From: Chitinophagaceae bacterium | GTDB taxonomy: Bacteria; Bacteroidota; Bacteroidia; Chitinophagales; Chitinophagaceae | DNA: 46,087 bases | Direction: 5' to 3' | NCBI GenBank assembly: GCA_035550155.1 | Contig: DASZPW010000159.1 | Coordinates: forward strand, 1 to 46,087 | Shown: piece after piece, positions 1 through 46,087 of the stretch | How positions within the stretch are numbered: position 1 is the stretch's first letter | How the letters are laid out: each line of letters opens with the position of its first letter | Notes under the pieces: generated by a model | What the model was told of the DNA's origin: nothing | Databases searched by the model: none | What the model saw: the letters and a program-made list of their open reading frames with translations, nothing else | Position numbers and translations under genes: made by a program

Positions 1-681
1 ATGGCCATTCAAAAATTTGGTGGTGGAATGAACCACGAAGTCGACACCGAACCGAAAAGGTTGTTGCAGGTAAGGTGTGGCAAAAGTATTATCGCAGGCA
101 GTGATTAAATTATATTGCTTTGCCAGTTTCGTTAAAGCCTCAATGTCCACACATTGAATAGTTGGGTTGGCGGGAGTTTCGATATAAAGCATCCGGATAG
201 CTTTATCTTTTTTCAGCCATTCTTCGGCTTTGTTCACATCACGCAGGTCTGCGATGATAGCGCTGATGCCCAGCGGTGGTAAAACTTTTGTGATTAATTC
301 TTCCGTTCCTCCATACAATGAAAAATGAGTTAGTATCTTATCGCCGGGCTTCAAAGTAGCCAGCATCAGGGTGGTGATAGCCGCCATACCCGATGCGTGA
401 AGAATTCCTTTGGCTTGTACCGGCGATCCGTTGTATTCAACTCCGAAAGTTTCCAGTGCAGCGATCTTATTTTCTGCTTCGGTAAAAGTGGGATTGCCCC
501 AGCGGGAATAAATATAACCTTCTTCTTTGCCGCTGAACCGCCGCATGCCTTGTTCTGCTTCATCGTATACAAATGTGCTGCTGGCATAAATGGGAACGAG
601 GTGGGCATAATTCGGATCCTGCTTATGGCCGCTATGTACTGCTACCGATCCCCAACCCGTAAGTGGAAAACTTTTATCCAT
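1..681 (-). CDS. PLP-dependent transsulfuration enzyme (O-acetylhomoserine sulfhydrylase / cystathionine gamma-synthase family); N-terminal 227 codons, gene runs off the left edge
   Basis: Absent from the ORF track because it is open at the window edge. The reverse-complement translation from ATG 681-679 reads MDKSFPLTGWGSVAVHSGHKQDPNYAHLVPIYASSTFVYDEAEQGMR...RFGVDFVVHSTTKFLNGH and stays in frame to base 1. It contains the S-T-T-K PLP-lysine motif of Cys/Met-metabolism enzymes. Confidence 0.8.
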   Translation of the reverse strand, partial: MDKSFPLTGWGSVAVHSGHKQDPNYAHLVPIYASSTFVYDEAEQGMRRFSGKEEGYIYSRWGNPTFTEAENKIAALETFGVEYNGSPVQAKGILHASGMAAITTLMLATLKPGDKILTHFSLYGGTEELITKVLPPLGISAIIADLRDVNKAEEWLKKDKAIRMLYIETPANPTIQCVDIEALTKLAKQYNLITACDNTFATPYLQQPFRFGVDFVVHSTTKFLNGH

Positions 682-694
682 TATCAATGTTTTG

Positions 695-714
695 ATCCCG
701 ATATTTATCGGGAT
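695..714. repeat. Short palindromic hairpin, member 1 of the ATCCCGAT-N4-ATCGGGAT family
   Basis: atcccgat-attt-atcgggat forms a perfect 8-bp stem with a 4-nt loop. It lies in the divergent intergenic region between the metY-like gene and the dinB-family gene. Confidence 0.7.
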
Positions 715-793
715 TGAAATTTTATAAATGATTTTATCAAAGACTTCAATAAAGTCCAAAAGTAGAAGATTTCATACGTTCATCCATAAAACT

Positions 794-812
794 ATCCCGA
801 TAGCTTCGGGAT
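794..812. repeat. Short palindromic hairpin, member 2 of the same family
   Basis: atcccga-tagct-tcgggat forms a 7-bp stem with a 5-nt loop. It ends 14 nt upstream of the dinB-family ATG at 827. Confidence 0.7.
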
Positions 813-826
813 CACAGAAATCAGCT

Positions 827-1321
827 ATGAAAGAAATGTTGCAACAACTGGCTGTGTATAATTTCTGGGCCAACCAGCGGATGTTTGAAACGATCCTCAT
901 TTTGCCTGAAGAAAAACAAAAGGCTGAAGTACCCAGCAGTTTCAAAAGTATTTATGCTACTATACTGCATATGTGGAATGCGGAAAGTGTATGGTGGCAG
1001 CGTATGAAATTGCAGGAAAGAATTTCTGCGCCATCCGAATTTTTCAAAGGCTCCATGCAGGAGTTGACTATTGAATTATTGCAACAAAACCGTCAATGGA
1101 TAGAATGGATCAATGCTGCTTCTGAAGCAGCGCTGGATCATGTATTCCAATACCAGACTTCGAGGAAAGAACAATTTAAGCAACCGATCTCCCAGATGTT
1201 ACTACATGTTTTCAATCACGGCACTTATCATCGTGGACAATTGGTGAATATGCTCCGGCAATTAGAAGTAGAAAAAATTCCGCAGACAGATTTTATTGTA
1301 TGGTCCCGGATGAAGCGATGA
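827..1321 (+). CDS. DinB-family (DinB/YfiT-like) metal-binding four-helix-bundle protein
   Basis: Track ORF 728..1321. The family-like sequence starts at the internal ATG 827 (MKEMLQQLAVYNFWANQRM...). It carries LHMWNAESVWWQRM and HVFNHGTYHRGQLVNMLRQL, a His-triad pattern. The upstream 33 codons overlap hairpin 794-812 and look non-coding. Confidence 0.8.
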   Translation: MKEMLQQLAVYNFWANQRMFETILILPEEKQKAEVPSSFKSIYATILHMWNAESVWWQRMKLQERISAPSEFFKGSMQELTIELLQQNRQWIEWINAASEAALDHVFQYQTSRKEQFKQPISQMLLHVFNHGTYHRGQLVNMLRQLEVEKIPQTDFIVWSRMKR

Positions 1322-1344
1322 TGAAACTTAACTAAGCCGAATTT

Positions 1345-2337
1345 TTAATACGCCCATTTCAGCAATGTGGCTCCCCATGTGAATCCACCACCAAAAGCAG
1401 CCAGAACAATATTATCTCCTTTCTTCAATTGTTTTTCCCAATCCCAGAGGCAAAGTGGAATAGTTCCGGCAGTAGTATTGCCATAACGCTGAATGTTGAG
1501 CATTACTTTTTCAGGAGACAGTCCCATACGATGTGCAGTGGCATCAATGATTCTTTTATTTGCCTGGTGTGGCACCAACCATGCAATATCAGCGCCGGTC
1601 AGATTATTTCGTTGCAACAATTCCTCGCTTACGTCTGCCATTCCTTTTACTACAAATTTGAAAACAGCCTGTCCTTCCTGGTACACATAATGTTCTTTTG
1701 CCATTACGGTTTCGATACTAGCCGGTTTCTTTGAACCACCTGCTTTCATATGCAAGTACTGGCAACCGCTTCCATCACTTTTTAAAATACTGTCAAGTAT
1801 TCCGAATCCTTCTTCATTTGGTTCCAGCAACACCGCCCCGGCGCCATCCCCAAAAATGATACAGGTTGCACGATCGCTGTAATCAATGATCGCACTCATT
1901 TTATCCGAACCAACGACCACAACTTTTTTGTATCGTCCGCTTTCGATCAAAGCTGCACCGGTGGTTAATGAATATAAAAATCCGGAACAGGCAGCAGACA
2001 CATCAAAGCCCCATGCATTTTTTGCGCCTAATTTATCGCAGGCAATATTTGCAGTGGCAGGAAAAACCATGTCGGGAGTGACGGTGCCCACGATCAGGCA
2101 ATCAATTTCCATCGGGTCCATTCCTCTTTTTCTGCACAAATCCTGAACTGCGGGAACTACCATATCAGAATTTGCCAATCCTGCACCCTTCAGGATCCTT
2201 CTTTCTTCAATTCCGGTTCGTGTACGGATCCATTCATCGTTGGTATCTACCATTTTTTCCAAATCAAAATTGGTGAGTTTATCTGGCGGCACATATCCTC
2301 CGACTGCAGTTATGGCGGCAGTGATCTTTTTACTCAT
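1345..2337 (-). CDS. fabH: 3-oxoacyl-ACP synthase III (beta-ketoacyl-ACP synthase III)
   Basis: 330 aa. Diagnostic segments are [35 protein letters not shown], the active-site AACSGF, HQAN, and [10 protein letters not shown]...FGGGFTWGA. Confidence 0.95.
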
Positions 2338-2368
2338 CTGCTGGTTGTTTTAAATAAAATATTGCGGG

Positions 2369-2376
2369 CAAAGGTA
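2369..2376 (-). promoter_or_regulatory. Candidate Bacteroidota sigma-A -7 box (TACCTTTG) for fabH
   Basis: The minus strand reads TACCTTTG, matching the TAnnTTTG consensus, 31 nt upstream of the fabH ATG. Confidence 0.45.
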
Positions 2377-2494
2377 AGGAAAGAGTCGAGAGTCAGTAGT
2401 CGGGAATCAGTATTCAGTAGATAAGTAGTATAGCTGATAATTGACTCCTGGCTCGATACAAATGGCTCCTGACTTTTCCCTTATTTTCGCATAT

Positions 2495-3079
2495 ATGATC
2501 GCATATCTCAATGGCAAATTTGTTTATAAATCTCCGGCAGTCGTGCATGTGGATGTGAACGGAGTGGGATATGAAGTGCAGATCAGCCTGAATACCTACT
2601 CAAAGATCCGGGATATGGAAAAAGGAACGCTGCACACTTGTTTGTTGATCCGTGAAGATGCACATACTCTCTATGGTTTTTTTGATCCGGCAGAAAAAGA
2701 AATATTCCTGCAATTGATCAGTGTGTCCGGTATTGGTGCATCTACTGCAAGAGCCATGCTTTCTTTTATGAAACCGGATGATTTGGTTCGTGCCATTGTG
2801 CAAGCTGATTTTAAAACACTGGAAAACATAAAAGGGATCGGTAAAAAGACTGCTGAAAGGCTGGTGGTGGAACTGCGGGATAAACTGGCCAAACATAGTT
2901 TTGAAACAAATATTTCTCCTCTGAAACACAATACTTTGCATCAGGATGCGTTAAATGCTCTATTGGCACTTGGCATCAGCAGATTGGCTGCTGATCAGGC
3001 CATTACGAAAGCAATGCAATCCGACCCTACTCTGAACAAAATTGAAGACATCATCAAACTAGCTTTAAAAAGGTTATAG
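2495..3079 (+). CDS. ruvA: Holliday junction branch-migration complex subunit RuvA
   Basis: Track ORF 2441..3079. The internal ATG at 2495 gives the canonical N-terminus MIAYLNGKFVYKSPAVVHVDVNGVGYEVQISL. HhH motifs SGIGASTA and IKGIGKKTAERL are present. Confidence 0.9.
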   Translation: MIAYLNGKFVYKSPAVVHVDVNGVGYEVQISLNTYSKIRDMEKGTLHTCLLIREDAHTLYGFFDPAEKEIFLQLISVSGIGASTARAMLSFMKPDDLVRAIVQADFKTLENIKGIGKKTAERLVVELRDKLAKHSFETNISPLKHNTLHQDALNALLALGISRLAADQAITKAMQSDPTLNKIEDIIKLALKRL

Positions 3080-3125
3080 CCTATCGCATCAAATTGTACT
3101 TAACTAATTGACCGGGAAATAGACG

Positions 3126-6100
3126 TTGAACCTTAGAACTAACAACATATTCCGTACGTTGGTAACTGCTGCCATTGTCTTTACCTTTTCATCCCAGGTA
3201 CATGGCCGTTTTTACAACATCCCTCTTCCACAAAACAAGGAAACAGGAAAGGATACTACTATTTATCCCCTCCAGGACCGCCGTGGCGATCCCTACAGTT
3301 ATCCCAACAGAAACCCGTTTGATTTTAAAGACACCGCATTTGTAAAACGAAATGTTGAATACGATCCCAAAACCAGGCAGTATTATATCATTGAAAAGAT
3401 CGGATCACAATATTATCGTACACCAGTTTCTTTTTCCATGCAGGATTTTATCCGCATGCAGGGGCAAAAAGATGAAGATGATTATTTCCGCAAGAGAGCT
3501 GATCTGTTATCGGATATGAATCGCCGGTTGTTCAAACCAAAATTCAAAGTATCAAATGATTGGTTCAACCGGATAGTGGGTACCGGAAAAGTGGAGATAA
3601 AACCTACCGGGTTTGTGGAATTAACTGCCGGTTACCAGGGGCAAAATGTAGAAAATCCAACGTTGCCGGAAAGAGCGAGGAAAAATGGCGGTTTGGATTT
3701 CAATATGAATTCTCAACTGCAGGTGGAAGGTAATATCGGCGATAAACTGAAACTACCGATCAATTATAATACACTTGCCAATTTTGAATATGAGAATCAA
3801 CTGAAGCTGGACTATCACGGCCGTGATGATGAGATCTTAAAATCATTCCAGGCGGGCAATGTCAATTTTACTTCCAAGGGAACTTTGATACCCGGAGCAC
3901 AATCATTATTTGGTGTGAAGGCTCAAATGCAATTTGGAAAACTGTTCGTAACAACCGTGCTTGCTAATCAAAGAGCCCAACGTCAAACACTTGGTCTGCA
4001 GGGCGGTGCCGCTTCGCAAAATTTTAAATTGAAAGCCGATGAATACGAAGAGAACAGGCACTTTTTACTGGCACAATATTTCAAAAACAATTTCAATAAG
4101 GCAATGAAGCAATTGCCTGTTGTGAATTCTCCGGTGCAGATACTTCGGATGGAAGTATGGGTTACTAATCGCAACGGCACTACTACTGATACCAGGGATG
4201 TGGTAGCATTAATGGATCTTGGTGAAGGACAACCGTATGGACCCTGGGGCGGAACAGGAAACCCCAATACATTACCGAGCAATGGAGCAAATAATCTTTA
4301 TTCATTATTGGCCGGCCCTTCCGGCACCCGGAATTCCAGCACTATTCAAAGTTATCTGACTGGCCAGGGATTAGTGCCGGTGCAGGATTTTGAAAAAACA
4401 TTTGCAAGAAAATTGCAGCCGACTGAATATTATTTTAACCCGCAGATCGGATTTTTATCGTTGAATCAGCCGCTGCAACCTGATGAAGTGTTAGGCGTGG
4501 CATTTCAATATACCTACAATGGAAGAGTATACCAGGTGGGAGAATTTTCACAGGACGTTCCACCGGATAGTACAGGTGGTTCTCAAAAAGTTTTATTCCT
4601 GAAATTGCTGAAAGCTACTTCTCAAAGAACCAATCTTCCTATCTGGGGATTGATGATGAAAAATGTGTACTCGGTTGGTTTTGGCCAGTTGGAGCGGCAG
4701 GATTTTTCATTGGATGTTTTGTATGATGAACCCAGTCTTGGTCAAAAAAGATATTTGCCGCCTGCTGATATTTCTGATCCTTACAAGGGAGCGCCGATAC
4801 TTTCATTAACAAACCTGGATCGTTTAAACAATCAAAATGATCCACAGCCGGATGGTATATTCGATTTTATTGAGGGATTCACGGTGATCTCTTCGCAGAG
4901 TCGCATCATTTTCCCGGTGCTGGAACCTTTTGGCCATGATCTGGATTATGTGTACAGCGGGCCGGACAGTTTAACACAACGAGCCAAGTATTTGTATTAT
5001 CCATTGTATGATACGATCAAAGCTATCGCACAAACCTATGCTAACCTGGACCGGTTCATTATTTCAGGCAGATCCAAATCTGCCGGACCAACCGGAGATT
5101 ATCAGTTAGGATATAATATTCCGAAAGGCTCCGTGATTGTAACAGCAGGCGGACAAGTGCTGCAGGAAAATGTAGATTATGAAATCAATTACGACCTGGG
5201 TACGTTACATATCACCAATCCATCTATTCTGGCTTCGGGTGTTCCGGTAAATGTCCAATATGAAAACCAGGCAGCATTCGGATTACAGCAAAGAAACTAT
5301 ATGGGACTTCGGTTGGATTATGCAGCGAATAAACATTTGAATGTTGGAGGTACCATTGTGCGATTAGGCGAACGGCCCTTTTTTGTAAAACAGGGATACG
5401 GTGAAGATCCTATTCGTAATACCATGTTTGGAATGGATGCTGATTATCATAATGATCTTCCGCGATTAACCAAGCTGCTCAATAAACTTCCATTTTATTC
5501 TACAAAAGCGATGTCATCAGTGACTGCTTATGCAGAAGCAGCAGTGTTAAAACCGGGACATGCTCCTCAAATCGGAAAAGGAAATAACGGATCTATTTAC
5601 ATCGATGATTTCGAAGGAACGCAATCTCCCATTGATCTGCGTTTCCCGCTTATCAGCTGGACACTGGCATCAGTTCCCGAGGGAAATGGATTATTTCCTG
5701 AATCGGCATTGAACAACGATCTGCAGAGCGGATACAACAGGGCAAAATTGGCCTGGTACAATATCGAACCTGTATTGCAGGAAAAAGGTGTTGCCAATAA
5801 TCCATTAGGCCATAATCTTGATGAATTATCAAAGCCGGAAACAAGGCAGGTGTTGCAGCAGGAAATATTTCCCAATAGCAGTACCGACCTGGGCCAGGGA
5901 TTACTGACCACATTTGACCTGGCATTTTACCCACAGGAAAAAGGACCTTATAATTATGAATATAGAAACGGTAGAATAGATGCCAATGGAAAATTGCTGA
6001 ATCCGACACAATCCTGGGGTGGTATCATGCGGGGATTAGATCAAACAGATTTTGAGACCGGCAACATTGGATACATCCAGTTTTGGCTGCAGGATCCTTT

Positions 6101-9100
6101 TATTTCACATCCGAACAGCCAGGGCGGACAATTATATTTTAATCTCGGTGATATTTCTGAAGATGTACTGAAAGACGGTAAGAGGCAATATGAAAACGGG
6201 TTGCCAACTCCAACGAACAATGCACCGGTAGATAGCAGCACTGTCTGGGGCAAAGTGCCTTCCAATCCTTTACAGGTTACCAATGCTTTCAGCAATAATC
6301 CCGATGACCGTAAATACCAGGACGTAGGTTTTGATGGATTGTCTGATGACGAAGAAGAACGGAAATTCAATAATTACCTCAGCAGCCTGCAAACCAATTT
6401 CGGATCCAATTCATTGATCTATCAAAAAGCATTGAGTGATCCGTCCGGCGATGACTTCAAGCCATATCGTGATGCATCCTATGATCAGCAGAATGCCGGA
6501 ATTTTACAACGATACAAAGACATCAATAATCCACAGGGCAACTCGCCGGTTGCTGATAACAACAGCCAGTTCGTAAATGCATTTACCCAATATCCCGATG
6601 CGGAGGAATTGAACAGGGATAACACATTAAATGAAGTAGAAGAATATTTTCAATACAAAGTGGATCTTGCTCCGAATATGGCGGTAGGAAGTAATTTCAT
6701 TACAGATAAACGTACGGTGAATGTCACTTTAGCTAATGGCAGTACCCGCAGCGAAACATGGTATCTCTTCCGGATTCCGGTAGATCAATATCAGATGAAA
6801 GTGGGAAATATTCCTGACTTTAAATCCATTCGTTTCATCCGCATGTTTGTGACCGGTTTCCAGGATTCAGCCGTGGTCATGCGTTTCGGTAAATTGGAAC
6901 TGATAAGAAATCAATGGCGCAAATTCACCTATAATATTGATACGACAGATATGTACACCAATCTGCCGGCGAATGATCCTACAACACTGAATACCCTTGC
7001 CGTAAATGTAGAAGAGAATGATCAGCGTCAGCCGATTCCCTATCGTATTCCTCCCGGCATTGAACGGCAACAGGAACTCAGCAATAATAATGTGCAGTTG
7101 TTCCTGAATGAGCAGGCACTTAGTGTTCAGATCTGTGGTTTGCCCAAAGGCGAATCACGTGGAGTCTTCAAAACTACGAACCTGGACATGCGTCAATATG
7201 GAAGATTGCTGATGTTCATACATGCCGAATCTGTACAGGGAGCACAACAGTTGCAAGATGGAGACCTGAATGCCGTGATACGGCTGGGCAGTGATTTTGT
7301 CGGAAATTATTACGAAATAAAAATTCCGCTGAAGATAACTCCGTTTGGTTCTACAGATTCATTGGCAATATGGCCTGCACAAAATAATCTTGATTTTGAT
7401 CTGGACATTCTCACCAAACTCAAAATGGCCAGGAATAAGTTAGGAATACCAACGTCCCAATATTACAGCGAAACACAAGCCGATGGACGATCGTATGCGA
7501 TCATCGGTAATCCTAACCTGGGAGAAGTGGAGGGCATATTGCTGTCAGTACAAAATGCAAAATTAGAATCGGCCTGCACGGAAGTGTGGTTCAATGAACT
7601 TCGATTTGATCACCTGAATGAAAAAGGAGGGTGGGCTGCCCTGGCCCGGGCAGACTGGCGGCTTGCCGATCTTGGAACATTCAGCATTTCGGGAACGGCA
7701 AAAAGTAATGGCTTTGGTACATTGGAACAACGGGTGAATGAAAGGAGTAAAGAAGATCTGTACACATTTGATATTTCTACTACAATTGATGCCGGAAAGT
7801 TATTGCCCAAAAAGGCAGGCATTCAGGTTCCTGTGTATGCGGGTATCAGCCGCAGCAGCAGCACACCGTTGTACGATCCTTTGGATCTTGACATTACTTT
7901 AAATGATAAATTGAAAGCGGCGTCATCAGGAAAGGAAAAAGACTCTATCCGGAGCCAGGCGGAGGATGTCACCAGCATTAAAACATTTAACCTGACCAAT
8001 GTCAGAAAAATAAAAACGGATGGCAAACAACCGAAGATCTGGAGCGTTACGAATTTCAATTTTGATTATTCTTATATCGAAACACAACATCACAGCCCGC
8101 TGATTGAAAATGATGAATTGCGAAGAACAAGAGGAGCGTTGACCTATAATTATGCGCCACAACCAAAATTTATCGAGCCGTTTAAAAAATTATTAAAGTC
8201 ACGGTCACCATGGCTGGCGTTGATAAAAGATTTCAATTTTAGTTATACGCCGTCACAAATTTCTTTTAAAGCAGATGTATTCCGCCAGTTCGGTGCCACA
8301 CGAATTCGCAATATCGGCGGCGGACCATATAAAATACCGGAGACGTACAACAAATACTTTACGTTCGATCGTTATTATATCCTGCAATGGAGTTTGACCC
8401 GATCGCTGGCATTGGATTTCAGCGCAACCAATAATGCCAGGATCGATGAACCTTTCGGAAGAATTGATACGAAAGAGAAAAAAGATTCTGTAAGAAAGAA
8501 TTTTTTTAAAGGGGGAAGAAATACTCAATACAGCCAGCAAGCTACGTTGACATATAATCTTCCCACGCAAAAAATACCCCTGCTAAGCTGGACCTCTGTT
8601 CGGGCATCGTACCAGGCAAAATACAACTGGCTTGCAGCATCTTTATTGGCAAAGGATCTCGGAAATACTTTATCTAACACACAAACAAAATCTCTGAATG
8701 GCGAATTCAGGTTTGAGGAATTATATAACAAATGGAAATTCCTGAGAGCAGTGAACATGGATGCGCCTAAACAAAAACCTGCCACCAACATATCAGATAA
8801 ATCCAATAATGCTGTAAAAAATAAAGCAGATTCATTAGCCGCAAAGCAAAAAAAGATCAAAGACCCCAATGCATTGCCACAGATATCTGCCGTGCCAAAA
8901 TTCTTTTTACGACTACTTACTTCTTTGAAGCGGGTAGGTATTCAATACACCGAAGATTTCGGAACTATGTTGCCGGGATATATGGACAGTACCAAAATTC
9001 TGGGTTCTGATCTCAGGAGCAGAGAACCGGGTTTTGGATTTATTTTCGGTTATCAACCCGATACAAGCTGGATCAACCGCATGGGAACAAAAGGATTGTT

Positions 9101-10319
9101 GTCACATGATTCGCTCGTGAATACTTTGATACAACAGCGATATAATCAGCGGCTGAATGTTACGGCCCAGGTCAGCCCATGGAGAGACTTGACCATTGAC
9201 ATCAACCTGGATAAAACTTTTGATAAACAATATTCTGAATTGGATAAGGATACTACCGGATCAGCAGGTATTACAAGATTTAATCCGTATGCTGCAGGAA
9301 GTTTCAGCGTTAGCTATATTTCTTACCAAACCTTGTTCAAAAAATTTGATCCGAATATTGTTTCCGAAACTTTTAAACAATTTGAAGCAAACCGGGCAGC
9401 ATTATCCAATAAACTGGCGTTGGCGAATCCATATTCCGGCGGCACTGTTGATCCCAACGATCCTCAATATTATGTTGGATACGGACGCTATGCACAGGAA
9501 GTAGTGATCCCGGCATTTTTAGCAGCCTACCGCAATAAAGATCCGTTGACTATTTCGGGTATCAAGAATGGAAATCCGAATCTGCGGTTTAATCCGTTCT
9601 CCGGAATAATACCGAAACCAAACTGGGCATTGACCTATACCGGGCTTTCCCGTCTGAAAGGTTTGAATAAGATATTCACCAATTTCACATTACGCCATGG
9701 CTATCACAGCACACTTAGCATGAACAGCTTCAATACAGCTTTGTTATTTGAAGACCCGCTGCGTGTTGGATATCCTTATTTTAAAGATACACTTACGGGC
9801 AACTACATACCTTACTTCTTGGTGCCTAATGTGACAATACAGGAAGCATTTGATCCATTACTGGAAATGGACATGACTTTTACCAACCAGCTTTCATTGA
9901 GATTTGAATATAAAAAGAGCCGTCAATTAAGCCTGAGTCTTCTCGATTATCAATTGGCAGAGAACCGTTCTACCGAGGTGACTGTTGGTGTGAACTGGCG
10001 GAAAAAAGGTATTCCGATTTTAAAGAATATTCCGATTGGAAAAAATGGAAAGAAACTGGACAATGATGTTACGTTCAGATTTGATTTTTCATTGCGTGAT
10101 GACGCAACAGCTAACAGCAAACTGGATCAGAAGACATCCTATGGTACTGCTGGCCAAAAAGCCATTCACATTGCGCCTTCCATTGATTATGTATTAAACA
10201 CTAGGGTACAGCTCCAACTGTATTTCCAGCAGGATCGTACCATTCCTAAGATCAGTAATTCTTTCCCGATCACGAATACAAGAGCAGGTGTAAAAGTGAG
10301 AATATCCCTGGCGCAATAA
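3126..10319 (+). CDS. sprA: T9SS translocon / gliding-motility protein SprA
   Basis: 2397-aa ORF with a TTG start followed by a signal peptide (MNLRTNNIFRTLVTAAIVFTFSSQVHG). Its size, the N-terminal DRRGDPYS...NPFDFKD region and its beta-rich composition are typical of SprA. It lies 46 nt downstream of ruvA on the same strand. Confidence 0.85.
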   Translation: MNLRTNNIFRTLVTAAIVFTFSSQVHGRFYNIPLPQNKETGKDTTIYPLQDRRGDPYSYPNRNPFDFKDTAFVKRNVEYDPKTRQYYIIEKIGSQYYRTPVSFSMQDFIRMQGQKDEDDYFRKRADLLSDMNRRLFKPKFKVSNDWFNRIVGTGKVEIKPTGFVELTAGYQGQNVENPTLPERARKNGGLDFNMNSQLQVEGNIGDKLKLPINYNTLANFEYENQLKLDYHGRDDEILKSFQAGNVNFTSKGTLIPGAQSLFGVKAQMQFGKLFVTTVLANQRAQRQTLGLQGGAASQNFKLKADEYEENRHFLLAQYFKNNFNKAMKQLPVVNSPVQILRMEVWVTNRNGTTTDTRDVVALMDLGEGQPYGPWGGTGNPNTLPSNGANNLYSLLAGPSGTRNSSTIQSYLTGQGLVPVQDFEKTFARKLQPTEYYFNPQIGFLSLNQPLQPDEVLGVAFQYTYNGRVYQVGEFSQDVPPDSTGGSQKVLFLKLLKATSQRTNLPIWGLMMKNVYSVGFGQLERQDFSLDVLYDEPSLGQKRYLPPADISDPYKGAPILSLTNLDRLNNQNDPQPDGIFDFIEGFTVISSQSRIIFPVLEPFGHDLDYVYSGPDSLTQRAKYLYYPLYDTIKAIAQTYANLDRFIISGRSKSAGPTGDYQLGYNIPKGSVIVTAGGQVLQENVDYEINYDLGTLHITNPSILASGVPVNVQYENQAAFGLQQRNYMGLRLDYAANKHLNVGGTIVRLGERPFFVKQGYGEDPIRNTMFGMDADYHNDLPRLTKLLNKLPFYSTKAMSSVTAYAEAAVLKPGHAPQIGKGNNGSIYIDDFEGTQSPIDLRFPLISWTLASVPEGNGLFPESALNNDLQSGYNRAKLAWYNIEPVLQEKGVANNPLGHNLDELSKPETRQVLQQEIFPNSSTDLGQGLLTTFDLAFYPQEKGPYNYEYRNGRIDANGKLLNPTQSWGGIMRGLDQTDFETGNIGYIQFWLQDPFISHPNSQGGQLYFNLGDISEDVLKDGKRQYENGLPTPTNNAPVDSSTVWGKVPSNPLQVTNAFSNNPDDRKYQDVGFDGLSDDEEERKFNNYLSSLQTNFGSNSLIYQKALSDPSGDDFKPYRDASYDQQNAGILQRYKDINNPQGNSPVADNNSQFVNAFTQYPDAEELNRDNTLNEVEEYFQYKVDLAPNMAVGSNFITDKRTVNVTLANGSTRSETWYLFRIPVDQYQMKVGNIPDFKSIRFIRMFVTGFQDSAVVMRFGKLELIRNQWRKFTYNIDTTDMYTNLPANDPTTLNTLAVNVEENDQRQPIPYRIPPGIERQQELSNNNVQLFLNEQALSVQICGLPKGESRGVFKTTNLDMRQYGRLLMFIHAESVQGAQQLQDGDLNAVIRLGSDFVGNYYEIKIPLKITPFGSTDSLAIWPAQNNLDFDLDILTKLKMARNKLGIPTSQYYSETQADGRSYAIIGNPNLGEVEGILLSVQNAKLESACTEVWFNELRFDHLNEKGGWAALARADWRLADLGTFSISGTAKSNGFGTLEQRVNERSKEDLYTFDISTTIDAGKLLPKKAGIQVPVYAGISRSSSTPLYDPLDLDITLNDKLKAASSGKEKDSIRSQAEDVTSIKTFNLTNVRKIKTDGKQPKIWSVTNFNFDYSYIETQHHSPLIENDELRRTRGALTYNYAPQPKFIEPFKKLLKSRSPWLALIKDFNFSYTPSQISFKADVFRQFGATRIRNIGGGPYKIPETYNKYFTFDRYYILQWSLTRSLALDFSATNNARIDEPFGRIDTKEKKDSVRKNFFKGGRNTQYSQQATLTYNLPTQKIPLLSWTSVRASYQAKYNWLAASLLAKDLGNTLSNTQTKSLNGEFRFEELYNKWKFLRAVNMDAPKQKPATNISDKSNNAVKNKADSLAAKQKKIKDPNALPQISAVPKFFLRLLTSLKRVGIQYTEDFGTMLPGYMDSTKILGSDLRSREPGFGFIFGYQPDTSWINRMGTKGLLSHDSLVNTLIQQRYNQRLNVTAQVSPWRDLTIDINLDKTFDKQYSELDKDTTGSAGITRFNPYAAGSFSVSYISYQTLFKKFDPNIVSETFKQFEANRAALSNKLALANPYSGGTVDPNDPQYYVGYGRYAQEVVIPAFLAAYRNKDPLTISGIKNGNPNLRFNPFSGIIPKPNWALTYTGLSRLKGLNKIFTNFTLRHGYHSTLSMNSFNTALLFEDPLRVGYPYFKDTLTGNYIPYFLVPNVTIQEAFDPLLEMDMTFTNQLSLRFEYKKSRQLSLSLLDYQLAENRSTEVTVGVNWRKKGIPILKNIPIGKNGKKLDNDVTFRFDFSLRDDATANSKLDQKTSYGTAGQKAIHIAPSIDYVLNTRVQLQLYFQQDRTIPKISNSFPITNTRAGVKVRISLAQ

Positions 10320-10536
10320 ATTAGATTCACTTCGATTTTATTTTAATTTAAGTGTTACATACCCCCTCTGCGGAATGATGTCATCTAAAATGTCATTTGT
10401 ATACCTACTTAGAACTAACCTTATTCATTTTATTGAAATACAGAAAGCTGATAAAAACCGGTCAGATATGTAGAAAGATCTTTAATGGGAACAAAATAGT
10501 TCAACCTGCTTACTGATCACAACCGGCAATAAAAAA

Positions 10537-10551
10537 ATCCGCATTGCGGAT
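10537..10551. terminator. Bidirectional hairpin terminator between convergent genes
   Basis: atccgc-att-gcggat forms a 6-bp stem flanked by an A-run (aaaaaaa) upstream and a T-run (cttttta) downstream. It sits between sprA (+) and the 164-aa ORF (-). Confidence 0.55.
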
Positions 10552-10583
10552 CTTTTTATTCATTAACCTTAAAACTTAATTAT

Positions 10584-11078
10584 CTATGGGATCGGAGGGG
10601 AACTATTGTCATTGACTTTTTTGAAGAGCATCACGTAACCGCATAAATTCTTTTTCTTTTCTTTATTTACCTGCACGGGTTTCATCATGTGAAATTCTGA
10701 GAACTGGGGTACATAGGAATAAGAAATGATGTTGCCATCTATATCGCCCCACATTTTTTTCTGGTAGACCACTTGTTTTTCATCCCAATCATACATTCTT
10801 ACTTCATATAATTTGGAAGTGTGATCGCCGATGAAAACGAATTGATACCAGCTGCCCTGATTCAACGGTACAACAACGGGCATTTCGTATTCGCTTTCCA
10901 TAGTGATGGAAGCTTCTTTCAACAGCATAAAACCATCTTTTGAATAATAGGTTTTCAAGCTATCCACTTCTTTTTTGATGTAATCGTTATTGCAGGATTG
11001 AACACGGATGACGTCCTGGGAAGAAGCTGTAAAGTAACTCAGCAGCAACGAGACGAATATCAGATACGGCTTTTTCAT
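10584..11078 (-). CDS. Secreted hypothetical protein (164 aa)
   Basis: Track ORF 10584..11153. The internal ATG at 11078 starts a clear signal peptide, MKKPYLIFVSLLLSYFTASSQD. I recognise no family. Confidence 0.55.
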   Translation of the reverse strand: MKKPYLIFVSLLLSYFTASSQDVIRVQSCNNDYIKKEVDSLKTYYSKDGFMLLKEASITMESEYEMPVVVPLNQGSWYQFVFIGDHTSKLYEVRMYDWDEKQVVYQKKMWGDIDGNIISYSYVPQFSEFHMMKPVQVNKEKKKNLCGYVMLFKKVNDNSSPPIP

Positions 11079-11274
11079 AAGGGTCTTTAAACGGAATTGG
11101 TACGTTGATATAAAATTAGAATATAGCCTGCTATGATTGAAGCTTTTGAGCATAAAAATGCTTGTGTTTGGTATTTTTTCCTAAAGGGACAGCGGAAACT
11201 ACTAAGGAAACGGAGGGAGGTAAGGACTGAAGACGTACAAGATAGCCAAAAAATCCGTTTATACAAATATGCCT

Positions 11275-12036
11275 TTACGTCGTTCGATTGAAATAAACAG
11301 CATCGGCCTGCTGCAGGCAGGTAATGGATAAGTCGTTGATACAGACATGTGGCGGCAGCGTGGTACAATACCAGATTACTTCAGCTACATCTTCGGCACT
11401 TAATGGAACAAGTCCATCGTATATTTTTTTTGCAGTTGTTTCATCTCCTTTGAAACGAACAATGGAAAATTCCGTTTCTGCAGCCCCGGGATGAATGGCC
11501 GTTACTTTGATCCTATGTTTTAAAAGATCTATTCGCATGGCCTGGTTCAAAGCATCTACAGCAAATTTGCTGGCACAATACACATTCCCTTTTTCATACA
11601 CTTGTTTTCCGGCTACTGACCCCATGTTGATGATATGACCCTGTTTACGTTTTATCATAAATGGTACTACTGCTTTAGCGACGTACATCAGGCCTTTTAC
11701 ATTTGTATCGATCATCGTGTTCCAGTCTTCGAGATCACCTTCATCAAAATAACCCCGGCCCAATGCCAATCCTGCATTATTGATCAACACATCAATTTTT
11801 TGCCATTCTTCCGGTAAACTGCCAATGTTTTCAAAAACCGCTTTTTCATCTCGCACATCAAATGGTAGGAGCAGCGCTGCGGTGTTAAATTTCTTCTCTA
11901 ATTCTTGTTGCAGGGTTTCTAACCGTTCTTCTCTTCTTCCGTTCAGGATGAGATCATAGCCATTAGCTGCAAATTTTTCTGCACAGGCTTTTCCAAAACC
12001 TGAAGTGGCGCCGGTGATAAAAACTATTTTTTGCAT
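11275..12036 (-). CDS. SDR-family NAD(P)-dependent oxidoreductase (YdfG / serine 3-dehydrogenase-like)
   Basis: 253 aa with TGATSGFG (Rossmann TGxxxGxG), NNAG and the catalytic YCASKFA (YxxxK). Confidence 0.9.
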   Translation of the reverse strand: MQKIVFITGATSGFGKACAEKFAANGYDLILNGRREERLETLQQELEKKFNTAALLLPFDVRDEKAVFENIGSLPEEWQKIDVLINNAGLALGRGYFDEGDLEDWNTMIDTNVKGLMYVAKAVVPFMIKRKQGHIINMGSVAGKQVYEKGNVYCASKFAVDALNQAMRIDLLKHRIKVTAIHPGAAETEFSIVRFKGDETTAKKIYDGLVPLSAEDVAEVIWYCTTLPPHVCINDLSITCLQQADAVYFNRTT

Positions 12037-12105
12037 AGAGATGAAATTGAAAATTGAAATAGAATTTTCTCCTGCGAAGATAAAAGATAAGTAAGCAGGA
12101 TCAGT

Positions 12106-12900
12106 TTAAATACTGTTCAAAAAATTTTCAAGTATAGTATTGCTTTTTTCCTTTTCTTCCATCATGCCCATATGACCTGTTTGGGAAAGGATATAAATAA
12201 AAGCCTTATCCGGAATATGAGTTTGTTGTAGCAGGTCATTTTTCGGGATGGCATTATCGAATTGCCCGATCACGAAGAGAACAGGAACGAGGCTTTTTTT
12301 TAACAATGCCCTGCGATCAGGTCGCTGTATCATTGCTTCGTAATAAGCGATCAATGCTTCAGGAGTAAAATAATTCAGGCTAGTGATAAATGCATCAATT
12401 TCTTTTTTCATTGTATTTGTTGAAACCGGCGAAAACAAATTTGGCGATGTTGTTTTTAAAAATTCAAAAGCACCGTGTTGGTTAATGAATTCAATCCCTT
12501 TCCTTCTTGTCGCTTTTTTCTCTTCAGTATCTGAATATGAAGTGGAATGAAACAACCCGAATGCATTTAATGAGCTGGCGTATTTTTCAACGTATGCGAG
12601 TGTAATATATCCGCCCATGCTGTGACCGATCATGGTGCAAGAAGACATTTTTTCCTGATCCAAAATTTCATTGATCACTTCAGCCATTCCTTCCATACTC
12701 ATGTCATCAATCATTCCGGATTTGCCGCTACCGGGAAGATCTGGAATGATCAGTTGAAATTTTGATCTTAGAAATTCTATTTGATGGTTCCATACATTTC
12801 CATCTTCGCCAAAACCATGAATGAAAACAACCGGCTTTCCTGAACCGATTATCCGGTAATAAATCGAATTTCCTTCGTAGTCCAAATATTTTTCAGGCAT
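12106..12900 (-). CDS. Alpha/beta-fold hydrolase
   Basis: 264 aa with VVFIHGFGEDG and the nucleophile elbow GHSMGG. Its start overlaps the stop of the upstream DUF4105-like gene by 8 nt. Confidence 0.85.
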   Translation of the reverse strand: MPEKYLDYEGNSIYYRIIGSGKPVVFIHGFGEDGNVWNHQIEFLRSKFQLIIPDLPGSGKSGMIDDMSMEGMAEVINEILDQEKMSSCTMIGHSMGGYITLAYVEKYASSLNAFGLFHSTSYSDTEEKKATRRKGIEFINQHGAFEFLKTTSPNLFSPVSTNTMKKEIDAFITSLNYFTPEALIAYYEAMIQRPDRRALLKKSLVPVLFVIGQFDNAIPKNDLLQQTHIPDKAFIYILSQTGHMGMMEEKEKSNTILENFLNSI

Positions 12901-14062
12901 TAGTTTTCTGCTTTTTATAATGCACCAGGCTTCTTATCATTAAAATAAGCATGATCGGAATTAGTGCCGGATTCAGTTTTTGTAAACTCCATCCGAAAGC
13001 TATCAAAGCAACCAGAATAAGTAAATAGATCAACAAATAATTTTGCGCCCATTTCATTTTTTTATTGAGAAAAAATGCAATAACAATATGTGCCGGAAAA
13101 GCCCAGAGCAGGTTGAGATTGTATTTACAGGTTGGATGATCAGTGCCAAACCACATGAACAGCAATAAAATTCCTAAAGCACCGGTGAGGAAGAAAAGAA
13201 TGAAGTCAAAATATTTAAAGAATTGCCCGGATGTTTTAAGAAATGTTAGCGCCAGGATTATCAAAAATAAAATTGAGAAAACAATCATGGGAGAGAACCA
13301 AACTGTTTTTGGAGGCTGTACTACCGGTTCCAGTAATGTGATCTTTTGACTGACAAGTTTTTTATTGCCTATCGTGGTACTGTCAAATCCTTCCATTAAA
13401 TAATCTGGCAAGAACATCGCTTCGCTGTTGCTGATCTTTTTGTCCAATGGCATTCCCAATAAAATATCAATCCCGAGTTTGCTCCAGTATTCTTTTCCTT
13501 TATCCAGGTATTCATGGATAAGATTTCTGAAAGTTGTGTTCCCTTCCGGGCGAATATTTTTTGTCACTACCGGTTCTTTACTTTTTTTAAATACCATATC
13601 TCTCAGCCTTGTAGTGCAGTTGTCATAGACAAAGTCGTATTTGTAGTATTTATTTTCTTCTTTAGCGTTTTCATTCAGCGCCGCTAAAAGATTTTCTTTT
13701 TCTTCGCAGGAAAGATCTAAAACCTGCTCTGTAACTCCTCGGCCTTCATACTGATATTCCAGCATGAAATCATTAAAACTGCTGACGGAAACAAAATACA
13801 ACAGCTTGCCACGGATGAATTTTTCATAGAAATGGGGATCATCAAAATCAAAGGTCCCGTAATTAAAAACAATATCTGTGTTCGTGGATTGATCAATTAC
13901 CCTTAAAGCACTGTGGCCAAATGTGGAATAGAGTTCGGTGCCGGGGCTGCAGGTCAGCAGACTGATGCGGACATTGCAGTTTTGTTCTGCTGCAGAATCT
14001 GATTGAGCGTTTGTTGAATAACAAATTGCAAAAAGGAAAGCAGCAACAAATATTTTTTTCAA
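12893..14062 (-). CDS. DUF4105-like protein (periplasmic N-domain plus C-terminal polytopic membrane domain)
   Basis: Track ORF 12893..14182. A TTG at 14062 gives the signal-peptide-like N-terminus (M)KKIFVAAFLFAICYSTNAQ. It contains LLTCSPGTELYSTFGHSALRV, typical of DUF4105. The C-terminal third is hydrophobic and looks like several TM helices. Confidence 0.7.
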   Translation of the reverse strand: MKKIFVAAFLFAICYSTNAQSDSAAEQNCNVRISLLTCSPGTELYSTFGHSALRVIDQSTNTDIVFNYGTFDFDDPHFYEKFIRGKLLYFVSVSSFNDFMLEYQYEGRGVTEQVLDLSCEEKENLLAALNENAKEENKYYKYDFVYDNCTTRLRDMVFKKSKEPVVTKNIRPEGNTTFRNLIHEYLDKGKEYWSKLGIDILLGMPLDKKISNSEAMFLPDYLMEGFDSTTIGNKKLVSQKITLLEPVVQPPKTVWFSPMIVFSILFLIILALTFLKTSGQFFKYFDFILFFLTGALGILLLFMWFGTDHPTCKYNLNLLWAFPAHIVIAFFLNKKMKWAQNYLLIYLLILVALIAFGWSLQKLNPALIPIMLILMIRSLVHYKKQKTNA

Positions 14063-14191
14063 AACGGATTTGTTTATTACGAAAGATAAATAAAATGGAG
14101 AGCTAAAAAATGATCTTCCTGTTAAATAAACAGGATGCGAATAAAAATCACAATTGACATTATTTAATTTCCAAATTGTCAAATTGACTCA

Positions 14192-15688
14192 TTACTTTCT
14201 GCTATAATTCGGTGCTTCCCTGGTGATCTCAACATCATGTGCATGACTTTCTTTCATTCCTGCATTGGTGATCTTGATGAATCGTGCATTCTTTAATTCG
14301 GAAATATTACTGGCGCCGCAATAACCCATACCGGCTCTCAATCCTCCGGCAAACTGATATACGATCTCTTTTACCAAACCTTTATAAGCAACACGGCCTT
14401 CTATTCCTTCCGGAACAAATTTCTTTACATCATCTTCCACATCCTGGAAATAACGATCACTGCTGCCGGTAGCCATGGCTCCTAAAGAACCCATGCCACG
14501 ATATTCTTTGAATTTTCTTCCTTCATAAATGATCGTTTCACCAGGGCTTTCTTCAGTGCCGGCAAAAATGCTTCCCATCATTACACAATCAGCGCCGGCT
14601 GCCAATGCTTTTACCATATCTCCCGTGTATCGAATACCACCATCAGCTATGATCGGGATATTTTTTTCTTTTAGTACCGAATGAGCTTCCATTACTGCTG
14701 TGAGTTGAGGAACTCCTGCACCTGCTACTATTCGTGTAGTACAAATAGAACCTGGACCAATTCCTACTTTTACCGCATCTACTCCTGCTTCGGCTAATGC
14801 TTTCGCACCTGCTGCTGTTCCGATATTTCCGGCAATAACATTCAGATTTTTAAAATTCTTTTTTACATCTTTCAATGCATTGATTACTCCTTTACTGTGA
14901 CCGTGTGCACTGTCAAGTGCAATGACATCAACGCCGACATGTTGCAATGCAGCCACCCTGTCCATCAGGTCACGGGTAATACCCACACCTGCGCCGACGA
15001 GCAATCTTCCGAAAGCATCTTTTACTGCATGCGGATGACTTTTCAATTTTAAAATATCACTGTATGTAAAAAGACCTTTCAGTTTTCCATTTTTATCAAT
15101 GATCGGAAGTTTTTCAACTTTGGTTTTTTTAAAAAGTTGTTCTGCTTTTTTAAGATCCGTTCCTTCTGGTGCCGTAAAAAGATTTTCTTTCGTCATCACC
15201 TCGCTTACTTTTCGTTTCATATCTATTTCAAATCGTAGGTCACGATTGGTGAGAATGCCAACTAATTTTCCGTTCTTGTCAATGATTGGAATGCCGCCAA
15301 TCTTATTTTCTCTCATCAATCGAACAGCATCGCCGATGGTCGCATTGGCTGTCAGCGTAACCGGGTCAATGATCAGGCCGCTTTCACTTCGTTTTACTTT
15401 GCGAACCTGGTCTGCTTGTTTTTCAATACTCATGTTTTTATGAAGAATCCCGAGGCCGCCTTCCCTTGCCAGCGCAATAGCAAGATTCGCTTCCGTTACT
15501 GTATCCATTGCAGCGGAAAGCATCGGTACATTCAGTGTAATGTCTTTGGTAAGTCTTGTAGAGATGTCTACATTCCTTGGAAGTACCTGGCTATAACCGG
15601 GCATTAAAAGCACATCATCAAATGTGAGCCCTTCGCCAAAAAATTTCGTGGATTTGTCTGAGGTGGTGGGAATATTTCTTGTTGCCAT
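14192..15688 (-). CDS. guaB: IMP dehydrogenase
   Basis: Track ORF extends to 15712; ATG 15688 gives [33 protein letters not shown]. It has a CBS pair and the catalytic loop [11 protein letters not shown]. Confidence 0.95.
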
Positions 15689-15691
15689 GTG

Positions 15692-15699
15692 CAAAGATA
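15692..15699 (-). promoter_or_regulatory. Candidate -7 box (TATCTTTG) only 3 nt upstream of the guaB ATG
   Basis: The minus strand reads TTTG-N17-TATCTTTG-cac-ATG. This matches the Bacteroidota -33 TTTG / -7 TAnnTTTG architecture. Confidence 0.45.
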
Positions 15700-15770
15700 G
15701 GAGAAAACGCAAAATTCAAAATGCAAAATTCAAAAGTGAAATCATGTGCTTTTTGCAGTACCAATTTTTG

Positions 15771-15788
15771 ATCCGATAGCTATCGGAT
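15771..15788. repeat. Perfect 18-nt palindrome, member 3 (variant) of the hairpin family
   Basis: atccgatagctatcggat equals its own reverse complement. It lies between the stop of the T9SS cargo gene and the guaB promoter region and may act as a terminator. Confidence 0.65.
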
Positions 15789-15809
15789 TTTGACTTTTTA
15801 CTTTCGACT

Positions 15810-17828
15810 TTATCGTATCAGCATCACTGTTCCTTTTTGAAAAACTTTTTTTCCGGTGTCCCGGTTAGTATAACTCAGGAACCAAACAAATACGCCGGGA
15901 GGTTGTGGAATACCATTGATCGTTCCATCCCATTTTTGTTGCCAGTTGGAAGAGTTAAATACCAGTTGTCCCCAGCGATTATAGACTTTGAATTCAAGAT
16001 TATCTGCTTTGAGTGCATTGTGTGGCCAGAAATAATCATTCAACCCATCTCCGTTCGGAGTAAATGCAGAAGGAACAGCGATGAGACAATTATCCAGCAC
16101 TTTTAAATATTTTGTCAGCGAATCAGTGCAATTAAGGGCCGTGTTGGAAACGAGTAACTTGATGTTATAAAATGTTTCCCGGTTTGTATTTGGAAAATAT
16201 TGTGGCGGCGGATTCTGGACATTGCTGCTTCCGATCACATCAAATTTCCAGTTCCAGCTATTAATAGTACCGGAACTTTTATCCGTTACAGTTAATGCAT
16301 CTTCCGGACAAATAAAATCCGGCATATCAAAATCGGCTTTCACTTCATTATTAAAAGAAATAGTTTGAGATGTGGAGTCGCTGCAGGTGCCGTTACTTAC
16401 AAACAATTTTATTGTATTCGTACTTGTAGAAGTAAATGATTGTGTCGTAGTCTGTGTAAATACCTGTGTGTTGTTATTGATGATCCAGTTCCATTGGTTA
16501 ACATTATGAGCGCCATCATGAATAAAAGTGAGTGTATTGATGCGGCATCCTAACATAGAAGTATAAGTAAAATCTGCAGAAACGGTATCAACTGCTCCAA
16601 GTGAAAGAGTTTGTGGTAATATAGGCTGACCACACACATCGTAAATCGGACTGCCATCAAGTCCCGGTTGAATCGTTACGGTATAAGTTCCCCCGGTGTA
16701 GATCGGTGCACTCAATTTTAAAATGATATAATCTGTCTGGCCATTTACACAATTACCGGAAGCCGATGCGATAGAAACAGGAGAGGGGCCAGTGATCAAA
16801 AAATCAGAGCCACTTGCGGTGATGCTGGAGCAATTTATTTTTTTGGGAAAATAAAGTAACACTGAATCCGGGGCGCATCCCACTTTTCCAACACTGTCTG
16901 CCAATATGGGTTGTGGAATGATATATTGAAAATCTATTGCTTCTCCAACTGCAATGGAATTACCACAATCATCAAGCAGTGTATTTCCATCTGTTCCGGT
17001 TTTCATAACTAACTGGTAATTTCCTGATGCTAATGGATTGTTAAGCGTTATGATCACGGAATCCATATCGAATGATGCAGAACATAATGGTGCGACGGCG
17101 GAAGTTGCTGCTGAAGATGCCGGCGCAATGCCAAACTCACTACCATCGGAGCTTAGCGAATTACATCGTATTTTTTTATTCAATTTTAGCGTAAGCGTTT
17201 TTCCATCACAGTCTGGTACCACTTTGAGCATGTGAGGCTGCAATGGATCCGTAATAACAGCAGTGCCTCCGCCAAAAGAAAGTGAATATCCACTTTGCGA
17301 GTCGGTGAAGTGGCTTACCATTAATAAATAAGTGTGTCCTTGCAGCAATTGCGGCATAGTACTGAACGATGGCAAATTATCGGTTGGTACAGAAGCACAT
17401 TGAATATAATTTACTCCGGAAGCAGATGCACCTGTGGCGCCAAACGTGCCTGCCCAATTCCCGGTGACTACGAGTGAATGATCAGTATAAATATCATTCG
17501 GGTTATGACCGGTGATATCATACAATTGCCAATCATAATCATCCCCGGAGTTATTGGGAGTTATTAAAAATCCAAGAGTGCCGGAAGTGTAACAGGTAAA
17601 AACATAATAGAATGGATTTTTATCTCCATAGCCATCTGCCGTTGGACAACCGGGTACAAAAAGATCGCTGGTGCGGCAAATGGGAACGGTGGTTTGTTGA
17701 AAAACGGTAGTACCGCATACCGGAAAGGCAGTGGAAGGTGTTTGTCCTAATGCCGTGCATCTCTGTGAATGAACAGGTTTTGAAACAAATAGAAACAATG
17801 AAAAAAATAGTGGAGTGATAGATTTCAT
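15810..17828 (-). CDS. T9SS cargo protein with PKD-like repeats and a type-B C-terminal sorting domain (gliding-motility-associated CTD)
   Basis: The C-terminus AFTPNGDGLNDYFWP...FKVYNRWGQLVF...KGTVMLIR matches the type-B CTD pattern. The signal peptide is MKSITPLFFSLFLFVSKPVHSQ from ATG 17828; an alternative ATG lies at 17843 and the track ORF runs to 17885. Two PKD-like segments are present. Confidence 0.8.
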   Translation of the reverse strand: MKSITPLFFSLFLFVSKPVHSQRCTALGQTPSTAFPVCGTTVFQQTTVPICRTSDLFVPGCPTADGYGDKNPFYYVFTCYTSGTLGFLITPNNSGDDYDWQLYDITGHNPNDIYTDHSLVVTGNWAGTFGATGASASGVNYIQCASVPTDNLPSFSTMPQLLQGHTYLLMVSHFTDSQSGYSLSFGGGTAVITDPLQPHMLKVVPDCDGKTLTLKLNKKIRCNSLSSDGSEFGIAPASSAATSAVAPLCSASFDMDSVIITLNNPLASGNYQLVMKTGTDGNTLLDDCGNSIAVGEAIDFQYIIPQPILADSVGKVGCAPDSVLLYFPKKINCSSITASGSDFLITGPSPVSIASASGNCVNGQTDYIILKLSAPIYTGGTYTVTIQPGLDGSPIYDVCGQPILPQTLSLGAVDTVSADFTYTSMLGCRINTLTFIHDGAHNVNQWNWIINNNTQVFTQTTTQSFTSTSTNTIKLFVSNGTCSDSTSQTISFNNEVKADFDMPDFICPEDALTVTDKSSGTINSWNWKFDVIGSSNVQNPPPQYFPNTNRETFYNIKLLVSNTALNCTDSLTKYLKVLDNCLIAVPSAFTPNGDGLNDYFWPHNALKADNLEFKVYNRWGQLVFNSSNWQQKWDGTINGIPQPPGVFVWFLSYTNRDTGKKVFQKGTVMLIR

Positions 17829-17910
17829 AAAGCATGGTTTCATGCACCGGCAACAAGGATCAAATTTCGGAAATAAAATGCACAATGGGATGCCGCTTAT
17901 CCTTATAACG

Positions 17911-19014
17911 TTATTGTAACGAATACATTTTCCCGGGTGATGACTTAATTACGTTTTTTAATTCCAAATTCAAAATAGCTGCAGCCACAGCGCTACTGCT
18001 TGTTCCGCTCCGGAAATTGATCTCATCGATATGTACTGCTTCTTTTTCCTGTAAGATTTTTACCACCTTTTTTTCATCATCTGTGAGTTCTATAAAAAGC
18101 TCTTTTTGTTTCTTAACGGAAGTTTTCTTTTTTTCTTCCCAACCCATGGACTGAATCAGATCTTCTGCTTTTGTAATCAACGTTGCTTTATTATTTCTGA
18201 TCAGGTAATTACACCCGGTGCTTTTGTTGTCAGTGGTTTTTCCCGGAAATGCAAACAGGTCTTTATTGTAACCATTGGCCAGTTCAGCAGTGATCATGCT
18301 TCCGCCCCGGATATCTGTTTCCACAACAATTATTGCATCACTCATGCCGGCCACAATCCGGTTGCGAATGGGAAAATTATGTTTGTCCGGTTTCCTGTTA
18401 CTGCGAAATTCGGTCAGTAATCCACCGCCATGCCGTATCATGTCCCTGGCAAGACCCGCATGTTCTGCCGGGTAGATCTGATCTAACCCATGTGCCAATA
18501 CTCCAATAGTCGGTAAATTATTTTTAATGGCTGCTTTGTGCGCCAATGCATCTACACCGAATGCAAGACCGCTCACTACAAAGACATGTTGTTCTGCCAG
18601 GTCATTGATCAGTTTATCTGTCAGTTGTCTTGCATACTCGGTGTGACTTCTTGTACCGATCACCGCAACGACTTTGGAACTATTCAGATCAGCTTTGCCT
18701 TTGTAAAATAAAAGAGTGGGAGAGTCGTAACAATTCAGTAATCGTTTGGGATAATCCGCATCAGTAATAAAAAGCGGACGAATTTTGAATTTCTCGATGA
18801 ATTTTATTTCCTTCTCTGCATTGGAAAAATCAGTGAATGATTTAATGGAATGCGCTCTTATTTCCCCGATGCCTTCAATATTTTTCAGGCTGGATTCCTT
18901 TGCTTTGAAAATTGCATCGGCTTCGCCAAAATGCTCGATCAGGATCTTTGCCTGCACACAACCTATATTCGGAATTTCGGTAAGGGCAAGCTGGTATAAG
19001 AGTTCTTGGTTCAT
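17911..19014 (-). CDS. dprA: DNA-processing protein DprA (Smf)
   Basis: 367 aa with an N-terminal SAM/HhH-like region (IPNIGCVQAKILIEHFG), a Rossmann-like core (VAVIGTRSHTEYARQ...SGLAFGVDALAHKAA...AHGLDQIYP) and a C-terminal wHTH. Confidence 0.9.
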   Translation of the reverse strand: MNQELLYQLALTEIPNIGCVQAKILIEHFGEADAIFKAKESSLKNIEGIGEIRAHSIKSFTDFSNAEKEIKFIEKFKIRPLFITDADYPKRLLNCYDSPTLLFYKGKADLNSSKVVAVIGTRSHTEYARQLTDKLINDLAEQHVFVVSGLAFGVDALAHKAAIKNNLPTIGVLAHGLDQIYPAEHAGLARDMIRHGGGLLTEFRSNRKPDKHNFPIRNRIVAGMSDAIIVVETDIRGGSMITAELANGYNKDLFAFPGKTTDNKSTGCNYLIRNNKATLITKAEDLIQSMGWEEKKKTSVKKQKELFIELTDDEKKVVKILQEKEAVHIDEINFRSGTSSSAVAAAILNLELKNVIKSSPGKMYSLQ

Positions 19015-19090
19015 TGGTCAGGAATGAAAAATAAAAATAACTAAAACAAATTTTTCCTCCATGAACCGTTTGAACAATTGGCTCAATAAC

Positions 19091-21019
19091 CTATTGACCC
19101 GTCACTTTCATTTCCGTTCTTCTGTTCATTGCCCGGCCTTCTTCAGTTTTGTTATCGGCAACCGGTTTTGTTTCTCCATAACCTTTATACGATAGCCGAT
19201 CGGCTGCAATTCCTTTGCTGACCAGGTAATTCACCACAGACTTAGCCCGGTTGTTGGAAAGAATAAGATTATCCGCCGGAGTTCCTACATTATCAGTGTG
19301 GCCACTGATCTCCACTTTCAATGTGGGATTATCATTTAATAATTGCACCAGTTTATCCAGTTCCACCTGTGATTCAGGTTTCAGATCAAATTTATTCACA
19401 TCAAAGAAAATATTGTTCAGCACAACAGAAGCATTCACTTCTATTGGCTGCAAAGCAATATTTTTTTCATAAGTGGAATCAGGTGAATGCTGGCTCAGGA
19501 AAAAATTATCCGAATAAAATAGGTATCCCTTACGGCTCACATTGAATGCATAATCTTTACCGACCGGTAATGTGACAAGATAATTCCCGGTTTCATCAGT
19601 TTGAATTTTAGAGATCAATTCTTTGGTGGCAAGATCGATCAGCTCCACAGAAGAAGGAAGGCCTTTCGTGGTTTTTTTATCAAACACCTGTCCTTTTACC
19701 CACAATGTTTTTTTCGGACGAATATCTTCTCTTAATTCGAAACTATAAATATCGAGACCGCCCCTGCTATCACTTCTGTCACTGGAATAATAAGCAGTTT
19801 TTCCATCAGCGGTGATGAACAAAGTTCCTTCACGGTTGATCGTGTTAATAGGATAACCAAGATTCACCGGTTGACTCCACACGCCATTCGGTCCTTTGCG
19901 AACATAAAACAGATCATCATCCCCATACCCCGGCCAATAATTGGAAGTGAAATACAAGGTTTGATTGTCGGCATGAATAAACGGGCATTGTTCATCGCCG
20001 GGAGTATTTACTGATGGACCTAGGTTTTCCGGTTCGCCCCATTTTCCATTCGGTTGCAGGTGGCTTACATAAATATCGCTGCCGCCATAGCCACCAAATC
20101 TTCTGCTGGCGAAATACAGATCTTTTTTATCGGGTGATAAACAGGGTTGCGATTCCCATTGATCAGAATTCACCATTCCGCCAAGATTGATGGCTTCACT
20201 CCATCCTTGCGGAGTGAGATAAGAAATATAAATGTCACAACTGCCAAAACCATCCGGACGATTACATCCGGTAAATACTAACCATTGCCCATCCTGTGAA
20301 ATATTTTGAGCGCCTTCATTCTGCGGAGTATTGATATCACCTTCCATGGGCTGCGCAAGATCCCATTCACCAAATTTCTTTCTGCTATAATAAAAATCTT
20401 CATTGCGGCCATTTACTCTCCTGGTGAAAACAAGCTCCTTTCCATCAATAGTCAATGAAGGAAAATATTCTGATTCAGCTGTGTTCACTCCATCGCCGAT
20501 ATTTTTCGGCGCAAATACATAACTGGTGTCCGGATGTTTTTTGGCATACGCTACCGCAAATTCATAACAGCCTTTTCGATATTGTGCTGCTTTCAGTGCC
20601 GTGGAGTTCTGAGGCGGTTTTTTATCTAAAAACTGGTTAACTGCATTCAATGCATCTTCAAACCTGCCCATGCCCGCAAGATCAATAGAATAAGAAAGTT
20701 TGAATTCTGCCGTATAATCTGAATCGAGTGCAAATGCTTTTTCATAATAGTCCACGCTATTTTGATAGTTTTTCATTTCCCCATACACACCAGCCAGCGA
20801 TAAGTAAGCATCTACATATTTATTGTCAATATCTATACTCTGGAGCAACAGCGCTTCCGCCTGCAGCAAAAAGCCGTCAGCTGCTTTATCCAGCGCCTGG
20901 CTGTAAAGCTGCACTGCTTTCTTTTTCACTTTTGATGGATCGTAGTTTTGAGCAGATGCATTGACTGCCATGAGACATAAGCAACAAACAATATTTGTAA
21001 TGTAGCGGGCTGCTTTCAT
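19091..21019 (-). CDS. OmpA-family protein with TPR, PD40 beta-propeller, carboxypeptidase-regulatory-like and OmpA_C domains (PorE-like architecture)
   Basis: 642 aa. Domains read by eye are N-terminal TPR-like helices (YVDAYLSLAGVYGEMKNYQNSVDYYEKAFALD), five PD40-like repeats (for example SLTIDGKELVFT, ISQDGQWLVFT, LSPDKKDLYFAS), a CRD-like segment (VKGQVFDKKT...GNYLVTLPVGKDY) and OmpA_C (ISGHTDNVGTPADNLILSNNRAKSV...NRRTEMKV). Confidence 0.8.
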   Translation of the reverse strand: MKAARYITNIVCCLCLMAVNASAQNYDPSKVKKKAVQLYSQALDKAADGFLLQAEALLLQSIDIDNKYVDAYLSLAGVYGEMKNYQNSVDYYEKAFALDSDYTAEFKLSYSIDLAGMGRFEDALNAVNQFLDKKPPQNSTALKAAQYRKGCYEFAVAYAKKHPDTSYVFAPKNIGDGVNTAESEYFPSLTIDGKELVFTRRVNGRNEDFYYSRKKFGEWDLAQPMEGDINTPQNEGAQNISQDGQWLVFTGCNRPDGFGSCDIYISYLTPQGWSEAINLGGMVNSDQWESQPCLSPDKKDLYFASRRFGGYGGSDIYVSHLQPNGKWGEPENLGPSVNTPGDEQCPFIHADNQTLYFTSNYWPGYGDDDLFYVRKGPNGVWSQPVNLGYPINTINREGTLFITADGKTAYYSSDRSDSRGGLDIYSFELREDIRPKKTLWVKGQVFDKKTTKGLPSSVELIDLATKELISKIQTDETGNYLVTLPVGKDYAFNVSRKGYLFYSDNFFLSQHSPDSTYEKNIALQPIEVNASVVLNNIFFDVNKFDLKPESQVELDKLVQLLNDNPTLKVEISGHTDNVGTPADNLILSNNRAKSVVNYLVSKGIAADRLSYKGYGETKPVADNKTEEGRAMNRRTEMKVTGQ

Positions 21020-21069
21020 AGCATGAAATTAGACAGGAATTATTAAAACGGATTCCAGGTGATATTATT

Positions 21070-21690
21070 TCAGGGAACATGAATGTATTTATGTATCTGC
21101 AAGCTCAATTCCCATTCCGGATGTTCTTTGATATAATCAATGATCAATGGAGTCATCTCTGCGGCTTTGTCCCATTCGGGTTGTAAATACAATTTACAAT
21201 TTGGTGAAACGAGTGCCGCATATTTTTCGGCCCAGTCAAAATCCGATTTATTAAAAACAATGACTTTTAGTTCGTTTGCTTTCGGTAAAATTTCCGGTAG
21301 CGGCGCTTTGAATTTTTTCGGAGATACGCAGATCCAATCCCAATTGCCGCTAAGCGGATAAGCGCCGGAAGTTTCAAGATGTGTTTTATATCCTGATTGT
21401 TTTAATTCTTTAGTCCATTCATTCAGATCATACATTAAAGGCTCGCCTCCGGTAATGACTACAATTTGTGCAGGAGTTTCTTTAATTTTTAATTTTAAAT
21501 TTTGAATTGCTGCTTTCTCATGTTTTTCCGCATCCCAACTTTCTTTGACATCGCACCATACACAGCCGACATCACATCCGCCAAGGCGAATGAAATACGC
21601 CGCTTTTCCCTGGTGAAAACCTTCTCCCTGCAACGTGTAGAAATGTTCCATCACAGGAATGTTGATTGTTGTATGTTTTTCTTCGGTCAT
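21070..21690 (-). CDS. queE: 7-carboxy-7-deazaguanine synthase (radical SAM)
   Basis: 206 aa with FYTLQGEGFHQGKAAYFIRLGGCDVGCVWCD, which contains the CX3CX2C radical-SAM cluster motif. Confidence 0.9.
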   Translation of the reverse strand: MTEEKHTTINIPVMEHFYTLQGEGFHQGKAAYFIRLGGCDVGCVWCDVKESWDAEKHEKAAIQNLKLKIKETPAQIVVITGGEPLMYDLNEWTKELKQSGYKTHLETSGAYPLSGNWDWICVSPKKFKAPLPEILPKANELKVIVFNKSDFDWAEKYAALVSPNCKLYLQPEWDKAAEMTPLIIDYIKEHPEWELSLQIHKYIHVP

Positions 21691-21766
21691 TCTTATTGTT
21701 CAATTGCTGAATTGTTTGATGGTTGGATTGACAATAAAACCAGTTAGCCATCAATCCATCTTCCTC

Positions 21767-22642
21767 TCAGTTCTTTGCCGTACACGAACGAAAAGTATTT
21801 TTCAATAAAGCAGCAATCGTCATTGGTCCCACGCCGCCCGGCACCGGAGTTATCCAGGAGCATTTCGGTGCTACCGTTTCAAATTGCACATCTCCTTTTA
21901 ATTTGAACCCTGATTTTTTTGTAGCATCCGGTACTCTTGTAATGCCAACATCAATCACCACTGCGCCATCTTTTACCATATCGGCAGTTACGATCTCCGG
22001 TTTACCGAGAGCTGCTACAATGATATCAGCCTGCAAACAGCGTTCTTTCAGATCTTTTGTGTGAGAGTGGCAAACAGTTACTGTGCAATTGCCGGGGTTT
22101 GAATTATTGCTGAGTAAAATACTCACCGGCCTTCCTACTATATTACTTCTGCCGATCACTACAGCAAGTTTTCCGTCCGTTTCAATTTTGTAATGCTGTA
22201 GTAGCAACATGATGCCGAAAGGAGTTGCCGGAACGAAAGCCGGAAGTCCCTGGATCAATTTTCCTGCATTCACCGGATGAAATCCGTCCACATCTTTGTC
22301 AGGATGTATGGCATTGATCACTTCGTCATTGGAAATATGTTTTGGTAATGGCAGTTGTACTAAAATACCGTCAACATCGGGATCGTTATTCAGTTTTTCG
22401 ATCTCCTCAAGCAATTTGTTCTTGTAAATATTTTCTTCAAAACGGATCAATGTGGATTTAAAACCGACCTCTTCACAGGCTTTTACTTTGCTTGCAACAT
22501 ATGTTTCGCTGGCACCATTATTTCCTACTAACACTGCAGCCAGGTGCGGTGTTTTTTTTCCTTCTATTGCCATTTGTGCTACTTCAATTTTCAATTCATC
22601 CTTGATGGCTTGTGCTGCTTTTTTCCCGTCTAAAATTTGCAT
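21767..22642 (-). CDS. folD: Bifunctional methylenetetrahydrofolate dehydrogenase/cyclohydrolase
   Basis: Track ORF extends to 22672; ATG 22642 gives the canonical [17 protein letters not shown]. Also present are [13 protein letters not shown] and [11 protein letters not shown]...[10 protein letters not shown]. Confidence 0.95.
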
Positions 22643-22646
22643 GGCG

Positions 22647-22654
22647 CAAAGGTA
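22647..22654 (-). promoter_or_regulatory. Candidate -7 box (TACCTTTG) 4 nt upstream of the folD ATG
   Basis: The minus strand reads TACCTTTG-cgcc-ATG. Confidence 0.4.
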
Positions 22655-22743
22655 AGAGGCAGCCTCCTGCATGCCAAACCGGTTATTTCATTTTATTTTG
22701 TTACTCACATGCATACTTGTAACTTTCACAAAAATTTTATCTA

Positions 22744-23574
22744 TTGAAAAGAAAATTTACCCTTGCTGGTTTTTTACTTTTCCTGGTAGCTGTTACTGCA
22801 GAATCACAGGTCATACGCAGACCGGTGGCAGCACCGTATATCGGGCTGGGCGCATATAGCAAACGGCACCAGGATATTTTTTCTTTTACTTCCAACCAGG
22901 CAGCATTAGCGCAGCTCAGCAATGCAGCAATAGGAGTGTATGGTGAAAGAAGATTTTTGCTCAATGATCTTAATAATTATACTGCAGCACTGGCATTGCC
23001 TACATCGTCAGGAAATTTTGGACTGAAAACAGGTTATTTTGGTTCGTCCGATTATAACGAAACACAGATTGGGTTGGCATATGGAAGGAAGATGGGAGAA
23101 AAGGTGGACATTGGCGCACAATTTAATTACAATGCGATCCGCATTTCCGGCTATGGCAGCTCTTCGGCAGTCAGTTTTGAGATCGGGACAGTACTTCATG
23201 CAACGGAACAACTTCACATAGGAATACATGCCAATAATCCTGTAGGTGGTAAATTCGGAAAGGACCAGGAAGAAAAATTGCCCTCTGTTTACAGTTTTGG
23301 GATCGGGTATGATGCATCAGAAAAATTTTATTTCAGCACAGAGATCGTGAAAGAAGAAGATCAGCCGGTAAATGTAAATGTCGGGATTCAATATAAATTA
23401 TTACCGCAATTACTGGCAAGGGCAGGTATGGAGACCGCTACTTCTTCTGCGTGGGCCGGCATTGGAATATCATGGAAAGTTTTCCGCATCGATGTGACCA
23501 CTACCTATCACCCGGAACTGGGAGTGAGCCCGGGATTATTAATGCTTTTCAACTTTAATCAAAAGGAAAATTGA
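22744..23574 (+). CDS. Small outer-membrane beta-barrel protein, uncharacterised (possibly distant PorP/PorQ-like)
   Basis: 276 aa with a TTG start and signal peptide MKRKFTLAGFLLFLVAVTAESQ. It shows alternating amphipathic strands rich in G/Y/F. Its stop overlaps the next gene's TTG start (TTGA). Confidence 0.55.
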   Translation: MKRKFTLAGFLLFLVAVTAESQVIRRPVAAPYIGLGAYSKRHQDIFSFTSNQAALAQLSNAAIGVYGERRFLLNDLNNYTAALALPTSSGNFGLKTGYFGSSDYNETQIGLAYGRKMGEKVDIGAQFNYNAIRISGYGSSSAVSFEIGTVLHATEQLHIGIHANNPVGGKFGKDQEEKLPSVYSFGIGYDASEKFYFSTEIVKEEDQPVNVNVGIQYKLLPQLLARAGMETATSSAWAGIGISWKVFRIDVTTTYHPELGVSPGLLMLFNFNQKEN

Positions 23575-25613
23575 AAAAGGCGGCGATCATATTGGTTTTG
23601 TTTCAACTGCTGTTTTATCATATTAACGCCCAGGAAATACCGCAGATCACTGAACAAAAACTGGAAAACCTGACCGATGCAGATCAGTCAGAAACGGAAG
23701 ATGATTCATACCTGCTGGAACTGGAACAATTCAGAAAAAACCCGGTGAACCTTAATACGGCAGATGAAAATGAGCTGAAGGAACTCAGAATTCTCTCCGA
23801 TCTCCAGATCAGCAATTTACTTTCTTACAGAAACCTGTTTGGAAAACTTATAAGCATTTATGAATTGCAATCCGTACCTACCTGGGATATCATCACCATA
23901 AAAAAATTATTGCCTTTCATCACCATTTCGTCTCCTGTTTCTGTATCTCAAAATATCGGAACAAGGTTAAGAGGCGGCGACAATAGTTTATTAGTTCGTT
24001 ATTCACAGATACTGGAACGTTCTGTTGGTTTTGATAAATCCACGTCGGGTACGAAATATTTAGGCAGTCCGCAAAAATTATTTTTCCGCTACCGCTATTC
24101 GTATAAAAATTTATTGCAGTATGGATTGGTAGGAGATAAGGATGCCGGCGAACAATTTTTTCGTGGAGCGCAGAAGCAGGGTTTTGATTTTTATTCATTT
24201 CATTTTTTTGCAAGAAAGATCGGCGTTATTCAATCACTCGCTCTCGGCGATTTTACGGTGAACATGGGGCAGGGATTGATACAATGGCAGGGACTTGCTT
24301 ATGGCAAAAGTGCCGATGTAACAGGCGTGAAGCGCCAATCCACTATTTTAAGACCGTATAATTCTGCCGGAGAATATAATTTTCATCGCGGCGTAGGCAT
24401 CACTATTCAAAAAAATCATGTCGAAGCCACTGCATTTGCTTCAATAAGAAAGATCAGCGCCAACTTTGTTGCAGATACAGTTAACAGTACAGATTTTTTC
24501 TCGTCATTTCTCACATCAGGATATAATCGTACTGCCAGCGAAATTGATGACCGGAACGATCTTACACAAACTGCGTTCGGCGGAAATGTTATGTACAGGA
24601 CTGACCGTTGGCATGTAGGTGTCAATGGTATTTATTATCATTTTTCAGTGCCTATTCAAAAAAGAGCCGAGCCATATAACCTGTATGCAATAAGTGGAAA
24701 TAACTGGGGCAACATGAGTGTTGATTATAGTTATACATTCAGGAATTTTCATTTTTTTGGAGAAGCAGCTGTTGACAAAAATTTTGATAAAGCCATGGTG
24801 AATGGTTTGCTGATCAGTGCCGATCGAAGAGTAGATCTTTCTATTGTACAGCGATCGATTAGCCCGGGTTATCAATCTATAAACGGAAATGCATATACTG
24901 AAAACACGTATCCTACCAATGAAAAAGGTATATATGCAGGCATCAGCATTCACCCAAATTCTTCGCTGCGATTTGATGCTTACGGTGACCTCTACCGGTT
25001 TCCCTGGCTGAAATACCAGGTAGATGCGCCCAGTTATGGAAAAGATTTCCTGGCGCAGCTTACCTATTCCCAGGGCTACAATATGGAAGTATATACCAGG
25101 TTTCGCAGTGAATCAAAACAGGGAAATGAACCTGGCAATACCAGTGCCACCAACTATCTTGTCTTTTTACCCAAACAAAGCTGGCGCACACAGGTCAGTT
25201 ATAAAATAAATCCCGCAATAACATTACGAAGCCGTGTAGAATTATTGTGGTTTGATAAGAACAGTCCCGGAAAAGAAAATGGGTTCCTCACCTTTTTTGA
25301 TTTTTTGTATAAGCCATTACTAAAACCATTCTCAGGCAATCTCCGGCTTCAGTATTTTGAGACTGACAGCTATAATTCCAGGCTCTATGCTTTTGAAAAT
25401 GACGTGTTGTATAGTTTTTCAATCCCGGTTTTTTATGGAAAAGGCTACCGGTACTATGTAAATGTGAATTATGATATTAGTAAAAAAATTTCTATATGGA
25501 TGCGCTGGGCGCAAAGCATTTATCCCGGACAAACCACAATCGGGTCGGGCCTGGATACAATTAATGGCGATTTAAAGAGCGAAATAAAACTAGAAGCAAG
25601 GCTACTTTTTTAA
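23571..25613 (+). CDS. Secreted protein with an N-terminal ComEA-like helix-hairpin-helix module fused to a large predicted OM beta-barrel
   Basis: 680 aa with a TTG start and signal peptide MKKAAIILVLFQLLFYHINAQ. VNLNTADENELKELRILSDLQISNLLSYRNLFGKLISIYELQSVPTWDIITIKKLLPFI resembles the ComEA HhH fold. About 550 aa of alternating beta-strand pattern follow. The protein ends in ...EARLLF, a C-terminal Phe typical of an OMP beta-signal. Confidence 0.7.
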   Translation: MKKAAIILVLFQLLFYHINAQEIPQITEQKLENLTDADQSETEDDSYLLELEQFRKNPVNLNTADENELKELRILSDLQISNLLSYRNLFGKLISIYELQSVPTWDIITIKKLLPFITISSPVSVSQNIGTRLRGGDNSLLVRYSQILERSVGFDKSTSGTKYLGSPQKLFFRYRYSYKNLLQYGLVGDKDAGEQFFRGAQKQGFDFYSFHFFARKIGVIQSLALGDFTVNMGQGLIQWQGLAYGKSADVTGVKRQSTILRPYNSAGEYNFHRGVGITIQKNHVEATAFASIRKISANFVADTVNSTDFFSSFLTSGYNRTASEIDDRNDLTQTAFGGNVMYRTDRWHVGVNGIYYHFSVPIQKRAEPYNLYAISGNNWGNMSVDYSYTFRNFHFFGEAAVDKNFDKAMVNGLLISADRRVDLSIVQRSISPGYQSINGNAYTENTYPTNEKGIYAGISIHPNSSLRFDAYGDLYRFPWLKYQVDAPSYGKDFLAQLTYSQGYNMEVYTRFRSESKQGNEPGNTSATNYLVFLPKQSWRTQVSYKINPAITLRSRVELLWFDKNSPGKENGFLTFFDFLYKPLLKPFSGNLRLQYFETDSYNSRLYAFENDVLYSFSIPVFYGKGYRYYVNVNYDISKKISIWMRWAQSIYPGQTTIGSGLDTINGDLKSEIKLEARLLF

Positions 25614-25755
25614 AGAAATTAATCAAATGTTAAAAAAATCTTTATTTTGCCGCAGCATTTTTAAAAGAATGCCTGTCTTGACCATTAATCACCCCCTTTG
25701 AAATACGTTGTTACTTGTTGATTTTTTAAAGTTTAAATTTAAAAACAAACGTTAC

Positions 25756-28700
25756 ATGAGAAAATTTGCATCACTGCTCGCAGTGCTATTCCTTTTTGTG
25801 GGATGGACTTTCGGGCAAAATCAAACCATCACCGGTTCAGTAAAAACTGCCGGCGGCAACGCAGTTCCGTTTGCAAGTATCCAGGTTAAGGAAACAAGAA
25901 ATGGAACCATCGCCGATGAACACGGAGTTTTTTCCATCAAAGCAAAGATTGGTGAAACACTCATCATCAGTGCTTCCGGTTTCTCAACCAAGGAAGTTGC
26001 CATCAGCACTTCATCTGTTCAGGTTACATTGGACGCCACCGGCGGACTTAGTGAAGTAGTGGTTACGACTACTGCCCTTGGTATTAAAAGGGCTTCCAAA
26101 GAGATCGGTTATTCCACTGCAAATATCTCTGCCAGCTCCATTACTGAAAGCAAATCCTTTAATCTTGCACAGGCGCTTACTAACAAAGTTTCAGGACTTG
26201 TGGTGTATAATACCAGCGCTTCAGTAAATGCTTCTCCAAGGGTTTTATTACGTGGTCTTCGTTCTATGACCGGTGATAATACAGCGTTGGTTGTATTAGA
26301 CGGAGTAGCAGTTCCGTCCAACACGCTGAATTATATCAACCCTAATGATGTAGAAAGTGTGAGCATCATGAAAGGTGGACAGGCTGCAACGCTTTTCGGA
26401 TCAGATGGTGTAAATGGTGCCATTATTATTAATACCAAGAAAGGAAGTAAAAGGCCGGAAATTACTGTTTCCAATTCATTCAACGTAGAACAACTGGCAT
26501 ATCTGCCAAAATTCCAGGAGGAATTTGGTTCGGGTTCTGCTTATGGTGCCAATCTTCATGAGGATTTTCACCCGGCAGAAAACCAGCAATATGGTGATGC
26601 ATTTGATGGCAGCCTTCGTCACCCGGGCCGTGTATTGCAGGATGGCTCTTACCTGACCTATCCTTATTCATTTGTTCCCGGTGTTCGTAAGAACATCTGG
26701 AATACAGGACAAACAAATCAAACAGATATTTCTTACAGGGCAGGCAATGAAGCAAGTAATATATATACGTCTTACCAAAGAGTACAGACTTCCGGTATCG
26801 TTCCAGGCGACCGGTATGAAAGGAATGCTTTAAGGCTGAATGCATCAAATACGTACAAACGCCTAACTATAAGCTTTGACGCTACATACACCTGGGATAA
26901 AACAAACAGAACCACCACGGATTATTATTTTTATTCTCTGAACGTTCCGGGATGGATCCCTATTAATGATTTCAGAGATTGGAAAAACAATCCGTTTGGT
27001 GACCTTAATGGATATTTTAATGATTATTATCTTAACCCATATTGGTTGCTTGATAATAACCGTTCACAGGGAAAGAATAATTATTTCAATGGTAACATTA
27101 CTGCTAAGTACAAAATAAATGATGCGTTAAACCTGAATGTAAGAATTGGTATAGCAAATACAGAAGGAACAAATACCAATACTGCTAATCCGTATACTTA
27201 CAGCACATGGTCATCCAGCACCAGTGGTGCTTATTTGACCGGTTACAACAGGGATTATGATTATGTTTTGACTGGTGCAGGTTTTTATAAAGCCAGGTCT
27301 CCGATTCCCGGTAGCATGAGCGAATCTTATTCATACGGAAACAGAATTAATGGGGATGCGTTTGCTACCTATAATAAAAATTTCGGCGATTTCTCTTTAA
27401 AAACAGTATTGGGAGATAACGTTCAGATCCGCAGAGGTAAAAATATAGGTGTTTCCACTTCTGCTCTTACATTCCCTGATTATTTTAATCTTGTTAACTC
27501 CGCTACTGGTTTATATACCGGTTCGGATAGCAGATCAGAGCAGCGTAAAACCGGTGCTTATTTAGATGCAACATTAGGATACAGAGGTTATTTGTTTTTA
27601 CATGGTACAGCCCGTCATGACTGGACCTCTGTTTTCTACAAGGAAAATCGTGATTCCAAATTATACCAATATACTACCTGGGGTGCGGATGCGTCATTCT
27701 CAGTATTGGATGCTATTGGATATAAAAGCGATGTGTTAAGCTATGCGAAAGTTCGTGCCAGCTACAACATAAACCGTAATGATAATATCGGGCCTTATAA
27801 TCTCGATCAGACTTATGGTTTCTCTTCCGGATTTCCGTTCTCTGGCCTGATCGGTATGGGTACAGGCGGTTCTCTGCCGTTCTCTTCTTTAACTGCTGAA
27901 AAAGTATCTTCAGCAGAAGCAGGAATTGAGTTAGGCTTCTGGAAAAACAGGATCACTTTAGAAGCTTCTTACTACAGGCAGATAGCTGACCAGCAAATTT
28001 TAAGTGCAGCTGTATCTCCAGCTACCGGTATCCAGTCTATTCTAACCAATGCTGCAAAAGTTAGGAACCACGGTTTGGATGGCGAACTGAAGATGAATCT
28101 TATTCATAACCGTGACTGGAACCTGAACCTCGACTTCAACTATACATATAATACTAACAGGGTAACCGATTTGTATGTGGATGGATTCACTTCTCTCCAA
28201 TACCAGACAAGCAGTAACTTAAACTTAAATGCAGAGTTGAACAAAATGTTCCCTTATCTGAAAGTCACTTACTTTAACAGGGATTCTGCGAGTGGTAAAG
28301 TCATTGTTGATCCTTCAACCGGATGGCCAACAAAAGCTTCGGGTCTTGAAGGTGTAGGTAATACAATGCCAAAACAACTGCTTGGCGTGAACCTGAATGT
28401 TTCATGGAAAGGCTTCTCACTGGAAGCAAATGCTGAATACCGCGGAGACTATGTGATCTATAATGCTCTTGGAGAAGACATGATGTTTACAGGTACTTCT
28501 GCTATCAGCACCATTTACCACAGGCAACAGTTCATCTGGCCTAATTCCGTTTATTACGATGCGGGAAGCAGCAAATATTTGCCTAATGATAAATATGCTG
28601 TATCGCAATACTATGGTGGTTACTATGGCTTTGGTGATCTCAGCAACGGTTCCAGCTTACATAATGTAGGTGAGACGTTCTTCAGCTCAGGCGATTTCTG

Positions 28701-28944
28701 GAAATTACGTGTTGTTACACTGTCTTATGATTTTAATACAGCGAAACTGGGCAATTTTGGAAAGGTTGTTAAAGGCTTAACCATTAGCGCCTGGGGACGT
28801 AACCTGAAAACCTGGCTTGCTGCCGATAATTGGTTTACTGATCCGGAGTTTTCAAATACAAACGGAAACAGTATTGGTATCAATACAACAGGAAATACTC
28901 CTCCAACACGTCAGTTTGGTGGTACGATCAAAGTTGTATTCTAA
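25756..28944 (+). CDS. SusC/RagA-family TonB-dependent outer-membrane transporter (no STN domain)
   Basis: Track ORF starts at 25708; ATG 25756 gives signal peptide MRKFASLLAVLFLFVGWTFGQ. A CarboxypepD_reg-like domain is followed by a plug (SEVVVTTTALGIKRASKEIGYS...) and a barrel ending ...GGTIKVVF. Confidence 0.9.
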   Translation: MRKFASLLAVLFLFVGWTFGQNQTITGSVKTAGGNAVPFASIQVKETRNGTIADEHGVFSIKAKIGETLIISASGFSTKEVAISTSSVQVTLDATGGLSEVVVTTTALGIKRASKEIGYSTANISASSITESKSFNLAQALTNKVSGLVVYNTSASVNASPRVLLRGLRSMTGDNTALVVLDGVAVPSNTLNYINPNDVESVSIMKGGQAATLFGSDGVNGAIIINTKKGSKRPEITVSNSFNVEQLAYLPKFQEEFGSGSAYGANLHEDFHPAENQQYGDAFDGSLRHPGRVLQDGSYLTYPYSFVPGVRKNIWNTGQTNQTDISYRAGNEASNIYTSYQRVQTSGIVPGDRYERNALRLNASNTYKRLTISFDATYTWDKTNRTTTDYYFYSLNVPGWIPINDFRDWKNNPFGDLNGYFNDYYLNPYWLLDNNRSQGKNNYFNGNITAKYKINDALNLNVRIGIANTEGTNTNTANPYTYSTWSSSTSGAYLTGYNRDYDYVLTGAGFYKARSPIPGSMSESYSYGNRINGDAFATYNKNFGDFSLKTVLGDNVQIRRGKNIGVSTSALTFPDYFNLVNSATGLYTGSDSRSEQRKTGAYLDATLGYRGYLFLHGTARHDWTSVFYKENRDSKLYQYTTWGADASFSVLDAIGYKSDVLSYAKVRASYNINRNDNIGPYNLDQTYGFSSGFPFSGLIGMGTGGSLPFSSLTAEKVSSAEAGIELGFWKNRITLEASYYRQIADQQILSAAVSPATGIQSILTNAAKVRNHGLDGELKMNLIHNRDWNLNLDFNYTYNTNRVTDLYVDGFTSLQYQTSSNLNLNAELNKMFPYLKVTYFNRDSASGKVIVDPSTGWPTKASGLEGVGNTMPKQLLGVNLNVSWKGFSLEANAEYRGDYVIYNALGEDMMFTGTSAISTIYHRQQFIWPNSVYYDAGSSKYLPNDKYAVSQYYGGYYGFGDLSNGSSLHNVGETFFSSGDFWKLRVVTLSYDFNTAKLGNFGKVVKGLTISAWGRNLKTWLAADNWFTDPEFSNTNGNSIGINTTGNTPPTRQFGGTIKVVF

Positions 28945-28969
28945 ATCTTTTAAATTAAAATATTCGACA

Positions 28970-30607
28970 ATGAAATTGTATAATAATAAACTAATCTGGG
29001 TCCTTGCATCGTTGCCGATTGCAGCAGCATTCAGCGGTTGCAAAAAGTTCCTCGATGTAAATAACGATCCAAACAATCTGATCTCCTCAAAAGCGCAATA
29101 CATTATGACAGGCGCATTGAGCACTTCGGCCAGGAACCAGGTCACAAGCAGTATTCATGTGGTTGTCGGAAGCTGGAGTGGATTTTATGGCCATAGTACC
29201 AGCTATACGGGTGGTGGAAACGAAAAAACATATATAGTGACCAATACAGATTTTGATTGGTGGACCGGTGTATATGATAATATCTATGATTTTAAAAAAG
29301 TGATCGATAATGCTGATGCAGATGGAGTAGGTTTCTGGAAAGATCCTGCGATGGTTATGGAATGTTATAACTATGCAAGGCTGGTGGACACGTACGGCGA
29401 TATACCTTTTACTGATGCGGTACAGGATGTTACCAACCTTCAACCTAAGTACACTAATGCAAAAGATGTTTATGATTCGCTGATCATGCGTCTCGACCAG
29501 GCTATGGCAAATATGCAAGCTGCCACCTGGCCCGCACAGGGAACACTCGAAGCGAAACAGGATATTTATTTCGGACTGAACAAGACCGACTGGATCCATT
29601 TTGCAAATACCATTAAGCTGCGTTTATTACTGCACCAGGATTTTATGGGTACCCGTGACTCATATATCACCAGCAGTATACAGGCAACAGCATCTTTGGG
29701 CTACCTGGATAAAAATGTGCTGTGCCAGCCCGGTTATGCTGTTTCCAGCGGAAAGTTGAATCCTTATTATGCAACTTACGGGTACAATGAGGCCAACACA
29801 GTAACCGGAAATCATCAATACCGTAAAATGAATAAAGTGATCATCGATTGGTTTAAAAACACCAATGATGATTATAGGTTGCGTGGTTTGGCATGGCCCA
29901 ATGGTGCACAGTCCACTTCACCTTTGCCTACCTGGCCCGCTACCGGAACTTATTCATATACCGGGGTACCAATGGGTGCCGGCTCTGGCGCAGCCACCGG
30001 AAACTCTTCGGCTATGGGACCATTTTATATTCAAAAAGGAGTTACAGCAGTAGCTACCGGACCATTGGTAGTTTTCACTTTAGCAGAGTCTAAATTATTA
30101 CAGGCAGAAGCTGCTCAGAAATATCCATCACTGGTTGCTACGTTGGGTGATCCTCAAACATTATATGAATCAGGAGTACAGGCACATTTCAGATTAGTAA
30201 GAAATATGTGCTATGCTGCCGGTACTACAAATATTGCTAACAATGCAGCGAATGCAGAAGCCGATGCAGCTTTTGCAGCTTATATCGCACAACCGATCGA
30301 CAATGTGAACTGGGCTGCCAGCACTGATAAACTGAGAGCTATTTTAGTTCAAAAATGGGTGGCTTTTACTCATATCAATGGATTGGAAGCATGGACAGAT
30401 TATCGCAAGTCTTCTGTTACCAAAGTTTCCGGGCATACCTGGTATAGTATACCATCTAACCCAAGGTCACAGACAGCTGCTTCAAGCACCGATGAACCAC
30501 TGCGGATGGTCTATCCACAGATCGAGTTTATCACGAATGGCAATAACGTTCCAAAAGGTATTGATCAAGTTCAGTCAACACCTATTTTCTGGGATGTAAA
30601 TAACTAA
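28970..30607 (+). CDS. SusD/RagB-family nutrient-binding lipoprotein
   Basis: ATG 28970 gives MKLYNNKLIWVLASLPIAAAFSGCKK with a lipobox, followed by FLDVNNDPNN. It lies 25 nt after the SusC stop. The track's N-terminal extension to 28817 overlaps SusC and is rejected. Confidence 0.85.
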   Translation: MKLYNNKLIWVLASLPIAAAFSGCKKFLDVNNDPNNLISSKAQYIMTGALSTSARNQVTSSIHVVVGSWSGFYGHSTSYTGGGNEKTYIVTNTDFDWWTGVYDNIYDFKKVIDNADADGVGFWKDPAMVMECYNYARLVDTYGDIPFTDAVQDVTNLQPKYTNAKDVYDSLIMRLDQAMANMQAATWPAQGTLEAKQDIYFGLNKTDWIHFANTIKLRLLLHQDFMGTRDSYITSSIQATASLGYLDKNVLCQPGYAVSSGKLNPYYATYGYNEANTVTGNHQYRKMNKVIIDWFKNTNDDYRLRGLAWPNGAQSTSPLPTWPATGTYSYTGVPMGAGSGAATGNSSAMGPFYIQKGVTAVATGPLVVFTLAESKLLQAEAAQKYPSLVATLGDPQTLYESGVQAHFRLVRNMCYAAGTTNIANNAANAEADAAFAAYIAQPIDNVNWAASTDKLRAILVQKWVAFTHINGLEAWTDYRKSSVTKVSGHTWYSIPSNPRSQTAASSTDEPLRMVYPQIEFITNGNNVPKGIDQVQSTPIFWDVNN

Positions 30608-30655
30608 AGGATTCATGAGCAGCTTTGATTATAAAAAAATTTAAAAATATTTTTT

Positions 30656-31684
30656 ATGCGTTTAAAACAGTTAATTTTTCTTTTCGTCGCATTGTCGGTG
30701 TATTCTGCCTGCGTGAAATCTAAAAATGATTGGGCCGGTTTGCGTACGGATAGTGGAAACATTATTACCAGTATTCTTGAAGATGAGTATATAGATCAGG
30801 ACAACCACGTAATCGGCTTTGGGTATGCACCGTTTGCCAATTTTGATTTTGGCGGCGCCGATGAAAATGTCAAGTTCTTTACGGTACACGTAGCTCAGCC
30901 AAGAGGTAAAAAGATCAGTGGTTCATTAAAACTGACCATTACGGCTTCCAATGGTTCCGGAGATCCGCTACCGGCCGGCGCCATTACTATCCCGTCTACA
31001 GTAGATATCCCGGCTTTCGATGGCGAATCTGCCGATGTTCCCATTTTGTTTAGTGTAAAAAAAGCCGGCCTGGATCCTTCTGCATATTATTCAGTGGTAT
31101 TTACCATTACCGGAGCTAACCAGGGTGTAGTAAGTGATAACGCAAGCCAGATCGAAGTGTTTTTGTATCCTGGTAAATATTACGGACGCTTTACTGTAGA
31201 AACTACCGTTAAAGATCCATTAGGCTTTTTGCAGATCCAGCAAAATACCAAACCGGTATTATTGGATGATCTCTATTTTACTTATGGTCGCCCGGCTTCC
31301 ATAGATGATCCGAACTATTTATCATTTATCGATGAATATTTTGTAGGTCTCGGAGGTGGTTCTTCCGGTCTTAGCTTATTCGTAGATAACCGTTCCAGCG
31401 GAACAACTGCTCCCCGCTATTCATTGTTGTATCCCACCTATCATTTGAATTCATCCGGTACTGTGGACGGTGTTTTTGACACCCGGAACGGAAATAATTT
31501 GAATGTTACGTTTACCAATGATTTATCGAACAAATATGTGATCAACAATAATGGCGATCGGACTTTTGAAGTTAGTTACAATGTTACGTTGACAGCACCT
31601 GTATCCGGAGGTACGGCAAGCCGGACCTTCAACGTTCAGGAAAAATATACATATCATCCGGTACAGGTACGGGTATTTTATTGA
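30656..31684 (+). CDS. PUL-associated surface lipoprotein of unknown function
   Basis: 342 aa with lipoprotein signal MRLKQLIFLFVALSVYSAC. It is a beta-rich two-part protein immediately downstream of SusD. I recognise no catalytic motif. Confidence 0.6.
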   Translation: MRLKQLIFLFVALSVYSACVKSKNDWAGLRTDSGNIITSILEDEYIDQDNHVIGFGYAPFANFDFGGADENVKFFTVHVAQPRGKKISGSLKLTITASNGSGDPLPAGAITIPSTVDIPAFDGESADVPILFSVKKAGLDPSAYYSVVFTITGANQGVVSDNASQIEVFLYPGKYYGRFTVETTVKDPLGFLQIQQNTKPVLLDDLYFTYGRPASIDDPNYLSFIDEYFVGLGGGSSGLSLFVDNRSSGTTAPRYSLLYPTYHLNSSGTVDGVFDTRNGNNLNVTFTNDLSNKYVINNNGDRTFEVSYNVTLTAPVSGGTASRTFNVQEKYTYHPVQVRVFY

Positions 31685-31727
31685 TAAATAACCCGCAGGT
31701 ATTAAATAAAAGATCATTGAAATAAGC

Positions 31728-31762
31728 AGAGGCTGTTTTCTTTCTGGACAGCCTCTCTTTTT
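31728..31762 (+). terminator. Rho-independent terminator after the first SusC/D locus
   Basis: agaggctgt and acagcctct form a 9-bp stem with an 11-nt loop, followed by ctttttat. Confidence 0.7.
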
Positions 31763-31941
31763 ATAAAAAAGAAATGTGTTAAGGAATTTATAAAATAAAG
31801 CCTTAAATTGCAATTTCAATCTGGTATAGGGCTTCTACATTTTAAACATCCTTAATCTAACTTACCATCCTTATTCCTTATTCTAAGAAATGTTGAGTCT
31901 TTGTCCGAAACAAAGTTTATTTATTTAAAACTAACATTCAC

Positions 31942-34900
31942 ATGAGAAAAATTGTATCACTACTTACAATGCTGTTGTTGCTATGCACATTAGCATACGC
32001 ACAAAACCGAACAGTATCCGGAACTGTAACGGATGACAAAGGGCAGCCGATCCCGGGTGCCAGCGTTACTATTAAAGGAACTAAATCCGGTACTATCACA
32101 AACACACTGGGAGCTTTTAAATTGACAGTTTCCACAGGCAATACGCTTGTAGTATCCGCAGTAGGTTTTGGCTCTAAAGAAATTTCTGTTACCAGCTCAT
32201 CTACTTATGATGTAAGCCTGGTTCAGCAGGGTACTAATCTTTCTGAAGTTATTGTGACCAGTGTGGCTGCCGCTACGATTAAGGAAAAGATGACAGTATC
32301 TGTTACAAAATTATCCGCCAATGAGATCAGCAAGGTGCCGCCCACTTCTTTGTCTTCAGCTTTGACAGCTAAGGTTGCCGGTGTAAAAACTGCCAGTACC
32401 GGAGGATTACCCGGGCAAGGATTGGATATTCAGCTTCGTGCTGATAATAACCTGACTGTTGGTTCAGGGCCATTGATCCTGGTGGATGGAGTTCAAATCT
32501 CAGGTAGCCTGGCAGACATTAACTCTGATGACGTGGAATCTATTGAAGTAGTTAAAGGCGCTGCAGCTTCAGCATTATATGGATCCAGGGCCGGTAACGG
32601 AGTGATCGCCGTAATGACAAAAAGAGGTAAGGGATCCGGTGTCAGTGTAGTGGTTAGAAATGAAGTTGGTTTTCAAACGTTGTCTCATACTCTGAAAGTA
32701 GCTACACATCATCCATATGTACTGGCTGCTGATTGGGAAAATTATAAAGGCCAATATACTAAGTATGCTGGTGTGACCTATCCATCTAATTATAGCGGAA
32801 CCGGCTTCGATCCCGGGATTTCCGGAAACCGTACGGTGGATGCAGATCACTATATGGACAACCCTTATGGAATTAATCGTAATCCGCAAAAAGATGTTTT
32901 CGGCACTGGAATTAACTATACCAATTTTGTATCAATAAGCACAAAAAGTGATAAGACAGCCGTGTATGCCTCTTTTGAAAATAATAGCCAGGAAGGCGTT
33001 GTAGCGCTTACTGATGGCTACAAGAGACAAAACTTCAGGCTGAACCTGGATCAGCAAGTTGCCAGCTGGTTAAAAGTCAGCGCTACGAATTTGCTTATTA
33101 ACCGCTTGATCCAATACCCCGGGGGAAGTCCTTTCTATAATGTGGCCCGGTTGGAAACAGACATCAACTTAAATGAGATTAATCCAATTGACGGACAGCC
33201 CTACTACCCGAGGATTGACCAATGGATCGGTGAAATCGTGAATCCACTATATACATTATGGAAACAAAAGATCAATGATAAAGACCGCAGGTGGCTGGCA
33301 AATTATACAGCCAATGTCAAATTCACCAGTTGGGCAAATCTTGATATCAGCCATACTATCGAGATCGAGAATTACCGCAGCTCATCCATTAACCCAAAGG
33401 ATACCTGGAAAGTTTCCGGGCCTGCTAATGTCAATAATGGCATGACCTATACTGATGGTAGCTTATCCATGTCTTCCAGTGAAAGCAACGTACAGAATAC
33501 GCAGCTGACTTTGAATATGCTTCACCGGTTCGGACAGCTGAATGTTGCAGGTAAACTTTCTTACCTGTATGAGAACAACCATTATGAATCCTTTAATGTC
33601 GGTGCATCGCAGTTCGTGGTGAATGGGATTGAAGCCTTTAACAACTTTGCTTCCATTAGTAATGCGAACTCATATATCTCTGCGGAAAGAGCGCAGAACT
33701 ATTTTGCCATCGCTTCCCTGGATTATAAAGACAGGTATTTGTTAGATGGAATGTTCCGGTATGACGGTTCTTCATTATTTGGTTCGAATGCAAGATGGAA
33801 TCCTTATTACCGTATTTCAGGAGCCTATCGTATCAGCAAGGATGTTTCTATTCCCGGAATTGAGGAATTGAAGATCAGGGCAGCCCATGGTACGGCGGGT
33901 ATTCGCCCGGGGTTTGATTGGCAATATCAAAGATTCACTTTGAGCAATGGTAATTCCACAGCTTGGCAGGCAGGAAATCCGGATCTTAAACCTTCTAAAA
34001 CTTCAGAAACAGAAATAGGCCTTGATGTTAACTTCCTGAAGAAATTCACTTTTGAAGCTACCTACTCATTTTCGAATACAACTGATGAGTTTCTAAACCA
34101 ACAATTGATACCTTTTCTGGTTCCAGGTGGTTTTGCTTATAAATACATTAATGCTGGTAATATCAAGGCTAATACATTTGAAGCAACTTTGGGAGCTAAC
34201 TGGGTGAAGAATAAGGATTTTACCTGGACCTCAAATATTGTGTTCTCCCGGACCCGTCAAAAATTGGATAATCTTCCGGTTCCTCCGTATTACCTGCCTG
34301 CATTTTCTGGTGATGTAAATGTATTCTATATAGCTGCCAATTCTACATATGGTGCCATGTATGGATACAGGTTTGTCCGCACTTTGGACGAAATGAGCCA
34401 TCAGCTTCCAGCAGGCAAAACCATTTCAGATTATGAGGTCAATTCAGAAGGATATGTGATCGCAAAAGGAACACAGGGAACACCGGCTGAACGGCCTATC
34501 AGGTACCAGGAAAACGGAGCTGACTGGTTTGGTAAGATCGGAGATGGCAATGCCAATTTTAATGTTGGCGTTTCCAATACAATTCAATGGAAAGGATTCA
34601 CTTTGTATTTCCTTTTAGACTGGAAACAGGGCGGGGAAATTTACAATGCGAACAACCAGCGTATGGCATTTAACAACATGTATTATAAAATGGATATGTC
34701 CAATACTCCGGATGGGCAAAAGAAAGCATATGACTATTGGTTTTCAGGAATGTACGATGCCAATTTACCTAACAAATACTGGGTAGAGGATGCATCATAT
34801 CTGAAAGTACGTGAATTCGCTTTGGGCTATACCTTCAATAATAAAGCGCTGGAAAATGCTTTTCATGGTGTAGTTAAAGGAATTACTGCAAAAGTGGTGG

Positions 34901-35034
34901 GCAGGAACCTGCTGACATTTACAAAATATTCTGGTTACGATCCGGAAGTTGGAAGTATCAGGCAACCATTGGATGGCATCGGATCTAACCCGAATTACAG
35001 GAATATTGCATTCTCTTTGTCCTTTAATTTCTAA
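31942..35034 (+). CDS. SusC/RagA-family TonB-dependent outer-membrane transporter (second copy, no STN domain)
   Basis: 1030 aa with signal peptide MRKIVSLLTMLLLLCTLAYAQ. It has a CarboxypepD_reg-like domain (VSGTVTDDKGQPIPGASVTIKG) and a plug (LSEVIVTS...), and the barrel ends ...AFSLSFNF. Confidence 0.9.
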   Translation: MRKIVSLLTMLLLLCTLAYAQNRTVSGTVTDDKGQPIPGASVTIKGTKSGTITNTLGAFKLTVSTGNTLVVSAVGFGSKEISVTSSSTYDVSLVQQGTNLSEVIVTSVAAATIKEKMTVSVTKLSANEISKVPPTSLSSALTAKVAGVKTASTGGLPGQGLDIQLRADNNLTVGSGPLILVDGVQISGSLADINSDDVESIEVVKGAAASALYGSRAGNGVIAVMTKRGKGSGVSVVVRNEVGFQTLSHTLKVATHHPYVLAADWENYKGQYTKYAGVTYPSNYSGTGFDPGISGNRTVDADHYMDNPYGINRNPQKDVFGTGINYTNFVSISTKSDKTAVYASFENNSQEGVVALTDGYKRQNFRLNLDQQVASWLKVSATNLLINRLIQYPGGSPFYNVARLETDINLNEINPIDGQPYYPRIDQWIGEIVNPLYTLWKQKINDKDRRWLANYTANVKFTSWANLDISHTIEIENYRSSSINPKDTWKVSGPANVNNGMTYTDGSLSMSSSESNVQNTQLTLNMLHRFGQLNVAGKLSYLYENNHYESFNVGASQFVVNGIEAFNNFASISNANSYISAERAQNYFAIASLDYKDRYLLDGMFRYDGSSLFGSNARWNPYYRISGAYRISKDVSIPGIEELKIRAAHGTAGIRPGFDWQYQRFTLSNGNSTAWQAGNPDLKPSKTSETEIGLDVNFLKKFTFEATYSFSNTTDEFLNQQLIPFLVPGGFAYKYINAGNIKANTFEATLGANWVKNKDFTWTSNIVFSRTRQKLDNLPVPPYYLPAFSGDVNVFYIAANSTYGAMYGYRFVRTLDEMSHQLPAGKTISDYEVNSEGYVIAKGTQGTPAERPIRYQENGADWFGKIGDGNANFNVGVSNTIQWKGFTLYFLLDWKQGGEIYNANNQRMAFNNMYYKMDMSNTPDGQKKAYDYWFSGMYDANLPNKYWVEDASYLKVREFALGYTFNNKALENAFHGVVKGITAKVVGRNLLTFTKYSGYDPEVGSIRQPLDGIGSNPNYRNIAFSLSFNF

Positions 35035-35047
35035 AACTTCAAAAATC

Positions 35048-36532
35048 ATGAATATGAAAAAAATAAAAATTGCAATCTTTATAAGCCTCCTGGTGGGTGT
35101 TTTGGCAGGTTGTAAAAAAGATGTCCTCAACATTGCGAATCAAAATGATCCTGACTTATCCAAAGTGCTTTCCAATGGAAATGACGTGAAACAGCTTACA
35201 TCAGGCTTGTTCAATACTATCTATAATGGTGAGCATGCCTATGCCGGTGTTGAAATGATGCTGGCAGTGGCTGCAGACAATGTATCCTGTTCTTGGGGTA
35301 ATGCCGCCATGCGGGATATGAGCTGGGAGCCTCGTGACCATGCCTGGGATAATACCGCGGCTTACGGTAATGCAAGCTTCACAAAGTGGACTTTTGATAA
35401 AATGTATTCAGCCATTGGTACAGGATCTCTAATCATGCAGGCAATTGCAGGAGGGGTAAAGGTAGATAATGATGCCCAGGTAAAAGCTTTTGTAAAATTC
35501 GCCCAGGGAGTTGCCTATGGTAACCTGGCATTGGTTTTTGACCGGGCTTTTATCGTTGATGAAACCCAAACTGTAGAAGGTAAGTTGGAAAGTGCGGTGG
35601 ATTATAAGCAGGTAGCTGCAGCAGCAATTGGTTACCTCAATGATGCTATTGGTTTTTGTTCCAGCAGTTTTACCATTCCCAAGAACTGGTTAGGTACGGC
35701 CACTGATCTTTCTAACAATGACCTGAAAGCATTGTGCAATACAATGGCTGCAAGAATACTTGCCTATACTCCAAGAAACAAAACTGACCTGGCTGCTGTA
35801 AACTGGGCACAGGTAAAAACTTATGCCGATGCGGGTATTACATCCGATTTCAGCGTAATTGGAGATGCCTATGTGAATTGGTATGATGAGGCAGGAGACT
35901 ATCTTACATTTAGTGGCTGGGGTGTTACTGATATGTACACGGTGCATATGATGGCTACGGATCAGCCGGCACACTGGGATGATAGTCCAAGTTTTCCTTA
36001 TCCTCCTCCCGCCACAACTATTGTTGACAACCGTTTAAATACTGATTTCGAATATGTGGCTGCCAATTGGTTTCAGACTGCAAGAGGATATTATCATTTC
36101 TCATCTTACAGGAACTTGAGATACGACGCACTGTACTTGAATGATGTAGGTGCTAAACCCGAAGTAATGAAAGCAGAGAATGATATGTTGCGGGCTGAAG
36201 CAAGGGCTTATACCGGTGACCTGGCAGGTGCTGCTGCAATTATTAACGCCGGCACCAGGACGACGAGAGGCGGTATGCCAAATGTAGCTGCTGACCTTAC
36301 GGCGATCGTTGATGCCATACACCATGAACGATTTGTTGAAATGTACACTACAGGTATGGGATTACAGTTTTTTGAAATGAGAAAACTGAATTTGTTGCAG
36401 AAGGGAACTCCGCTGCACATGCCGTTACCTGCCGGTACATTACAATCTTTAAGTGCACCGTTACCATATTATTCATTTGGTCATGTTGCAAATGCTGATG
36501 GTATTAATACTTCTAATGCCGGATGGAGATAG
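35048..36532 (+). CDS. SusD/RagB-family nutrient-binding lipoprotein (second copy)
   Basis: ATG 35048 gives MNMKKIKIAIFISLLVGVLAGCKK with a lipobox, 13 nt after the SusC stop. The track's extension to 34949 overlaps SusC. Confidence 0.85.
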   Translation: MNMKKIKIAIFISLLVGVLAGCKKDVLNIANQNDPDLSKVLSNGNDVKQLTSGLFNTIYNGEHAYAGVEMMLAVAADNVSCSWGNAAMRDMSWEPRDHAWDNTAAYGNASFTKWTFDKMYSAIGTGSLIMQAIAGGVKVDNDAQVKAFVKFAQGVAYGNLALVFDRAFIVDETQTVEGKLESAVDYKQVAAAAIGYLNDAIGFCSSSFTIPKNWLGTATDLSNNDLKALCNTMAARILAYTPRNKTDLAAVNWAQVKTYADAGITSDFSVIGDAYVNWYDEAGDYLTFSGWGVTDMYTVHMMATDQPAHWDDSPSFPYPPPATTIVDNRLNTDFEYVAANWFQTARGYYHFSSYRNLRYDALYLNDVGAKPEVMKAENDMLRAEARAYTGDLAGAAAIINAGTRTTRGGMPNVAADLTAIVDAIHHERFVEMYTTGMGLQFFEMRKLNLLQKGTPLHMPLPAGTLQSLSAPLPYYSFGHVANADGINTSNAGWR

Positions 36533-36567
36533 CAGAACACGTTGAATTAAATTGTTCGAAATAATAA

Positions 36568-36610
36568 AACAGGGATTGATTTTTATTTGAAATCAATCCC
36601 TGTTTCTTTG
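36568..36610 (+). terminator. Strong rho-independent terminator after the second SusC/D locus
   Basis: aacagggattgattt and aaatcaatccctgtt form a perfect 15-bp stem with a 7-nt loop, followed by a T-rich tail. Confidence 0.8.
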
Positions 36611-36659
36611 TTGACACATTGCAGAATAATCCAGTACTTTTGGGTTGAAATATGTTATT

Positions 36660-36974
36660 ATGCCAGAACAGAACCAGCAGCCCAATCAACTTAATATTGA
36701 GATTTCTGAAGAAGTAGCAGAAGGATCTTATGCTAATCTTGCCATCATCACGCATTCTCATGCGGAGTTTGTGATCGATTTTGTAAACGTGATGCCCGGC
36801 ACACCGAAAAGCAAAGTGAAATCACGGATCATACTCACGCCGCAGCATGCCAAACGATTGATGAGGGCAATAACAGAAAATATTGGAAAATATGAAGCGG
36901 TGAATGGACCTATAAAAGATCTTGAAGAAATTCAGCTTCCTTTGAATTTTGGCGGTCCAACGGCGCAAGCGTAG
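36660..36974 (+). CDS. DUF3467-family protein
   Basis: MPEQNQQPNQLNIEISEEVAEGSYANLAIITHSHAEFVIDFVNVMPGTPKSKVKSRIILTPQHAKRL matches the conserved DUF3467 pattern. The track ORF starts at TTG 36645. Confidence 0.75.
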   Translation: MPEQNQQPNQLNIEISEEVAEGSYANLAIITHSHAEFVIDFVNVMPGTPKSKVKSRIILTPQHAKRLMRAITENIGKYEAVNGPIKDLEEIQLPLNFGGPTAQA

Positions 36975-37017
36975 AGAGGTTCCCAGTTACCGGTAACCAG
37001 TAACCAGGAACTGGTAA

Positions 37018-37710
37018 CTACAACAGTCCTTCATCTGCAAAACTGAAATACCCATCCTCGCTGACGATGATGTGATCCAATACTGTGATGTCAAAAAAAC
37101 CGGCAGCTTCTTTTATTTTTTGAGTGAGTTCTTCATCTGCACGGCTGGGTTTCAAACTTCCGGAAGGATGATTATGGCAAAGAACAATGTTGACCGCATT
37201 TTCTTCCAATGCCATTCTTAATATGATTCTCGGATCGGCTACTGTTCCGGTGATACCGCCTTCACTTACAATTTGAAAATGGTTGATCTTATTGGCCCGG
37301 TTTAAAAAAAGTACCGCAAATACTTCGTGCCGGTAATCTTTTAGTCTTGGCCGCAGGTAACGGGCTATCTGATCACTGCTGGTGATCGCTTGCTTTTCCA
37401 ATGCTGAAGACACCTGCCTTCTTCTTCCTAACTCTAATGCGGCAGCTATCGTCACAGCTTTTGCCTGCCCGATCCCTTTTATTTTCATCAGTTCTTTTAC
37501 GGAAAGTTTGCCCAGTTCATTCAGGTTATCTTTTCCCAATTTTAAAACCTCTTTGGCAAGGTCCACTGCAGATTTTTCCCTGGTGCCATTATGGATCAGA
37601 ATAGCTAGTAATTCAGAATGACTCAATGCTTCGGCGCCCAGTGATAGTAATTTTTCTCTCGGCCGGTCGTCTTTTGCCCAATTCTTAATTGAGTATTTCT
37701 GCGCTTGCAT
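37018..37710 (-). CDS. radC: RadC-family JAB-domain protein
   Basis: 230 aa with the N-terminal DRPREKLLSLGAEALSHSELLAILI, an HhH (IKGIGQAKAVTIAAALELGRR) and the JAMM motif CHNHPSGSLKPSRAD. Confidence 0.9.
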   Translation of the reverse strand: MQAQKYSIKNWAKDDRPREKLLSLGAEALSHSELLAILIHNGTREKSAVDLAKEVLKLGKDNLNELGKLSVKELMKIKGIGQAKAVTIAAALELGRRRQVSSALEKQAITSSDQIARYLRPRLKDYRHEVFAVLFLNRANKINHFQIVSEGGITGTVADPRIILRMALEENAVNIVLCHNHPSGSLKPSRADEELTQKIKEAAGFFDITVLDHIIVSEDGYFSFADEGLL

Positions 37711-37806
37711 ATAACAAGTTTAGCTAATAATTTTATCCCTGACAATACAATTTAATTGTATTTGAAAACATAAATCCGCCTGTCAGAAAAACTAAAACCA
37801 ATAATT

Positions 37807-38022
37807 ATGAAGACCAGGTCAGTTTCATCCCTCGGAGCTTTGCATCCTGTACTGTTTTTTGCTGTAGTGTATGCAATTGCTTTATTATTTTCCATATTTA
37901 TTTGTTCTTCTTTATTCTATAGCTGCAACGCCAATAAAACAGAAGTGACTCAAAAGCAAGAGGCGCCGGCTCAACAGGCTTCCTTGTCGCAATCAACAGC
38001 TGCGGTATTGACTAATCATTGA
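37807..38022 (+). CDS. Possible small membrane or lipoprotein ORF (71 aa), hypothetical
   Basis: One hydrophobic segment is followed by LFYSC, which may be a lipobox, and then a Q/A-rich tail. There is no homology I can recognise and it may not be coding. Confidence 0.3.
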   Translation: MKTRSVSSLGALHPVLFFAVVYAIALLFSIFICSSLFYSCNANKTEVTQKQEAPAQQASLSQSTAAVLTNH

Positions 38023-38114
38023 TCCAATTCAATTTTTTCGAAACCGAATATTTTTAATATCCGGATGGGAGGAATGCGTCCTTATTTAATATCTTCGCCG
38101 CACATCTTTCATCC

Positions 38115-39059
38115 ATGGCTGCTAAAATATTCTCCGGAACCAGCTCACAGAAATTAACTGCAGAGATCTGTAAACAATATGGTACTCAATCAGGTAAAAT
38201 AAATATCCAGCGATTCAGCGATGGAGAGATCTGCCCCGTGTTTTTGGAAAGCATACGGGGCGATTTTGTTTTCCTGGTGCAAAGTACCTATGCCCCTGCT
38301 GATAACCTGATGGAACTTCTTTTAATGATCGATGCTGCCCGCCGGGCATCTGCCTACAAGGTGACTGCTGTAATACCTTATTACGGTTATGCCCGCCAGG
38401 ATAGGAAAGATAAGCCGAGAGTGGCGATTGGCAGCAAGTTGGTCGCCAATATGTTGGTGGCTGCAGGAGCAGACAGGATGATCACCATGGACCTTCATGC
38501 CCCCCAGATACAGGGCTATTTTGATATACCGGTTGACCACCTGGACAGTCATGCACTTTTTATCCCTTACATTGAGAATCTCAGGCTGGAAAACCTTACC
38601 TTTGCGGCCCCTGACGTGGGAGCTACCAACAGAATCAGGGAAATCGCCAGCTATTTCAATGCAGAAATGGTGATATGCGACAAACATCGCAAAAGAGCCA
38701 ATGAAATAGCCAGCATGGTAGTGATAGGAGATGTATCAGACAGAGATGTTGTGATAATAGATGATATCTGCGATACAGGAGGCACATTGGCAAAAAGTGC
38801 AGCTCTTTTAAAAGAAAAAGGTGCCCGTAGTGTAAGAGCTTTGATCACTCACCCGGTGCTGAGCGGTAAAGCGTATGAGAACATTGAAAACAGTGTATTG
38901 GAGGAATTAGTGGTATGTGATACCATTCCGCTTCGGGGACAATGTTCCAAGATCAAAGTGATATCTGTTGCAGAATTGTTTGCTGTGGCAATAAGAAATG
39001 CCTTTGAAAATAAAAGTATCACCAATCTTTTCATTCATTCACAACGAAGGGATAGATAA
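38115..39059 (+). CDS. prs: Ribose-phosphate pyrophosphokinase
   Basis: 314 aa with PYYGYARQDRK, DLHAPQIQGYF and the PRPP-binding loop VVIIDDICDTGGT. Confidence 0.95.
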   Translation: MAAKIFSGTSSQKLTAEICKQYGTQSGKINIQRFSDGEICPVFLESIRGDFVFLVQSTYAPADNLMELLLMIDAARRASAYKVTAVIPYYGYARQDRKDKPRVAIGSKLVANMLVAAGADRMITMDLHAPQIQGYFDIPVDHLDSHALFIPYIENLRLENLTFAAPDVGATNRIREIASYFNAEMVICDKHRKRANEIASMVVIGDVSDRDVVIIDDICDTGGTLAKSAALLKEKGARSVRALITHPVLSGKAYENIENSVLEELVVCDTIPLRGQCSKIKVISVAELFAVAIRNAFENKSITNLFIHSQRRDR

Positions 39060-39093
39060 AGCAGAACTAGTAATCAATAAATAAACATAAACA

Positions 39094-39744
39094 ATGAACA
39101 CAATTACAATCGAAGGACAACTGAGGACCGGCTTTGGCAAAGGAGCCACCCGCCAACTCCGCTCTCAGGACCAGGTGCCCGGTGTAATTTACGGGGGTGC
39201 ACAGGAGATCAATTTTCACGCTCCTGCTGCGGCATTCAAACCTTTAATCTACACACCGAAGTTCCAGTTAGCAGAAGTAAAAATTGACGGAAATTCCTAC
39301 AAATGCATTTTGAAAGACCTGCAATTTGACAAAGTTTCTGATGCATTGATCCATGTGGATTTGCTGGAGTTAGTTGAGGATAAAAAAATGATCGCAAGCA
39401 TTCCGCTGCATATCACCGGTACTGCTAAAGGAGTTAAAGACGGAGGTAAGCTTCATGTAAAAATGAAAGCATTAAAAGTAAAAACCCTTCCGAAATATCT
39501 AAAAGAACAGATCGAAGTGAATGTTGATGACCTGGAATTGAATGGAAATATCAGGGTAGAAGATGTGAAAGAAGAACATTTCGAGATTCTGAATTCTCCC
39601 CGTATCCCTATTGCATCGGTTACACTTACCAGGGAATTGAAACAGGAAGAAGCCGCTGCTGCGCCTGCTGCCGCTGCTGCACCTGCCGCTGCTGCAGCTG
39701 CTCCCGAAAAAACAGAGAAGCCTGCAGAAAAAGCAAAAAAATAA
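39094..39744 (+). CDS. rplY: 50S ribosomal protein L25 / general stress protein Ctc
   Basis: 216 aa with GKGATRQLRSQDQVPGVIYGG, the full-length Ctc form and an Ala/Pro/Lys-rich C-terminal tail. It sits in the conserved prs-ctc-pth order. Confidence 0.9.
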   Translation: MNTITIEGQLRTGFGKGATRQLRSQDQVPGVIYGGAQEINFHAPAAAFKPLIYTPKFQLAEVKIDGNSYKCILKDLQFDKVSDALIHVDLLELVEDKKMIASIPLHITGTAKGVKDGGKLHVKMKALKVKTLPKYLKEQIEVNVDDLELNGNIRVEDVKEEHFEILNSPRIPIASVTLTRELKQEEAAAAPAAAAAPAAAAAAPEKTEKPAEKAKK

Positions 39745-39766
39745 AAGTTCTCTGAACATTATATTA

Positions 39767-39794
39767 ACCCGTATCGGAAGATGCGGGTTTTTTA
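39767..39794 (+). terminator. Rho-independent terminator after rplY
   Basis: acccgtat and atgcgggt form an 8-bp stem (one G-U pair) with a 6-nt loop, followed by ttttt. Confidence 0.7.
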
Positions 39795-39827
39795 TTGGCT
39801 TCAGCCGATATTTGACTATTGAATGTT

Positions 39828-40403
39828 ATGAAATACCTGATCGCAGGACTTGGAAATTTTGGTAACGAATATGCGCATACCCGGCATAATATCGGGTTTG
39901 ATATTGTGCATGCATTTGTGCGAAAGCATGAAAGTGATTTTCGTGTGGATCGGCTGGCTTATGTCGCGGAGCTGAAATGGAAAGGAAAAATTTTTGTCTG
40001 CATTTGCCCAACCACGTACATGAATTTAAGCGGCAAAGCAGTAAAATACTGGATGGATAAAGAGAAAATACCACTAGAAAGATTGCTGGTGATCCTTGAT
40101 GATGTGGCCTTGCCTTTGGACAAAATGCGTATTCGTCCCGGCGGCAGCAGTGGCGGTCATAATGGATTAAAAAACATTGAGGAAGTATTAGCTACAAAAG
40201 ATTATCCGCGGCTCCGTTTTGGAATAGGCAACGATTATCCTAAGGGACATCAATCTGATTTTGTCTTAGGCCATTGGAAAAAAGAAGAGGAGCCGCTCGT
40301 AAAACTAAAAATCGGTAAGGCGGTTGAAACGATTGAAAGCTTTGCTGCACAAGGCATTACTACAGCCATGAACAATATAAATAATAAAGAATTTTCCTTA
40401 TGA
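39828..40403 (+). CDS. pth: Peptidyl-tRNA hydrolase
   Basis: ATG 39828 gives MKYLIAGLGNFGNEYAHTRHNIGF. Also present are TYMNLSG and GGHNGLKN. Confidence 0.95.
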   Translation: MKYLIAGLGNFGNEYAHTRHNIGFDIVHAFVRKHESDFRVDRLAYVAELKWKGKIFVCICPTTYMNLSGKAVKYWMDKEKIPLERLLVILDDVALPLDKMRIRPGGSSGGHNGLKNIEEVLATKDYPRLRFGIGNDYPKGHQSDFVLGHWKKEEEPLVKLKIGKAVETIESFAAQGITTAMNNINNKEFSL

Positions 40404-40549
40404 TAAGTCAGATTGATTACTTATTTTAGCGGGCCGTGTATTACTTCCGCGGTTTAAAATCCAATAAACATATTGATTGCATGAATATATGGGATAATAA
40501 AACCTCAGAGTATTGTATCCGATGTATTTATTTAAAATAGTTCCTGAAT

Positions 40550-41161
40550 ATGAAAATTTTTTGTGTTGGCCGTAACTATGCAGCGCATGCAAAAGAGCTG
40601 GGTAATGAGATTCCCGAAGAACCGGTAATTTTCATGAAACCAAAAAGTGCGATGTTGCAACCGCATACTCCTTTCTATTATCCTGAATTCACTAACGAAT
40701 TGAATTATGAATGTGAACTGGTGTTGCGCATCAGTAAGAACGGAAAATATATCCAGGAAAAATTTGCCAGCAAATATTATGATGCCGTTACTGCTGGTAT
40801 CGATTTTACGGCCCGTGATATTCAAAATGAATTAAAAGAAAAAGGCCTGCCCTGGGAAAAAGCAAAAGCATGGGACAATTCTGCTGTGATCGGGAAATGG
40901 GTTCCTTTTGCCAATATCAAAAATAAAAAAGACATCAATTTCTGCCTGTATAAGAATAAAGAACTGGTGCAACAGGGAAATTCCGCTAATATGATCCATA
41001 GTTTTGATAAGATCGTTTCATATATCTCCAATTATTTTTCTGTCAATATCGGCGATGTAGTTTTCACCGGTACACCTGCAGGAGTGGGAGAAGTGGTAGT
41101 GGGTGATGAATTGGAAGCATTCATTGAAGATGACAGCATGTTTTCATTGGAAATAAAATAA
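40550..41161 (+). CDS. Fumarylacetoacetate hydrolase (FAH) family protein
   Basis: 203 aa with KIFCVGRNYAAHAKELG...PVIFMKP...ELNYECELVL...DFTARDIQ...WEKAKAWD...GDVVFTGTPAGVG. Confidence 0.85.
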   Translation: MKIFCVGRNYAAHAKELGNEIPEEPVIFMKPKSAMLQPHTPFYYPEFTNELNYECELVLRISKNGKYIQEKFASKYYDAVTAGIDFTARDIQNELKEKGLPWEKAKAWDNSAVIGKWVPFANIKNKKDINFCLYKNKELVQQGNSANMIHSFDKIVSYISNYFSVNIGDVVFTGTPAGVGEVVVGDELEAFIEDDSMFSLEIK

Positions 41162-41200
41162 ACGGATTGTAAAATTGTTGGCAACCAAAAACAACTGAAT

Positions 41201-41237
41201 AAAGCCAGTCACGATAGCGGATTGGCTTTAGTTTTTA
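41201..41237 (+). terminator. Rho-independent terminator after the FAH-family gene
   Basis: aaagccagtc and gattggcttt form a 10-bp stem (one G-U pair) with a 9-nt loop, followed by agttttta. Confidence 0.6.
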
Positions 41238-41286
41238 TAACTGCAGACGCTTTCCATTAAATTTGTTCTTACGCTGTTTGCTGTTT

Positions 41287-43353
41287 ATGACAGATATATC
41301 CATACTTCTAAAAGCATATCGCCTCATGAGCCAGGTGAAAACTATGGCTGAGACGTATGATGCCAATCGAACTGTTTGCAAATATGTTCATTCCACTTCC
41401 CGCGGACATGAAGCGATTCAATTAGCGACTGCATTTCAGCTGCAGCCACAGGATTTTGTCAGCCCTTATTACCGCGATGAAAGTTTGTTATTGGGTTTGG
41501 GGTTTACCCCATATGAATTAATGCTTCAATTGCTGGCAAAAGCCGATGATCCATTTACAGATGGCAGAGAATATTATTCTCATCCTAATTACAAGGGAGC
41601 AGATAAACCATCAATTACACACCAAAGCAGCGCTACAGGTATGCAGGCTATCCCAACAACAGGAATTGCACAGGGAATTCAATACCTGGAAAAAATTAAT
41701 TCACCTGAATTGAAAAAAGGAATATCAGGAGAATTACCAATAGTGGTCTGTTCATTAGGTGATGCAAGTATTACAGAAGGTGAAGTAAGCGAAGCATTTC
41801 AATTTGCAGTATTGAAGCAATTGCCTATCGTGTATTTGATCCAGGATAATAATTGGGGTATCAGTGTATCGGCAGAAGAAGCACGAGCCATGAATGCTTT
41901 TGAATTTGCAGCAGGCTTTAAAGGAATGAACCGGGTACAGGTGGACGGAAGCGATTTTGAAGCTTCTTATGATGTTATAAGAAAAGTTTTTGATTTTGTT
42001 CGTAAGGAGAGGAAACCATATTTAATTCAGGCTACTGTTCCGTTATTAGGTCATCACACCAGCGGAGTGAGAAAAGAATTTTACCGGTCTGATGAAGATT
42101 GGGCAGAGCATTTGGAAAATGACCCAGGCCCAAAACTGAAAAAAAGACTTTTGGAAAGAGGGGTTAATGAAAAAGAAATTCAATTGATAGAAAAAGGCGC
42201 CGCAGCATTAGTGGCTGATGATTTTGCAAAAGCTGTGAAAGCACCCGAACCTGATCCCACTACTATCGAAGATCATGTTTTTGTTCCTACGCCAGTTGTA
42301 GAAGAAAAAGGAAATAGAAATCCATCCGGTGCCGAAAAAATTATTATGGTTGATGCGGCTTTATTTGCTATCCGTGAAATTATGCAAGAACATCCCGAAG
42401 CGATTTTGTACGGACAGGATGTTGGTAAAAGATTGGGTGGTGTATTTAGGGAAGCAGCGACATTGGCCGAGCAATTCGGCGATCACCGGGTATTCAATAC
42501 AGCAATACAGGAAGCATATATTGTCGGTTCTACTGTGGGAATGAGTGCTGTTGGATTAAAACCAATTGTTGAAGTTCAGTTTGGCGATTACATTTATCCC
42601 GGGTTGAATCAGCTGGTAACAGAAATTTCGAAAAGCTGTTATCTCAGTTGCGGAAAATTTCCTGTTTCAATGATCCTTCGTGTTCCGGTAGGAGCGTATG
42701 GTGGTGGAGGACCGTATCACAGCGGTTGTGTGGAAACAACGCTTCTCTCAATAAAAGGAATTAAAGTAGCATATCCTTCAAACGCTGCAGATATGAAAGG
42801 ATTGATGAAAGCTGCATTTTATGATCCGAATCCTGTTGTAATGCTCGAACATAAAGGGCTTTACTGGAGCAAAGTACCCGGTACTGAAGATGCCAAAACG
42901 ATAGAACCGTCGGGGGATTATATAATTCCTTTTGGCAAAGCAAATATTGTGTTGCATGCAGATACCGATGCAATTGATAATGGAGAAAGTTGTTTGGTCA
43001 TCACGTACGGAATGGGTGTGTATTGGGCAAAAGCTGCTGCAAAGAATTTTAATGAACAGGTAGAAGTCCTTGATCTGAGAACCTTATTTCCTCTGGATGA
43101 AGAGCTGATTTTTGAACGGGTAAAACTGCACGGAAAATGTATAGTGCTCACGGAAGAGCAGCAAAACAATTCTTTTGTTGAAGCTCTAGCCGGAAGAATT
43201 TCAAAAAATTGCTTTCAATTCCTTGATGCCCCGGTCGAAGTGCTTGGTGCATTGAATGTGCCCGCTGTACCAATGAATATGGGGCTGGAGCATGCCATGT
43301 TACCTAATGCAGAAAAGCTGGCATCAGTGATAGAGAAGTTGTTGAATTATTAA
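41287..43353 (+). CDS. Fused alpha/beta E1 component of a 2-oxoacid dehydrogenase (TPP-dependent)
   Basis: Track ORF starts at 41263; ATG 41287 gives MTDISILLKAYRLM. The N-half is E1-alpha-like (YYRDE..., GDASITEGEVSEAFQFA). The C-half is E1-beta/transketolase-like (GQDVGKRLGGVFREA...FNTAIQEAYIVG...EVQFGDYI). Confidence 0.85.
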   Translation: MTDISILLKAYRLMSQVKTMAETYDANRTVCKYVHSTSRGHEAIQLATAFQLQPQDFVSPYYRDESLLLGLGFTPYELMLQLLAKADDPFTDGREYYSHPNYKGADKPSITHQSSATGMQAIPTTGIAQGIQYLEKINSPELKKGISGELPIVVCSLGDASITEGEVSEAFQFAVLKQLPIVYLIQDNNWGISVSAEEARAMNAFEFAAGFKGMNRVQVDGSDFEASYDVIRKVFDFVRKERKPYLIQATVPLLGHHTSGVRKEFYRSDEDWAEHLENDPGPKLKKRLLERGVNEKEIQLIEKGAAALVADDFAKAVKAPEPDPTTIEDHVFVPTPVVEEKGNRNPSGAEKIIMVDAALFAIREIMQEHPEAILYGQDVGKRLGGVFREAATLAEQFGDHRVFNTAIQEAYIVGSTVGMSAVGLKPIVEVQFGDYIYPGLNQLVTEISKSCYLSCGKFPVSMILRVPVGAYGGGGPYHSGCVETTLLSIKGIKVAYPSNAADMKGLMKAAFYDPNPVVMLEHKGLYWSKVPGTEDAKTIEPSGDYIIPFGKANIVLHADTDAIDNGESCLVITYGMGVYWAKAAAKNFNEQVEVLDLRTLFPLDEELIFERVKLHGKCIVLTEEQQNNSFVEALAGRISKNCFQFLDAPVEVLGALNVPAVPMNMGLEHAMLPNAEKLASVIEKLLNY

Positions 43354-43374
43354 TGCCCAAAAGTCTAAATCAAT

Positions 43375-43382
43375 TATCTTTG
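43375..43382 (+). promoter_or_regulatory. Candidate -7 box (TATCTTTG) in front of the tRNA cluster
   Basis: TATCTTTG ends 11 nt before the first base of the tRNA-like fragment at 43394. Confidence 0.45.
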
Positions 43383-43393
43383 CTGCCCATTTT

Positions 43394-43473
43394 GGCGGGG
43401 TAGCTCATCCCGATAGTAATCGGGAGGTAAGAGCGTTGGATTCATATCCGCCGTTGGCGGACACGGGTTCAAG
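43394..43473 (+). pseudogene. tRNA(CAT)-like 5' fragment with two embedded stem-loops, truncated within the T-loop
   Basis: ggcggggtagctca and ggtaagagcgttggattcata match the intact tRNA downstream with 1 mismatch. The D-loop 'gtt' is replaced by hairpin tcccgatagtaatcggga. After the anticodon 'cat' comes hairpin tccgcc-gtt-ggcgga, then cacgggttcaag, and then unrelated A-rich spacer. Confidence 0.6.
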
Positions 43474-43488
43474 AAAAGTAAATAAAAT

Positions 43489-43562
43489 GGCGGGATAGCT
43501 CAGTTGGTAAGAGCGTTGGATTCATAACCCAAAGGTCTCGGGTTCAACTCCCGATCCCGCTA
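43489..43562 (+). tRNA. tRNA with anticodon CAT (elongator Met, or Ile2 if lysidine-modified)
   Basis: A 74-nt cloverleaf folded by hand. The acceptor stem is ggcggga/tcccgct, with G1-U72. The D-arm is gctc-agttggtaa-gagc. The anticodon arm is ttgga-ttCATaa-cccaa, with A31-C39 unpaired. The variable loop is aggtc and the T-arm is tcggg-ttcaact-cccga. The discriminator is A and no CCA is encoded. C11:G24 argues against an initiator. Confidence 0.85.
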
Positions 43563-43591
43563 CAGGAAAAGGCTCATTAAAGGGCCTTTTT

Positions 43592-43834
43592 ATGTTTTAT
43601 ACGGTCTACATATTATTTTCTGAAGAACATAATAAACATTATACCGGGTTTACTTCAAATATGGAGTTGAGGTTGAGATCACATAATGAGTTTGGTAAAG
43701 GTTGGACTGCACGATACCGGCCCTGGAAGATTATTTATCGTAAAGAGTTTACTTCAAAAAAAGAAGCAATGGATTATGAACGATGGCTAAAATCCGGATT
43801 AGGAAGGGACTTTATCAAATCTCTTCCTCATTAA
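43592..43834 (+). CDS. Small GIY-YIG nuclease-family protein (URI-domain-only, COG2827/UPF0213-like)
   Basis: 80 aa with TVYILFS...HYTGFTSNMELRLRSHN...RPWKIIYRKEFTSKKEAMDYERWLK. This gives the GIY/YIG strands, the conserved Arg, and Glu in the E-x-x-h-K helix. Confidence 0.8.
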   Translation: MFYTVYILFSEEHNKHYTGFTSNMELRLRSHNEFGKGWTARYRPWKIIYRKEFTSKKEAMDYERWLKSGLGRDFIKSLPH

Positions 43835-43842
43835 ATTCTCCG

Positions 43843-43893
43843 TGGATTCATATCCGCCACAGGCGGACATGGGTTCAAGTCCCATCCCCGCTA
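43843..43893 (+). pseudogene. tRNA-like 3' fragment (anticodon-loop remnant, stem-loop, T-arm and acceptor 3' strand)
   Basis: The sequence is tggattcata-tccgcc-aca-ggcgga-c-atggg-ttcaagt-cccat-ccccgct-a. Its first 37 nt repeat 43437-43473 at 33/37 identity. The acceptor 3' strand ccccgct pairs with ggcgggg at 43394-43400. Confidence 0.6.
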
Positions 43894-43898
43894 CATAT

Positions 43899-43924
43899 AA
43901 GGCTCATATTTGAGCCTTTTTTAT
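43899..43924 (+). terminator. Rho-independent terminator closing the tRNA/GIY-YIG cluster
   Basis: aaggctca and tgagcctt form a perfect 8-bp stem with a 4-nt loop, followed by ttttttat. A degenerate homologue (aaaaggc...gcctttt) follows the intact tRNA at 43567-43590. Confidence 0.75.
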
Positions 43925-44230
43925 TTATTATCATTCACTAATTTTTTTCTGCACATTGATGCCATTATATTTTGGATTTCTTCACTTATAGAATTTTTAA
44001 AAAAATAGTTGGTGATCAGGTCCATAAATTAAACGGTTTCAGTTTTAAATGTTTTCAATCTTTTTTGATTAAAATCACAACCGTAACTAATGCCTGTCAG
44101 TAAAAACATATACTGGAAAAAGTAGCTTTGAAAAAGAAATCTGTTAAAACAGGTTTTATCTGCACATTATTCATAATAAATCGTAAGAAAAAATATTGGT
44201 TATAATTTTCAAAAGCAAGTAAAATTCTAA

Positions 44231-44878
44231 ATGGATATTTTTCATCAATTGACATCCTTGCGGAAACATTTTATTGTGTATCTGTTTCCTCCGTTACTGA
44301 TCATAGCAAACTACTTTGCTTTTAATTTCTTTGTTGCTGCATTCAATGCTAAAGAAGGTTACCTGTCGGGCATGATGTTTTACTGGATAATATTCTGCAT
44401 CATCCCCATAGTTTTATGGATCAATAGGAAAAACCGAAGACTACTATTTCGAATAAAAAAAATTAATTGGTGGCAGACGATTCTTCTTGTACTGCCAGTA
44501 GTTTTTGCCTTCGGATTTGGCCCTTTCAAAAGCAGGATCGGAGAGGCGACGCCGATGATCATTTTATTGTCGTTGCTTTATGCATTGGTCAATAGTATTT
44601 GTGAAGAATATTTATGGCGTGGTTTATATTTTGATCACCACCAGGCTAATTTCTTTTATGCGGTTATTGTTCCTTCCATCTGGTTTGGCATCTGGCATTA
44701 TGCTCCATTATCAATTCATCCCGCTGCTATTGGAAATTTTTATTTTATCCTGGCGGCGATAGGAATGGGATTAAGCTGGGGAATTGTCACTTTTTATACC
44801 AGGTCTGTTTTTTGGAGTGTGGTCTCTCATACTTTGGTAGATTTGTCAGGGCTGGGAGTACTTTATTTTTTTAAATAA
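44231..44878 (+). CDS. CPBP-family intramembrane glutamic endopeptidase (CAAX protease / Abi-type)
   Basis: 215 aa and polytopic. The family motifs are EEYLWRG (EExxxR), FGIWH (FxxxH) and SHTLVD (HxxxD/N). Confidence 0.8.
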   Translation: MDIFHQLTSLRKHFIVYLFPPLLIIANYFAFNFFVAAFNAKEGYLSGMMFYWIIFCIIPIVLWINRKNRRLLFRIKKINWWQTILLVLPVVFAFGFGPFKSRIGEATPMIILLSLLYALVNSICEEYLWRGLYFDHHQANFFYAVIVPSIWFGIWHYAPLSIHPAAIGNFYFILAAIGMGLSWGIVTFYTRSVFWSVVSHTLVDLSGLGVLYFFK

Positions 44879-44892
44879 AATATCTGCCGCTT

Positions 44893-46087
44893 ATGAACGG
44901 TTTATCTGATAATGCGGTAAAAGTTTTGCAACGCAGATACCTGCGCAAGGATCGTTCCGGTAATCTTGCAGAAACACCGGATGAATTATTCCATCGGGTG
45001 GCGAAAGCGATTGCTTCTGCTGAACTGTTCTGGGGAAATCAGGAAGATGTCCAAAAATGGGAACAGGAATTTTATCAGTTGATGAGTCATTTACTTTTTC
45101 TTCCCAATTCACCCACACTGATGAATGCTGGAACTTCTTTGAATCAACTCAGTGCCTGCTTTGTTTTGCCGGTCGAAGATAATATGGATGGAATTTTTAC
45201 CACGTTGAAACAAGCGGCATTGATCCAGCAAAGTGGAGGAGGAACTGGTTTTAATTTCTCACACCTGCGTCCTAAAGATGATATTGTGACGGCGACAGGA
45301 GGAACGGCATCGGGTCCGGTTTCATTTATTAAAATATTTGATGCAGCCACAGAGCATATCAAACAGGGAGGAAAAAGACGTGGCGCCAACATGGGAATTC
45401 TTAATATCGATCATCCGGATATTGAAGAATTCATAACCTCAAAAACAACGGAAGGTTCTTTGCAGAACTTCAATATCTCCGTCGGAATTACAGATGACTT
45501 TATGAAAACATTAGAGCAAAATGGGAACTGGCATTTAATTCATCCGAATTCAAAACAAATAGTAAAAACAATTGCTGCAAAAAAACTTTGGAATTCAATT
45601 GTTGAACATGCCTGGCTTAGCGGCGATCCCGGCCTGATCTTTCTGGATACCATTAATGAAAAAAATTCAACCCCTGCATTAGGAAAAATTGAATCCACCA
45701 ATCCCTGCGGTGAAGTTCCGCTGCTGCCCTATGAAAGTTGTAATCTCGGCTCTATCAATCTTTCAAAACTGGTTAAAGAAAAAACCATTGATTGGAATTT
45801 GCTTGAAAAAATAATTAATGGAGCCGTGCGATTCTTAGATAATGTGATCGAAGTGAATCAATATACCATTCCCGAAATAAAAAAAATTGTGACAGGAAAC
45901 CGGAAGATCGGTCTTGGAGTAATGGGCTGGGCTGAACTTTTGATTCAGTTAGAAATCTCATACGATTCAGATGATGCCGTATCGCTTGCGCAACGAGTGA
46001 TGCAATTTATCGAGCAAAAAAGTACAAAAGCTTCCATTCATCTGGCAGCACAACGGGGGAGTTTCCCCAATTGGGATAAAAGTATTT
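44893..46087 (+). CDS. nrdJ: Adenosylcobalamin-dependent (class II) ribonucleotide reductase; N-terminal ~398 codons, runs off the right edge
   Basis: Absent from the ORF track because it is open at the window edge. Translation from ATG 44893 reads [20 protein letters not shown]...[12 protein letters not shown]...[17 protein letters not shown]...[16 protein letters not shown]...[12 protein letters not shown]...[19 protein letters not shown]...[21 protein letters not shown]. Confidence 0.9.

Follow-up and report, generated by a model that had tools for sequence, protein, structure and literature searches.

What brings a complete tRNA gene and a small nuclease gene to lie between two fragments of another tRNA gene? 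This arrangement is found in a 46,087-nt stretch of DNA from a Chitinophagaceae bacterium (hereafter, the window). An initial annotation had suggested either a selfish cassette, made up of a GIY-YIG nuclease and a replacement tRNA and inserted into a tRNA gene, or unequal recombination between tandem tRNA modules. We consider it probable (roughly 0.6) that a minimal Slx1/UPF0213-type GIY-YIG nuclease and a functional spare tRNA(CAU) constitute a homing-type selfish cassette that has invaded a resident tRNA(CAU) gene. The resident gene is located downstream of an E1 dehydrogenase gene and persists as overlapping halves (5′ half, positions 1-57; 3′ half, positions 27-76) around a spacer, the intact tRNA, a terminator, and the nuclease open reading frame (ORF).

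The locus and the same site in close relatives

The cluster occupies positions 43375-43925 and contains, from 5′ to 3′ on the forward strand, a promoter box, a 5′ tRNA fragment, a spacer, an intact tRNA(CAU), a terminator, and an 80-aa GIY-YIG ORF, after which come the 3′ tRNA fragment and another terminator; the initial annotation had placed all of these elements correctly. The promoter box (TATCTTTG, 43375-43382) is a Bacteroidota-type −7 box (TAnnTTTG), occurs only once within 43300-44000, and represents the promoter that natively serves the resident tRNA gene. The box recurs at identical spacing (attatctttgctgcccatttt, then tRNA position 1) in the empty loci L186, L187, and L188 and in the relic locus L189.

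The 5′ pseudo-tRNA (43394-43473) corresponds to positions 1 to ~57 of the resident (R-type) tRNA(CAU), is truncated in the T loop, and carries two hairpin substitutions. One hairpin (TCCCGATAGTAATCGGGA, 43408-43425) stands in place of the D-loop GTT/GGT, and the other, on the anticodon side (PAL; TCCGCC-GTT-GGCGGA, 43447-43461), replaces the 3′ anticodon stem and the variable loop (ACCCNNAGGYC). In alignments, this pseudo-tRNA occupies exactly the location of the intact tRNA in L186 and L187, and its G7 and T-loop TTCAAG agree with the L187 allele. A 15-nt A-rich spacer (aaaagtaaataaaat, 43474-43488) joins it to the intact tRNA. We assign the spacer to the cassette because it is kept in the relic L189 (as aagaaaaaataaaat) and is missing from the empty sites L186 and L187.

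ARAGORN and Rfam found one tRNA in total, an elongator-type tRNA(CAU) at 43489-43562/3 (69.4 bits), as the initial annotation had it; this I-type allele (43489-43562) would be the replacement tRNA carried with the nuclease gene. The hairpin that follows (43566-43591), initially described as weak (43567-43590), scores as terminator-like (10 pairs and then a T run), shares homology with the terminator native to L186 and L187, and ends 1 nt 5′ of the start codon of the ORF (43592-43834). A terminator abutting the ATG is the typical arrangement at other loci. The cluster therefore has two terminators instead of one, and the earlier proposal of one transcript closed by a single strong terminator is weakened by the hairpin between the tRNA and the ORF. 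The GIY-YIG gene is the sole ORF between the tRNA fragments, and the element contains no tyrosine or serine recombinase gene.

Downstream of the ORF, the 3′ pseudo-tRNA (43843-43893) corresponds to positions ~27-76 of the R-type tRNA and has a hairpin (TCCGCC-ACA-GGCGGA) at 43853-43867; past this hairpin, its T arm, acceptor strand, and discriminator are identical to those of the intact L187 tRNA. The distal terminator (43899-43924) is followed by the native downstream flank, which aligns with the flank downstream of the L186 empty site. The whole insert is ~430 nt, and its outer pseudo-halves overlap by 37 nt. We recovered both the 37-nt direct repeat (43437-43473 and 43843-43879, 33/37 identical) and the duplication of the module of tRNA 3′ end and terminator (repeat families D3 and D4) that had been reported for this DNA. 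Neither outer fragment (43394-43473 or 43843-43893) was called as a tRNA by ARAGORN or by Rfam RF00005, even at E ≤ 10; the only related hit was a weak match to the tmRNA model at 43841-43886.

The identity of the outer fragments is revealed by close relatives. In the closest one, L187, whose neighboring E1 dehydrogenase is 92% identical to that of the window, the same promoter is followed by an intact, uninterrupted R-type tRNA and a terminator, and their sequence is that of the window’s outer halves. In L186 (E1 dehydrogenase 90%), the same promoter precedes a tRNA identical to the window’s inner tRNA at 74/74 positions, with no nuclease ORF and no hairpins. Both alleles that the initial annotation had proposed to look for, an uninterrupted outer-type gene and a site lacking the tRNA and nuclease insert, are thus present. 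In L189 (E1 dehydrogenase 85%), the 5′ pseudo-copy, the spacer, the inner tRNA (again 74/74 identical), and the 3′ pseudo-copy are arranged as in the window, and the ORF is deleted. A single site is therefore polymorphic for presence and absence, being empty in L186 and L187, filled in the window, and a relic in L189. L188, which ends within the tRNA, and L190 and L191, which have no tRNA after the E1 dehydrogenase gene, were left out as uninformative.

We conclude that the outer fragments are two halves of an ordinary resident 74-nt tRNA(CAU), and not of a tRNA-like paralogue of ~94 nt as had been thought; the D-loop and anticodon-side hairpins are missing from the aligned uninterrupted alleles of L186 and L187. 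The I-type and R-type (L187) alleles differ at 12 of the 74 positions, including compensatory pairs and positions 43-51, and this is also the difference between L186 and L187, although their flanks are ~95% identical. The I-type allele goes with the cassette and occurs alone in L186 inside R-type flanks, a pattern that co-conversion of flanking markers with the nuclease gene might produce. In a search for remnants of an older ORF in the empty sites and in the window’s distal flank, pairwise alignments were suggestive, but an nhmmer profile of 37 ORFs gave nothing significant. The empty locus L112, syntenic with L018 and L009, was unusable for defining insertion boundaries, its tRNA segment being inverted.

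The nuclease and the recurrence of its arrangement

The 80-aa protein matches the Pfam GIY-YIG family PF01541 (E = 1.7e−16, 60.7 bits against a cut-off of 22.6), confirming the initial assignment, and no variation was seen among 32-44 homologues at its catalytic residues Y6, Y17, R27, H31, and E63. A sequence search of the PDB retrieved UPF0213 (1zg2, 7.9e−5) and SLX1 (0.007-0.05). With an AF2 model of the protein (pLDDT 95.8), Foldseek matched Slx1 (TMq 0.65-0.72, rmsd ~2 Å), and I-TevI and UvrC only at E = 0.5-3. On these sequence and model comparisons, the protein belongs to the Slx1/UPF0213 branch and not to that of UvrC or I-TevI, its best sequence and structure matches being the structure-specific nucleases of this group (BH0048, EF2693, and YhbQ-like), with conserved catalytic residues. 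It consists of the catalytic core only and has no DNA-binding domain; prokaryotic Slx1 homologues have likewise been described as minimal stand-alone domains (PMC1564403). Searches of PHROG, PADLOC, and NCBIfam returned no informative match for the protein, and no relatives of the ORF were found in viral contigs (IMG/VR).

The same architecture is present at ~40 other Bacteroidota loci, and most of the 46 genome loci have a tRNA(CAU) 5′ of the ORF. Every locus with an intact tRNA has, without exception, exactly one intact anticodon arm, accompanied by 0-7 extra partial tRNA copies upstream and 0-3 downstream. Among the Bacteroidota loci examined, TCCGCC-N-GGCGGA has supplanted the 3′ anticodon stem and variable loop in nearly all of these extra copies, and across loci many of the 5′ fragments end within the T loop. 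The association of such ORFs with tRNA genes or fragments, which the initial annotation had suggested checking, recurs across loci: a tRNA or pseudo-copy precedes 37 of 39 ORF copies, and at the other loci a hairpin-bearing 3′ fragment follows 35 of the 41 assessable copies. The carriers include isolate genomes (Ferruginibacter yonginensis, L021; Terrimonas sp., L009). The design is also found on the initiator tRNA and, in distant relatives from candidate-phyla bacteria, involves tRNA-Gly and tRNA-Ser and different GC hairpins. Clusters of the proteins did not clearly follow tRNA type (initiator or elongator), and their resolution was too poor for target switches to be counted.

Occupancy is sporadic. 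Among 101 metagenomic tRNA loci that share this anticodon arm, only 5 are filled, and identical tRNAs occur at both filled and empty metagenomic loci. L057 has a 5′ pseudo-copy at the native tRNA position seen in L058. Two ghost loci (L062 and L095) have a pseudo-copy and no ORF, and the ORFs of L040, L036, L031, and L009 are truncated or frameshifted. Together, the uninterrupted, insert-free, and decayed alleles of the close relatives and the recurrence in dozens of genomes support the earlier idea of a selfish cassette.

The number of ORF units also varies between strains (L180 versus L181), which is explained by recombination between tandem modules via the T-arm/acceptor repeat. This variation, the near-identity of tandem ORF copies, and the duplicated modules of tRNA 3′ end and terminator are all compatible with a passive origin, in which modules of tRNA and terminator were duplicated in tandem and recombined unequally, spare copies decayed, and the GIY-YIG ORF was a passenger. 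However, tandem modules are absent from close relatives, which have one tRNA, and the 12/74 differences between inner and outer alleles, compensatory pairs included, mean that these are not recent duplicates. Moreover, the same ORF family and hairpin substitution are found on different tRNAs and in different phyla, and the ORF is under purifying selection (dN/dS 0.07-0.12). We therefore regard passive rearrangement as very unlikely. Unequal recombination of tandem tRNA modules thus fails as the origin, given the single tRNA of the relatives and the 12/74 differences, but holds for later changes in copy number.

GC hairpins in the pseudo-tRNAs

Two copies of the hairpin TCCGCC-N3-GGCGGA are present in the window, where chance alone would give 0.02; this pair had not been singled out in the initial annotation. 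A few families (TCCGCC..GGCGGA, TCCCGAT..ATCGGGA, and TTCGCC..GGCGAA; TCCCGC..GCGGGA in candidate-phyla bacteria) replace the D, anticodon, or T loops, depending on the lineage. The 5′ pseudo-copies of L020 and L095 have a hairpin of the window’s D-loop family at the corresponding location, and L189 has a decayed form of it. The anticodon-side hairpin does not originate from the local tRNA by fold-back: the parent tRNAs contain neither arm, and the same hairpin is found with different T arms and acceptor stems. The center of the hairpin, CCGCGG, recalls the GIY-YIG restriction enzymes Eco29kI and Cfr42I, a resemblance we set aside because loop variants lose this site and keep the stem.

Members of these families also occur alone in intergenic DNA, with the D-loop family at 696-713 and 795-811 of the window and solitary hairpins in L092 and L112, and the hairpins may therefore have an independent existence. 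Both the lone copies and the replacement of different loops by a few families across lineages would suit a REP/RAYT-like system, in which GC hairpins are small mobile or templated elements spread via the Slx1-type nuclease and the tRNA pseudo-copies are favored landing sites, offering the loops of a dispensable structured gene. Like REP/RAYT, the cassette has short GC hairpins flanking a single nuclease-like gene. Lone copies are nevertheless rare (2 in ~450 kb of empty loci), the boundaries of the anticodon-side substitution are alike everywhere and point to inheritance with the cassette and not to repeated insertion, and there is no known mechanism for elements of 14-18 nt. We find this explanation quite improbable.

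Single-sided changes in the hairpin stems are all C-to-T and yield G·U on the sense strand, and the 37-nt repeat and both pseudo-halves fold far better than shuffled sequence (z = −3.3 to −6.4). The compensatory variant of L062, the second of its kind, and the all-C-to-T wobble pattern are only suggestive of an RNA-structure signal. The wobble pattern and the folding would suit a host-serving or addictive module, in which the nuclease would serve the cell or act like a toxin in connection with tRNA(CAU). The pseudo-tRNA RNAs with their hairpins would then act as an inhibitor or type III antitoxin, or as elements that stabilize or process the nuclease mRNA, with arrays selected for RNA dosage. 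Such a module would also agree with the dN/dS of ~0.1, since strong purifying selection and long retention would also fit a host-useful function, and with the candidate-phyla loci, where the 5′ pseudo-copy serves as 5′ leader of the transcript that carries the ORF. Its layout of promoter, tandem RNA-like repeats (7 in L021 and 6 in L027), terminator, and ORF resembles that of the type III toxin-antitoxin ToxIN, in which tandem structured repeats are likewise followed by a terminator and an ORF. However, the 5′ repeats are wholly absent from many loci, and sporadic presence among close relatives together with decaying ORFs is not what one would expect of a needed function. The hairpin shows only weak formal covariation (97% of cells pair, with one compensatory pair, and 54 of 500 shuffles were as good). 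PADLOC and NCBIfam gave no match to defense or toxin families, including ToxN/AbiQ-type endoribonucleases, and the predicted fold is GIY-YIG, that of the Slx1 DNA nuclease. In contrast to both REP/RAYT and ToxIN, whose proteins have unrelated folds (HUH and ToxN), the repeats of the cassette are tRNA fragments. We consider a host-serving role rather unlikely.

Simple immunity of the pseudo-halves to cleavage leaves the strong conservation of the hairpin stem unexplained. A doubtful but conceivable variant is that the hairpins are more than scars and lead the nuclease, which lacks a DNA-binding domain, to its substrate. The nuclease would recognize hairpins in single-stranded DNA or RNA, in the manner of RAYT enzymes acting on REP, or would use as a targeting partner the hairpin-bearing pseudo-tRNA transcript, the flanks of which match the local tRNA, and it would write hairpins into the loops of attacked tRNA copies. 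If true, mobile systems that depend on hairpins would form a new class spanning Bacteroidota and candidate-phyla bacteria, and the long-unassigned UPF0213 family would gain a function.

A putative cassette among known tRNA-associated systems

For the homing-type selfish cassette, we infer the cleavage specificity and the role of the hairpins as follows. Read-through of the tRNA terminator would yield a low level of nuclease, which would cut tRNA(CAU) genes lacking the cassette, at or close to the anticodon and variable region. With conserved tRNA ends or flanking genes serving as homology arms, the break would be repaired by recombination against a copy that carries the cassette, and the nuclease gene and its tRNA would thereby be copied into the broken site. 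The pseudo-halves would no longer be cut, with a hairpin sitting where the target segment was, and the incoming tRNA would keep the cell viable. Because the cassette’s intact tRNA has an anticodon and variable segment of the kind present at the empty sites, self-cutting must be avoided, perhaps by the differences between I and R alleles (positions 43-51) or by low expression. Weighing against this reading, too, are the lack of a DNA-binding domain that would confer specificity, the failure to find copies in viral contigs that could serve as a vehicle between species, the lone intergenic hairpins, and the protein clusters that do not clearly follow tRNA type. Recombination among repeated T-arm, acceptor, and terminator segments would later expand, contract, or delete ORF units. 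The outcome would be a cycle of invasion, decay, and loss, with tRNA alleles swapped between lineages.

Some group I intron homing endonucleases target the anticodon regions of tRNA genes, as exemplified by I-Ssp6803I in cyanobacterial tRNA-fMet. In the proposed cassette, too, a selfish nuclease would attack a CAU tRNA gene at its anticodon region, and the insertion would destroy the target. Rescue in the I-Ssp6803I case comes from RNA splicing, whereas in the cassette, which has no intron, it would come from a second intact tRNA gene.

SegB, a free-standing GIY-YIG homing endonuclease in the tRNA gene cluster of T-even phages, cuts inside tRNA genes at a T-loop-like motif and promotes both the co-conversion of tRNA genes that flank it and, through recombination, the tandem amplification of segB together with tRNA (PMC2330249; PMC13096335). 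In both systems, the nuclease gene lies among or beside tRNA genes, and the cassette loci have tandem units of tRNA fragment and ORF, with many 5′ fragments ending in the T loop. Whereas SegB, a member of the I-TevI/Seg lineage, has a C-terminal DNA-binding domain, the cassette protein is an 80-aa Slx1/UPF0213 core that I-TevI matches only at a Foldseek E of ~0.5. The cassette is also chromosomal, in Bacteroidota and candidate-phyla bacteria (no IMG/VR or PHROG match), and not phage-borne; it brings a spare tRNA, and its pseudo-copies have hairpin substitutions.

Integrase-driven islands and prophages in tRNA genes restore an intact tRNA, with a partial copy left as a direct repeat where the insert ends (PMC9897764). 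The cassette shares the restored tRNA and the partial copy, but it has no integrase, its insert is only ~430 nt, and its partial copies, which carry hairpin substitutions, lie on both sides and overlap by 37 nt. It also supplies a complete tRNA, not just a 3′ end. Stand-alone prokaryotic members of the Slx1 branch have been proposed to be vertically inherited repair enzymes, with selfish GIY-YIG enzymes placed in the UvrC-like lineage (PMC1564403); unlike in this proposal, the Slx1-type gene of the cassette behaves genomically like a selfish element.

A literature search found no published description of this cassette, and a design that recurs in many Bacteroidota and candidate-phyla bacteria seems to be previously undescribed. 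Stand-alone Slx1/UPF0213 nucleases are widespread and their structures were solved 20 years ago, but to our knowledge their function is not known; our reading, if true, would give them their first biological context. It would mean that a selfish nuclease needing neither intron nor integrase can enter an essential RNA gene by bringing a spare copy of that gene. Horizontal swapping of tRNA(CAU) alleles by the cassette would account for the 16% allele difference between bacteria with ~95% identical flanks. The cassette also deserves attention as an origin of tRNA fragments and of breaks in the assembly of Bacteroidota genomes.

A nuclease gene between two tRNA-like fragments

The locus at 43375-43925 lies entirely on the forward strand. 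It opens with a Bacteroidota-type −7 box (TATCTTTG, 43375-43382), the sole TAnnTTTG within 43300-44000, followed by a tRNA-like 5′ fragment (43394-43473), a 15-nt A-rich spacer, and an intact tRNA(CAU) at 43489-43562 (ARAGORN and Rfam, 69.4 bits). A terminator-like hairpin (43566-43591) then abuts the start codon of an 80-codon GIY-YIG ORF (43592-43834), and an 8-nt spacer leads to a tRNA-like 3′ fragment (43843-43893) and a second terminator (43899-43918/24) at the distal end. The initial annotation had proposed a single terminator; the distal one is present, but it is not alone. Its 37-nt direct repeat (43437-43473 and 43843-43879, 33/37 identical) and its duplicated module of tRNA 3′ end and terminator were both confirmed. 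Each repeat copy can be folded into a single long hairpin (z = −3.4 and −6.4), in which GGATTCAT pairs with ATGGGTTC via G·U pairs around a GC hairpin; this fold hinges on the T-arm sequence particular to the window and is not general across loci.

The GC hairpin, TCCGCC-N3-GGCGGA, occurs once in each outer fragment (43447-43461 and 43853-43867; two observed in the window against a chance expectation of 0.02), and the 5′ fragment also contains an 18-nt D-loop hairpin (TCCCGATAGTAATCGGGA, 43408-43425). Only the middle tRNA was called: the outer fragments had no tRNA match in ARAGORN, or in Rfam even at E ≤ 10, and their tRNA identity emerges instead from a relative, L187.

The ORF product matches Pfam GIY-YIG (E = 1.7e−16), as annotated, and consists of the GIY-YIG core without an extra domain. 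Among proteins of known structure, it is most closely related to the UPF0213 members BH0048 and EF2693 and to the Slx1 nuclease domain. An AlphaFold model from 36 homologues (pLDDT 95.8) superposes on Slx1 with a TM of about 0.7 and an rmsd of about 2 Å, while I-TevI and UvrC match the model poorly (E = 0.5-3). Residues Y6, Y17, R27, H31, and E63 are invariant among homologues, and ORF copy pairs with unsaturated synonymous divergence, tandem copies of one locus included, have dN/dS of 0.07-0.12. Given the Pfam match, nearest relatives, model, invariant residues, and low dN/dS, the product is predicted to be a functional nuclease, a minimal member of the Slx1/UPF0213 branch. In a 2006 survey, enzymes of this branch were viewed as serving repair and passing from parent to offspring, as opposed to the selfish GIY-YIG lineage (PMC1564403).

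The same site in close relatives

We located close relatives through the neighboring E1 dehydrogenase gene and inspected the identical site in each. In L187 (E1 92% identical), the same promoter is followed by an intact canonical tRNA and a terminator, without ORF or hairpins. This tRNA is the window’s outer allele (G7/C66, T arm ATGGG-TTCAAGT-CCCAT), and the window’s 3′ fragment is identical to it beyond the hairpin. L186 (90%) is also empty, and its tRNA is identical to the window’s inner tRNA at 74/74 positions. Relatives therefore supply both an uninterrupted outer-type allele and an allele lacking the insert. L189 (85%) retains the same promoter, a 5′ pseudo-copy (a partial tRNA copy) with a decayed D-loop hairpin still present, the same spacer, the inner tRNA (74/74), and a 3′ pseudo-copy; both pseudo-copies are decayed, and about 18 nt of the 3′ end remain of the deleted ORF. 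In L040 and L036 (about 83% and 74%, respectively), the ORFs are truncated or frameshifted. Near relatives display empty, occupied, decayed, and allele-swapped states of one site.

The comparison of L187, L186, and L189 shows that the ordinary resident tRNA, rather than the 94-nt tRNA-like paralogue initially envisaged, is what the two outer fragments once made up, that the uninterrupted gene has no such hairpins, and that the nuclease gene is accompanied by another allele, the inner tRNA. Between the tRNA(CAU) genes of L186 (4551-4624) and L187 (3893-3966), 12 of the 74 positions are different, and several of these form compensatory pairs, although identity in the promoter and terminator flanks is about 95%. 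It seems that the tRNA body alone was exchanged.

Recurrence and hairpin substitution

A homologue search of the nuclease, limited to one genome per species, yielded 46 loci, chiefly from Chitinophagaceae with some from Sphingobacteriales and Flavobacteriia. In most, the ORF is preceded on its own strand by a tRNA(CAU), at a distance of 30-110 nt. The common plan runs from a promoter through 0-7 copies of a 5′ pseudo-tRNA in tandem, missing the 3′ acceptor strand and frequently broken in the T loop, to exactly one intact tRNA and then 1-3 units, each of terminator, ORF, and 3′ pseudo-tRNA. Wherever a locus contains an intact tRNA, the number of intact anticodon arms is exactly one. The suspected association of such ORFs with tRNA genes or fragments holds elsewhere: a tRNA or pseudo-copy lies 5′ of 37 of the 39 ORF copies with assessable upstream sequence, and a hairpin-bearing 3′ fragment lies ≤130 nt beyond the ORF in 35 of the 41 with assessable downstream sequence. 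Because the isolates Ferruginibacter yonginensis CECT 8289 (L021) and Terrimonas sp. R1 (L009) share the plan, it is not an assembly artefact. The largest array (L021:1577-3340) has seven 93-nt 5′ pseudo-tRNA repeats, one intact tRNA, and three 369-nt ORF units, its final 3′ pseudo-copy having exchanged the T loop for another hairpin. On the short contig L014 (2890-3344), without an intact tRNA, the repeat unit is a full-length initiator-type pseudo-tRNA with hairpin, then the ORF.

In nearly all pseudo-copies, TCCGCC-N(2-7)-GGCGGA-C replaces the post-anticodon segment ACCCNNAGGTC, that is, the 3′ anticodon stem and variable loop. The stem is essentially unchanged from Chitinophagia through Flavobacteriia; the center varies in length and sequence and is usually uniform among copies of a locus. 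There are two compensatory stem variants (TCAGCC/GGCTGA in L062 and TCTGC/GCAGA in L148), and all four single-sided changes are C-to-T, giving G·U on the sense strand; a formal covariation test was not decisive. Hairpins from a few families also take the place of the D loop, D arm, or T loop in pseudo-copies. Initiator-tRNA pseudo-copies carry the same hairpin (L014, L025, L026, L030, and L034), and the segment YTCATAACCCNNAGGTC is common to initiator and elongator-type tRNAs. Two intergenic hairpins in the window (TCCCGATATTTATCGGGA, 696-713; TCCCGATAGCTTCGGGA, 795-811) belong to the family of the D-loop insert (three matches against 0 expected), which suggests that short GC hairpins form a family dispersed through this genome; a REP/RAYT-like hairpin system may, with low probability, contribute to the overall picture. 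Solitary intergenic TCCGCC-N3-GGCGGA (L092:1141-1155 and L112:6840-6854) and TCCCGAT-N4-ATCGGGA (L112:6701-6718) hairpins lie far from tRNA fragments, in loci with an empty tRNA(CAU) site.

Distant nuclease relatives (38-48% identity) in candidate-phyla bacteria follow the same principle on other tRNAs, the ORF being flanked in each case by one intact and one partial copy of tRNA-Gly (L042, L167, and L169) or tRNA-Ser (L170-L173). In these partial copies, a GC hairpin (for example, TCCCGC-N3-GCGGGA or CCCCGC-N3-GCGGGG) replaces the anticodon arm and, in some of them, the T loop or variable arm as well. Further relatives in candidate-phyla bacteria and Cloacimonadota (L039, L041, and L038) adjoin tmRNA genes; in L039, the tmRNA 5′ leader and first bases are duplicated across the ORF (2916-2951 and 3333-3371), and in L038 (1197-1812) three copies of a 78-nt repeat surround it. 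Unequal recombination between tandem tRNA modules, suggested initially as an alternative origin, is not borne out, since relatives have single tRNAs and the alleles are divergent. Passive duplication of tRNA modules is likewise quite improbable, for it leaves unaccounted for the divergent inner and outer alleles, the single-tRNA relatives, and the recurrence over several tRNAs and phyla.

An unbiased metagenome scan with the tRNA’s anticodon arm gave 101 assessable loci, 5 filled with the ORF and 96 empty, and identical or 1-nt-different tRNAs were found in both states. The 5′ pseudo-copy of filled L057 occupies the exact tRNA position of syntenic empty L058, and L062 and L095 retain a 5′ pseudo-copy without the ORF. 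In a single species, the context of nuclease P0044 has one ORF unit on some contigs and two on others; the contigs diverge at the repeated segment of T arm and acceptor. Empty L112 (10977-11097) shares both flanking genes with filled L018 (2851-2971), L009, and L010, but relative to these its segment of promoter, tRNA, and terminator is inverted. Several metagenomic contigs (L187, L188, and L174-L179) stop inside or beside the tRNA and cassette (spare tRNA plus nuclease ORF), often at the same base across samples. Short-read assembly is probably interrupted by the repeats, so the true frequency of the cassette may be higher than estimated. A module that serves the host or acts like a toxin-antitoxin system, its partners being pseudo-tRNA RNAs, would fit the repeat-terminator-ORF layout and the sense-strand G·U pattern, but we consider it unlikely in view of the sporadic distribution, the ORF decay, and the loci without repeats.

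A homing-type interpretation

A cassette of nuclease and replacement tRNA in a tRNA gene, as first conjectured, is upheld by the empty, occupied, and decayed states and by recurrence. The window locus has a history of invasion, loci follow a one-intact-copy rule, copy number is dynamic, cassettes decay and are lost, and the nuclease is under purifying selection. We propose, with a probability of roughly 60%, that the cassette is a homing-type selfish nuclease element. Read-through of the terminator abutting the start codon would allow low-level nuclease synthesis, and the enzyme would cut tRNA genes that lack the cassette, within or close to the hairpin-replaced segment. The inner and resident alleles differ at positions 43-51, differences that could render the cassette’s own tRNA resistant. 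Recombinational repair would copy the cassette into the broken site, and the pseudo-halves would be immune because their target segment is gone. Recombination between repeats may later have expanded, contracted, or removed ORF units. Among systems studied by experiment, phage SegB offers the closest parallel: it cleaves inside tRNA genes and promotes a recombination-dependent amplification of tRNA and segB in tandem (PMC2330249; PMC13096335).

Our full-text literature search found no account of the cassette. Homing-type selfish nuclease elements are of a kind already known; new are the minimal enzyme of Slx1 type, the rescue by a spare tRNA, and the pseudo-copies with hairpin substitutions that this reading would bring together.
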